Origin: Cylindrospermopsis raciborskii Cr2010
GTDB taxonomy: Bacteria > Cyanobacteriota > Cyanobacteriia > Cyanobacteriales > Nostocaceae
Assembly (NCBI RefSeq): GCF_003367075.2
Contig: NZ_CP065936.1
Coordinates: forward strand, 3,000,001 to 3,032,000
Direction of reading: 5' to 3'
Length of the DNA: 32,000 nucleotides
Part shown: in pieces, positions 1 through 32,000 of the stretch
Layout of the letters: each line of letters begins with the position of its first letter
How positions within the stretch are numbered: position 1 is the stretch's first letter
Program-made: the position numbers and the translations under genes
The notes under the pieces: model-generated
Databases searched by the model: none
Told to the model about the DNA's origin: nothing
Seen by the model: only the letters and a program-made list of their open reading frames with translations

Positions 1-1
1 T

Positions 2-1621
2 GTGGATATCTGGTCTTTTGTCTTGACCTTTATGTTTAAACTTTGGCGGTATAATAAGGCATGGAGTTATCCTGGGGGTGTAACGGAGGCAAAACAAGCA
101 GCTAGACGCTACGCCCAGGCGGTCTGGGTAAGAAATACATTTTTGGATCTAGGACCAACTTTTATTAAGGTTGGCCAGTTGTTTTCCACCCGTGCGGATA
201 TATTTTCTAGCGAGTATGTGGATGAGCTGTCTAAGTTACAAGACCGCGTACCAGCTTTTGATTACGAACAGGTGGCCACAATCATTGAACAGGAATTGGG
301 TAAAACAATTTCTGAACTCTTTGCCAGTTTTGAACCCATACCTCTTGCTGCTGCTAGTTTAGGCCAGGTTCACAAGGCTGAACTGCACTCAGGGGAAACC
401 GTAGTAGTCAAGGTGCAACGACCAGGACTGAAAAAACTCTTTGAAATCGATTTACAAATACTTAAAGGTATCGCCTACTACTTCCAAAATCATCCTGAGT
501 GGGGAAGAGGAAGAGATTGGATAGGTATTTATGAGGAGTGTTGTCGCATTCTTTGGGAGGAAATTGATTATCTGAATGAGGGACGCAATGCGGACACTTT
601 TAGGCGCAACTTTCGCTCCTATAACTGGGTGAAGGTTCCTAGGGTATATTGGCGCTATACTACTTCTAAAATCATTACTTTGGAGTATGTTCCTGGCATT
701 AAAGTGAGTCAGTATGAAGCATTAGAAGCCGCAGGTGTGGATAGAAAGGCGATCGCTCGTTATGGAGCTCAGGCATATTTACACCAGTTATTGAATAATG
801 GCTTTTTCCACGCTGATCCCCACCCTGGTAATTTGGCGGTAAGTCCAGATGGAGCCTTAATTTTCTACGACTTTGGCATGATGGGCACTATTAAGTCCAA
901 TGTTCGAGAAGGACTAATGGAAACCTTATTTGGCATTGCTCAAAAAGATGGTGACCGCGTAGTACAATCATTAATTAATTTGGGTGCGATCGCTCCGGTG
1001 GAGGATATAGGTCCTGTGCGACGTTCTGTCCAGTATATGTTGGACAATTTTATGGACAAACCCTTTGAAAACCAATCCGTGGCTACCATCAGTGAGGACT
1101 TGTATGAAATTGCCTACAATCAGCCATTTCGCTTCCCAGCCACTTTTACCTTTGTCATGCGAGCTTTTTCTACTTTAGAAGGGGTAGGAAAGGGTCTAGA
1201 CCCGGAATTTAATTTTATGGAAGTTGCCCAGCCTTATGCAATGGAGCTTATGAATAACAATAATGGTGCTAGTCAAGCAAACACTTTTTTAAATGAGTTG
1301 AGTCGTCAAGCGGTACAGGTTAGTAGTACCGCATTAGGGTTGCCCCGCCGTTTAGAAGATACCCTAGAGAAGCTGGAACGAGGGGATATCCGGTTGCGAG
1401 TGCGTGCCCTAGAAACTGAGCGTCTATTAAGACGACAAAGTAATATTCAAATGGGAATTAGTTATGCGCTAATCATCAGTGCTTTTACTATTTCAGCTAC
1501 TATCCTATTAGTCAATAGATTTTACTGGTTAGCTGCAATAGCAGGTTTAATAGTTACTGGTATCTCTTTCATTTTCTTGCGTCTAGTCTCCCGTCTTGAT
1601 CGTTATGATCAGAAGTACTAG
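2..1621 (+). CDS. ABC1/UbiB(AarF)-family atypical protein kinase; probably 5'-truncated by the window edge
   Basis: ABC1-family motifs FIKVGQLFSTRADIFSSEYVDELSKLQDRVPAF and PLAAASLGQVHKA, HADPHPGN catalytic-loop-like motif, C-terminal TM segments. The ORF runs to the window edge, so the true start may lie upstream. Confidence 0.85.
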   Translation: MDIWSFVLTFMFKLWRYNKAWSYPGGVTEAKQAARRYAQAVWVRNTFLDLGPTFIKVGQLFSTRADIFSSEYVDELSKLQDRVPAFDYEQVATIIEQELGKTISELFASFEPIPLAAASLGQVHKAELHSGETVVVKVQRPGLKKLFEIDLQILKGIAYYFQNHPEWGRGRDWIGIYEECCRILWEEIDYLNEGRNADTFRRNFRSYNWVKVPRVYWRYTTSKIITLEYVPGIKVSQYEALEAAGVDRKAIARYGAQAYLHQLLNNGFFHADPHPGNLAVSPDGALIFYDFGMMGTIKSNVREGLMETLFGIAQKDGDRVVQSLINLGAIAPVEDIGPVRRSVQYMLDNFMDKPFENQSVATISEDLYEIAYNQPFRFPATFTFVMRAFSTLEGVGKGLDPEFNFMEVAQPYAMELMNNNNGASQANTFLNELSRQAVQVSSTALGLPRRLEDTLEKLERGDIRLRVRALETERLLRRQSNIQMGISYALIISAFTISATILLVNRFYWLAAIAGLIVTGISFIFLRLVSRLDRYDQKY

Positions 1622-1678
1622 TGATTACACATATTTTGATAACACACATTTCAAATATCTCAAATACTTGAAAAAACT

Positions 1679-2410
1679 ATGAAACTTAACTTTACCGGTG
1701 CAACCGATACCGGACTTATTCGTTCTCATAATCAAGATGCTTACTATATAGACCCTGATGGACGTTTTTTTATCGTTGCTGATGGTATGGGAGGTCATGC
1801 TGGAGGGGAGGAAGCTAGTCGAATTGCCATTCAAGAAATTCAAGCCTATTTAACAAACCAATGGGACTCCCCCGAAAATACCCAGTCTTTATTAAGATTG
1901 GCTATATCCCAAGCCAATAATTCCATCTTACAAGACCAACTTTCCCACCCGGAACGTTCCGACATGGGAACCACAGTCGTGGTTGTAGTTTTCCGTTCCC
2001 CTGAACCCCCCATCTGTGCCCACCTGGGGGATTCTCGCTTATATCGCTTGACAAACTCTCAACTTTGCCAAATCACTCAAGACCATACCTGGGTCGCTAA
2101 AGCCATAGAAACAGGCGAGATTAGTCCCGAAGAAGCTCGCTCCCATCCCTATCGCCACGTCCTCTCACGCTGCTTAGGAAGACCAGATCTCAGCGACCCA
2201 GAAATTTACCCCTTTGATGTTAACCCAGGCGATCGCCTGCTTTTATGTAGCGATGGATTAACCGAGGAACTACTGGACGAACAAATTTTTCAGCTGTACC
2301 AGAACCCAGATTTAGAGCAAACAGCTTCATCCCTGGTGGAAGCAGCTAAAGCCAATGGCGGTAAGGACAACATCACTGTTATCTTGGTTGCTGCTGAAAA
2401 ACAAGAATAA
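1679..2410 (+). CDS. PP2C-family Ser/Thr protein phosphatase
   Basis: Motifs RSHNQDAY, FIVADGMGGHAGGEEAS, LLLCSDGL, GGKDNITVILV typical of the bacterial PP2C (Stp1/PrpC) family. Confidence 0.85.
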   Translation: MKLNFTGATDTGLIRSHNQDAYYIDPDGRFFIVADGMGGHAGGEEASRIAIQEIQAYLTNQWDSPENTQSLLRLAISQANNSILQDQLSHPERSDMGTTVVVVVFRSPEPPICAHLGDSRLYRLTNSQLCQITQDHTWVAKAIETGEISPEEARSHPYRHVLSRCLGRPDLSDPEIYPFDVNPGDRLLLCSDGLTEELLDEQIFQLYQNPDLEQTASSLVEAAKANGGKDNITVILVAAEKQE

Positions 2411-2467
2411 TCCAGGAAATGTTCAATTCGAGCATTTTTTCCCCAGTTAACCTGCTAGAAATATGTT

Positions 2468-2494
2468 CAAACCCATCACCCGACGGGTTTGTTT
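2468..2494 (+). terminator. Possible intrinsic terminator after the PP2C gene
   Basis: CAAACCC (2468-2474) / GGGTTTG (2485-2491) 7-bp stem, 10-nt loop, followed by TTTG. Confidence 0.35.
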
Positions 2495-2705
2495 GACCTA
2501 AACGTTAGTCCTTTAATATAACTTATACACCCAATCCCCCAACCGACTATCCCGATGGTAGATCGGAAACCCGAAATATATAACACTGGGCAATTTGTCA
2601 AATAACTGTTATCTTTCTTAACAAGTGACAGACCAAAACCGAACCAACCGAAAAGCTGGTTCACCGCCCATACCACCATTACTAATTGCTCTTTAGGTTT
2701 TAGCC

Positions 2706-2900
2706 ATGAATCAACCAATACAGCTTTCCTTAGAACAGCAATTCAACATTTACTCCTTTGCCAGCCAGGTCAAAGAAATGAGTCACGAACAGGCCCAAGA
2801 GTTCCTCGTGAAACTCTACGAGCAGATGGTAGTGAGAGAAGCCACCTATAAGGAACTACTCAAGCACCAGTGGGGATTGGATTTAGGCTCCATGGCGTAG
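2706..2900 (+). CDS. nblA: Phycobilisome degradation protein NblA
   Basis: 64 aa. LSLEQQFNIYSFASQV...HEQAQEFLVKLYEQMVVREATYKELLKHQWGLD closely matches the NblA family of heterocystous cyanobacteria as I remember it. Confidence 0.85.
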   Translation: MNQPIQLSLEQQFNIYSFASQVKEMSHEQAQEFLVKLYEQMVVREATYKELLKHQWGLDLGSMA

Positions 2901-3047
2901 GAGAATTTGTCGAGACCAAGACCTAACTTTAACTTGCACTCAAACCGGTCTCGGCTTTTGACTTTCGCCCTGGGACTGTTTCCTAACCCGTCCCCCACTC
3001 TATAAAACTATAATTCCCATTCGTTAACACATTTTGTTCATAAAACT

Positions 3048-4211
3048 TTACAGACCATGAGTTTCTCCTAGAACAACCTCCCGCTGTGCTCCTGTAGCAA
3101 CCGGCAAATTTCCAGGAATCCCTAAATGTTTCCAGTAAGCTAACACAGCAAAGGCGATCGCCTCCTTAAAAGCTGAGCTTAATCCCATGACATCTGTGGT
3201 GGTAACTGGTATTGAATCCAGCAATACCTCCAATCGTTTTTTCAGATAGAGATTGCGACCTCCGCCACCACACAATAGGACTTGTTGTGGCATTTGCGGT
3301 AAAAACTCACGGTAACTTTGAACAATAGAAGCTGCTGTTAGTTCAGTAACTGTTGCTAACACGTCTGGAATAGATAAATCATAGTGATTACAATCTCGCA
3401 AACACTGATAAAAGTAGTCAACACCGAACAGCTCTCTACCAGTGGACTTAGGAGGGCGTAAATAGAAATAGTCTTGACTCAACCACTGTTTAACCAATGG
3501 ATAACAAGGAGAACCACTAGCTGCCCAGGCCCCATTTTGATCATAAGTTTTTTGACCATTAGTAAAATGAGACACAGCTAAATCTAACAAACTATTTCCT
3601 GGACCTGTATCCCAACCCATGATTTTGTCTAGCCAACCATCAGAGCGTGGAGGTAGATAAGTAACATTACCAATACCACCAATATTTTGAATACAGCGAA
3701 CCTCCTGAAGATGACTCAAGAGAAAAGCATCAACCCTAGGGACTAAGGGTGCTCCATGACCACCGACTGCAATATCAGCCACACGAAAATTACTAACAGT
3801 AGTAATACCAGTGAGGCGAGCAATAACAGCACCCCGACCTAGCTGTAAACTATAACCTAGGGGGACGTGATTTTCCTCTCCTGTGGGTCTGTGGTAAACC
3901 GTCTGACCATGAGAACCAATGAGAGTAGCGGGGGGGTAACCAACCTGAATATGTTGGGCCGCCTGGGCAAAAACCGTGGCTATTTGATCATCAATAGTAG
4001 CCAGCTCCAGCATGGAAATTTGTTCTCCCCCACAGATGGAGAGGATTTTAGTCCGTAGTTGGGGTGGATAGGGGTAAGTTTCCCCCGCCAACAATTCCAC
4101 CTTCAGGTCTAAGTCTCCACCAGATATTTCCACTAAAGCGGTGTCTATACCATCTACAGAAGTACCACTCATTAAACCAATCACACGAGTTGGGGGGATT
4201 ATTTCCTTCAT
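3048..4211 (-). CDS. anmK: Anhydro-N-acetylmuramic acid kinase
   Basis: N-terminal [29 protein letters not shown], and length ~387 aa are typical of AnmK. The start ATG overlaps the kdpC stop (ATGA). Confidence 0.85.
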
Positions 4212-4810
4212 TGTTCCCCCTGATTGAGAGACTGAAGGTCAAGGGCATAATTTAGTCGTAAAACATTCACCACTGCTTCGCCAAAAATACCTAAAAATTT
4301 GCCATCTGTGTACTTATACATTAAGCTTTCTATTTCATCTTCTTTCATACCACGTGCTTTTGCTACTCTTGGTAACTGCTGTCTTGCTGCTTTCCAAGAA
4401 ATATGGGGATCTAAACCAGAACCAGAAGTGTAAATTAGGTCTGCAATGGGTTTAAGGTCTTCCTCTTTTAATTGGCTAACCTCCTGACTAATTCTATCAA
4501 TCAACTGTGGATTAGTAGGAGAAAGATTACTCCCTCCAGATATACCATAGGGAGCAGATTTTTTGCCTTGACTGTACCTAATGGCGCTAGGACGGCTTTG
4601 AAAATATTGTTCTGATGTAAAACTTTGACCAATTAAGAAGGAACCCATTGGTTCAGCTTTAATATTGAACAAAATACTACCATTAGCCGTAAAAGGAAAA
4701 ACCCACTGACCTAAGTTCAATATTCCCAAAGGATAGATAATTGCAGTTAATATCCATATTAATACAAGTACTCGTATCCCGCGAAAAATCTCTTTGATAA
4801 ATGCCATCAT
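4208..4810 (-). CDS. kdpC: Potassium-transporting ATPase subunit C
   Basis: [42 protein letters not shown] align with E. coli KdpC motifs. Lies directly downstream of kdpB. Confidence 0.85.
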
Positions 4811-4812
4811 AA

Positions 4813-6918
4813 TTAAGCTAAACCCACAAAGGTAAAAATCAGATCTAGAAGTTTAATAGCAATAAAAGGAGCAATTACTCCTCCCACACCATAAATTAAG
4901 ATATTCCGTTGCAAGAGCTGATTAGCTGTCAAAGGTCTAAACTTCACCCCCTTTAATGCTAAAGGAATTAAAGCAGGAATAATCAGAGCATTATAGGTCA
5001 GGGCTGATAAAACTGCTGAGTTGACACTAGTTAATCTCATAACATTTAAGCTTTGCAGATTAGCAGTAGCAAAAATTACCGGAATAATAGTGAAATACTT
5101 GGCAATGTCATTGGCAATAGAAAAGGTAGTTAAAGCACCACGGGTAATTAATAATTGCTTACCAATGGCGATAATATCAATAAGTTTTGTGGGGTCAGAA
5201 TCCAGATCTACCATATTGGCAGCCTCCTTAGCTGCCTGGGTTCCAGTATTCATAGCTACACCCACATCCGCTTGTGCCAAAGCGGGAGCATCATTAGTAC
5301 CATCTCCAGTCATAGCTACCAGTTTACCCTGAGCTTGTTCTGAGCGAATGACATGAATTTTATCTTCTGGACTTGCTTCAGCTATGAACTCATCCACTCC
5401 TGCTTCTTTAGCAATTACCTCAGCCGTAATATGGTTATCTCCGGTTAACATCACCGTGCGCACCCCCATCCGTCGCAGTTGGTCAAATCGCTCACGAATA
5501 GCAGGTTTGACTATATCTTTCAGATAAATAACACCATATACCTTATCGTCCAGACAAACCGCTAAAGGTGTGCCTCCCTGGCGGGATACTTGTTGATATG
5601 CAGTCTCCAATTCTGGGGTATGTTGACCATTACGGGAACGAACAAAAGCCTTTATCGCCTCCACAGCACCTTTTCTCGCTTCATGACCACCCGGTAAATT
5701 AGTTCCACTCATGCGGGTTTTGGCCGAGAACTCCACTCCCTGAGCTAACCGGCGATCAATATCAAATTTAGCACCCAGTTTTTCCGCCAGTCTAATGATA
5801 GATTTACCTTCAGGAGTATCATCAAATATACTGGCGGCTAATGCCACATTGGCAATTTCCGTGATTGAATGTCCACAGGTAGGCAAAAAAGACTCTGCTA
5901 GGCGGTTTCCTAAAGTGATTGTACCGGTTTTATCTAAAATCAACGTATTAATATCACCACAAGCTTCTACTGCTTGTCCAGAGGTGGCAATAATATTAAA
6001 CTGGGCGACCCTGTCCATACCCGCAATGCCAATGGCACTGAGTAAACTGCCAATAGTTGTAGGTATGAGTGCTACCAATAGAGAAATAAGTATGGTGATA
6101 TTAACGGGAGACTTGACATAGTACGCAAATGATGGTAGAGTGACTGTGACAATTAGAAATACTAATGTCAGCACTGACAGCAGAATGGTCAAAGCAATTT
6201 CATTGGGCGTTTTGCGCCGTTGGGCCCCCTCCACTAAATCAATCATCCTGTCAATGAATCCTTTACCAGGATCAGCTGTAATGCGGATAATCAACTCATC
6301 GGAAATAATCCGTGTACCCCCAGTGACGGAACTGGCCACATCTGAACCGCATTCCTTGAGGACTGGGGCGGATTCACCAGTGATAGCTGATTCATCTACC
6401 GAGGCTACACCCATAATTACCTCACCATCAGCGGGGATCATATCACCAGCTGACACATAAACCGTATCACCTTTTTTCAGCTGGGTTGAAGGGGTTTCGG
6501 TAATAGTGCCATCAGGGTCAATTTTCTTAGCTGTGGTTTCTTTTCTGCTTCTTCGTAAAGCATTAGCCTGAGCTTTACCTCTTCCCTGCGCCAAAGATTC
6601 GGCAAAATTGGCAAAAATAACCGTGGCAAATAAAATTGTGGTCACTAAACCATTGAATAATCGAGGATTGGTTTGATTAACCGTTCCCAATGCAGGCGGA
6701 TAAATTGTGGCTATTAGGGTGATGATTGTTCCTAACCACACTAAAAACATGATAGGATTTTTGATGGCATATTGCGGGGATAACTTGATTATGGTATCCC
6801 CAATTGCTTGAGTGTAAATCGCTAAATCGCTAAATCGCGATTTTTGGCGATTCAAACCTCCACTCTTAGTTCGGGAATGGGAGGATCTTTGCTTGCGTCT
6901 AGTTGCAACGGAGTTCAT
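4813..6918 (-). CDS. kdpB: Potassium-transporting P-type ATPase subunit B
   Basis: DKTGTIT phosphorylation motif, MTGDGTNDAPALAQADVGVAM, TGESAPV; collinear with E. coli KdpB. Has a basic N-terminal extension. Confidence 0.95.
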   Translation of the reverse strand: MNSVATRRKQRSSHSRTKSGGLNRQKSRFSDLAIYTQAIGDTIIKLSPQYAIKNPIMFLVWLGTIITLIATIYPPALGTVNQTNPRLFNGLVTTILFATVIFANFAESLAQGRGKAQANALRRSRKETTAKKIDPDGTITETPSTQLKKGDTVYVSAGDMIPADGEVIMGVASVDESAITGESAPVLKECGSDVASSVTGGTRIISDELIIRITADPGKGFIDRMIDLVEGAQRRKTPNEIALTILLSVLTLVFLIVTVTLPSFAYYVKSPVNITILISLLVALIPTTIGSLLSAIGIAGMDRVAQFNIIATSGQAVEACGDINTLILDKTGTITLGNRLAESFLPTCGHSITEIANVALAASIFDDTPEGKSIIRLAEKLGAKFDIDRRLAQGVEFSAKTRMSGTNLPGGHEARKGAVEAIKAFVRSRNGQHTPELETAYQQVSRQGGTPLAVCLDDKVYGVIYLKDIVKPAIRERFDQLRRMGVRTVMLTGDNHITAEVIAKEAGVDEFIAEASPEDKIHVIRSEQAQGKLVAMTGDGTNDAPALAQADVGVAMNTGTQAAKEAANMVDLDSDPTKLIDIIAIGKQLLITRGALTTFSIANDIAKYFTIIPVIFATANLQSLNVMRLTSVNSAVLSALTYNALIIPALIPLALKGVKFRPLTANQLLQRNILIYGVGGVIAPFIAIKLLDLIFTFVGLA

Positions 6919-6946
6919 AGGTAGGGAGTTGGGCTTAATGGATTAA

Positions 6947-8629
6947 TCAGTTTCCAGAGACCAGATTTAAGCCCTCCGCCACCGGACCCAAGACTAGAAC
7001 GGGGAAAAAGGTAAGTAGGGTTAAAATCATGGTTAAACAGGCTGTAATGCTGATAAACATTACCGAATCAGTTCTCAATGTACCACGGGTTTGGGGAACT
7101 GTTGATTTGCTAGACATACTGCTGGCTAATAGCAACATGGCTATGATGGGAACGTAACGCCCCAGTAAAATGGTTAAACTACTGCTTAGATTCCACCATA
7201 ATGTATTATCTTGTAGTCCCTCCAGTCCTGAACCATTATTAGCTGCAGCTGAAGCATATTCATAAACTACTTGGGAAATACCATGAAATCCTGGGTTACT
7301 AATTCCTGACAGGGAGTTAGGGTAGGCCAAAGCAATGGCACTGGGAACTAAAATGATAATGGGGTGAATCAATAGGATCGCGCTGGCCAAAAATATTTCC
7401 CGCTGTCCAATTTTACGCCCCAAAAATTCCGGTGTCTTTCCCACCATTAGGCCTGTGATAAATACAGTCAGGATTAAATAAATGAATAGGTTAGCCGTAC
7501 CTGTTCCCTGTCCACCCCAAACCATTTGGAGAAATAGGCTTGATAGGTTACAAAATATCCCCTGGGGCATAAATGAATCCAGCATCCCGTTCGCTGCTCC
7601 AGTCATGGTAGTAGATGTGATCACCGCCCATATTGCGGTTTCTCCTACTCCAAATCTCATTTCTTTACCCTCCAAATTGGGTATTTCTATACCTATGATT
7701 TGGTTGGCTAAGTAATTTCCCTGCATTTCACCTGTCACTGTCACCCAGATAAAAATCACAAATATTAGGAATACCATCCAAAATAGTAACCAACTTTGTT
7801 TCAAATTGTTGGCAAATACCCCGTAGCTATGTATGAGCGATGCTGGTATGATAATCATGGCTATGGTTTCTATTAGATTGGAAACACTGTTCGGGTTTTC
7901 AAAGGGATGGGCTGAGTTGGCAGCAAAAAAGCCCCCTCCATTTTGTCCTATCATTTTGATCATCTCAAAGGAAGCAACTGGACCCCTCGGTATATATTGG
8001 CTTCTCCCTTCCAATGTCTTGACTACCAATGTTCCCTCTAGCGTTTCTGGCACTCCTAATGCTACCAGGGCGATCGCTCCAATTATGCTTATGGGTAATA
8101 AGATTCTGGTGATGGCACGGATAAGATCAATGTAAAAATTACCCAGGCTTCTTCCGGTTAATCCCCTAATAAATGCTATTCCCACTGTTAATCCAGTAGC
8201 TGCTGAGGTGAACATTAAAAACCCTAGTGCTGCTGTTTGACTAAAATGGCTCAGTGTTGTTTCTGGTGTGTAGTGTTGCTGATTAGTATTGGTTAGGAAG
8301 GATATGGCGGTGTGTAATATTGTGTCCCATCTTGGTGCATTTAGATTGTTGGGGTTCCAAGGCAGTAGTTGCTGAAATGAGATAAGAATATATGCGCTTA
8401 TTCCCATAATGAGGTTACTGACAAGAACAGATTTAATATACTGTCCCACAGTCATCTGCTGTTTTTTATTGACTCCACAGATCACATATATAATCTTTTC
8501 TATGGGATTGAGCAGACTATCTAAGATTGTTGACTGCTCTAGAAAAACACTGGCTATGTACTTACCCAAGATAGGAGTAATTAGTACGACAATTCCCAGA
8601 ATGATAACGATTTGTAAGATACTTTGCAT
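6947..8629 (-). CDS. kdpA: Potassium-transporting ATPase subunit A
   Basis: 560 aa polytopic membrane protein with KdpA-type selectivity-filter-like segments ([21 protein letters not shown]); first gene of the kdpABC order. Confidence 0.95.
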
Positions 8630-8631
8630 AA

Positions 8632-8679
8632 CTACGTATTTTTGAACTTATCTTTGACCGTATTTTTGACCGTATTTCT
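8632..8679 (-). repeat. Four tandem 12-nt units ending 2 nt before the kdpA start codon
   Basis: Minus strand reads AGAAATACGGTC AAAAATACGGTC AAAGATAAGTTC AAAAATACGTAG TT ATG. Units 1 and 2 are identical in 11/12 positions; on the plus strand TTGACCGTATTT is perfectly duplicated at 8654-8677. Confidence 0.8.
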
Positions 8680-8784
8680 AAATGTGTTTCCATTAATCAA
8701 TCATTACTGTTTTACTACTTTCTGGATATTTATGGATTTTTTAAGCTGGTATCTTTCTCAATCAACTCCACCAGGGAGGGAATT

Positions 8785-11457
8785 TTAGATTATATTAAGA
8801 GGGTCTACATCAATTGTAAGACTAACACCCGGTGGACACAGTTGAAAAATTTGTCCCCAGTCTGGTATTTGTGGTAGGATATGGGGGGTAAATTTTAATA
8901 ATATCTGCCAACGATAACGATTAGCCACCCTTAAAATACTAGCTGGAGCTGGTCCTAGTATATCCAGTCCTGGTTGATCAATGAAAGTTGTGGCAATGAG
9001 TTGGGCCGTATTCTGTACTTGTATAGGATCTAAACTGGTTAATCTCAATAAGATTAGCCTCCCACAGGGGGGATAACTTAAAGCCTCTCTTTGAGTCAAT
9101 TCAGCACGGCAAAAGGACTGGTAGTCATGGTTTTGCACCGCAGCAATCACAGCATGTTCTGGTGTGTAAGTCTGAATAATCACCCTCCCTGATTCTTCCC
9201 CCCTTCCCGCTCTCCCCGCAACCTGGGTTAAAGTTTGAAAAGCTCGTTCACTTGCTCTGTAATCTGATAAATGTAGTAGTCCATCCGCTGCTACCACCCC
9301 TACTAAGGTCACCTGGGGTAAATCTAACCCTTTTGTGAGCATCTGCGTACCTACTAATAGATCCGCTTCACCTTTAGCAAACTGATCTAATAGTTTGCGG
9401 TGGGATCCCTTATTGCGAGTAGTGTCGCTATCAAAGCGAATTACTTGCAAATCCGGAAATTGTCGATTTAGTTCCTGCACTATTTTCTGAGTCCCACTAC
9501 CAAAAAATTTCAGGTAGGGAGACCCACATTCTGGACACAGCTTAGGGTGCGATCGCCCGTAATTGCAATAATGACATTTTAATAGTTCTGGTCCCCCTGC
9601 TTCCAGATGATGATAAGCTAAGGAAACATCACAGTTAGGACACTCTAAAACATATCCACAACTGCGACAAGAAACAAATGTACTATGTCCCCGGCGGTGG
9701 ATAAATAATATTCCCTGTTGTCCTTTACCTTTTAATTCTTGTAATGCTTGTTCTAAGGTTCTACTAAACATAGAGCGATTTCCCTGTTTCAATTCTTGAC
9801 GCATATCCACAATTTCTATTGGTGGTAGAGGTCTAGAATTGATGCGTTGAGGAAGAGATAGATATTGATGATGAGTTGGAGAAGGGGGTGATGTAACATC
9901 CACCCAGGTTTCTAGGGAGGGAGTAGCTGATCCCAAAATCAGGGGGCAATTTTCCAGTTCTGCACGCCACTGGGCTACCGTGCGCGCATGATAGGTAGGA
10001 ATTCGAGAGTCTTGTTTAAAACTACTATCATGTTCTTCGTCTAAAATAATTATTCCCAATTTAGGTAAGGGAGAGAAAATGGCGCTTCTAGTTCCAATCA
10101 CAACTTGAGAGCTACCAGTAAACATTTGCCGCCAAGTGTCATAGCGCTCCCCTCGGGAAAGGTTGCTATGGTAGACCTGAACCTTATCCCCAAACCGAGC
10201 CCGAAATCTATCCGTTAGTTGGGGTGTCAATCCAATTTCCGGTACTAACACCAGAGCGGATTTTCCCTCCCGCAGCAAAGGGGCGATCGCTTGTAGATAT
10301 ACTTCTGTTTTTCCTGAACCCGTGACTCCATGTAATAAAATTTTATTAAACCCCTTTGCTGCTATAATAGTTTGTAGAGCTTGAGATTGATCCGGGGTTA
10401 GGGTTTTAGCTTGGTCCTTACCCATTTTTGGCCCTTGTTCCCTACGTAATCTTTCCCGCTCTTCAATTACCACACAACCTAGTCTTTCCAACAATCTTAA
10501 TGTGGGCGGCGTGGTCTTACAAACTTCCACACACGCTGTTAACCATAACTCCCCCCCGTGATCTGCCAAGAGGTTTAAAATTTCCCGTTGTCGTTTGGTC
10601 AAATTCAATTCTCTTCCAGGATCCACCAAAGTAACTGCTAATTGGGTATGTGGCTTTGATTGTGTGAGTTTAAAGTAACTTTCCACCCAATTTCTATCTA
10701 GTAATTGTTTTTTACCCCTGTCAAAACCCCGTACCTGACGCTTGAGATACTGAAAACTGTAGTCCCCATCAGGTTGGGACTGCAATATTTTCAGAATTTC
10801 CCGAGCAGCTTGGGAACGTAAAAATTCTTCCCCTCCTGGGGGGATATTTTCCGATTTTAGCCGCAGACGACTTTGCGATCGCTCTAATATTCCTGGTGGT
10901 AATGCCACCCGAATTACTTTAATCAAGGGTGTATAGTAATACGTAGCAATACGACCGAGTAATTCCCAATAAGTCCGAGGGAAAAATTCTTTGCTAACTA
11001 CATCTTTTACCTCCCTAACTTTTTCTAGTGGTATTCCTGGTGGTAGTTGAGATAGTAAGCGAATTGCTATTGCTCCCAATTGTTGTGTTCCCCAGGGGAC
11101 AGTTAAAATATCTCCTGGGTTAATGTTTAAGTTTTCTGGTATTTGATAGATCAATAAATCTTGATAATCTGTTTCTTCCTTAATTAATTCTTCTGCTTCC
11201 CCTCCTTCATTTAATATATCTTGTTCTAAGATTGTATCTGTCACTATCTGGTTTTCCTCTAGTGTATGAGGGGATAATTTATTTTGCGGATTTTTGTTTC
11301 TAGCAGGTTGTGAAATTTTTGGCAGATCTACCAACACCTCAATCCATGGGTAAGGGTTTGTTGTGGTTTTGTATGTTTCCTTAGGTTCGGCCGCCACAAG
11401 AGAAAATAAAGTTAATGCCCGAGATTCCTGAATATACATAATTTTCGGCTTTTTCAA
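8785..11457 (-). CDS. priA: Primosomal protein N' (replication restart helicase PriA)
   Basis: Walker A GVTGSGKTEVY, DEEHD box, Cys-rich zinc-binding insert (CRSCGYVLECPNCDVSLAYH...CHYCNY...CPECGS), C-terminal helicase motifs. The N-terminal start is uncertain (long extension). Confidence 0.9.
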   Translation of the reverse strand: MKKPKIMYIQESRALTLFSLVAAEPKETYKTTTNPYPWIEVLVDLPKISQPARNKNPQNKLSPHTLEENQIVTDTILEQDILNEGGEAEELIKEETDYQDLLIYQIPENLNINPGDILTVPWGTQQLGAIAIRLLSQLPPGIPLEKVREVKDVVSKEFFPRTYWELLGRIATYYYTPLIKVIRVALPPGILERSQSRLRLKSENIPPGGEEFLRSQAAREILKILQSQPDGDYSFQYLKRQVRGFDRGKKQLLDRNWVESYFKLTQSKPHTQLAVTLVDPGRELNLTKRQREILNLLADHGGELWLTACVEVCKTTPPTLRLLERLGCVVIEERERLRREQGPKMGKDQAKTLTPDQSQALQTIIAAKGFNKILLHGVTGSGKTEVYLQAIAPLLREGKSALVLVPEIGLTPQLTDRFRARFGDKVQVYHSNLSRGERYDTWRQMFTGSSQVVIGTRSAIFSPLPKLGIIILDEEHDSSFKQDSRIPTYHARTVAQWRAELENCPLILGSATPSLETWVDVTSPPSPTHHQYLSLPQRINSRPLPPIEIVDMRQELKQGNRSMFSRTLEQALQELKGKGQQGILFIHRRGHSTFVSCRSCGYVLECPNCDVSLAYHHLEAGGPELLKCHYCNYGRSHPKLCPECGSPYLKFFGSGTQKIVQELNRQFPDLQVIRFDSDTTRNKGSHRKLLDQFAKGEADLLVGTQMLTKGLDLPQVTLVGVVAADGLLHLSDYRASERAFQTLTQVAGRAGRGEESGRVIIQTYTPEHAVIAAVQNHDYQSFCRAELTQREALSYPPCGRLILLRLTSLDPIQVQNTAQLIATTFIDQPGLDILGPAPASILRVANRYRWQILLKFTPHILPQIPDWGQIFQLCPPGVSLTIDVDPLNII

Positions 11458-11710
11458 TGGATATGGAGTTGGATCATCTTAGGGTAAAACCCCTGGGACT
11501 ACCTATATGCCACCTTCTAGTTTACTACGGGTAAACAGTATTTGGCAATACTTTTTTCACTCATAATACTTGATAATCTCGATGATATACGGTTGAATCA
11601 CCGAATTAATTTCTACCTTAGACTCCATATCATGTTTAATAAAAATTGAATCCTCACTACATAAAAATGAGTATATTAAATATTAAATCTTCAATTTTGT
11701 TGTTTTTGAT

Positions 11711-11760
11711 CTACTTTTTATTTACTTTTTGTTTACTTTTGGTTTATCTTTTATTTACCC
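11711..11760. repeat. Phased T-tract array (about 10-11 bp period)
   Basis: CTACTTTTTA TTTACTTTTTG TTTACTTTTGG TTTATCTTTTA TTTACCC: 4-5 degenerate TTTACTTTT units in helical phase inside a ~930 bp AT-rich intergenic region. Confidence 0.6.
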
Positions 11761-12341
11761 AATAAGTAATATGGTTTTTCCACCTCTTGATAGATATGCA
11801 GGTTTTTTTTATGTGACATGCTTTGGTCAATGAATATTGTCCGGATTGGAAGTCATGATTTCTGTAATTTGGATTATTTAGTAGACTTAAATTGACTGCA
11901 TGTAAATCCTAAAAAACCACACTAAACTGATGAAAACAGATGAAACTACATGAAAATTCAACCTATAAGTATTGCAGATGGCATTGCTATTTCTGTTAAC
12001 ATTGATTATGTCCCGGGACATTTTGCGCAGAATAAAGAAGATTAGGGATATGAGTAATTTATGAGTAATTCTTTAGCGTAACCATGGTTGCCCAAGTGTC
12101 TAAACAATACAAGTCGAAACTATAGCAATCTCATATTAGCTTATCCCTTGTTACCGAATAAAAATAAGGGGAATAGGGAGCAAGAACATAAAAGTTTCGT
12201 CAATCATTGAGAGTTGCTATGGATATAAATAGGAAACAAATAAGAGTTCAGGAGCAAAAATGAGCAATTAGGAGTGAGAATTATTATTAAATGCCTAAAT
12301 GAATGATCGGATCAGAATTATTAGCTGCAAGCAGGGAAAGT

Positions 12342-12359
12342 AGCTGACCACGGTCAGCT
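12342..12359 (+). promoter_or_regulatory. 18-bp perfect palindrome / leader hairpin 31 nt upstream of the sigma-factor ORF
   Basis: AGCTGACC AC GGTCAGCT; as RNA, a 7-bp stem with a CACG loop. Either an operator-like palindrome or a 5' leader structure. Confidence 0.4.
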
Positions 12360-12389
12360 GAATACTGACAGAAAACTAACTATTATCAA

Positions 12390-13589
12390 ATGAGCAACCG
12401 TCAACTAATTATGTACCAAACAAAGCAACTATCCCGAAAGGAACCCATGAATCTTTCTGAATTGGGAAGAATGGAAATACTGGATAACGCTGTGGAACAG
12501 GAAGAACCATCACTGGATAATCTGGATAATTTAGAAGCGGTAGTATTTGAAGACTCCTCAATTTTGGAGAGTTTGGAATCAGATGAACGAGATGGGGATG
12601 AAATGGGTGCAGCTCGTCCCTCGGGATATAATAAGACAGAACATGATGATGCTGTGGGAGCCTTTTTTAAGGAAATGGCCCGTTACCCCCTACTCAAACC
12701 CGATGAGGAAGTGGAGTTAGCACGTCGAGTAAGATTCTTAGAAGAAGTTAAGGATTTACAAGCTGCTTTAGAAGAGCAACTAGGTCACAGTGTTAGTAAA
12801 AGTGAAGTAGCAAGCAAGTTTGATCTGAATGAAAAACAATTAGAAAGCCGACTGTATCAGGGAAGAGTGGCAAAGCGGAAAATGATTCGCTCTAATCTGA
12901 GATTGGTAGTATCTATTGCTAAACGATATTTAAATCGGGGAGTGCCCTTTCTAGACTTAATTCAAGAAGGAGCAATGGGGCTAAATCGTGCCACAGAGAA
13001 GTTTGATCCCGATAAGGGATATAAATTCTCCACTTATGCTTATTGGTGGATTAGGCAAGCCATTACACGGGCAATAGCTAATGATGCAAGAACTATTAGG
13101 CTACCAATTCACATTGTAGAAAAACTCAACAAGCTGAAAAAAGCTCAAAGAGAACTGAAACAGAAATTTGCGCGTAACCCAACAGAAGTAGAAATGGCGG
13201 AATTTTTGGAAATGACTGTTCAACAACTTCGTCAGTTACAACAATTGCGTCGTCAAGCACTTTCTTTAAACCATCGCGTGGGTAAGGAGGAAGATACGGA
13301 ATTAATGGACTTATTAGAAGATGAGGACAACCAATCTCCAGAAGCTAAAATGAATGAAAACATGATGCGTCAGGAGATATGGGAAGTTTTAGGTGATGTA
13401 CTTACCCCTAGGGAAAAGGACGTAATTTCCCTGCGTTATGGATTAACAACCAGTGAACCTTGCACCCTAGAAGAAGTAGGAAATATGTTTAATCTTTCTC
13501 GCGAGCGGGTGCGTCAAATTCAAAGTAAAGCCATGCGAAAATTGCGTCGTCCTCACATTGCTAAACGTTTAAAAGGTTGGCTAATTTGA
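12390..13589 (+). CDS. Group-2 sigma-70 family RNA polymerase sigma factor (tentatively SigC-like)
   Basis: Regions 1.2-4.2 present: [73 protein letters not shown]. Acidic N-terminal extension. Start codon uncertain: alternative Met 19 codons downstream of the annotated start (about 12447). Confidence 0.9.
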   Translation: MSNRQLIMYQTKQLSRKEPMNLSELGRMEILDNAVEQEEPSLDNLDNLEAVVFEDSSILESLESDERDGDEMGAARPSGYNKTEHDDAVGAFFKEMARYPLLKPDEEVELARRVRFLEEVKDLQAALEEQLGHSVSKSEVASKFDLNEKQLESRLYQGRVAKRKMIRSNLRLVVSIAKRYLNRGVPFLDLIQEGAMGLNRATEKFDPDKGYKFSTYAYWWIRQAITRAIANDARTIRLPIHIVEKLNKLKKAQRELKQKFARNPTEVEMAEFLEMTVQQLRQLQQLRRQALSLNHRVGKEEDTELMDLLEDEDNQSPEAKMNENMMRQEIWEVLGDVLTPREKDVISLRYGLTTSEPCTLEEVGNMFNLSRERVRQIQSKAMRKLRRPHIAKRLKGWLI

Positions 13590-13605
13590 TTTTAAATTCT
13601 TCCTC

Positions 13606-13626
13606 CCCCGGTTTTTATCACCGGGG
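13606..13626 (+). terminator. Intrinsic terminator after the sigma-factor gene
   Basis: CCCCGGT (13606-13612) / ACCGGGG (13620-13626), 7-nt loop, followed by ATTTAATATTT. Confidence 0.6.
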
Positions 13627-13769
13627 ATTTAATATTTAATATTTAACATAGATTCCTTAAAGAAAAACAAAAAATATATTTTGTCAAATATTCAGTTCAA
13701 CATTTACAGTTTATATTCAACTCATCAAACAGAATATTAAAAGATGAACTATGGTAGAGAGACTACAAA

Positions 13770-14102
13770 ATGAAAAAGATTATTGCCGTATTGATGTTAT
13801 CCATTGCCATCTTGACCCTTGCTTTCGGTAGTCCTGCTATAGCAGCAGATACAGCAGCTGGAGCAGCGGTATTTCAAGCTAATTGTGCCCAGTGTCATGC
13901 TGGTGGTAAAAACCTAGCTAATGCTGCTAAAACCTTGAGCAAAGCAGATCTAGAAGAGTACAATTTGTATTCCCAAGATGCTATTATTGCTCAAGTTACA
14001 AACGGTAAAAACAGTATGCCTAAGTTCAAAGGTAAATTAAGCGCTGAACAAATTGCCGATGTAGCAGCTTATGTTATGGAGCAAGCTGAAGCTGGTTGGT
14101 AA
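13770..14102 (+). CDS. petJ: Cytochrome c6 precursor
   Basis: Signal peptide ending AIA-AD, heme site [25 protein letters not shown]; near-collinear with Anabaena cytochrome c6. Confidence 0.9.
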
Positions 14103-14136
14103 AAATCACAAACTCAACAAATAATTAGTTAATCCA

Positions 14137-14155
14137 CCCTAGCCAAAAACTAGGG
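14137..14155 (+). terminator. Possible terminator after petJ
   Basis: CCCTAG / CTAGGG 6-bp stem with CCAAAAA loop, followed by GGTTTCTGTTTG. Confidence 0.4.
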
Positions 14156-14178
14156 GGTTTCTGTTTGTCAAAAATAGC

Positions 14179-14592
14179 CTAAGTATTTGCTTTCAAAATA
14201 CTGAGGACAAAAAGATTAATAATACAAGCAGAACCAACTCCGAACATCAGGGAGCGAAGAATGGGTATATTCAGTATGTAGAAAACTGAAAAGAGAACCC
14301 GTGCTGTCACATAGGCGATCGCAGCGTATAGTGCTAATTGAGAATCTACTCCCGTCACATAGGCCATCAGAGCTGCAGGAGCATAAATCATGAAGGATTC
14401 AAAACAATTCTGATGGGCCCAGGTAGCTCTCCGTGCATATTGTGGTAACTTATCAAACATAGAACGTGGAGCGGACAAGTCATAACCCACTTTCACCCTA
14501 GCATAAGCTACTAGTAGATACGGAAGATAAATCGTGACCGCAGCGAATGGGATGGAATAGAGCAAGGTGGAAGGGACAGGAAGATTTAGCAT
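14179..14592 (-). CDS. MAPEG-family membrane protein
   Basis: 137 aa, 3-4 TM helices, with the RAHQN-like motif (TWAHQNCFESF) typical of MAPEG/microsomal GST-like proteins. Confidence 0.7.
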   Translation of the reverse strand: MLNLPVPSTLLYSIPFAAVTIYLPYLLVAYARVKVGYDLSAPRSMFDKLPQYARRATWAHQNCFESFMIYAPAALMAYVTGVDSQLALYAAIAYVTARVLFSVFYILNIPILRSLMFGVGSACIINLFVLSILKANT

Positions 14593-14757
14593 TTAGCTAG
14601 GGTAGGATAGAATAATTAATTACATAATATACATAATAGCATTACTTGATTTAGTCTAAAACTACCAAATTCTTGAGTCATTCCCCGCTGCTTGCGAGCT
14701 TGTTGAAGAAGTTTCCCCAACTACAAAGTGCATTCTTCCTCCTCTAGTATCATAGGT

Positions 14758-15576
14758 CTATAAACCGGATATATATGGATAGTTAGTGATGAATAATTCC
14801 TTGCCCTTGTCTGCTTTATTCTGTTTGTAGTTATTCATTCCGTATTGCAACTCCCACTCATAAATATGAGCAAAAGAAAAATTGTGTCGCACCTGTTCGC
14901 AATTATCGTAGGTAATTAACCATTTATGTGGGCATTCTTTCATCAGGTTAGCAAAGCGAGAATGGTCAAAACACGTATGCAAATCCCCTTTTTTACCATA
15001 AAGCCTAGATTTAGTATTGGTGAAATAAGGTGGATCTAGAAATATAAATACATCGTCTCCTGGTTCAGTCAGTAGGATACTGTAGTCATAATTGGTCACG
15101 TGGGTATTAGTAAAACAACTATCCAGTGCTGCTAACCGCTCAATAGAAGAGTCTGTAAAGCGACTGTTGAAAGAAGCATTGCTATAACCTCCGCTTTCAA
15201 TTGTCCCCGAAAAGGTAATTCGGTTAAGAACGAAAAATCGGACAGCTCGCTCCAGTGGACTCATTTTACTTGTAGGAGCTAGGGAGAGAGATTTAAACAG
15301 GGCATGTCCATCTGTTGTCTGTTTTTTTACTTTCCACACGGACTCGACTAACTGTGGTAGATTAGTTTTGACCATGGCCCAGAAGTAATATAGTTCGGGG
15401 TTGAGGTCATTGATCCAACAGGGTATATGACGGTGATTTTGCAAGACATAAAAGAATATGGAACCTCCCCCAACAAAGGGTTCGCGGAACTCTTTAAATT
15501 TAGGAGGTAGGTAGTGAGCAATTTGAGAAATTGCCTTTTGTTTACCACCAGGATAACGTAATGGGCTCTTAAGCAT
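14758..15576 (-). CDS. Dam-type (alpha-class, D12) N6-adenine DNA methyltransferase; orphan, with no adjacent endonuclease ORF
   Basis: N-terminal LRYPGGK, AdoMet motif EPFVGGGS, catalytic DPPY (FLDPPYF). No ORF of 60 aa or more on either flank that could be a cognate restriction enzyme. Confidence 0.9.
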   Translation of the reverse strand: MLKSPLRYPGGKQKAISQIAHYLPPKFKEFREPFVGGGSIFFYVLQNHRHIPCWINDLNPELYYFWAMVKTNLPQLVESVWKVKKQTTDGHALFKSLSLAPTSKMSPLERAVRFFVLNRITFSGTIESGGYSNASFNSRFTDSSIERLAALDSCFTNTHVTNYDYSILLTEPGDDVFIFLDPPYFTNTKSRLYGKKGDLHTCFDHSRFANLMKECPHKWLITYDNCEQVRHNFSFAHIYEWELQYGMNNYKQNKADKGKELFITNYPYISGL

Positions 15577-16009
15577 AATGGATTATATTTGAATGCAAGA
15601 GATTATTTTATTAGATGTAGTATGTAATCGCATATAAACTTTTTGTATTCGTTCCAGCGTTTAAGGTTAAAGATCTACCCTAGGATAGATGCGGAGGTAA
15701 CTTCTGATATATTAAAGTGCTTTTGTTTACACTTCATGCAATGATTCTGCCTAAGGCTATAAATTCCTCCCACTAAGTAGAGAGGCACAATTATTTGTAG
15801 GATGGGTTAGGGGTAGCATAACCCATGGGGGTGTTGGGTTTCATGCATCACCATTAAAAAAAGGAAATGTTATTGTGAAATATAACGTACCACAAAATCA
15901 GCGATCGCTCACTAAAAAAATCTACCTAAGCTACCGTGTTTAGATATGGTCGTAAATGCGATCGCATAAAAATTGGTCGTTAGAGTCGTTAGAGGGCTTA
16001 TTTTTGTGA

Positions 16010-16723
16010 TTAGCGTCTTGACAACAAATAAAGACTTATACCAAGTCCAAGTATATTAGGCGAGAAGATGGCAAATACTGGGACATACCTTTGAATAATT
16101 AAAGCGTTAATTATAGCTTCAAAGACCTTTATTGCTCCAATAATTAGCAACGTAAGGCTAAAGCTACTATATTTGATTTTCGGTCGCATATTGATTCCTA
16201 TTGACGACCCAAGTAGGGTGAAAATGACGCAAGATATAGGTAAGTTGAAACGATTAAATAAGGTAATTTTTAGGTTTATTATTTTGTTCATGTCTCCTAG
16301 TTTATTGGAAACTATCAATCTCTGGTAGATCTGGAGAATATTCATTTCTTTATCATCCAATTTTTCTCTATCTAGTTGAAACTGCTGACATATATTAGGC
16401 GAATCAACCACAATTTGTTCAAAAACTTGTTCCTTACCAAAAGATCCATCTTGGTTGATTGTATTTTTAACTCCATTATAAAAATGAAGACATTTACTTT
16501 CTCCATAAATTAGGGCAATTTGAGAGTTTATTATTACTTTTAATCCTTGAGAGTCTGAAATCAGTAAAGTAGGGTTAATCATCTTGTGATCGATCAGTTT
16601 TTCAGCGTAAAACAAGTATTTAATAAACTTATATTTGTTTGATAGATCACCCTTACTTGTTTGTGCCAACTCTTTATATATAATGTCATTATTATCCAAT
16701 CTCTCTCGATTTATATTCATCAC
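16010..16723 (-). pseudogene. LptF/LptG (YjgP/YjgQ) family permease, N-terminally truncated fragment
   Basis: Periplasmic-domain-like middle plus the C-terminal TM block (NLKITLFNRFNLPISCVIFTLLGSSIG...FSPNILGLGISLYLLSRR) aligns with the C-terminal ~2/3 of cyanobacterial LptF/G. The first ~130 aa (3 TM helices) are absent and no upstream ORF supplies them. Visibly more AT-rich than its neighbours. Confidence 0.55.
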
Positions 16724-16890
16724 CGACTCTAAGGCAATAGCAGCTTGATGGTTACTATATGGAACAATGAAATCACTACTAAAAAATAATATTAATACTG
16801 TTTTGTCAATAGGTTTCAGAAAAATTACGTACGTATTTTTTAAAAGTACGTTTTAATACTATTAAAATGAACCAATCAGCAAGCGATCGC

Positions 16891-16919
16891 TTGTGGCATT
16901 CGTCTACCTGTGGTATAGT
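16891..16919 (+). promoter_or_regulatory. Candidate sigma-70-type promoter for the ATPase/Toprim-like pair
   Basis: -35 TTGTGG (16891-16896), 17-nt spacer, extended -10 TGgTATAGT (16911-16919); ~100 nt upstream of the ORF. Confidence 0.35.
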
Positions 16920-17016
16920 CTATTGGCAAAAACCTATCCGAACTAGTGTGTTAAGATAAAGGTTAGAATGGGAACCTATGGGAAGCGATCGCCTGTAGAA
17001 GCCTCCCCGAACTGCT

Positions 17017-18246
17017 ATGTTGAGTTCAATAAGTACCTTAGATATGATGAATCAAAATAAAACTCCTCCTCGGATCCAATACCTTAAAATCGAAAACTTT
17101 CGGGCATTACGGAAAGTCGAGCTCAAAAACCTTACGCCCCTCACAGTCCTCCTAGGTCCCAATGGTAGCGGTAAATCTACCCTCTTTGATGTCTTTGCTT
17201 TCCTCTCTGAGTGCTTTGAACTAGGACTGCGTCGCGCCTGGGATAAACGTGGTAGAGCTAAAGAACTCAAAACTAGGGGCAGTGATGAGGCGATCGTCAT
17301 TGAGATTCAATATAAAGAACCCGACTATCCCACCATTACCTACCACCTAGCAGTGGACGAACGCAATGGCGCACCCTTTGTCAAGGAAGAATGGCTGAAA
17401 TGGCGACGAGGCAAACATGGTCAACCGTTTAATTTCCTAGACTACAAGGAGGGAAATGGAAAAGCAATCAGTGGTGAGCTACCCGATGAAAAAGACAAAC
17501 GCATTGAAATTCCTCTCAAATCCCCTGACCTGCTAGCTGTTAACGCCCTGGGTCAATTTGCTGAACATCCCCGCGTCGCCGCCCTACGAGACTTCATCAC
17601 CGGTTGGCACGTCTCCTATCTCTCCGCCGACAGTATCCGCACTCAACCTGAAGCAGGCCCCCAAGAACATCTAAACCGCAGCGGAGATAACCTTGCCAAC
17701 GTGATCCAATACTTAAATGAACAACATCGCGATCGCCTAGAAGCAATCTTTACAACTTTGCGGCGGCGAATCCCCCGCATTGAAAGGGTTTTGACTGAGT
17801 CTATGCCCGATGGTCGCCTACTCCTACAAATCAAAGATACTCCTTTTACCCACCCTATAATAGCACGCTTTGCTTCCGATGGCAGCTTAAAAATGCTGGC
17901 CTATTTGGTGCTGCTGCAAGATCCCGCTCCCCCTTCCTTTATTGGCATTGAAGAACCTGAAAACTATCTCCACCCCAGATTGCTCCCCGAACTCGCTGAG
18001 GAGTGCCAGCAGGCAACTGCTAGAACTCAAATGCTTGTCACCACCCACTCTCCCTTCTTCATCAATCAGCTTAAGCCTAAGCAAGTGCGAATTATCTATA
18101 GAGGAACTGATGGCTATACTCGAACACAACTTATTGAGGATATTCCAGGGATCAAGGAATTTATCCAACATGGAGCAAACTTAGGAGATTTGTGGATGGA
18201 GGGACATTTTGAAGTTGGCGATCCTTTAAATCAGGAGGGTATTTAA
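17017..18246 (+). CDS. ABC-type (AAA_21/AAA_15, OLD/SMC-like) ATPase
   Basis: [12 protein letters not shown] followed by Walker [10 protein letters not shown]; Walker B-like [14 protein letters not shown]; H-loop LVTTHSPFF. The true start is more likely the ATG at 17044 or 17047 (MMNQNK...). Confidence 0.85.
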
Positions 18247-18878
18247 TGCCCAAAACAAATAGTTTTTGCATCGAGGTTTTAGTAGAAGAACCTTCTGCTG
18301 AAGAAGCCCTCAAAACCCTTTTGCCAAAATTACTCAAGGGGCGATCTCGCCATAAAATCATTAATTTTGGGAGTAAATCAAAACTACTTAAGTTACTGAG
18401 CCAACGTTTATCTGCCTATGGCGATCGCATCAGCAAAGGAGAAAACGTACGGATTATTGTATTAGTGGATCAAGACAATGATGATTGTAAGAAATTAAAA
18501 AATCAATTAGAGGGAATTGCTCAACAAACAGGATTATCCACCAAATCTAAACCAGATTCTGAAGGAAGATTTGTAGTTCTCAATCGGATTGTGATCAAAG
18601 AACTAGAATCTTGGTTTATTGGAGATACAGAGGCTTTGCGTAAAGCTTTCTCCAGCTTGCCGAGTATATCACCTAAATCAGGAATCTTTCGCAGTCCCGA
18701 TAATGGGGGTAGTTGGGAGGCTCTACATCGGTTCTTAAAAAAACATGGCATTTATAAAAACGGCTACCCCAAAATAGAAGCGGCCCGCCGCATTTCTCTC
18801 CATATGAACCCAGATCAAAATTACTCTCCAAGTTTTAACTGCTTTAAAGCTGGAATAGAAGCCTTCCTATCTCAATAA
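18246..18878 (+). CDS. DUF4276-like small protein with a Toprim-like catalytic residue pattern
   Basis: Start ATG overlaps the ATPase stop (TAATG). First strand IEVLVEEPSAEE (conserved Glu), VLVDQDNDD (DxD), KELESWF. 210 aa. The family assignment is from memory of the DUF4276 pattern and was not searched. Confidence 0.65.
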   Translation: MPKTNSFCIEVLVEEPSAEEALKTLLPKLLKGRSRHKIINFGSKSKLLKLLSQRLSAYGDRISKGENVRIIVLVDQDNDDCKKLKNQLEGIAQQTGLSTKSKPDSEGRFVVLNRIVIKELESWFIGDTEALRKAFSSLPSISPKSGIFRSPDNGGSWEALHRFLKKHGIYKNGYPKIEAARRISLHMNPDQNYSPSFNCFKAGIEAFLSQ

Positions 18879-19138
18879 ACTTTACATTCTGCGTCTTCTG
18901 TTTTGATATCTTCTCCTTTCTCACCAAATATTTTTATATTCTTTATCCGTGGACAATTCTCATAGAAATAAATCCGATCGCACAACACAATCTCCCCAAA
19001 GTTAGATACTGAAATTATGGCAGATTGATTTTTTTCCCCCTTGGGATAATAGGTATTATTTCATCAGAAAGATGGAAAATATTAAGTGCTGAGCAAAACT
19101 TAGGTTAGATTCAATAAACCTAACGAGGGCAAATTCCA

Positions 19139-20194
19139 ATGGTGGCGGTTTTAGATGACACTAAAAAGAATTCCATGGCGGTAAAACTGGGTGATATGAA
19201 ATTACTCCAACAGTTATTACTGGATAACGAGGAAAGATTTTTGCTGGAATGTACCGACGGCGAAATAGCAGGAATTATTCGCAGAATGCTAGATGATGAC
19301 CGGAAAAACCTAGCCCTTCTTAATACTGTGGTTGACCAATTTGGTCTGGAAAAAAATGCTGAACCCACGGTGCTGCAAATGGTTGAAAAGGTTCGTCAAC
19401 TAATGGCAAGTGAAGAACTCAGTTTCTTTGATAAGGTCTTTCAACATGAACTGTTAAAGCATCAACAGGTGATGAATGGAATAACAATTTATAAGGCTGC
19501 TCAGAAGGTTGGCGCTGATATCATGGTAGCAATTAGACCTTTAAGTGCCATTAATTCTGAAAATCGTACGCACCAAGAACAGTTGAAGGGAATTTTAGAA
19601 ATCCTCGGTGTCCGAGAACTAACAGGACAAGACGCAGACCAGGGTATCTGGTCTCGGGTTCAAGATGCAATCGCTGCAATTACTGGTGCGGTTGGTGGTG
19701 CCCCCGGTCATGAAAGGGAAAAAGCTACTATCCAAGATGCTATCCGCCAAGATCACAATCAGTTGAATATGTTGTTTACAGACTTAATGCAAAGCAATGA
19801 CTCCCAAAAAATTCAGGAATGTTTTGCAAAAATTAATCAGCTTCTCACTGTTCATATAGCCGCTGAAGAGGAAGTGGTTTATCCACGAGTCCGTGGGTTT
19901 TATGGGGAAGAAAATACTCAACAACTATACGACCAACACGCTCTTTGGATTCCCTGGTGGGAAGAACTGAGATTGATTAGTCCTAGCACACCAGAATTTA
20001 AAAATAGACTTAGAGAAATTTGGGACCATGTTACCAATCATATTCGCCAAGAAGAAAATACAATGCTTGTGGCTATTGACAATAATATGAGTAGTAAAGA
20101 AACTGAACAGTTAGCTGCAAGATTTGATTCGGTTAAGAGTCAACTTGAGAAAAGAAATACAGGTGCTTATTATAGCCTTAGACAAAACGTTTAA
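19139..20194 (+). CDS. Hemerythrin (HHE cation-binding) domain protein with an uncharacterised helical N-terminal half
   Basis: C-terminal half has IRQDHNQLNMLF...LTVHIAAEEEVVYP...HIRQEE, the H/E spacing of hemerythrin-like domains. Start uncertain (alternative Met 12 codons downstream of the annotated start). Confidence 0.65.
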   Translation: MVAVLDDTKKNSMAVKLGDMKLLQQLLLDNEERFLLECTDGEIAGIIRRMLDDDRKNLALLNTVVDQFGLEKNAEPTVLQMVEKVRQLMASEELSFFDKVFQHELLKHQQVMNGITIYKAAQKVGADIMVAIRPLSAINSENRTHQEQLKGILEILGVRELTGQDADQGIWSRVQDAIAAITGAVGGAPGHEREKATIQDAIRQDHNQLNMLFTDLMQSNDSQKIQECFAKINQLLTVHIAAEEEVVYPRVRGFYGEENTQQLYDQHALWIPWWEELRLISPSTPEFKNRLREIWDHVTNHIRQEENTMLVAIDNNMSSKETEQLAARFDSVKSQLEKRNTGAYYSLRQNV

Positions 20195-20261
20195 AACAGG
20201 GTTGATGGGCTGCTAGGCGTTCTGTCTACCTGGCTATAAGGCATAAAAAAACTAACAAATT

Positions 20262-20290
20262 AACCGTCCATCCACAACAGATGGACGGTT
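20262..20290. terminator. Strong hairpin between convergent genes (psbJ / hemerythrin gene)
   Basis: AACCGTCCATC (20262-20272) / GATGGACGGTT (20280-20290), perfect 11-bp stem, 7-nt loop. On the minus strand a T7 run follows ~10 nt after the stem. Confidence 0.55.
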
Positions 20291-20339
20291 TAATGTTGCT
20301 TATTCAGCTCATCAGACAAAAATGCGGATCAGGTTTTGA

Positions 20340-20459
20340 TTACAATGAAGAACCAAGTCCGGCGTAGGCTCCGTAAAAGAAAATACCTACAACAGTAATT
20401 ACACCTAAACCCGCGATTGTGGCAACAACCCACAGGGGAATTCTCCCGCCTCCAGACAT
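20340..20459 (-). CDS. psbJ: Photosystem II protein PsbJ
   Basis: Manual translation: [39 protein letters not shown] (39 aa); below the ORF-track cutoff. Confidence 0.9.
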
Positions 20460-20522
20460 GGTTTTCTCCTCCCTTAACAAATCAACAAAAAATTAGCAGT
20501 CATCTTTCCAGCTCGTTAACAG

Positions 20523-20642
20523 TTAGTTAAAGAAGTAACTGGAAAATAGAATCCCTAGAACGAAAATTAATAACAGTCCTAGGTATAAAGAAGTACGGTT
20601 TAGTTCAACAGGTTGTTGATTAGGATTAGGCGTTCTTTCCAT
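20523..20642 (-). CDS. psbL: Photosystem II protein PsbL
   Basis: Manual translation: [39 protein letters not shown] (39 aa). Confidence 0.9.
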
Positions 20643-20651
20643 GATTTACTC

Positions 20652-20789
20652 CTAGCGTTGAATAAACTGCATTGCTGCGATCGCACCCAAGAAGAAGACA
20701 GTTGGCACACCGAGGGTGTGAACTGCTAGCCATCTCACCGTAAAAATTGGATAAGTAACAGGTTGATTGACGTTATTGCTGGTAGCCAT
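20652..20789 (-). CDS. psbF: Cytochrome b559 beta subunit
   Basis: Manual translation: [45 protein letters not shown] (45 aa). Confidence 0.95.
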
Positions 20790-20798
20790 GTTCTTAAA

Positions 20799-21047
20799 TT
20801 ACTTTGCGATAAATGTTTCTACTTGTTTCTTAGCTTCATAACGGTTGCTAACAATTGGTACTTCTTGACGCAGTTGAGTAAAATACTCATTAGGACGAGG
20901 CGTACCAAATATATCATAAGCTAGACCTGTGCTGACAAACAACCACCCAGCGACAAATAAAGCGGGTATGGTGATGCTATGAATTACCCAGTAACGAATA
21001 CTGGTTACAATGTCCGAAAATGGACGTTCTCCAGTGGTACCTGACAT
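20799..21047 (-). CDS. psbE: Cytochrome b559 alpha subunit
   Basis: [31 protein letters not shown]...; canonical PsbE and first gene of psbEFLJ. Confidence 0.95.
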
Positions 21048-21123
21048 TTAGACTACTACCTTTGCAAAAACTACTATTGATTCTATCAAAAAAAGGTCAT
21101 AGTCCCCATTATATTTAAAAGGG

Positions 21124-21142
21124 AGGTGCTATAAAAGCACCT
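21124..21142 (-). terminator. Possible terminator after cpcS exon 2
   Basis: Minus strand AGGTGCT TTTAT AGCACCT followed by CCCTTTT. A perfect TATAAT (21113-21108, minus) follows and could be the psbE -10 box. Confidence 0.35.
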
Positions 21143-21200
21143 TAGTGATTAAGCCTAAGTTTGGCTTGATGTTTTTATATCACTAACTATGAGCTAATCT

Positions 21201-21537
21201 TTACTTAGCTTTACTAGCTTGCTCCATAGCTGCTTGAGATGCAGCAGTGCTACCCATACGAATTTCGGAAGTAAAGGAAGCCATACTAAAACCCCCAAAA
21301 CGTTTAAGTACTCCCACACGCATCCGTAAATTAGGACTAGCAAACCATAGTCGTTCTTCTGAGGACATGGTTTCATACTCTGTGATCAGAGTTAATGCAC
21401 CATCGTTACCCATCTTATAGGTTCCAGCTACTGGCATTTTTTCTGCATAACCCATTTCCCTCAATAGTTTACCTTCACCTGGTTTAAGTAAGTCGGGTAC
21501 AGTGACTAAAACTGTAGAACCTTCATGTTTTGGTTGA
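21201..21537 (-). CDS. cpcS: CpcS/CpeS-type phycobiliprotein (phycocyanobilin) lyase, exon 2
   Basis: The frame is open upstream of the tracked ORF back to the intron. ...[95 protein letters not shown] matches the C-terminal two-thirds of CpcS. The exact 3' splice site is uncertain by multiples of 3 nt (21537 preferred, 21540 possible). Confidence 0.8.
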
Positions 21538-21574
21538 GTCGATGGAGGGTATTATCCTTCGCACCTCTCGTTTA

Positions 21575-21608
21575 AATCTGGGCGTGCGATTTTCACCGCA
21601 CCCAGCTT
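21575..21608 (-). ncRNA. Group II intron domain V
   Basis: AAGCUGGGUGCGGUGAAAAUCGCACGCCCAGAUU aligns position-for-position with the consensus GAGCCGUAUGCGAUGAAAGUCGCACGUACGGUUC: AGC triad, GAAA loop, AC bulge, 34 nt. Confidence 0.85.
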
Positions 21609-21617
21609 CCGATGTTC

Positions 21618-22718
21618 TTAGCTATAGCTTTTGCCTGGAGTGTTAGAAAGGGTAGAGTTTTGACCAGAGTTCACTCGTGGAAACGCCTTATTTATCAGTT
21701 GCTGAATGATTTGTCGGTTTTGTTTTGTTTCCCGATTAAACACCTTGAAAGCTCTGTATTTTATATGGTAGAGGGAAAATCTCGCCCCATCCATGTTGCA
21801 ATGGCGATGGTAATTTCTCCACTCCCCTACGATCAAGCTCAATTTCTGTGCCTTGATAGTAGCTCCATAATTCGAGTTGTTGACTATGTGTTTCACTTTC
21901 TGGCGAAAAGCTTGGAAGTCTTTTAGTCCGGGGACACATCTTAACTTTCCGTTTTTTTGCACTTGAAAATGCCAAGTGAGAAAATCAAACCCATCTGTCG
22001 CTGCAATTAGTTCAGTTTCTTCCGTAGCTAGTTCTATTCCATCTTTTGCCAGGGAGTGACGAATAGTGTCAAGTATTGTTTCTGGGTGATCCTGAGGTTG
22101 GAGGATAATCACTATTTCCCTCCCATACCAAACTAGTTTTCCTATATTTTCTATTTCCTTGAGGAAAATATTAGCCAGTAAGGAGGTTATCAGTTCCGAT
22201 TTCTCCACAGAAAGACATTGTGACCTAATCCCCCGTTTGATTTCTACAGGAGCTATTAGTCTTTTACAAATCGCTCTTGGGTTGATTTTTTCTAGAGATT
22301 TCCCCAAATCAATTTTGATTACTCTTGTTTGATGACCAGGAATTTCCGATAAATATACTTGTAACATTCTTTGTGCATCCTGGGGGGAAAATCCCCGTTT
22401 CCATCCATAACCGTGGAGGTGGAAATTACCTTCATGGGCTGGATCTAAGGTGTATTTAATTACCCACTGCCATACCCGCTGTCTAGTGGTGGAAGATAAA
22501 ACCTCTGTAAGAGAATTTGCTTGTAATACTTGACGAATAGCCAGTAATTGTGCTGACGTAGATTTTAAGATTAGCTTTTGAAGAGACTTAGCCTTGCGCA
22601 GGTCTCCAACTCGAACGGCTTTGTACACTCGTTTTTGCAAGCGGAAGAGATTGCGGCGAAATTGTCGCCAGGGTAACCTCTGCCAAGATTCACTAACATT
22701 TCTGTTGTGTCTAATCAT
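21618..22718 (-). CDS. Group II intron-encoded protein with a degenerate RT domain (maturase-only type)
   Basis: RT-0 block WQRLPWRQFRRNLFRLQKRVYKA...SLQKLILKS...AIRQV; SYGFRPGRS-like HGYGWKRGFS; ISPLLANI-like ITSLLANIFL; YADD position reads VWYGREIVII; GFDFLTWHF; domain X (WRNYHRHCN...). Only 366 aa, with no D/En domain. GGAG ~10 nt before the ATG. Confidence 0.85.
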   Translation of the reverse strand: MIRHNRNVSESWQRLPWRQFRRNLFRLQKRVYKAVRVGDLRKAKSLQKLILKSTSAQLLAIRQVLQANSLTEVLSSTTRQRVWQWVIKYTLDPAHEGNFHLHGYGWKRGFSPQDAQRMLQVYLSEIPGHQTRVIKIDLGKSLEKINPRAICKRLIAPVEIKRGIRSQCLSVEKSELITSLLANIFLKEIENIGKLVWYGREIVIILQPQDHPETILDTIRHSLAKDGIELATEETELIAATDGFDFLTWHFQVQKNGKLRCVPGLKDFQAFRQKVKHIVNNSNYGATIKAQKLSLIVGEWRNYHRHCNMDGARFSLYHIKYRAFKVFNRETKQNRQIIQQLINKAFPRVNSGQNSTLSNTPGKSYS

Positions 22719-23275
22719 ACTTTAACTCCAACTTGTGTATTCTGAACACCTCCGACCAATTACGGTCAGTCCTACCCGAAGTGAGGGAATTTTGCTTCTC
22801 GTCAAGCCTACTTGGGTTTTGACCTTCCCTAGACCCTCAATTCGTTTTTATTCGTTCCCCCGGTTAGATTGTTAGTTTCCTTAGGTGTAGTCAATTCAAC
22901 TACTGGTTTCCCAAGACTCTTACCGCTAATCCAAGAAAATGCGGCGGGAAATATATCCAGTCCAGTCGGGTTTTAATGTTGTGTCCCGCTTATGGGTAAG
23001 TTGCTTTTTTAGACTCTATTTCACCGTAGAAACACCCCATTAGCACCAGTGTCATCCCACAACGGATGTCTGATTGCACCCTGTTCCCAGCTTCACCCTC
23101 CAGTTACCGAGTCTGGTCAGTGTGGGCAGATCGGGAGTCACACCTGAGTCTGGCGGATGGGACTTTCACCCATATCCAACTGAGAGTTCAACCTTCATCT
23201 ACTTGTTTATTACTAGTTGAGGTTGGTGAGGTTATTACGGATTAGTTACCGATGTTGACCCACAACGAATCGCAC

Positions 23276-23511
23276 TCTTGGTCCCATTCCATGGTTCCTT
23301 TCCAGGTGACTCTTGCTCCACAGGAAGCTGCATCGGGAAGAATGGAATACTGTTCACACAGTTTAATTACTTCTGGATGGTCTACTGTGAGCATGTCAAT
23401 TACGATGTCTGATTTACCATCTTCTGACTGTTTAAAGGCTAAATGGTGGCTAGTACGGTGGGAAAACCACTTTCCAGCACTTAATTCGAAAAACTCTTCC
23501 ACATTCATCAA
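23276..23511 (-). CDS. cpcS: CpcS/CpeS-type phycobiliprotein lyase, exon 1
   Basis: [78 protein letters not shown] is the conserved CpcS N-terminus. The tracked ORF reads on into the intron (from the GAG codon completed by the first G of GTGCG) and stops 11 codons after that split codon. Confidence 0.85.
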
Positions 23512-23699
23512 TCTAATTGTCCTAAAGGAAAATAGCTACTAAAGAAAATATACTCAAAAATACGGTTGCTTGACTGGATTTATCTCAAAATGAAATATGT
23601 CACCATGAGTTGGCCCAAATTTCAAACTCCACTTCACAAACAAAGGAAGGATAGCAGTGGTCAGCACAAATCAACTTGATCCATTTTTCCACAAGTCCC

Positions 23700-24374
23700 T
23701 TAGACCTCGGTCTGGACTTTCTTCAGAGATATGGTCGCAGCTTGAGAAACATGGGGATGACTATCCTTTTCCAAGTATTTTAGAGCTGAAATACTTTTGT
23801 CCGTGGGTAGGTTGCCTAGGGCTTCTGCTAGTCGCTGTCTGACTAACCAATCTTCTGACTGTACAAATCGCAAAATATGATCTACTGACTCAATTGATTT
23901 AATTTCTCCTAAAGCTGAAATCGCTGCTTGCTGAATTACTATCTCCTCACTATCCAAAGCTTGAATTAAAATATTATATGCACGCTTATCTTTGATATTA
24001 CCTAAGGCTACTGCTGCACTAAACCTAACTAACCATTCTGTATCTTCGTAGAAAGCTCTTGATAAAGGTTCTACTGCTCTATTATCTCCTAAATATCCTA
24101 GAGCCCCAGCTGCATCCGCACGAATCCCATAGTCGGGATCAGCTTCTAGAATTCTCACTAGAATAGAATAACATTCTGAAGTTGATTTAATTCCCAATGC
24201 AAACACTGCCATAGAGCGTAGCTGTATGGATTCGTCATTAAGAACTTTTTTGATTAGGGGAACTGCATCCTCCGCAGGAACATTCCGTAATTGTGTTAGA
24301 GCTATCATGCGATCGCGCAAGTTCGGACTTGCTAACTGGGTGGAGATTTCCTCTAAGCTGGGAATATTCATCAT
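23700..24374 (-). CDS. HEAT-repeat protein of the PBS-lyase (CpcE/NblB-like) family
   Basis: Repeated ...VR..AA.ALG... HEAT units (IRADAAGALGYLGD, VRFSAAVALGNIKD, QQAAISALGEIK, VRQRLAEALGNL). Length (~224 aa) and layout are like NblB. Lies directly upstream of, and co-directional with, cpcS. Confidence 0.65.
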   Translation of the reverse strand: MMNIPSLEEISTQLASPNLRDRMIALTQLRNVPAEDAVPLIKKVLNDESIQLRSMAVFALGIKSTSECYSILVRILEADPDYGIRADAAGALGYLGDNRAVEPLSRAFYEDTEWLVRFSAAVALGNIKDKRAYNILIQALDSEEIVIQQAAISALGEIKSIESVDHILRFVQSEDWLVRQRLAEALGNLPTDKSISALKYLEKDSHPHVSQAATISLKKVQTEV

Positions 24375-24431
24375 TACATCACTTTTCCATTAATATCTAT
24401 TCTAGTCTGATTTGAGCTGGGGGGACATGCT

Positions 24432-25121
24432 TTATTTTAAACTGGGTGGCAAGAGCAAGCTGTCAATTTGATGAATCACACCATTGCTGGCACTAATATC
24501 TGGTTTGGTGATTTTGGCAGTAGTACCTTTAGATTGACCATCACTTACGTATACACTTTTATTTTTAATTTTGACTTGAATTGGTTCTCCTTGTAAGCTT
24601 TTAATTGGGCCCGATTTTAATTCCTCAGATCTGATTCTTCCCACCACCAGATGGTATTTTAATATGTCTACTAAAACTTGTTTATTTTTGGGTCTAAACA
24701 AATTCCGTAGCTCCCTTCTGGGAACTTTAGCAAACGCTTCATCTGTGGGAGCGAAGATGGTGAATTGTTCACCCTCTTCTAGGGTTTTTACTAGTCCTCC
24801 CGCTTCTAAGGACCTAATCAGGGTTTTAAAATTACCTGTGGACTTGGCTACCTCAATGAGATTTTTTGCCTCAGTATCTTCCGGTATAAATATTGGTAGT
24901 TCCGGCGGTTTTGGATCCGGACTGGTAGTGGGTTGGTTGGGGGTTGGTGGGGTAGTTATTGCAGGATTGGATTGAACTATCTCCACTTTACTCCCCAGAG
25001 ATGGTAAATCCATGCCCAAACCGATACTGGTTAATCCCACAATCCCCAGGAACCCGGTGAATACTTTGACTTGACCAAATCTCCAACTGTTTCTCAAATT
25101 AGCTCTCAGTTTAAATTTCAT
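24432..25121 (-). CDS. Fasciclin (FAS1) domain protein with signal/anchor and a Pro/Thr-rich linker
   Basis: FTIFAPTDEAFAKVP, ILKYHLV, NGVIHQIDSLLLP are hallmark FAS1 motifs. Confidence 0.85.
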   Translation of the reverse strand: MKFKLRANLRNSWRFGQVKVFTGFLGIVGLTSIGLGMDLPSLGSKVEIVQSNPAITTPPTPNQPTTSPDPKPPELPIFIPEDTEAKNLIEVAKSTGNFKTLIRSLEAGGLVKTLEEGEQFTIFAPTDEAFAKVPRRELRNLFRPKNKQVLVDILKYHLVVGRIRSEELKSGPIKSLQGEPIQVKIKNKSVYVSDGQSKGTTAKITKPDISASNGVIHQIDSLLLPPSLK

Positions 25122-25280
25122 AGATTTTGTTTGTTAGTATTTTTTGCCGTTAATTAGTTGACCGTGTCATATCTTATGAGACCATGGGAAGAAAAATATT
25201 TATTTCTATCCCAGGTGTTAACGATAGGAGTATATAATGGAGGATATATACAAATCAAGAAGTTTATCAGTTAAGAAAAT

Positions 25281-26075
25281 ATGCTGGAATTATATCAATG
25301 GGAATTATCTCACTATTCAGAGAAAGTGCGTCTATGCCTTGATTATAAAGGCTTGCAATACCGCAAAATTGAAGTTACACCGGGCATAGGTCAGTGGGAG
25401 CTTTTCCGCTTAACTGGACAAAAACAGGTTCCTGTGTTGAAAGATGGTAATAACTATATTGTGGATTCTAGTGAAATCGCTAAGTACCTGGATCTGGAAT
25501 ATCCCGATCGCCCTTTAATACCCAAGGAGCAAAAAAAACGCGCCCAGGCACTATTATTAGAAGATTGGGCTGATGAAACCCTTGGTGTTCTAGGACGTAA
25601 AGCCTTTTTCGCTGCTGTTAGTCAAGACCAGTCTTTTCGTAAATCACTTTTACCTCTATCAACTCCAGATTTTCTCAAATCTGTAGTGGTGGGTGTTCCT
25701 GGTGATATTTTGAGTGTCTTAGGTGTGGGAGTTGGTTTCACTCCAGATGCAATTAAATCGGCGATCGCCAATTTGAAGCAAGATCTAGAAATCCTCATGG
25801 AACTATTATCGGATAGTCCCTACCTACTGGGGGATGAACCCTGTATAGCAGATCTAGCTGTAGCGGGATTATCAATATTATTGAAGTTCCCCACGGGTCC
25901 CTATTTAGACTTACCAGAATCTCTTAGAGGCAAGGGTCTACCTATTTTAGCAGATAATCTTGATTATGAGCGATTCTTCTCTTGGCGCGATCGCATTTAT
26001 TCACAATTCAGGAAACCTTTAACGGGTCAAACTCCTGCTACCACCAGCGGTCCAAGTTCCATAGAAATTGATTAA
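25281..26075 (+). CDS. Glutathione S-transferase family protein
   Basis: Thioredoxin-like N-domain (LELYQWELSHYSEKVR...KQVPVLKDGNNYIVDSSEIAKYL) and a helical C-domain. Confidence 0.75.
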   Translation: MLELYQWELSHYSEKVRLCLDYKGLQYRKIEVTPGIGQWELFRLTGQKQVPVLKDGNNYIVDSSEIAKYLDLEYPDRPLIPKEQKKRAQALLLEDWADETLGVLGRKAFFAAVSQDQSFRKSLLPLSTPDFLKSVVVGVPGDILSVLGVGVGFTPDAIKSAIANLKQDLEILMELLSDSPYLLGDEPCIADLAVAGLSILLKFPTGPYLDLPESLRGKGLPILADNLDYERFFSWRDRIYSQFRKPLTGQTPATTSGPSSIEID

Positions 26076-26092
26076 ATAGGACTGTGACCTAA

Positions 26093-26140
26093 GCCAGAAC
26101 GCTAGATTTGGTGGCGTGAGTACCGGATAGGCGTTCTGGC
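26093..26140. repeat. 10-bp perfect inverted repeat with a 28-nt spacer
   Basis: GCCAGAACGC (26093-26102) / GCGTTCTGGC (26131-26140), with a T7 run at 26153-26159. Sits between GST and the HerA-like gene; possible terminator or regulatory stem-loop. Confidence 0.4.
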
Positions 26141-26182
26141 ACTAACCAGCTATTTTTTTAGATCAACTGAAATGAGTTTAAA

Positions 26183-27907
26183 ATGAGTTCTGGAAATCCA
26201 TTAGGTTCGGTTATTAGAGGTTCTTTAACCAAGGGGTTAGAGATCAGATTACACTCTGATGTCTCCGTAGAAGATATGCGTGTTGGTAAATTTCTGGTCA
26301 TCCAAGGTGTCCGTTCTCGTTTCTTTTGCATGGTGACCGATGTTGCCCTAGGAACGGCAAATGAACGGATTATAGCCAGTCCTCCCAATTGGGAAGATAC
26401 TTTTTTAAGGGAGGTTTTGGCTGGTAGCAGTACCTATGGTATCGTCACCTTGGCACCAATGCTCATGTTTACACCAGAAGATACGGAGCATACTTTTAAC
26501 GGTAAATCTGCCCAGAGTTCAGCATTTTCTGGGAATGGTTTGGCATCTTTTCAGCCTCAAACCGCAACCACAATGGAACTGCTACCGGTAAAAACCATAC
26601 CTACTCACTTTAGTCAGGTTTACGAAGCTGAGGAATATGATTTTCGCAAAGTTTTTGGATGGGAAGACGATCAGCAGCGCAAAAACTTCTCTATTGGTAA
26701 ACCCTTGGATATGGATGTGCCAGTTTGTATTGACTTAAATCGGTTTGTAGAAAGGAGTAATGGGGTTTTTGGTAAATCTGGAACTGGTAAATCCTTTCTC
26801 ACCCGGTTACTTTTAGCTGGTGTTATCCGTAAAAATGCTGCTGTTAACCTAATTTTTGATATGCACTCCGAATATGGTTGGGAAGCGGTAGCAGAGGGTA
26901 AAGAAGTAAGCACGGTCAAAGGTCTCAAACAACTATTTCCTGACAAGGTAGAAGTTTACACCTTAGATCCGGAAGCGACTAAGCGAAGAGGTGTTAGGGA
27001 CGCACAGGAGCTATATCTCAATTACGAGCAAATAGAAGTAGAAGATCTGAAACTTTGTGCCAATGAGTTAGGAGTTAGTGATGCTTCAATGGATAGTGCT
27101 AGCATTCTATATAAACAGTTAGGTGACCGTTGGATTCCCGAATTGCTGGGAATGACAGGGGATGACATCAAATTGTTTTGCGATGAAAATCCTGGTCATG
27201 TGGGGTCAATTGCAGCTTTGCAGCGCAAACTAATGCGACTTGAGAACCTGAAATATATACGAAACGCACGTAAAGATAACTATATTAAGAAAATAGTGCA
27301 ATCTTTGGAAGCTGGGAAAAATGTGGTGATAGAATTTGGAACACAGTCAAACATGCTATCATATATGCTGGTAACCAACATGATTACCAGACGTATACAT
27401 GATCACTATGTTACCAAAGCGGACAAATTTTTGCACACCAAGAATCCGCTGGATAAGCCAACACCACTAATGATTACAATAGAAGAAGCCCATAGGTTTC
27501 TTGATTCCGCAGTAGTTCAAAGTACCATATTTGGCACCATCGCTAGGGAGTTGAGGAAGTATTTTGTCACCCTTTTGGTGGTTGATCAGCGCCCATCGGG
27601 AATAGATAATGAAATCATGTCCCAGATTGGCACCCGGATTACAGCTTTGCTAAACGACGAAAAGGATATTGAGGCGATTTTTACCGGGGTGTCGGGTGGT
27701 AGTGTCCTACGTTCAGTATTAGCGAAGCTGGACTCTAAGCAGCAAGCCCTAATCCTAGGTCATGCTGTGCCGATGCCTGTAGTAATACGTACTCGGGCAT
27801 ACGATGGAGTGTTTTATAAAGAGATTGGCGATGTAGATTGGCAAGAGATGTCGGATGTAGAGGTTTTTGCTGCTGCCAAGCTGGCTAAAGCAGATTTGGG
27901 TTTTTAG
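26183..27907 (+). CDS. HerA-like (DUF87, FtsK/HerA superfamily) P-loop ATPase
   Basis: N-terminal HAS-barrel-like region (VGKFLVIQGVRSRFFCMVTDV), Walker A GKSGTGKS, Walker B MITIEEAHRFL, LLVVDQRPSGID, ALILGHAVPMP. Confidence 0.8.
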   Translation: MSSGNPLGSVIRGSLTKGLEIRLHSDVSVEDMRVGKFLVIQGVRSRFFCMVTDVALGTANERIIASPPNWEDTFLREVLAGSSTYGIVTLAPMLMFTPEDTEHTFNGKSAQSSAFSGNGLASFQPQTATTMELLPVKTIPTHFSQVYEAEEYDFRKVFGWEDDQQRKNFSIGKPLDMDVPVCIDLNRFVERSNGVFGKSGTGKSFLTRLLLAGVIRKNAAVNLIFDMHSEYGWEAVAEGKEVSTVKGLKQLFPDKVEVYTLDPEATKRRGVRDAQELYLNYEQIEVEDLKLCANELGVSDASMDSASILYKQLGDRWIPELLGMTGDDIKLFCDENPGHVGSIAALQRKLMRLENLKYIRNARKDNYIKKIVQSLEAGKNVVIEFGTQSNMLSYMLVTNMITRRIHDHYVTKADKFLHTKNPLDKPTPLMITIEEAHRFLDSAVVQSTIFGTIARELRKYFVTLLVVDQRPSGIDNEIMSQIGTRITALLNDEKDIEAIFTGVSGGSVLRSVLAKLDSKQQALILGHAVPMPVVIRTRAYDGVFYKEIGDVDWQEMSDVEVFAAAKLAKADLGF

Positions 27908-28356
27908 TGGTGAACCAGAACGAGACTTTTGCTTTGCCAATTTCGTAATATCTACCACGGAAAAACTAGGATTGGTTCGGTTATCAGGTAAGCTGTGGTA
28001 ACACCAAAAACCACTCCTCAAGTCATAATGGACGAATGTATAGCTGGTGGATTAGCAAGTCCCCAGAGTTAATAATATAGCAGTGATGGGATTGTCGTAA
28101 CATATTCCTGGGTTTTTAGGAACAAGGATCGTGGTGACAGCGTCGTGATTACAAGTACACTAAATTAACGACTGTAGTAAATGATCTTGATATAAACGAC
28201 TGTGATAGTTTTAATCAGCTTTGAAATCTAGCTTTGGAAATGTAGCTCGACTGAAAATATACCTCCTTATCATAGCAATCAGGAGATAAGCGGGGAAATA
28301 GTCTAAAGAAAGAGTGATTTTGTATAGGTGTATATAGAGTAAGGGGTAAAGTACTA

Positions 28357-29340
28357 ATGTCTACTGTTAAAAAAGAAAGTGATAACGGAAAAACCAAATT
28401 GACAGCGGATATGGTGCGAACCTATCTGCGAGAAATTGGTCGCGTACCCCTGTTGAACCGGGAACAGGAAATAATCTACGGTAAGCAAGTGCAGCAAATG
28501 ATGCTCTTACTGGAAGCTAAGGAAGCACTAACTAAAGAACTGGGGTATGAACCAAGTTTATCAGAATGGGCAATTTATGTTAACCAGTCGGAGAACGACC
28601 TGAAACATAAAATATCTACGGGTAAGCGAGCTAAGCAAAAGATGATTGAAGCTAACCTAAGATTAGTCGTAGCAATTGCCAAGAAGTACCAAAAGCGGAA
28701 TATGGAATTTCTGGATTTGATTCAAGAAGGAACTCTGGGATTAGAACGGGGAGTAGAGAAGTTTGACCCTACCATGGGTTATAAGTTTTCTACCTATGCT
28801 TACTGGTGGATCCGTCAAGCAATTACCAGAGCAATTGCTCAACAGGGAAGAACTATTCGTCTCCCCATCCATATTACCGAAAAGTTGAACAAAATCAAAA
28901 AAGTGCAAAGGGAGTTGGCGCAAAAGTTAGGGAGGTCTCCTTCACCGACGGAGATTGCCAAGGAATTGGAGTTGGAACCTGCTCAAATTCGAGAGTATTT
29001 GAATATAGCTCGTCAACCGATTTCCCTGGACGTGCGAGTGGGTGACAATCAGGATACAGAACTGCAAGAAATGTTGGAAGATCATGGCCTGTCACCTGAG
29101 CATTACACCACCCAGGAGTTTTTGCGTCATGACCTCAATAACCTATTAGCAGAACTGACTCCTCAGCAGAGAGAAGTTGTGATTTTGAGGTTTGGGTTAG
29201 AAGATGGGAACGAAATGTCTTTAGCGAAGGTTGGGGATCGGTTGAATATTAGTCGTGAGCGCGTTCGTCAACTTGAACATCAAGCTTTAACACATTTACG
29301 CCGTCGTAGAAGTAATGTAAAAGAATATGTTACTAATTAG
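28357..29340 (+). CDS. Group-2 sigma-70 family sigma factor (SigB/D/E-like)
   Basis: [87 protein letters not shown]; 327 aa. Confidence 0.9.
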
Positions 29341-29385
29341 TTAGGGGCTGAGGGTGATCGCTTGTTCTATGCTATGGTTTTACCA

Positions 29386-29758
29386 TCAGCTGCGATCGCC
29401 TGCATTACTGAGGTTTAAGAACAGGGTCTCATTCGATTCATCAGTACTGTCGCCAATAATCGGGACCTTGACTGTTAGGAGAGTGTTCCCACCGTAAAAA
29501 CTAAGGCTACCATTGGTGGCAATCATTACCAAAGGTAAAAGCTTTTGTGCCAGAATTACCCTCTGTTTGGGTGGCATTGGTAGATGCGATCGCTAATCCA
29601 GTATCATCATTCTGAGCGGAACCCACCAAATTACTAGATTGGGTAATCGGTAAACGAGTATTACAAGACCGACGTTGTTTGTGGATTGAATTATCGGTTC
29701 CCCGGGAATCATCTTTGACGGATTCGGAAGTGATGGATATTTGGCAGGTTATAGTTAA
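29386..29758 (-). pseudogene. Degenerate Calx-beta repeat remnant (frameshifted/truncated)
   Basis: Tracked ORF ends ...SLSFYGGNTLLTVKVPIIGDSTDESNETLFLNLSNA (second half of a Calx-beta domain). An adjacent different frame reads ...IASTNATQTEGNSGTKAFTF (first half of a Calx-beta domain) and then stops. No intact long ORF. Confidence 0.45.
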
Positions 29759-29892
29759 TTACTGGCGATCTCATTTTCCTCCTCTGCGCAGTTAATAATC
29801 TACCTTCTTGCCAACTTTGCTATATAATCGTCGGAAGTTGGTGAGTGGCCCCCGGGGCTTTAGTATATTAAATAAATTTACTGAAATTAGTT

Positions 29893-31266
29893 ATGGTAGC
29901 AGTAGCAATTCTCGCAGCTGGTAAAGGTACAAGAATGAAATCCCGCCTCCCTAAGGTTTTACATCCTCTTGGTGGCAAGTCTTTGGTGGAAAGGGTTATT
30001 GATAGTGTTCAACCTCTAGCACCTACTAGAAAGTTTGTGATTGTTGGATATGAATCCCAGATGGTTAGGGATGCTTTAAGTAAAAATTCGGGTAAACATT
30101 CTAATTTGGAGTTTGTGGAGCAGTCTGTGCAACTGGGTACTGGTCATGCTATTCAACAACTGCTTCCCTATTTATCTGATTATGATGGTAATCTGCTTAT
30201 TTTAAATGGTGATGTTCCTCTACTCAAAACGGAAACCTTACAGCAGTTACTACAAACCCATCAGGAAAATGACAATGCTTGTACTATCCTCACTGCTAAT
30301 CTGGCTCAACCGGATGGTTATGGCAGGGTTTTTTGCGATGATAATCAAATAGTTCACCAAATGGTTGAACATAAAGATTGTACACATATACAAAGAAAAA
30401 ATAATCGTGTTAATGCCGGTATTTATTGCTTTAATTGGCAAAATCTGGCAACCATACTACCCCATTTGGATAATAATAATGTGCAAAAGGAATATTATCT
30501 CACTGATGCGGTGGTTCAAGTCGGTAAGGTGATGGCCGTGGATGTGAGTGATGAACGGGAAATTTGGGGAATTAATGACCGACGACAATTGGCTGATGCT
30601 TATCAGCTTTTGCAACAACACATCAAGGAAAAATGGCTCCTAGCAGGGGTGAGCATCACAGACCCAAGTAGTGTTACTATTGATGAAACTGTGGAAATGG
30701 AACCAGATGTGATTATTGAACCTCAAACCCATCTGCGAGGAAAAACTTTAATTCGCTCTGGTAGTCGCATTGGACCTGGAAGTTTAATTGAGAATAGTCA
30801 AATAGGAGAAAATGTTACGGTTCTATATTCCGTAATCACAGATAGTTTGGTGGAACAAGGAACAAAAATAGGACCCTTCGCTCACTTACGTGGTCATGTG
30901 GAAGCTGGCGAAAATTGTCGTATTGGTAATTTTGTAGAATTGAAAAATACCCAACTAGGCGATCGCTCGAATGTGGCCCATCTTTCTTATTTGGGTGATA
31001 CAAGTACGGGCACACAGGTGAATATTGGCGCGGGGACAATTACTGCTAATTATGATGGGGTGAAAAAACACAGAACTAGAATAGGCGATCGCACTAAAAC
31101 TGGATCCAATAGTGTTTTAGTAGCACCAATTAGCATAGGTAATGATGTATATATTGCCGCAGGGTCAACGGTTACAGAAGATGTGGAAAATGATGCTTTG
31201 GTGATAGCTAGAAGTCGTCAGGTGGTGAAACCGGGGTGGAAAATCAAAAGGGAATTAGCGGAGTAA
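29893..31266 (+). CDS. glmU: Bifunctional UDP-N-acetylglucosamine diphosphorylase / glucosamine-1-phosphate N-acetyltransferase
   Basis: [19 protein letters not shown]-terminal nucleotidyltransferase motif, C-terminal left-handed beta-helix hexapeptide repeats, 457 aa. Confidence 0.95.
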
Positions 31267-31311
31267 GACCTAACCTAGCTCCAGCTCTTCCCAGATCCTA
31301 ATTAAACTTGA

Positions 31312-31821
31312 TTAGATGTTTTGCTCGCTCAACTCACGGGTGATGTAGTCAAAAGGTTCATCTACAAAAGCAGCGTTGGCCACACCAGCAGCTATAGCTT
31401 GTTCTCTCGCTAAGTCTTTCATAATTTGAATGCCACGCACAGTAGAACCTATGGGTACATCTAAGGAGTTGTAGGTTTCTCTAAGACCTTGTAACACCCG
31501 TTCATCTAACACGTTCATATTGGCTGCAATCAGGGCATAAGTAGCATAACGAAGATAATAGTCCATATCACGTAAGCAAGCAGCATAGCGACGAGTTGTG
31601 TAAGCATTGCCACCCGGACGAATTAACTCTGGTAGTTCCTCAAATAGTTTAGACCCAGCTTGTTTGACAATAGCAGCAGCATTAGCATTAATAGCAGTAG
31701 CAGCTTGGACTCTGGATGTGCCACTGTCAAAGTAGGACCTGAGACTATCCAGTGCATTCCTGTCAAGATACTTACCAGCTAGGTCATAACTGTTGATTAA
31801 AGTTGTAACTGCATCGCGCAT
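31312..31821 (-). CDS. apcF: Allophycocyanin beta-18 subunit
   Basis: MRDAVTTLINSYDLAGKYLDRNA...PELIRPGGNAYTTRRYAACLRDMDYYLRYATYAL...VRGIQIMK...DEPFDYITRELSE; ApcF-specific features rather than ApcB; 169 aa. Confidence 0.9.
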   Translation of the reverse strand: MRDAVTTLINSYDLAGKYLDRNALDSLRSYFDSGTSRVQAATAINANAAAIVKQAGSKLFEELPELIRPGGNAYTTRRYAACLRDMDYYLRYATYALIAANMNVLDERVLQGLRETYNSLDVPIGSTVRGIQIMKDLAREQAIAAGVANAAFVDEPFDYITRELSEQNI

Positions 31822-32000
31822 TCTGTGTTTCTCCCAATAGTTAATAGTTACTATCTATGATTAGATATTAAAGTTGGTTCCACTCATCTGATATTTGTCA
31901 TTCCTTTAGAACTGGGGAATATCAAATAATCCATTAAATAAGAATTCTATGTTAAAGTTGACCCTGGTCATATAAAGTTTCTTATCTTGTAAAAATGGTG

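Follow-up and report, generated by a model that had tools for sequence, protein, structure and literature searches.

The window analyzed here is a 32,000-nucleotide stretch of the Cylindrospermopsis raciborskii Cr2010 genome (NZ_CP065936.1, positions 3,000,001 to 3,032,000). It carries two overlapping genes, ORF1 and ORF2, which are listed with the other features of the locus in Table 1. In the ORF1 protein, KIENFRAL lies at residues 24 to 31 and is followed by the Walker A motif GPNGSGKST at residues 47 to 55 (G47 to T55, with K53), a Walker B-like block at residues 308 to 320 that includes the Walker B/D-loop FIGIEEPE (residues 308 to 315), and the H-loop TTHSP at residues 342 to 346 (H344). 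In the ORF2 protein, IEVLVEEPSAEE occupies residues 9 to 20, VLVDQDNDD residues 72 to 80, and ELESWF residues 119 to 124; the conserved acidic residues are E14/E15 at the end of strand 1, D75-x-D77 at the end of strand 3, and E119/E121. This motif set is far beyond chance. All motifs quoted in the original prediction were found in the two overlapping reading frames.

The TAA stop codon of ORF1 and the ATG start codon of ORF2 have one base in common (position 18246), and GGAGGG is located just upstream. The resulting TAATG overlap, also as originally described, indicates translational coupling of ORF1 and ORF2. The same 1-nt overlap was found in relatives (loci L016, L019, and L024), where hsdS and hsdR also overlap or abut. 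The start of ORF1 differs among the NCBI strain annotations, being placed at position 17017 (409 amino acids) or 17044 (400 amino acids). A scan for promoters and terminators gave a level no different from that of shuffled controls. A 12-nt direct repeat near both cassette borders (positions 16996 and 18856) was judged to be due to chance because the copy at 18856 falls within conserved coding sequence.

The neighbors of the pair are mostly housekeeping genes, the exceptions being one methyltransferase and a weak HerA match, and the surroundings are not a defense island. The variable patch beside an orphan methyltransferase and a gene remnant, which had been suspected from the window itself, was borne out by strain comparison. 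Relative to strain CP073250, approximately 1,966 nt are missing between the lptF/G remnant and the cassette. In other strains, a gene for an RE_HaeIII-family endonuclease is present beside the D12 methyltransferase gene, and at this place the window has 316 unrelated nucleotides (15587 to 15902). The D12 methyltransferase was considered as a partner of the pair and rejected, since it has its own restriction enzyme partner in other strains.

Table 1. Features of the locus, with positions given in window coordinates
Feature	Position	Strand	Basis
D12-class N6-adenine DNA methyltransferase gene, orphaned in Cr2010	14758..15576	-	Strain comparison
lptF/G remnant, residues 120-382 of 382	16013..16801	-	Strain comparison
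ORF1, HEC-01A-type ABC ATPase (AAA_21/AAA_15), 409 aa	17017..18246	+	Pfam, PADLOC models, motifs
Nucleotide homology (82%) to closest R-M-embedded relatives, marking the captured cassette	17060..18892	+	blastn
Second, independent deletion in another lineage	18231..18599	+	L126
TAATG stop/start overlap, indicative of ORF1-ORF2 coupling	18244..18248	+	Sequence; same overlap in relatives
ORF2, HEC-01B, DUF4276 protein, 210 aa, predicted Toprim-like metal-dependent nuclease	18246..18878	+	Pfam, PADLOC models
296-nt ORF2 segment deleted in many other Cylindrospermopsis strains	18508..18803	+	L032, L038, L121, L122, L123, L125

Family assignment and predicted structures

HMM searches matched ORF1 to the Pfam families AAA_21 (E value, 3.5e-27) and AAA_15 (2.8e-20) and matched ORF2 to DUF4276 (1.1e-29) over 190 of the 192 profile positions, in agreement with the families first proposed. 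Among the PADLOC models, the top match of ORF1 was the HEC-01A model PDLC04182 (E value, 1.3e-161; 536 bits), with residues 18 to 402 aligned to positions 2 to 404 of the 406-position profile. The top match of ORF2 was the HEC-01B model PDLC04202 (E value, 2.5e-67), with residues 9 to 208 aligned to positions 3 to 201 of 204. The two genes are adjacent on one strand, as in HEC-01. Judged by its sequence, the pair is a HEC-01-type two-gene cassette and belongs to an already cataloged candidate system, because both proteins match the HEC-01A and HEC-01B models end to end.

HEC-01, for "Hma-embedded candidate 01," was named in PADLOC-DB v2 (Payne et al., bioRxiv 10.1101/2024.01.29.577857) and was described as an ABC ATPase together with a TOPRIM protein having an OLD-like metal site (10.1101/2024.01.29.577857). 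The window pair has the same gene order, with the ABC ATPase (HEC-01A) followed by the TOPRIM-like DUF4276 protein (HEC-01B). However, HEC-01 was defined from Hma-embedded copies, whereas the subfamily studied here is found in type I restriction-modification (R-M) operons or alone. The window copy stands alone, and the experimental support for HEC-01 is mixed and comes from other representatives. [quoted passage not shown] In 2026, another representative was shown to protect Escherichia coli B from one or more of the phages T4, T5, and T7 (PMC12881386), a result reported without its magnitude and without HEC-01 mutant controls. The original belief that the ATPase-DUF4276 pairing had no experimentally assigned function was wrong or outdated, as the pairing has been named and assayed twice (10.1101/2024.01.29.577857; PMC12881386).

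The AF2 model of ORF1 (pLDDT, 70.8) had its best Foldseek matches in the PDB with OLD nuclease 6p74 (E value, 8.5e-13), retron I-A PtuA, GajA (approximately 4e-10), and Septu PtuA. A sequence-only search of the PDB agreed that defense ABC ATPases are the nearest solved structures, and no solved structure of a subfamily relative was found in this search. The Walker A, Walker B, and H-loop residues of ORF1 are invariant in 35 relatives from several phyla. ORF1 is an OLD/Gabija/Septu-type ABC ATPase.

The AF2 model of ORF2 (pLDDT, 81.8; low confidence for residues 103 to 117) has a beta-alpha-beta-alpha-beta-alpha topology. In this model, E14/E15 follow the strand at residues 8 to 13 and D75-x-D77 ends the strand at residues 68 to 75, so that the predicted structure has the Glu after strand 1, the DxD after strand 3, and the beta-alpha-beta sandwich of a Toprim domain. 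Residues E14, D75, D77, E119, and E121 are 91 to 99% conserved in 116 DUF4276 representatives, one per 50%-identity cluster, and are intact in the window copy. These residues form an E...DxD...ExE signature, and the Toprim order of acidic residues ascribed to ORF2 was confirmed. In the literature, the DUF4276 domain has been assigned to the Toprim superfamily (PMC12065111). The predicted structure of ORF2 was also compared with the PDB by Foldseek, a check proposed along with the original prediction, and no match reached significance (best E value, 0.06; AriB 8v46_D, 0.29). Nothing significant was found in BFVD, where the best viral match was an RloB-like protein (E value, 0.035; TM score, 0.45), and a profile search of the PDB sequences gave no match. 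The Toprim fold of ORF2 is therefore a prediction resting on motifs, topology, and the literature (10.1101/2024.01.29.577857; PMC12065111). When 42 family members were searched against Pfam at E values up to 10, DUF4276 was the only Toprim-clan family matched.

Relatives, operon context, and conservation

The closest relatives are cyanobacterial, share 82% nucleotide identity with the window copy, and have the layout hsdS-ATPase-DUF4276-hsdR in type I R-M operons. In the alignment with L019, the 3' end extends into the first bases of hsdR. These relatives have hsdS upstream and hsdR downstream, whereas the window copy has neither, and no remnants of hsdM, hsdS, or hsdR were found in the window or its flanks by tblastn, in which even E values up to 20 yielded only chance-level matches. 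Because the homology is limited to the extent given in Table 1 and the window is without an hsd remnant, only the two-gene cassette was captured in the Cylindrospermopsis lineage, between lptF/G and a hemerythrin-domain gene.

The linkage of the two genes is nearly universal among 80 metagenome loci, with the ATPase gene directly upstream of the DUF4276 gene in 78. Of 11 distinct close loci taken from genomes and assemblies, 9 had hsdR directly downstream, often with overlapping start and stop codons. The first impression that nearly all relatives are R-M embedded was corrected by the less biased metagenome sample, in which hsdR directly followed the pair at 10 of the 19 close loci and at 4 of the 49 distant loci. 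A distant pair is also present in Synechocystis PCC 6803, on plasmid pSYSM (SGL_RS00110/00115). The neighbors are housekeeping genes at many loci; stand-alone pairs in such surroundings are common in other phyla (L005, L007, and L008; 22 loci), and many relatives have no methyltransferase nearby.

The ATPase is 74 to 77% identical across Cyanobacteria, Chloroflexota, Acidobacteriota, Planctomycetota, and Burkholderiales (mean column identity, 81%). The closest relatives are found in mobile or R-M contexts with integrases, and the GC content of ORF1 is 47%, compared to 41% for the window. The subfamily is highly conserved, horizontally spread, and patchy in its distribution. The dN/dS values of 0.05 to 0.15, comparisons with the window copy included, indicate that the pair is under long-term purifying selection. 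Between the window copy and the embedded relatives, dN/dS was 0.09 and 0.14, with dS near saturation and the time since detachment not separable. ORF2 identity tracks HsdR identity (Spearman, 0.90), but ORF1 identity does not (0.34), in a comparison of three clades only.

Proposed function and alternative explanations

In this HEC-01 cassette, an ATP-dependent sensor and a Toprim nuclease probably provide abortive or back-up defense, a reading that we hold with moderate confidence. The parts that we infer are the formation of a complex, its trigger and substrate, and the defense phenotype in C. raciborskii. In favor of this reading are the full-length family matches, the defense ATPase folds nearest to ORF1, the intact motifs of both proteins, the gene linkage, the R-M embedding of relatives, the purifying selection, and the positive HEC-01 assay; against it are the negative HEC-01 assay, the lack of a significant fold match for ORF2, the housekeeping surroundings, and the loss of ORF2 in sister strains. 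The ATPase would assemble into an oligomer that senses in an ATP-dependent manner and that holds or licenses the Toprim protein. The complex would be switched on by a cue from the phage, for which an anti-restriction protein or an abnormal state of nucleic acid or R-M is plausible, and the Mg2+-dependent Toprim nuclease would then cut nucleic acid, which could be tRNA or other RNA as in PARIS or DNA as in OLD and Gabija. Such nuclease action would lead to abortive or back-up immunity.

The main alternative is that the cassette is a relic, the passenger of a type I R-M system that was lost or never acquired, which is functionless now and too recent to have decayed. The lack of hsd genes and remnants is consistent with this explanation, and so is the variation among strains. 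Within the species, where the locus is fixed, the 296-nt deletion leaves a frameshifted product of 98 amino acids, the second deletion (L126) removes the 3' end of ORF1 together with the junction of the two genes and the N-terminal half of ORF2, and further frameshifts occur in sister strains. The two independent losses of ORF2 among sister strains show that the pair is dispensable, and it may be in decay. A claim that ORF2 is preferentially inactivated was dropped because the 98-amino-acid alleles share one ancestral deletion, which leaves only two independent events. The flanks have strain-specific deletions as well, affecting the 5' end of lptF/G and the restriction enzyme gene. However, both ORFs are intact and 100% nucleotide identical in several assemblies (L029 and L124), all catalytic residues are retained, and dN/dS shows no increase against the embedded relatives, with dS close to saturation. 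The stand-alone pairs common in other phyla also argue that the pair can persist in the absence of an R-M partner. We regard the relic explanation as rather unlikely.

Another reading, which we consider unlikely, is that the cassette serves type I restriction enzymes as a detachable "guard" that has been retained, and is able to act alone, in Cylindrospermopsis. In view of the correlation of HsdR identity with that of ORF2 but not with that of ORF1, the DUF4276 nuclease would have coevolved with HsdR and might contact it. The cue for the ATPase would be an R-M complex that phage anti-restriction proteins have inactivated, and the repeated loss of the nuclease would reflect the cost of autoimmunity after the R-M partner was lost.

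It is very unlikely that the pair is a MADS-like restriction arm, that is, a methylation-sensitive DNA nuclease working with a neighboring methyltransferase. MAD3 and MAD4 of MADS are likewise an AAA_15/21 ABC ATPase and a DUF4276 partner. In MADS, mad3 and mad4 are required for defense, and mad5 is deletable only if mad2 or mad3 is also deleted. The partner would be HsdM/HsdS in the relatives, which are co-operonic with hsdM and hsdS, and in the window it would be the D12 methyltransferase, encoded 1.4 kb away; the correlation of ORF2 with HsdR, in its three clades, also fits such an arm. However, ORF1 scores 117.5 bits against the MAD3 equivalog NF047739, which has a cutoff of 420, and no mad1, mad2, or mad5 to mad8 gene was found adjacent to the window pair. 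Among the genes mad6 to mad8, which are mandatory in MADS, a search of the neighbors against the PADLOC models gave only a weak mad8-like match, to the HerA gene 7 kb away. The D12 methyltransferase gene is on the opposite strand beyond lptF/G and has its own RE_HaeIII-family partner in other strains, and many relatives are without a nearby methyltransferase. Moreover, a methylation-sensitive nuclease without protection would be expected to kill the cell, but both genes are intact in the window.

Least probable, and very doubtful, is a housekeeping module for DNA repair or DNA maintenance: ABC ATPase plus Toprim also describes RecF-RecR and SMC-like systems, ORF1 has weak RecF/Rad50/SMC N-terminal matches, and the conservation across phyla is unusually high, with low dN/dS and housekeeping neighbors at many loci, but the distribution is patchy and horizontally transferred, with deviating GC content in ORF1, the pair is repeatedly embedded in R-M operons and its closest relatives occupy mobile or R-M contexts, strains of one species can do without the effector, and the nearest structures are defense ATPases and not RecF.

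By itself, a HEC-01 candidate defense pair in a bloom-forming, toxin-producing cyanobacterium is routine annotation. As a clean case of a cassette captured alone from a type I R-M operon, it offers a natural test of whether HEC-01 is autonomous or a back-up for R-M. The two independent deletions of the nuclease gene in sister strains are natural knockouts for a comparison of cyanophage susceptibility, and the subfamily is easily recognized, with the ATPase approximately 75% identical across phyla. If clear, a phenotype and mechanism for HEC-01 would add an ABC-ATPase/Toprim system to the PARIS/OLD/Gabija group.

Comparison with known defense systems

The pair had been proposed as a candidate two-gene defense module distinct from PARIS, AbiL, and OLD. 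This view is upheld. In Septu, the partner is the HNH protein PtuB, whereas ORF2 is a DUF4276 protein, and the PADLOC PtuA matches of ORF1 are weak. OLD and GajA provide the closest solved ATPase folds to ORF1 and likewise combine an ABC ATPase with Toprim chemistry; however, the two parts are fused there and are encoded by separate genes here. Gabija also needs the GajB helicase, and no UvrD-like helicase was found in the window neighborhood.

In AbiL/RloA-RloB, as in the window pair, an AAA_21 ATPase is combined with a small protein of the Toprim superfamily, and linkage to type I R-M loci is described for RloB-type genes (PMC12065111). However, the AbiLi match of ORF1 is weak and partial (7e-23), and ORF2 has no RloB (PF13707) or AbiLii match in Pfam or PADLOC. 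In PARIS, the ABC ATPase sensor and the Toprim effector are split over adjacent genes, as they would be in the window pair. The effector AriB is a 35-kDa DUF4435 Toprim protein, whereas ORF2 is a 24-kDa DUF4276 protein for which neither Pfam nor PADLOC gave a match to DUF4435 or AriB. The AriA models score ORF1 at 98 and 79 bits (2.5e-28, the generic AAA_21 level), compared to 536 bits for HEC-01A.

PrrC of the EcoprrI hsdMSR locus is an ABC-ATPase-based suicide nuclease whose gene is likewise inserted in a type I R-M operon; the R-M enzyme keeps it latent until Stp, an anti-restriction peptide of the phage, releases it. In contrast to the window pair, PrrC consists of one polypeptide, which has a C-terminal anticodon nuclease domain and no Toprim domain, and beyond the ABC fold it has no sequence relationship to the pair. 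PARIS, PrrC, and Gabija are all ABC-ATPase systems triggered by anti-restriction proteins. The anti-restriction trigger of PARIS is in keeping with a system carried within R-M operons, and a clear phenotype and mechanism for HEC-01, if established, might generalize the PrrC/PARIS logic of anti-restriction sensing.

Identity and predicted fold of the gene pair

The original prediction of two coupled genes, one for an ABC-type ATPase (ORF1) and one for a small DUF4276-like protein (ORF2), was borne out. Both genes lie on one strand at the coordinates claimed, the ORF1 TAA and the ORF2 ATG overlap by one base, and all of the quoted motifs were found. The predicted families were recovered by Pfam, with AAA_21 (3.5e-27) and AAA_15 (2.8e-20) matching ORF1 and DUF4276 matching ORF2 (1.1e-29, 190 of 192 profile positions). 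Among the PADLOC-DB v2 models, HEC-01A (PDLC04182, 1.3e-161) and HEC-01B (PDLC04202, 2.5e-67) matched ORF1 and ORF2, respectively, at full length, and the AriA, AbiLi, PtuA, GajA, and mad3 models trailed HEC-01 by at least 400 bits. The pair is a further member of the catalogued candidate system HEC-01.

Features of the gene pair, its neighborhood, and compared loci (window coordinates unless a locus is named)
Feature	Coordinates	Strand	Remarks
D12 N6-adenine methyltransferase region	14758-15902		
Unrelated sequence replacing RE_HaeIII-family gene	15587-15902		316 nt
lptF/G	16013-16801	-	residues 120-382 only
Near-repeat TAGAAGCCTCCC	16996-17007		just 5' of ORF1
ORF1	17017-18246	same as ORF2	409 aa
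Homology with embedded relatives	17060-18892		
Deletion in strain L126	18231-18599		~369 nt
TAATG overlap	18244-18248		
ORF2	18246-18878	same as ORF1	210 aa
Common ORF2 deletion	18508-18803		296 nt
Near-repeat TAGAAGCCTTCC	18856-18867		near ORF2 end
Interrupted cpeS-like gene	21201-23511	-	group II intron
cpeS-like C-terminal half	21201-21464	-	
Rfam Intron_gpII domain V/VI	21533-21610	-	48.5 bits
Intron RT/maturase ORF	21618-22718	-	RVT_N and GIIM only
cpeS-like N-terminal half	23242-23511	-	
HerA-type ATPase	26183-27907	+	HAS-barrel + DUF87
Stretch absent from window	L038 8397-10362		~1,966 nt
D12 methyltransferase with overlapping RE_HaeIII-family gene	L038 11325-13026		also L123, L127
DUF6978 + DUF1828/DUF1829 pair	L010 5512-6719; L012 6906-8116		also L016-L018
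pSYSM AAA ATPase + DUF4276 pair	L119 25994-27735		

The AF2 model of ORF2 (pLDDT 81.8, pTM 0.82) has a predicted beta-alpha-beta-alpha-beta-alpha core with strands at residues 8-13, 35-40, and 68-75; strand 1 would end at E14/E15 and strand 3 at D75-x-D77, and residues 103-117 are modeled with low confidence. Across 116 full-length DUF4276 representatives, one from each 50%-identity cluster, D75, E121, and W123 are each conserved at 99%, E119 at 97%, D77 at 95%, E14 at 91%, and K44, K85, R114, D127, and D152 at 91-95%. The nearest structure to the ORF1 model (pLDDT 70.8) was the OLD nuclease 6p74 (8.5e-13), with retron I-A PtuA, GajA, and Septu PtuA also among the nearest; no close relative of ORF1 or ORF2 was found among PDB sequences. 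The Walker A, Walker B, and H-loop residues of ORF1 do not vary among 35 relatives.

Relatives and their type I restriction-modification context

A Cylindrospermopsis raciborskii protein matches ORF2 at 100% identity, and the pair is present in many Cylindrospermopsis and Raphidiopsis strains. Relatives of ORF1 that are 74-77% identical occur in Chloroflexota, Acidobacteriota, Planctomycetota, and Burkholderiales; conservation of the ATPase is remarkable, at a mean column identity of 81%. DUF4276 relatives of ORF2 are 62-68% identical, and the wider family numbers 1,172 when each 50%-identity cluster is counted once (E up to 1e-3). Among cyanobacterial copies, the window copy included, dN/dS is 0.05-0.15.

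Loci found through the closest proteins had the one-strand order hsdM, extra genes, hsdS, ATPase, DUF4276, and hsdR, with frequent stop/start overlaps (4, 1, and 1 nt in locus L024). The closest relatives, loci L019-23 (82% nucleotide identity), are HIP1-rich and therefore cyanobacterial. This first impression of embedding was revised with 80 metagenome loci, a less biased sample than the loci recovered through closest proteins. The ATPase gene lay immediately 5' of the DUF4276 gene in 78 of the 80, and HsdR followed immediately 3' in 10 of 19 close loci (identity of at least 56%) and in 4 of 49 distant ones. Embedding typifies roughly half of the close subfamily. Stand-alone HEC-01 pairs are common, since the genes adjoining 22 long HsdR-less loci were chiefly of housekeeping families, with only scattered defense matches, and three more stand-alone pairs lay among plsX/leuA, ileS/lspA, and acyl-CoA genes.

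Among loci L001-L024, which form only three clades, pairwise identity of ORF2 tracked that of HsdR (Spearman 0.90), and that of ORF1 did not (0.34). Within the cyanobacterial clade, the ATPase is nearest that of the Chloroflexota/Planctomycetota clade, and the DUF4276 protein and HsdR are nearest those of the betaproteobacterial clade. This hint is worth following, and it could be the product of a single recombination breakpoint.

A DUF6978 and DUF1828/DUF1829 gene pair repeatedly adjoins the 5' side of the cassette in several type I restriction-modification-linked loci and may be another embedded module. We additionally observed a distant pair, 31% identical to ORF2, on the Synechocystis PCC 6803 plasmid pSYSM, adjoining genes for a cysteine desulfurase, a phosphorothioation-associated methyltransferase, HNH endonucleases, and toxin-antitoxin proteins; it could be a tractable model.

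The locus in the window and in other strains

Nucleotide homology between the window and the embedded relatives is confined to both genes and a short spacer, which in L019 extends to the very start of hsdR. No hsdM, hsdS, or hsdR remnants were found in the window by tblastn. The GC content of ORF1 is 47%, compared with 41% for the window. The neighbors are housekeeping genes (priA, sigma factor, cytochrome c6, MAPEG, and psbEFLJ), except for the D12 methyltransferase and a HerA-type ATPase matched weakly by the PADLOC HerA and mad8 models. The 12-nt near-repeat is probably due to chance, as its second copy falls within conserved coding sequence. A group II intron interrupts a cpeS-like gene.

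The locus has a constant position in all Cylindrospermopsis assemblies seen, and its content differs between them. The pair is intact in the window haplotype (also L029, L120, and L124), in which lptF/G is truncated and the methyltransferase has no adjoining restriction enzyme gene. Compared to strain CP073250, the window lacks the lptF/G 5' end and repeat-rich small ORFs encoding Ser/Gly/Arg-rich, secreted-looking peptides. Strains L038, L121, L123, L125, and L032 have full-length lptF/G, an additional 1.6 kb of repeat-rich small ORFs, and a common ORF2 deletion yielding a frameshifted 98-aa product. L122 has accrued more frameshifts, with the ATPase reduced to 367 aa. The L126 deletion, which takes away the boundary between the two genes along with the N-terminal half of ORF2, is independent of the common one, and the nuclease gene has therefore been lost at least twice. 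The ATPase gene mostly remains open in these strains, a pattern resting on two events, too few for statistics. The D12 methyltransferase is an orphan in some strains only; in others, including some with the common deletion, a 296-aa RE_HaeIII-family endonuclease gene overlaps its start.

A decaying relic has some support, less than the best-supported reading, which is a HEC-01 sensor ATPase and Toprim nuclease module captured alone out of a type I operon. The main value of the captured module is as a natural cassette-only case for testing HEC-01 autonomy, to which the naturally nuclease-deleted alleles add.

Comparison with known systems

The belief that ATPase-DUF4276 pairs were uncatalogued is out of date, because HEC-01, DUF4276-Toprim, and MADS mad3/mad4 have been published. 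According to its published description, HEC-01 ("Hma-embedded candidate 01") couples an ABC ATPase to a TOPRIM protein, and the metal-binding site of the latter aligns to that of B. pseudomallei OLD; the representative assayed gave no protection (bioRxiv 10.1101/2024.01.29.577857). A study from 2026 reports protection of E. coli B by a different representative against one or more of T4, T5, and T7, giving neither a magnitude nor HEC-01 mutant controls (PMC12881386). DUF4276 and RloB have been placed in the Toprim superfamily, and the MADS component MAD4 is a DUF4276 protein (PMC12065111). MADS3-4 and AbiL are among the ABC-ATPase and TOPRIM systems named in the PARIS paper (PMC11464382). MADS defense requires mad3 and mad4, and mad5 can be deleted only together with mad2 or mad3. 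A MADS-like methylation-sensitive restriction arm is likewise less well supported than the captured HEC-01 module; the NCBIfam MAD3 model scored 117 bits on ORF1 against a cut-off of 420. A repair-type function also has some, lesser support. For the captured module, we infer complex formation between ORF1 and ORF2, a trigger, a substrate, and a phenotype. Judged by the analogous systems PARIS, PrrC, OLD, and Gabija, it would most likely be an ATP-dependent, trigger-activated nuclease providing abortive or back-up immunity.

Follow-up and report, generated by a model that had tools for sequence, protein, structure and literature searches.

The 32,000-nucleotide window of the Cylindrospermopsis raciborskii Cr2010 genome analyzed here (contig NZ_CP065936.1, positions 3,000,001 to 3,032,000) raises the question of how a phycobiliprotein lyase can be made from a gene, cpcS, whose two coding parts are separated, and of what kind of element lies between them. 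The original prediction, that a group II intron divides this conserved gene, is borne out: an Rfam match to domains V and VI, covariation in domains I to III, EBS/IBS pairing, purifying selection on the exons and a ligated cpcS sequence together support a bona fide group II intron. Because the intron interrupts a conserved gene, making the lyase requires splicing. An interruption of cpcS, of which the prediction knew no earlier description, had already been published for C. raciborskii CS-505 and Raphidiopsis brookii D9 (PMC3531064), and the overall picture is unchanged. We focus here on the exact gene model, on the ribozyme and on the protein that the intron encodes.

The boundaries of the intron come from a 1,257-bp contig, L016, in which cpcS is uninterrupted and which starts 14 nt before the ATG. 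Positions 1-247 of L016 align to window positions 23522-23276 and positions 248-1257 align to 21531-20522, and since the contig joins 23276 directly to 21531, the intron comprises the bases from 23275 to 21532 (Table 1). The 5′ splice site, 23276|23275, had been placed correctly, with the same break in the L016 alignment, and the GTGCG at 23275-23271, which is common to all relatives, fits the group II 5′ consensus GUGYG. The remainder of CpcS does lie 1.74 kb away on the same strand and does run to 21201, as predicted, but it starts at 21531 and not near 21537. Of the two 3′ splice sites that had been weighed, 21537 and 21540, neither is used according to L016 (21537 is 6 nt off); both keep the reading frame, but L016 rules them out, and they also introduce two extra residues relative to the orthologues and disagree with the covariation in domain VI. 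A junction at 21533, where the Rfam alignment ends, would be out of frame, and the true end lies one base further. The GA|T join put forward originally is in frame and does give a CpeS match, but the join in L016 is GA|A, and the residues QP that had been included in CpcS come from translating intron bases and form no part of the protein. The proposed comparison with intron-less orthologues supports the correction, the GA|A join being gapless whereas the earlier one adds two residues.

At its 3′ end the intron reads ...CGACUCAACC, and the ligated junction is predicted to be ...GGGACCAAGA|AAAACATGAAGG..., also written ...ATGGAATGGGACCAAGA|AAAACATGAAGGTTC.... Group II introns usually end in AY. 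The cpcS intron ends in ...AACC, hence in CC rather than in the AC that had been assigned to it. The related introns end in CC in 10 of 11 cases and in CU in the remaining one (L006), and they too finish with CGACUC(A/U)AC plus C or U. Judged from these alignments, the CC end looks like a trait of the lineage and not a defect of the cpcS copy.

Table 1. Features of the cpcS locus, in window coordinates.
Feature	Position	Strand	Details
cpcS exon 1	23276..23508	(-)	ATG 23508; 77 codons + GA of codon 78
IBS2 (AUGGG)	23283..23287	(-)	pairs with EBS2, 5/5
IBS1 (CCAAGA)	23276..23281	(-)	pairs with EBS1, 6/6
Group II intron	21532..23275	(-)	1,744 nt; 5′ GUGCG ... CUCAACC 3′; boundaries from L016
Domain I (approximate)	22850..23270	(-)	closing stem 23270-23264 / 22856-22850
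EBS2 (CCCAU)	22992..22996	(-)	internal loop of Id arm
EBS1 (UCUUGG)	22931..22936	(-)	terminal loop of Id arm
Domain II (approximate assignment)	22777..22844	(-)	covarying helix, alignment columns 492-561
J2/3 + domain III hairpin	22752..22776	(-)	J2/3 22776-22770; short hairpin 22769-22752; domain III assignment approximate
IEP ORF, domain IV	21618..22718	(-)	366 aa; GGAG 9 nt upstream of ATG
Domain V	21574..21609	(-)	AGC triad 21607-21605, GAAA loop, AC bulge
Domain VI	21535..21570	(-)	bulged branch-point A 21539
cpcS exon 2	21201..21531	(-)	codon 78 third base (A), KHEGSTV..., stop TAA 21203-21201
psbE, psbF, psbL, psbJ	20340..21047	(-)	directly downstream of cpcS

The first exon had been placed at 23511-23276, and this holds, with the ATG at 23508 and an in-frame TTG at 23511 just upstream of it; in the alignment the CpcS orthologues begin MNIEEFF. 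Left unspliced, the frame ends 11 codons past the 5′ splice site, again as predicted, to give an ORF of 88 aa that is identical to EFA69745.1 (the CS-505 entry) and to other C. raciborskii entries. The intron separates the first two bases of codon 78 from the third, and the corrected join completes this codon as Glu. The resulting CpcS of 187 aa shares 88% identity with an intron-less orthologue in a gapless alignment and is 97% identical to P0245, a protein found via the protein cluster of the exon-1 ORF, and one of the orthologues carries the name ‘homodimeric phycobilin lyase, CpcS-III family’. Pfam CpeS (PF09367) is covered over positions 1-170 of 170 with an E value of 8.6e-72 when the 189-aa product of the GA|T join is the query. 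Four candidate versions of the spliced protein were looked up for the window strain, and none has an exact match in the protein collection. Both exons are under strong purifying selection (dN/dS 0.08-0.19, about 0.1 in each). The surrounding genes are ordinary housekeeping genes rather than mobile DNA, and as psbE, psbF and psbL share a contig with ligated cpcS in L016, psbEFLJ are possibly co-transcribed with cpcS. A weak TTGAGT-17-TATTTT can be seen by eye upstream of cpcS and falls below the threshold of the promoter scanner.

L016 also bears on splicing itself. Compared with the intron-bearing locus L001, it is identical at 247/247 and 1006/1010 positions (99.7%, with four of the 1,257 bases differing), which in sequence terms fits spliced RNA from an intron-bearing strain. 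We consider it unlikely, although a real possibility, that L016 is instead a genomic, intron-less cpcS allele produced by precise loss or representing an ancestral empty site. Such an origin would be in keeping with a contig that is short (1,257 bp) and for which the collection gives the source simply as JGI (sample 3300042579, contig Ga0451500_02554), but the four differences from L001 are to be set against 2-5% between intron-bearing lineages, there is no intron-less allele in the many sequenced strains, and a scan of the JGI metagenome collection gave 0 matches to the ligated junction. Moreover, the contig starts 7 nt downstream of the weak, sub-threshold TTGAGT-17-TATTTT match. Were L016 a genomic allele, the evidence presented for splicing in vivo would fall away, and the intron boundaries would be unchanged. 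We favor its origin from spliced RNA and infer from it that the intron is spliced in vivo.

The intron RNA has a six-domain covarying secondary structure. In a consensus fold of nine sequences (RNAalifold), domains I to III contain 147 pairs, of which 47 show compensatory changes, and the fold of domains V and VI contains 26 pairs, 14 of them compensatory. Recognition of these last two domains by covariance models, whose failure the original prediction had named as one possible refutation, is provided by Rfam RF00029, which matches 21610-21533 with 48.5 bits, the gathering score being 40. The canonical domain V that had been predicted is confirmed by this match and by the covarying helix at 21609-21574, which has 13 consensus pairs, eight with compensatory changes, and is 100% identical in L001 and in the R. 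brookii D9 locus, L003. Domain VI has a bulged A, as expected, and this is A21539, which is invariant and is separated from the 3′ splice site by 7 nt, a branch point being looked for 7-8 nt upstream; the fold implied by an intron ending in ...CGAC, on the other hand, is not that of the family. In the sole fold built for that end, A21543 would be the bulge, but it is base paired in the consensus (U-A in nine sequences and G-C in one). The basal pair of domain VI is a C-A mismatch in the cpcS lineage and U-A or A-U in relatives, and this mismatch and the CC end could lower the efficiency of splicing.

Exon recognition is equally well defined. The EBS columns of the relatives pair with their own, differing 5′ exons, with mean EBS1 plus EBS2 pairing of 10.5/11 for the cognate exon versus 7.5/11 for non-cognate exons, and cpcS itself reaches 11/11. 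A different candidate for EBS2, GUCCCAU near 23165, with 7 nt complementary to the exon, was rejected, as this segment is a conserved covarying hairpin (columns 106-122). Within J2/3, G22772 is the candidate for γ, although 4 of 625 columns covary equally well with the final base of the intron, which makes the γ-γ′ signal weak and G22772 compatible rather than specific. A search for an EBS3 column through covariation with the first base of exon 2 found none, and the Rfam D1-D4 class models gave no match to the cpcS intron, even at E values up to 1. Between lineages the ribozyme parts are 98-100% identical and the IEP ORF 93-94%.

The split gene, recognized by the truncated exon-1 ORF, is found in many C. 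raciborskii strains, in R. brookii D9 and in C. curvispora, while cpcS is uninterrupted in other Nostocales such as Sphaerospermopsis, Anabaena and Okeanomitos. R. brookii D9 is the only match among the GTDB species representatives, and its locus is collinear with that in the window, with an intron about 94% identical. A metagenome scan for the exon 1-intron junction recovered one C. raciborskii-like contig (L017); a second match, L018, is a chance hit inside a eukaryote-like gene.

What, then, does the intron encode? The 5′ GUGCG and the ORF in domain IV had both been predicted and are confirmed. The most unusual feature of the locus was overlooked at that stage, namely that this ORF is an RT-dead, endonuclease-less remnant. 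In alignments with relatives of ~503 aa, a deletion of about 43 aa has removed RT motifs 1-2, PQGG is gone, the catalytic YADD has become YGRE and there is no D/HNH C-terminus, the last ~100 aa of the relatives, including C..C....HH..H, being missing. The RNA-binding RT0 at the N-terminus and the thumb/X region are retained, residues 250-340 align with the relatives, and the protein also aligns with the thumb of 6ME0_C, up to residue 381. It scores 13 bits against Pfam RVT_1 (cut-off 29.6), 86 against TIGR04416 (cut-off 300) and 20.6 bits against Pfam GIIM, or domain X, which is slightly below the cut-off of 23, and its AF2 model (pLDDT 74) matches group II RT/maturases with a TM of about 0.6. 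The window strain is distinct from CS-505, as its protein differs from EFA69746.1 at several residues, and the former YADD site is polymorphic (YGRE versus YERE). The intron belongs to a cyanobacterial lineage that otherwise consists of complete retroelements carrying RT, X and HNH endonuclease domains, and relatives at 45-53% IEP identity are such full-length RT-X-HNH elements, located at many different sites. As far as the sequence can tell, the 366-aa IEP is an RT-dead, endonuclease-less, maturase-like protein, one that should be incapable of reverse transcription or DNA cutting.

This protein has nevertheless been maintained. Its dN/dS is 0.25-0.30 overall (about 0.3), with dN = 0 in RT0 and a dN/dS of 0.15-0.29 in thumb/X, as estimated from pairwise comparisons that share branches and are not independent. 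A value of 0.3 shows constraint on the IEP without telling which function is constrained, and the conservation of RT0 could be due in part to the overlapping RNA structure (DIVa). The indels in the ORF, of 6, 24 and 27 nt, are all in frame. Its dS of about 0.15 is similar to that of exon 2 (0.16-0.20), a match that co-descent would produce. It could be argued that the intron self-splices or uses a host factor or maturase supplied in trans, and that the ORF is an unneeded relic in slow decay. We regard this as improbable. The RT-remnant part does evolve fastest (dN/dS 0.30-0.37), segments are still being lost (the 24-nt and 27-nt deletions), the former YADD is polymorphic, and Trichodesmium provides documented examples of ORF-less introns that rely on maturases encoded in trans (PMC4649490). 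However, a neutral 1.1-kb ORF would be expected to have gained stops or frameshifts in some lineages at a dS of ~0.15, and here the frame is open in all lineages and strains examined (26 distinct sequences in the 90%-identity protein cluster), the indels are only in frame, and dN/dS is far under 1, in particular in RT0 and thumb/X. Given these patterns of sequence change, the IEP has most likely been kept solely to act as maturase for the intron that encodes it, and for that reason we take the intron to be immobile.

Two further explanations have very little chance of being correct. Relatives that are full-length RT-X-HNH elements at many sites might suggest that a normal mobile group II retroelement, still active, entered cpcS recently, but the IEP has no RT motifs 1-2, PQGG, YADD or D/En region, the same decay is common to all lineages, there is a single insertion site across the genus, and intron ORF and host exon have equal dS. 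That cpcS is a dead pseudogene broken by an intron remnant is just as hard to credit: annotation pipelines do report two fragments (88 aa and 84-87 aa), but dN/dS is about 0.1 in both exons, the ribozyme core is 98-100% conserved, EBS/IBS pairing is perfect and a ligated full-length cpcS sequence exists.

We propose, with good confidence, that the locus contains an immobile, splicing-only intron with a maturase-like IEP, inherited vertically within a CpcS-III-type gene. Specifically, the intron would be transcribed inside cpcS, probably along with psbEFLJ, and EBS1 and EBS2 would grip the terminal 12 nt of this first exon. The 2′-OH of the bulged A21539 in domain VI would then attack the 5′ splice site, and ligation of the exons as GA|A would yield the 187-aa CpcS, colinear with its intron-less orthologues. 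Splicing would depend on the IEP, to which we ascribe maturase activity. The intron is likely to have become fixed in the Cylindrospermopsis/Raphidiopsis ancestor and to have been inherited vertically since. The host gene, which serves photosynthesis, may well be essential, as presumably is the present copy of cpcS, on which all Cys-84 chromophorylation might depend. We further suggest, somewhat more guardedly, that the system is a bacterial analogue of MatK, in which retromobility has been given up and the IEP is selected purely as a private splicing factor.

The exact gene model (23276|21531, 187-aa CpcS) is useful in itself, as pipelines give two fragments in every Cylindrospermopsis/Raphidiopsis genome. 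For an RT-dead, endonuclease-less IEP under purifying selection, a 2015 review lists a single bacterial case, O.i.I2 (PMC4424553). If the MatK-analogue reading is true, the cpcS intron would be the second documented bacterial one with a degenerate but maintained IEP, and it would provide a free-living, culturable model for the transition from retroelement to splicing-only intron that is otherwise seen in organelles. If the maturase role is confirmed, the step from selfish retroelement to fixed, host-dependent intron would become tractable in a bloom-forming cyanobacterium, and one could ask whether splicing gives a control point for the assembly of phycobilisomes.

Among known systems, the closest is the intron recorded by CyanoLyase (2012) in the CpcS-III genes of C. 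raciborskii CS-505 and R. brookii D9, which concerns the same gene, genus and interruption and is covered in one sentence, according to which the ORFs were fused after removal of a bacterial group II intron, with no boundaries, structure or IEP analysis (PMC3531064). No description of the intron protein was found in the literature searchable here. Group II introns in cyanobacterial protein-coding and housekeeping genes are a recognized phenomenon (PMC4424553; PMC4649490), and those of Trichodesmium erythraeum lie within conserved genes, undergo splicing in vivo and in many cases have a truncated IEP or none (PMC4649490). At the family level these resemble the cpcS intron in being cyanobacterial and inside conserved genes; they differ in host genes and genome, and many are ORF-less and multi-copy. 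The best solved-structure match of the IEP is the T.el4h RT of Thermosynechococcus (PDB 6ME0), both by sequence (E 4.8e-17) and by fold (Foldseek E 3e-10, TM 0.61). T.el4h RT, which its depositors call a retroelement, has 562 aa, with YADD present (RYADDFVV) and a long C-terminal region, whereas the cpcS IEP is without its residues 78-120, YADD and everything past about residue 405, the alignment stopping ahead of the D/En region.

MatK, encoded in the chloroplast trnK intron, has lost its N-terminal RT motifs and YADD, has no En and keeps domain X, and the trnK intron is immobile and vertically inherited within an essential gene (PMC4424553). The cpcS IEP resembles MatK in having lost RT motifs, YADD and En while retaining domain X. 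MatK is the product of an organellar IIA intron and acts in trans on several introns. The cpcS IEP differs in keeping RT0 and, unlike MatK, in showing no evidence of other client introns. Within bacteria, the counterpart is O.i.I2 in radC of Oceanobacillus iheyensis, cited in 2015 as the one group II intron of bacteria known to carry a degenerate IEP, whose missing YADD and other RT motifs and open frame led to the suggestion of a maturase-only role (PMC4424553). Both are bacterial introns in a cellular gene with a degenerate IEP in an open frame, but O.i.I2 is of the ML (IIA) class and from a Firmicute, whereas the cpcS intron belongs to a cyanobacterial lineage and has IIB-like features; its EBS1 and EBS2 lie in the terminal and internal loops of the Id arm, and the best PDB match is the cyanobacterial T.el4h. 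Unlike O.i.I2, the cpcS intron is fixed across a genus, and the purifying selection acting on it can be measured.

The interruption of a conserved cpcS gene by a group II intron, with both halves of the lyase on one strand as the original prediction had it, is real: the lyase halves flank an ORF and an Rfam RF00029 match, and the joined exons cover the Pfam CpeS profile end to end (1-170/170, E 8.6e-72, tested on the 189-aa product of a GA|T join). The exon-1 frame enters GTGCGA at 23275 and meets a stop 11 codons further on. Among the window's scanned ORFs of at least 110 aa, none encodes a further CpeS-family protein, and cpcS is surrounded by ordinary chromosomal genes, e.g. kdpABC, priA, sigma factors and psbEFLJ, with a HEAT-repeat, PBS-lyase-like protein gene (23700-24374, minus) immediately upstream. 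Nostoc CpcS-III is established as a near-universal lyase for Cys-84, from which we infer that phycocyanin and allophycocyanin would depend on this single cpcS for chromophorylation at Cys-84. Elsewhere in the window, an LptF/LptG-like ORF (16010-16723, minus), its neighbors an AAA_21 ATPase/DUF4276 pair (17017-18878, plus) and a D12-class adenine methyltransferase (14758-15576, minus) may form a small inserted defence-type island; the first spans only profile positions 134-353 of 353 and is seemingly N-terminally truncated.

Features of the split cpcS locus. Region states of the intron-encoded protein (IEP) come from alignment with ~503-aa relatives; dN/dS values are pairwise Nei-Gojobori estimates from comparisons that share branches, so they indicate constraint but are no formal test.
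Feature	Position (strand)	Content or state	dN/dS
cpcS exon 1	starts ATG 23508, in-frame TTG 23511 (minus)	N-terminal CpcS/CpeS lyase up to ...GTMEWDQ	
cpcS C-terminal part	end at 21201 (minus, strand of exon 1)	remainder of lyase	
cpcS exons			0.08-0.19
psbE			0.11-0.28
IEP ORF, overall	22718-21618 (minus)	366 aa, between cpcS halves	0.25-0.30
IEP RT0 (66 codons)		kept	0 non-synonymous vs 3-4 synonymous changes
IEP RT remnant			0.30-0.37
IEP RT1-RT2		~43 aa missing	
IEP PQGG motif		gone	
IEP YADD site		YGRE in window; YERE in another strain	
IEP RT6 lysine		replaced	
IEP RT7 and thumb/X		well conserved	0.15-0.29 (thumb/X)
IEP C-terminus with Cys/His HNH motif		~100 aa absent	

The intron boundaries are given by L016, a 1,257-bp JGI contig with an uninterrupted cpcS, of which bases 1-247 align with window positions 23522-23276 and bases 248-1257 with 21531-20522, the flanking bases being unambiguous. 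The blocks meet at 23276/21531, and the intron is therefore 23275-21532, 1,744 nt reading GUGCG...CGACUCAACC. This bears out the predicted 5' splice site (23276|23275) but moves the 3' end: exon 2 had been placed from 21537 or 21540, with a terminal AC and a GA|T join, whereas L016 resumes at 21531, the intron ends in CC, and the exons join as GA|A to give a product that reads ...MEWDQ-E-KHEGS.... The comparison with intron-less cpcS that had been proposed finds this 187-aa product colinear with an intron-less orthologue, at 88% identity and with zero gaps; an exon 2 from 21537 was rejected because it would insert two residues relative to orthologues. The CC end also agrees with related full-length introns at unrelated sites, where 10 of the 11 examined 3' ends read CGACUC(A/U)AC and then C (one, on contig L006, has U), with sequences diverging beyond that last base. 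In the consensus fold of domains V and VI (DV and DVI, n=10 sequences), the DVI basal helix is (U/A/C)GAG/CUC(A/U), with U-A to A-U covariation, and the invariant bulged A is window 21539, 7 nt from the intron 3' end. Position 21543, which would need to bulge for a ...CGAC end, is instead paired (U-A in nine sequences, G-C in one), contrary to the DVI geometry which that end implied. The earlier observation of a cpcS intron is partly confirmed, and its 3' end needs correcting.

The contigs with related introns show arrangements of their own. L007 (Nostoc punctiforme NIES-2108) has three DV/DVI copies in 2.7 kb (215-292, 2340-2417 and 2640-2717), two of them identical and just 300 nt apart; they may mark the 3' ends of introns arranged in tandem or nested. 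L005 (1-2134, Microcoleus sp. POL10_C6) is exactly one intron, GTGCG to ...CAACC, with high coverage (cov 192 in the contig name), and is probably a collapsed multi-copy element. In L012 part of the intron 5' region is duplicated directly upstream of the full copy (3115-3455 / 3522-4198).

The one full-length 187-aa protein in the cluster of the exon-1 ORF, P0245, is encoded on L016. L016 may well be a spliced transcript rather than a genomic intron-less allele. It is nearly identical to the intron-bearing contig L001 (247/247 and 1006/1010 bases, while intron-bearing lineages diverge by 2-5% among one another), no intron-less cpcS allele occurs among the sequenced strains in that cluster, and a scan of the JGI metagenome collection gave no match to the ligated junction. 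The contig also has a 14-nt leader ahead of the ATG, and its first base falls 7 nt past a weak TTGAGT-17-TATTTT that was read from the sequence and lies under the promoter scanner's threshold. The intron boundaries hold whether L016 is RNA or DNA. An exon 1-intron junction match on a 1.3-kb metagenome contig (L018, 961-982) is a chance one, in a proline-rich, eukaryote-like protein (...MEWDKECDVG...) unrelated to cpcS. Beyond the ligated cpcS, L016 continues through psbE, psbF and psbL, and psbEFLJ (20340-21047, minus) lies immediately downstream of cpcS, which suggests that cpcS and psbEFLJ are co-transcribed; any unspliced intron RNA would then precede the cytochrome b559 genes. A promoter-like TTTATA-16-TATAAT is found between cpcS and psbE (21135-21108).

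Judged from its sequence, the ribozyme seems to be intact and adapted to the cpcS site, and the group II reading is supported by the Rfam match, a covarying fold and EBS pairing. RF00029 (group II domains V+VI), one of the Rfam models against which the prediction was to be compared, matches at 21610-21533 with 48.5 bits (gathering score 40) as the sole Rfam match in the 32-kb window, and domain V has the AGC triad, a two-base bulge and a GAAA loop; none of the Rfam D1-D4 class models match the intron. In an alignment of the 5' 560 nt to seven introns related at 75-79% identity and to that of Raphidiopsis brookii D9, the consensus fold has 147 pairs, of which 47 show compensatory changes. Within the Id arm, UCUUGG (22936-22931) in the terminal loop is the complement of the last six exon bases, CCAAGA, and CCCAU (22996-22992) in an internal loop that of AUGGG at exon -12 to -8; the same loop columns in relatives fit their own, differing 5' exons (cognate mean 10.5/11, non-cognate mean 7.5, maximum 9). 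Across the window and three other contigs with the cpcS intron (L001, L002 and L003, the D9 locus), the ribozyme parts are conserved above the flanking exons, with DI-DIII 98-99% identical, while DV-DVI has 2 mismatches in L002 (97.7%) and none in L001 or L003 (100%). One deviation from the expected ribozyme is the CC 3' end, common to the intron lineage. A second is the DVI basal pair (21570 / 21535, minus), a C-A mismatch in all four cpcS-intron lineages where relatives have U-A or A-U.

A homology search with the IEP gives just three clusters of close relatives, at 99, 87 and 86% identity and each in the same cpcS context, past which identity falls to ~50% with hundreds of ~503-aa cyanobacterial RT/maturases. 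Pfam and NCBIfam profiles agree with the region states in the table: RVT_N reaches 63 bits, and RVT_1 (13, cut-off 29.6), GIIM (20.6, cut-off 23) and TIGR04416 (86, cut-off 300) fall short. Alignment to the best solved relative, T.el4h RT, omits residues 78-120 of the latter and stops before its D/En region, and an AF2 model (pLDDT 74) still reaches TM ~0.6 against structures of group II RT/maturases. The losses are common to all cpcS-intron lineages and are therefore older than their divergence. The ORF is open in 26/26 distinct sequences of its cluster. In-frame indels comprise a 24-nt deletion (not in L002), a 27-nt deletion (window lineage only) and a 6-nt indel; erosion of the RT remnant is stepwise and ongoing, with the frame unbroken. 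Eight residues with counterparts in full-length relatives, GILRCVKT, survive in L002 and are lost in the window, L001 and L003, and nine residues near the C-terminus are missing from the window lineage alone (deletion sites 22233 and 21654, minus). The former YADD site is polymorphic within C. raciborskii (YGRE vs YERE, window IEP against P0001, P0256, P0259 and P0265), as are other RT-remnant residues, e.g. GYGWKRG vs GYGGKRG; such polymorphism fits an absence of constraint on catalysis. The IEP (dS ~0.15) and exon 2 (dS 0.16-0.20) have similar values, which joint descent of the intron and cpcS would predict.

The unspliced 88-aa exon-1 ORF is identical to C. raciborskii GenBank entries, including EFA69745.1 and strain S07, and its 90%-identity cluster adds further C. 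raciborskii strains, R. brookii D9 (EFA74340.1) and C. curvispora GIHE-G1. The window IEP differs by one residue from the C. raciborskii protein P0254, and among GTDB species representatives a close copy of the intron ORF occurs only in R. brookii D9, at the same position and with 89% protein identity. The interruption is already known, albeit merely as a curation remark: one sentence of the CyanoLyase paper (PMC3531064) records a group II intron in CpcS-III of C. raciborskii CS-505 and R. brookii D9. The literature searched holds nothing else linking Cylindrospermopsis/Raphidiopsis to group II introns, and no account of the decayed IEP.

We propose that the intron entered cpcS in the ancestor of Cylindrospermopsis/Raphidiopsis. 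In other Nostocales from the CpcS search (e.g. Sphaerospermopsis, Anabaena, Okeanomitos, Anabaenopsis and Chrysosporum), cpcS is uninterrupted. RT and endonuclease functions, and with them mobility, would then have been lost, the intron would persist because cpcS needs its removal, and the IEP would be kept as a maturase acting in cis; splicing in vivo, a lariat pathway, dependence on the maturase and loss of mobility are all presumed. Both this kind of system and this interruption are known, and the cpcS intron is of modest interest, chiefly for its RT-dead yet conserved maturase. Trichodesmium has many introns in protein-coding genes, with IEPs truncated or missing (PMC4649490). Zimmerly and Semper (2015; PMC4424553) describe degenerate IEPs as rare in bacteria and name O.i.I2 in radC as the sole example known. 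The cpcS intron resembles O.i.I2 in having a degenerate IEP in a bacterial intron, and its RT-dead but retained IEP follows the same pattern as chloroplast/organellar MatK.

Follow-up and report, generated by a model that had tools for sequence, protein, structure and literature searches.

The open reading frame (ORF) at 21618..22718 (-) in the 32,000-nt stretch of the Cylindrospermopsis raciborskii Cr2010 genome analysed here (the window) encodes a group II intron protein that, by its sequence, is dead as a reverse transcriptase (RT) and without an endonuclease. Purifying selection nevertheless acts on the protein, and loss has largely spared the parts of it that bind RNA. The most likely explanation, to which a probability of about 0.75 is assigned, is that the protein has been kept only to help its own intron splice. 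The host gene split by this intron is cpcS, which encodes a CpcS-III type phycobilin lyase and has psbEFLJ directly downstream on the same strand.

Results

The intron lies in cpcS and its excision restores the reading frame

The ORF specifies a protein of 366 aa, as an earlier sequence-only reading of the window had reported, and lies within domain IV of a 1744-nt group II intron (21532..23275, -). Exon 1 of cpcS (23276..23508, -) ends in ...GAC CAA GA, the intron opens with GUGCG (23271..23275) and closes with ...CGACUCAACC, and exon 2 (21201..21531, -) begins A AAA CAT GAA... and is followed by psbE (20799..21047, -). A gene for a HEAT-repeat PBS-lyase-like protein lies upstream of cpcS, and the order cpcS exon 1, intron, cpcS exon 2, psbEFLJ is the same in every orthologous contig examined. 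The small ORFs on either side of the intron, 23242..23511 and 21201..21464, each encode one half of a CpcS-type phycobilin lyase. When the halves are joined in silico at 23276/21531, a CpcS of 188 aa is obtained that matches the Pfam family CpeS with an E-value of 9.4e-72. The spliced protein aligns with CpcS from T. elongatus (3BDR) without a gap over the junction (MEWDQEKHEGS versus MEWDNEKHEGS), showing that precise excision in silico restores the host reading frame, and the intronless CpcS of Dolichospermum reads MEWDEEKHEGS at the junction position.

Introns that encode full-length relatives of the protein mark the same boundaries, as similarity to them begins exactly at 23275 and stops at 21532, and the 3' end ...GACUCAACC is common to all. 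The Rfam model places the 3' end at 21533, but this position was rejected because in combination with GUGCG it breaks the cpcS frame, whereas both the relatives and the CpcS alignment give 21532. A search of sister genera for the intron with the exon-1 peptide matched 11 proteins, none of which was intron-bearing. A 77-aa CpcS fragment ending ...MEWDE (P0156) had been a candidate for the same intron site in another genus and was discarded, its contig having an in-frame TAA and no intron.

The ribozyme carries the hallmarks of a group II intron

The Rfam model RF00029 (Intron_gpII, domain V/VI) matches 21533..21610 (-), directly 3' of the ORF, and its 48.5 bits exceed the gathering score of 40. 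In the Rfam alignment, domain V (21575..21608, -) possesses the AGC triad, the 2-nt bulge and a GAAA loop, and domain VI (21532..21569, -) possesses a bulged A at 21539 as its branch point, 8 nt away from the 3' splice site, and a distal stem that covaries with that of the relatives. The exon-binding loops were located by alignment of the intron with eight related introns (nine in all). EBS1 (UCUUGG, 22931..22936, -) occupies a hypervariable hairpin loop and is the complement of IBS1 in exon 1 (CCAAGA, 23276..23281, -), and EBS2 (CCCAU, 22992..22996, -) occupies a hypervariable loop with conserved flanks and is the complement of IBS2, also in exon 1 (AUGGG, 23283..23287, -). Together the two loops complement the 12 nt with which exon 1 ends (AUGGG-A-CCAAGA). 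The same correspondence is seen in the related intron L005, where the loop CUCCC matches its own exon GGGAG and the loop AUUGGA matches its own exon UCCAAU. Two other segments were considered and rejected: UCCCAU at 23157..23162 as EBS2, which sits in a conserved stem rather than the hypervariable loop, and a second UCUUGG at 22911..22916 as EBS1, which sits in a conserved segment. The intron therefore combines the domain V/VI features, the GUGYG start (GUGCG) and the EBS1/EBS2-exon complementarity of a group II ribozyme.

Two further elements precede the intron-protein ORF. A Shine-Dalgarno sequence, GGAG, is located at 22726..22729 (-), and a stem-loop, CUGACC-GUAAUU-GGUCGG, is located at 22752..22769 (-), approximately 35 nt 5' of the ORF start, as a putative domain IVa. 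The loop of this hairpin is invariant in the relatives, and its stem covaries (CAGACC/GGUCUG, CAGUCC/GGACUG, CGAACC/GGUUCG); it is probably the site in domain IVa to which the intron protein binds. Among the orthologues, variable columns make up 2.5% of the 5' ribozyme part, 18% of the cpcS-psbE spacer and approximately 26-28% of third codon positions. Taken at the level of sequence, the ribozyme is intact and strongly constrained, and the site that it occupies within an important gene is a proper one of the homing type. A putative chloroplast-like (CL) type for the intron is indicated indirectly by its cyanobacterial relatives and by T.el4h, the best structural match of the protein.

The protein has lost its catalytic motifs and kept RT-0, RT-7 and domain X

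NCBI has the exact 366-aa sequence from C. raciborskii, under the Cylindrospermopsis protein name 'reverse transcriptase N-terminal domain-containing protein'. In line with this name, Pfam RVT_N (RT-0) matches with an E-value of 2.4e-17. The match to Pfam GIIM (4.6e-4, 20.6 bits) falls slightly below the cut-off of 23, that to Pfam RVT_1 (13.4 bits) falls below the threshold of 29.6, and that to TIGR04416, the group II RT/maturase equivalog, reaches 86 bits against a cut-off of 300.

The RT blocks were scored by aligning the 366-aa protein to 117 cyanobacterial relatives of full length (~503 aa). Deletions of 20 and 28 aa (GKKTAGVDG... and ...REIPIPKKDGKTRILKV), with deletion points at aa 69/70 and 75/76, have removed RT-1 and the first half of RT-2. 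The sequence-only reading had taken the RT-1/2 region to be missing; this is correct for those parts, whereas the second half of RT-2 and RT-2a can still be aligned, with their conserved DR gone. In RT-3, the aspartate (D137) is present and the following F..D..H is gone. A 10-aa deletion at aa 175/176 has removed FPEQGTPQGG from RT-4, where the GTPQGG block had earlier been described as unrecognisable. The YADD segment SVRYADDMVIIL has become LVWYGREIVIIL, and the YADD box reads YGRE (22116..22127, -), the alignment bearing out the assignment first made from the sequence alone. In RT-6, the segment KKTKLT has become EETELI, exchanging lysines for glutamates. The last ~80 aa of the relatives, which carry the DNA-binding and HNH motifs, have no counterpart in the window protein, where a short divergent C-terminal tail (21621..21713, -) takes their place; the absence of a DNA-binding or endonuclease domain had likewise been noticed from the window alone. 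The RT-3 aspartate is thus the only catalytic aspartate left and both YADD aspartates are gone, in agreement with the earlier claim that RT catalysis had been lost. With the whole D/En region, the dNTP/template motifs of RT-1 and RT-4 and two of its three catalytic aspartates missing, the protein has lost polymerase and endonuclease capacity, and on this sequence evidence it cannot make cDNA or cut DNA.

The losses are distributed unevenly along the protein. RT-0 and the N-terminal extension (aa 1-69; 22512..22718, -) are well kept, with 78% identity to the family consensus, whereas the remnant of the RT fingers and palm (aa 70-235; 22014..22511, -) has 42%. RT-7 (TDGFDFLTWHFQV; 21960..21998, -) is kept in the family alignment, and the X/thumb (maturase) domain (aa 254-335; 21714..21959, -), to which the GIIM match belongs, carries GEWRNYHRHC and aligns to the T.el4h thumb; RT-7 and X together (aa 236-335) have 75% identity to the consensus. 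The thumb/X region had been called intact on the strength of two motifs, of which the hallmark GEWRNYHRHC does belong to the retained X domain, but GFDFLTWHF belongs to RT-7 in the palm. Among positions at least 90% conserved in the family, the protein keeps 93% in RT-0 (37/40), in keeping with the earlier description of RT-0 as well preserved, 82% in X (53/65, counted over aa 236-335 including RT-7) and 49% in the RT remnant, and the 86% kept by RT-0 and X together differs from the 49% of the RT remnant at p=4e-9 (Fisher). The protein sits on a long branch, with 55% identity to relatives that share 83% among themselves, and the loss is concentrated in the RT remnant.

The input alignment for an AF2 model of the 366-aa protein (pLDDT 74, pTM 0.67) consisted mostly of full-length RTs. 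Among PDB structures the model matches best the T.el4h maturase within its RNP (6ME0_C), with a TM of 0.66, and this match may be biased to the full-length RT fold. The fold may still be that of a group II maturase, with the same caution that the alignment behind the model may favour this outcome.

Orthologues are open and under purifying selection

Approximately 60 orthologous sequences fall into three 90% clusters, from C. raciborskii (including CS-505), C. curvispora, R. brookii D9 and R. curvata NIES-932. Thirty-three of these clustered sequences were read, and no premature stop or truncated allele was present among the 33. Apart from contig-end fragments and unrelated short peptides, the members read are open at 366-375 aa, and one form reaches 405 aa through a stop loss, reading into domain V. 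Orthologues of 216 and 236 aa (P0146 and P0147) were rejected as decayed alleles, both being cut by contig ends. In every contig examined, the shortened ORF is at the same cpcS site upstream of psbEFLJ.

Selection was estimated from eight orthologous DNA sequences. The ORF has accumulated 79 synonymous changes over 240 sites and 96 non-synonymous changes over 858 sites, giving a dN/dS (omega) of ~0.34 (p=7e-12 against neutrality). By domain, dN/dS is 0.24 for RT-0, 0.38 for the RT remnant (p=1.4e-6) and 0.26 for X, and all three values are significantly below 1. The host exons and psbE have values of 0.09-0.16, two to four times lower than that of the ORF, and the constraint on the ORF is therefore relaxed. 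No nonsense change was seen, against ~18 expected under neutrality at the observed synonymous rate (P~1e-8), and the three indel events among the orthologues, of 24, 6 and 27 nt, are all in frame (3/3). The first ~200 nt of the ORF are strongly conserved even at synonymous sites (dS 0.02-0.09). The sequence-only reading held that the protein was retained, with frameshifted ORFs in related strains named as the sign of simple decay, and it proposed a comparison of dN/dS between X and the RT remnants; the open orthologues, the omega of 0.34, the missing nonsense changes, the in-frame indels and a dN/dS significantly below 1 in every domain all side with retention.

The YADD-derived box varies among the orthologues (YGRE, YERE in P0001 and YGSE in R. 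brookii D9), and the RT-3 aspartate is replaced by glycine in one allele. Both observations are consistent with catalysis no longer being selected. The 27-nt in-frame indel and the stop loss, the latter in one lineage, are both in the C-terminal tail, and the 24-nt deletion is missing from some lineages. Stepwise stages are thus visible among the lineages, in the form of the 24-nt deletion that some are without, the 27-nt tail indel and the stop loss.

The intron is found at a single site

The nearest full-length relatives are 48-50% identical to the protein over 97% of the query. A search of 5.8 billion proteins brought up no close intact sibling, the best full-length match being ~50% identical, and no second copy of the shortened ORF was recovered from the protein search, cluster look-ups and a scan of one species-representative genome. 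The intron is presumably immobile.

Discussion

Comparison with known systems

The intron itself has been noted before: the CyanoLyase paper of 2012 stated that a bacterial group II intron splits CpcS-III in both C. raciborskii CS-505 and R. brookii D9, and was silent on the protein (PMC3531064). This remark was the only mention of a group II intron or maturase found in the literature on Cylindrospermopsis/Raphidiopsis, no description of the protein's degeneration was found, and the supplements of a prokaryote-wide intron census mention neither genus. The concept is also known. Zimmerly and Semper, in their 2015 review, describe RT-dead degenerate intron proteins as common in organelles (MatK, nad1I4, psbCI4) and as rare in bacteria, where O.i.I2 is the sole known example, and argue that such derivatives do not persist in bacteria (PMC4424553). 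Within the literature searched, the RT-dead protein described here is the first cyanobacterial case.

O.i.I2 lies in radC of Oceanobacillus iheyensis, and its protein, which lacks YADD and other RT motifs and is free of stop codons, has been read as a retained maturase (PMC4424553). Both are bacterial group II introns within a host gene that encode a degenerate protein. However, O.i.I2 is of the ML class, from Firmicutes and from a single genome, and population or selection evidence for it was not found in the literature, whereas the cpcS intron is cyanobacterial and fixed genus-wide, with a measured omega and in-frame indels. At the level of molecular evolution, the present case appears to be better supported than this precedent.

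A parallel with organellar MatK and nMat-type maturases had been drawn in the sequence-only reading. It is a fair one functionally, as MatK of the plastid trnK intron and MatR/nMAT of plant mitochondria have also lost RT motifs or the active site and kept domain X, and are splicing factors for introns in essential genes. It does not extend to sequence: a Pfam scan of the protein at E<=1 gave no MatK_N or Intron_maturas2 match, so membership of the MatK sequence family was rejected, and the bacterial setting has the precedent of O.i.I2 (PMC4424553). MatK, MatR and nMAT are organellar or nuclear, and MatK can be aligned only over RT-5 to RT-7 and X, is without RT-0 and acts on several introns, whereas the cpcS intron protein keeps RT-0, RT-3 and RT-7 and apparently serves one intron in cis. 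Several features of a degenerate maturase are found here, namely group II descent, a position in domain IV of a host-gene intron, a lost RT site, a kept X domain and an ORF under purifying selection.

The closest sequence relatives are the full-length HNH intron proteins (~503 aa) of Nostoc, Nodularia and Scytonema (P0005-P0120). Their introns are 75-80% identical to the cpcS intron in RNA domains I-III and share the same 5' end, GUGCGAUUCG, and 3' end. Unlike the cpcS intron protein, these relatives possess complete RT-1 to RT-7, YADD and D/En domains and occupy many different sites, as expected of mobile introns. The best structural match, T.el4h of Thermosynechococcus (6ME0), likewise belongs to a cyanobacterial intron within an essential gene, in this case a tRNA gene, and the active site of the native protein is weakened to YAGD, which lowers mobility (PMC2882425). 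T.el4h nevertheless keeps all RT blocks, and one change restores full mobility, whereas the losses in the cpcS intron protein are irreversible deletions. The bacterial G2L5 group II-like proteins are RT-derived and have reportedly lost RT activity (PMC2602772), but they are encoded by free-standing genes and not, as here, by a gene inside an intron.

Alternative explanations

The long branch of the protein, with 55% identity to relatives that share 83%, and an omega above that of the host genes would both suit a decaying relic, in which the ribozyme self-splices or receives help from an intact intron protein encoded elsewhere or from a host factor, and the ORF has simply not yet been broken. 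Such a relic is improbable given the age of the clade in synonymous terms: at a dS of ~0.15-0.25, some 18 nonsense changes should have appeared and none is seen. Omega is significantly below 1 in every domain, the indels are without exception in frame, and the apparent short alleles are contig-end artefacts. It is less likely still that the conservation reflects constraint on domain IV as RNA and not selection on the protein, an idea for which the synonymous conservation of the first ~200 nt (dS 0.02-0.09) speaks. Over the whole ORF, synonymous changes are ~3 times as frequent per site as non-synonymous ones (79/240 versus 96/858), and a constraint on RNA would neither spare third codon positions nor keep every indel in frame.

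Purifying selection indicates that the protein matters but not why, and it could have been kept for some other job, either as an RNA-binding regulator of cpcS/psbEFLJ or as an exapted RT-like protein akin to G2L; RT-derived proteins have been recruited elsewhere, and G2L5 is reportedly without RT activity (PMC2602772). This is unlikely, given that the ORF lies inside domain IV of its own intron in every genome examined, that its best-conserved parts are those used for binding intron RNA, and that the upstream hairpin and the ribozyme are conserved alongside it. Finally, the intron could still be mobile if another reverse transcriptase supplied cDNA synthesis in trans, as some T. elongatus intron proteins do mobilise ORF-less relatives (PMC2882425). 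All copies found are at the single cpcS site, however, and both a second copy of the shortened ORF (protein search, cluster look-ups, one species-representative genome scan) and a close intact sibling (5.8 billion proteins) were missing from the searches, which makes continued mobility very improbable.

A proposed route to a dedicated maturase

The preferred explanation, retention of the protein as a maturase for its own intron, can be set out as a sequence of steps. A putative chloroplast-like-type group II intron would have entered cpcS before Cylindrospermopsis/Raphidiopsis diversified and then become immobile. Its protein would have shed RT-1, part of RT-2, the RT-4 dNTP-binding block, both YADD aspartates and the whole DNA-binding/HNH region, so that RT-0, a fingers/palm scaffold of reduced size, RT-7 and X/thumb are left. 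In the group II RNPs whose structures have been solved, domain IVa and the catalytic core of the intron RNA are held by the surfaces of these parts. Translated from its own Shine-Dalgarno sequence and ATG in domain IV, the protein may bind the conserved upstream hairpin (domain IVa) and the core and so stabilise the active fold of the ribozyme, and the cpcS pre-mRNA would then be spliced in cis with its help. In the lactococcal protein LtrA, RT-1 and RT-2 contribute to domain IVa binding, and since much of these blocks has been deleted here, high-affinity binding may differ or be weakened.

CpcS attaches phycocyanobilin to phycobiliproteins, and the loss of either the ribozyme or its helper protein would thus be costly. 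Purifying selection on both would be explained because the loss of either would cost CpcS function, and the same cost, arising from failed splicing or from imprecise loss, would keep the intron where it is. We lean slightly towards the broader proposal that this RT-dead protein acts in cis as an obligate maturase, that it has been fixed in a genus of free-living cyanobacteria for as long as the genus has been diversifying, and that it represents an early, stepwise bacterial counterpart of MatK.

Significance

Central to models of the origin of organellar and spliceosomal introns is the step by which a selfish retroelement becomes a fixed intron, dependent on its host and served by a splicing protein of its own. 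The well-studied examples, MatK, MatR and nMAT, are old, belong to organelles and are difficult to manipulate. The second bacterial case persists across a whole genus of bloom-forming cyanobacteria that are culturable and rich in genomes, and a natural allelic series and close mobile relatives are available for comparison. The system could be used to ask which parts of an intron protein are sufficient for maturase activity, whether RT-1 and RT-2 are dispensable for domain IVa binding, and whether selection on the host gene alone stabilises a bacterial intron. It also calls for a correction of annotation, as in dozens of genomes cpcS is entered as a pair of fragments and the protein is named 'reverse transcriptase N-terminal domain protein'. 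If the proposal is true, the intron is permanently domesticated and immobile, its splicing could gate the supply of CpcS and the assembly of phycobilisomes, and a bacterial counterpart of MatK arose in the phylum that gave rise to plastids.

Small ORFs at the cpcS locus and other genes in the window

Two small ORFs flank the group II intron that splits cpcS, which encodes a CpcS-type phycobilin lyase. An 89-aa ORF (23242..23511, minus strand) consists of cpcS exon 1 running into the intron, and an 87-aa ORF (21201..21464, minus strand) represents a portion of exon 2; the two are entered as distinct CpeS-domain genes in public annotations. A 104-aa ORF lies antisense to the intron protein (21612..21926, plus strand) and is probably spurious. 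Elsewhere in the window, two neighbouring genes overlap (17017..18878, plus strand); one product is a 409-aa ATPase with AAA_21/AAA_15 matches, the other a 210-aa protein of the DUF4276 family, and the layout is similar to two-gene defence or toxin-antitoxin-like modules. A HerA-type helicase with a HAS barrel and DUF87 is encoded at 26183..27907 (plus strand).

An unrelated cyanobacterial cpcS on an ENA metagenome contig (L024, 430..445) lacks the intron and carries TAA where GAA is expected, at the codon equivalent to the intron insertion site (…GAT GAA TAA AAA CAC…), which breaks the gene into ORFs of 77 aa and 102 aa. An identical 77-aa product is found on three contigs (L023, L024 and L025), of which only L024 has the TAA as read, the gene being terminated by the contig end in L023 and L025.

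RNA features and alleles of the intron

Over the initial ~200 nt of the intron-protein ORF (22512..22718, minus strand), dS is 0.02-0.09, compared with about 0.2 elsewhere in the ORF, although numbers are small; this low dS may stem from an RNA constraint that domain IV imposes on the same stretch. In domain VI, the distal stem (21540..21569) contains a single A·C mismatch (GAAGG/CCUCC), whereas mobile relatives form five clean pairs (GGGAG/CUCCC), and the remaining differences in this stem are compensatory.

In one Raphidiopsis-like lineage, represented by proteins P0003 (contig L002, 270..1487) and P0153, the intron-protein stop is lost (TAA to CAC/CAG), giving a 405-aa protein that reads through into domain V. 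A further allele (P0152; contig L022, 484..1608) is mosaic, with both ends window-like and an L002-like middle that still has the 24-nt segment missing from the window, and stems from either inter-lineage recombination or chimeric metagenome assembly. The stop-loss lineage retains an 8-aa segment, GILRCVKT, that is deleted in the window, indicating that reduction of the intron protein was stepwise.
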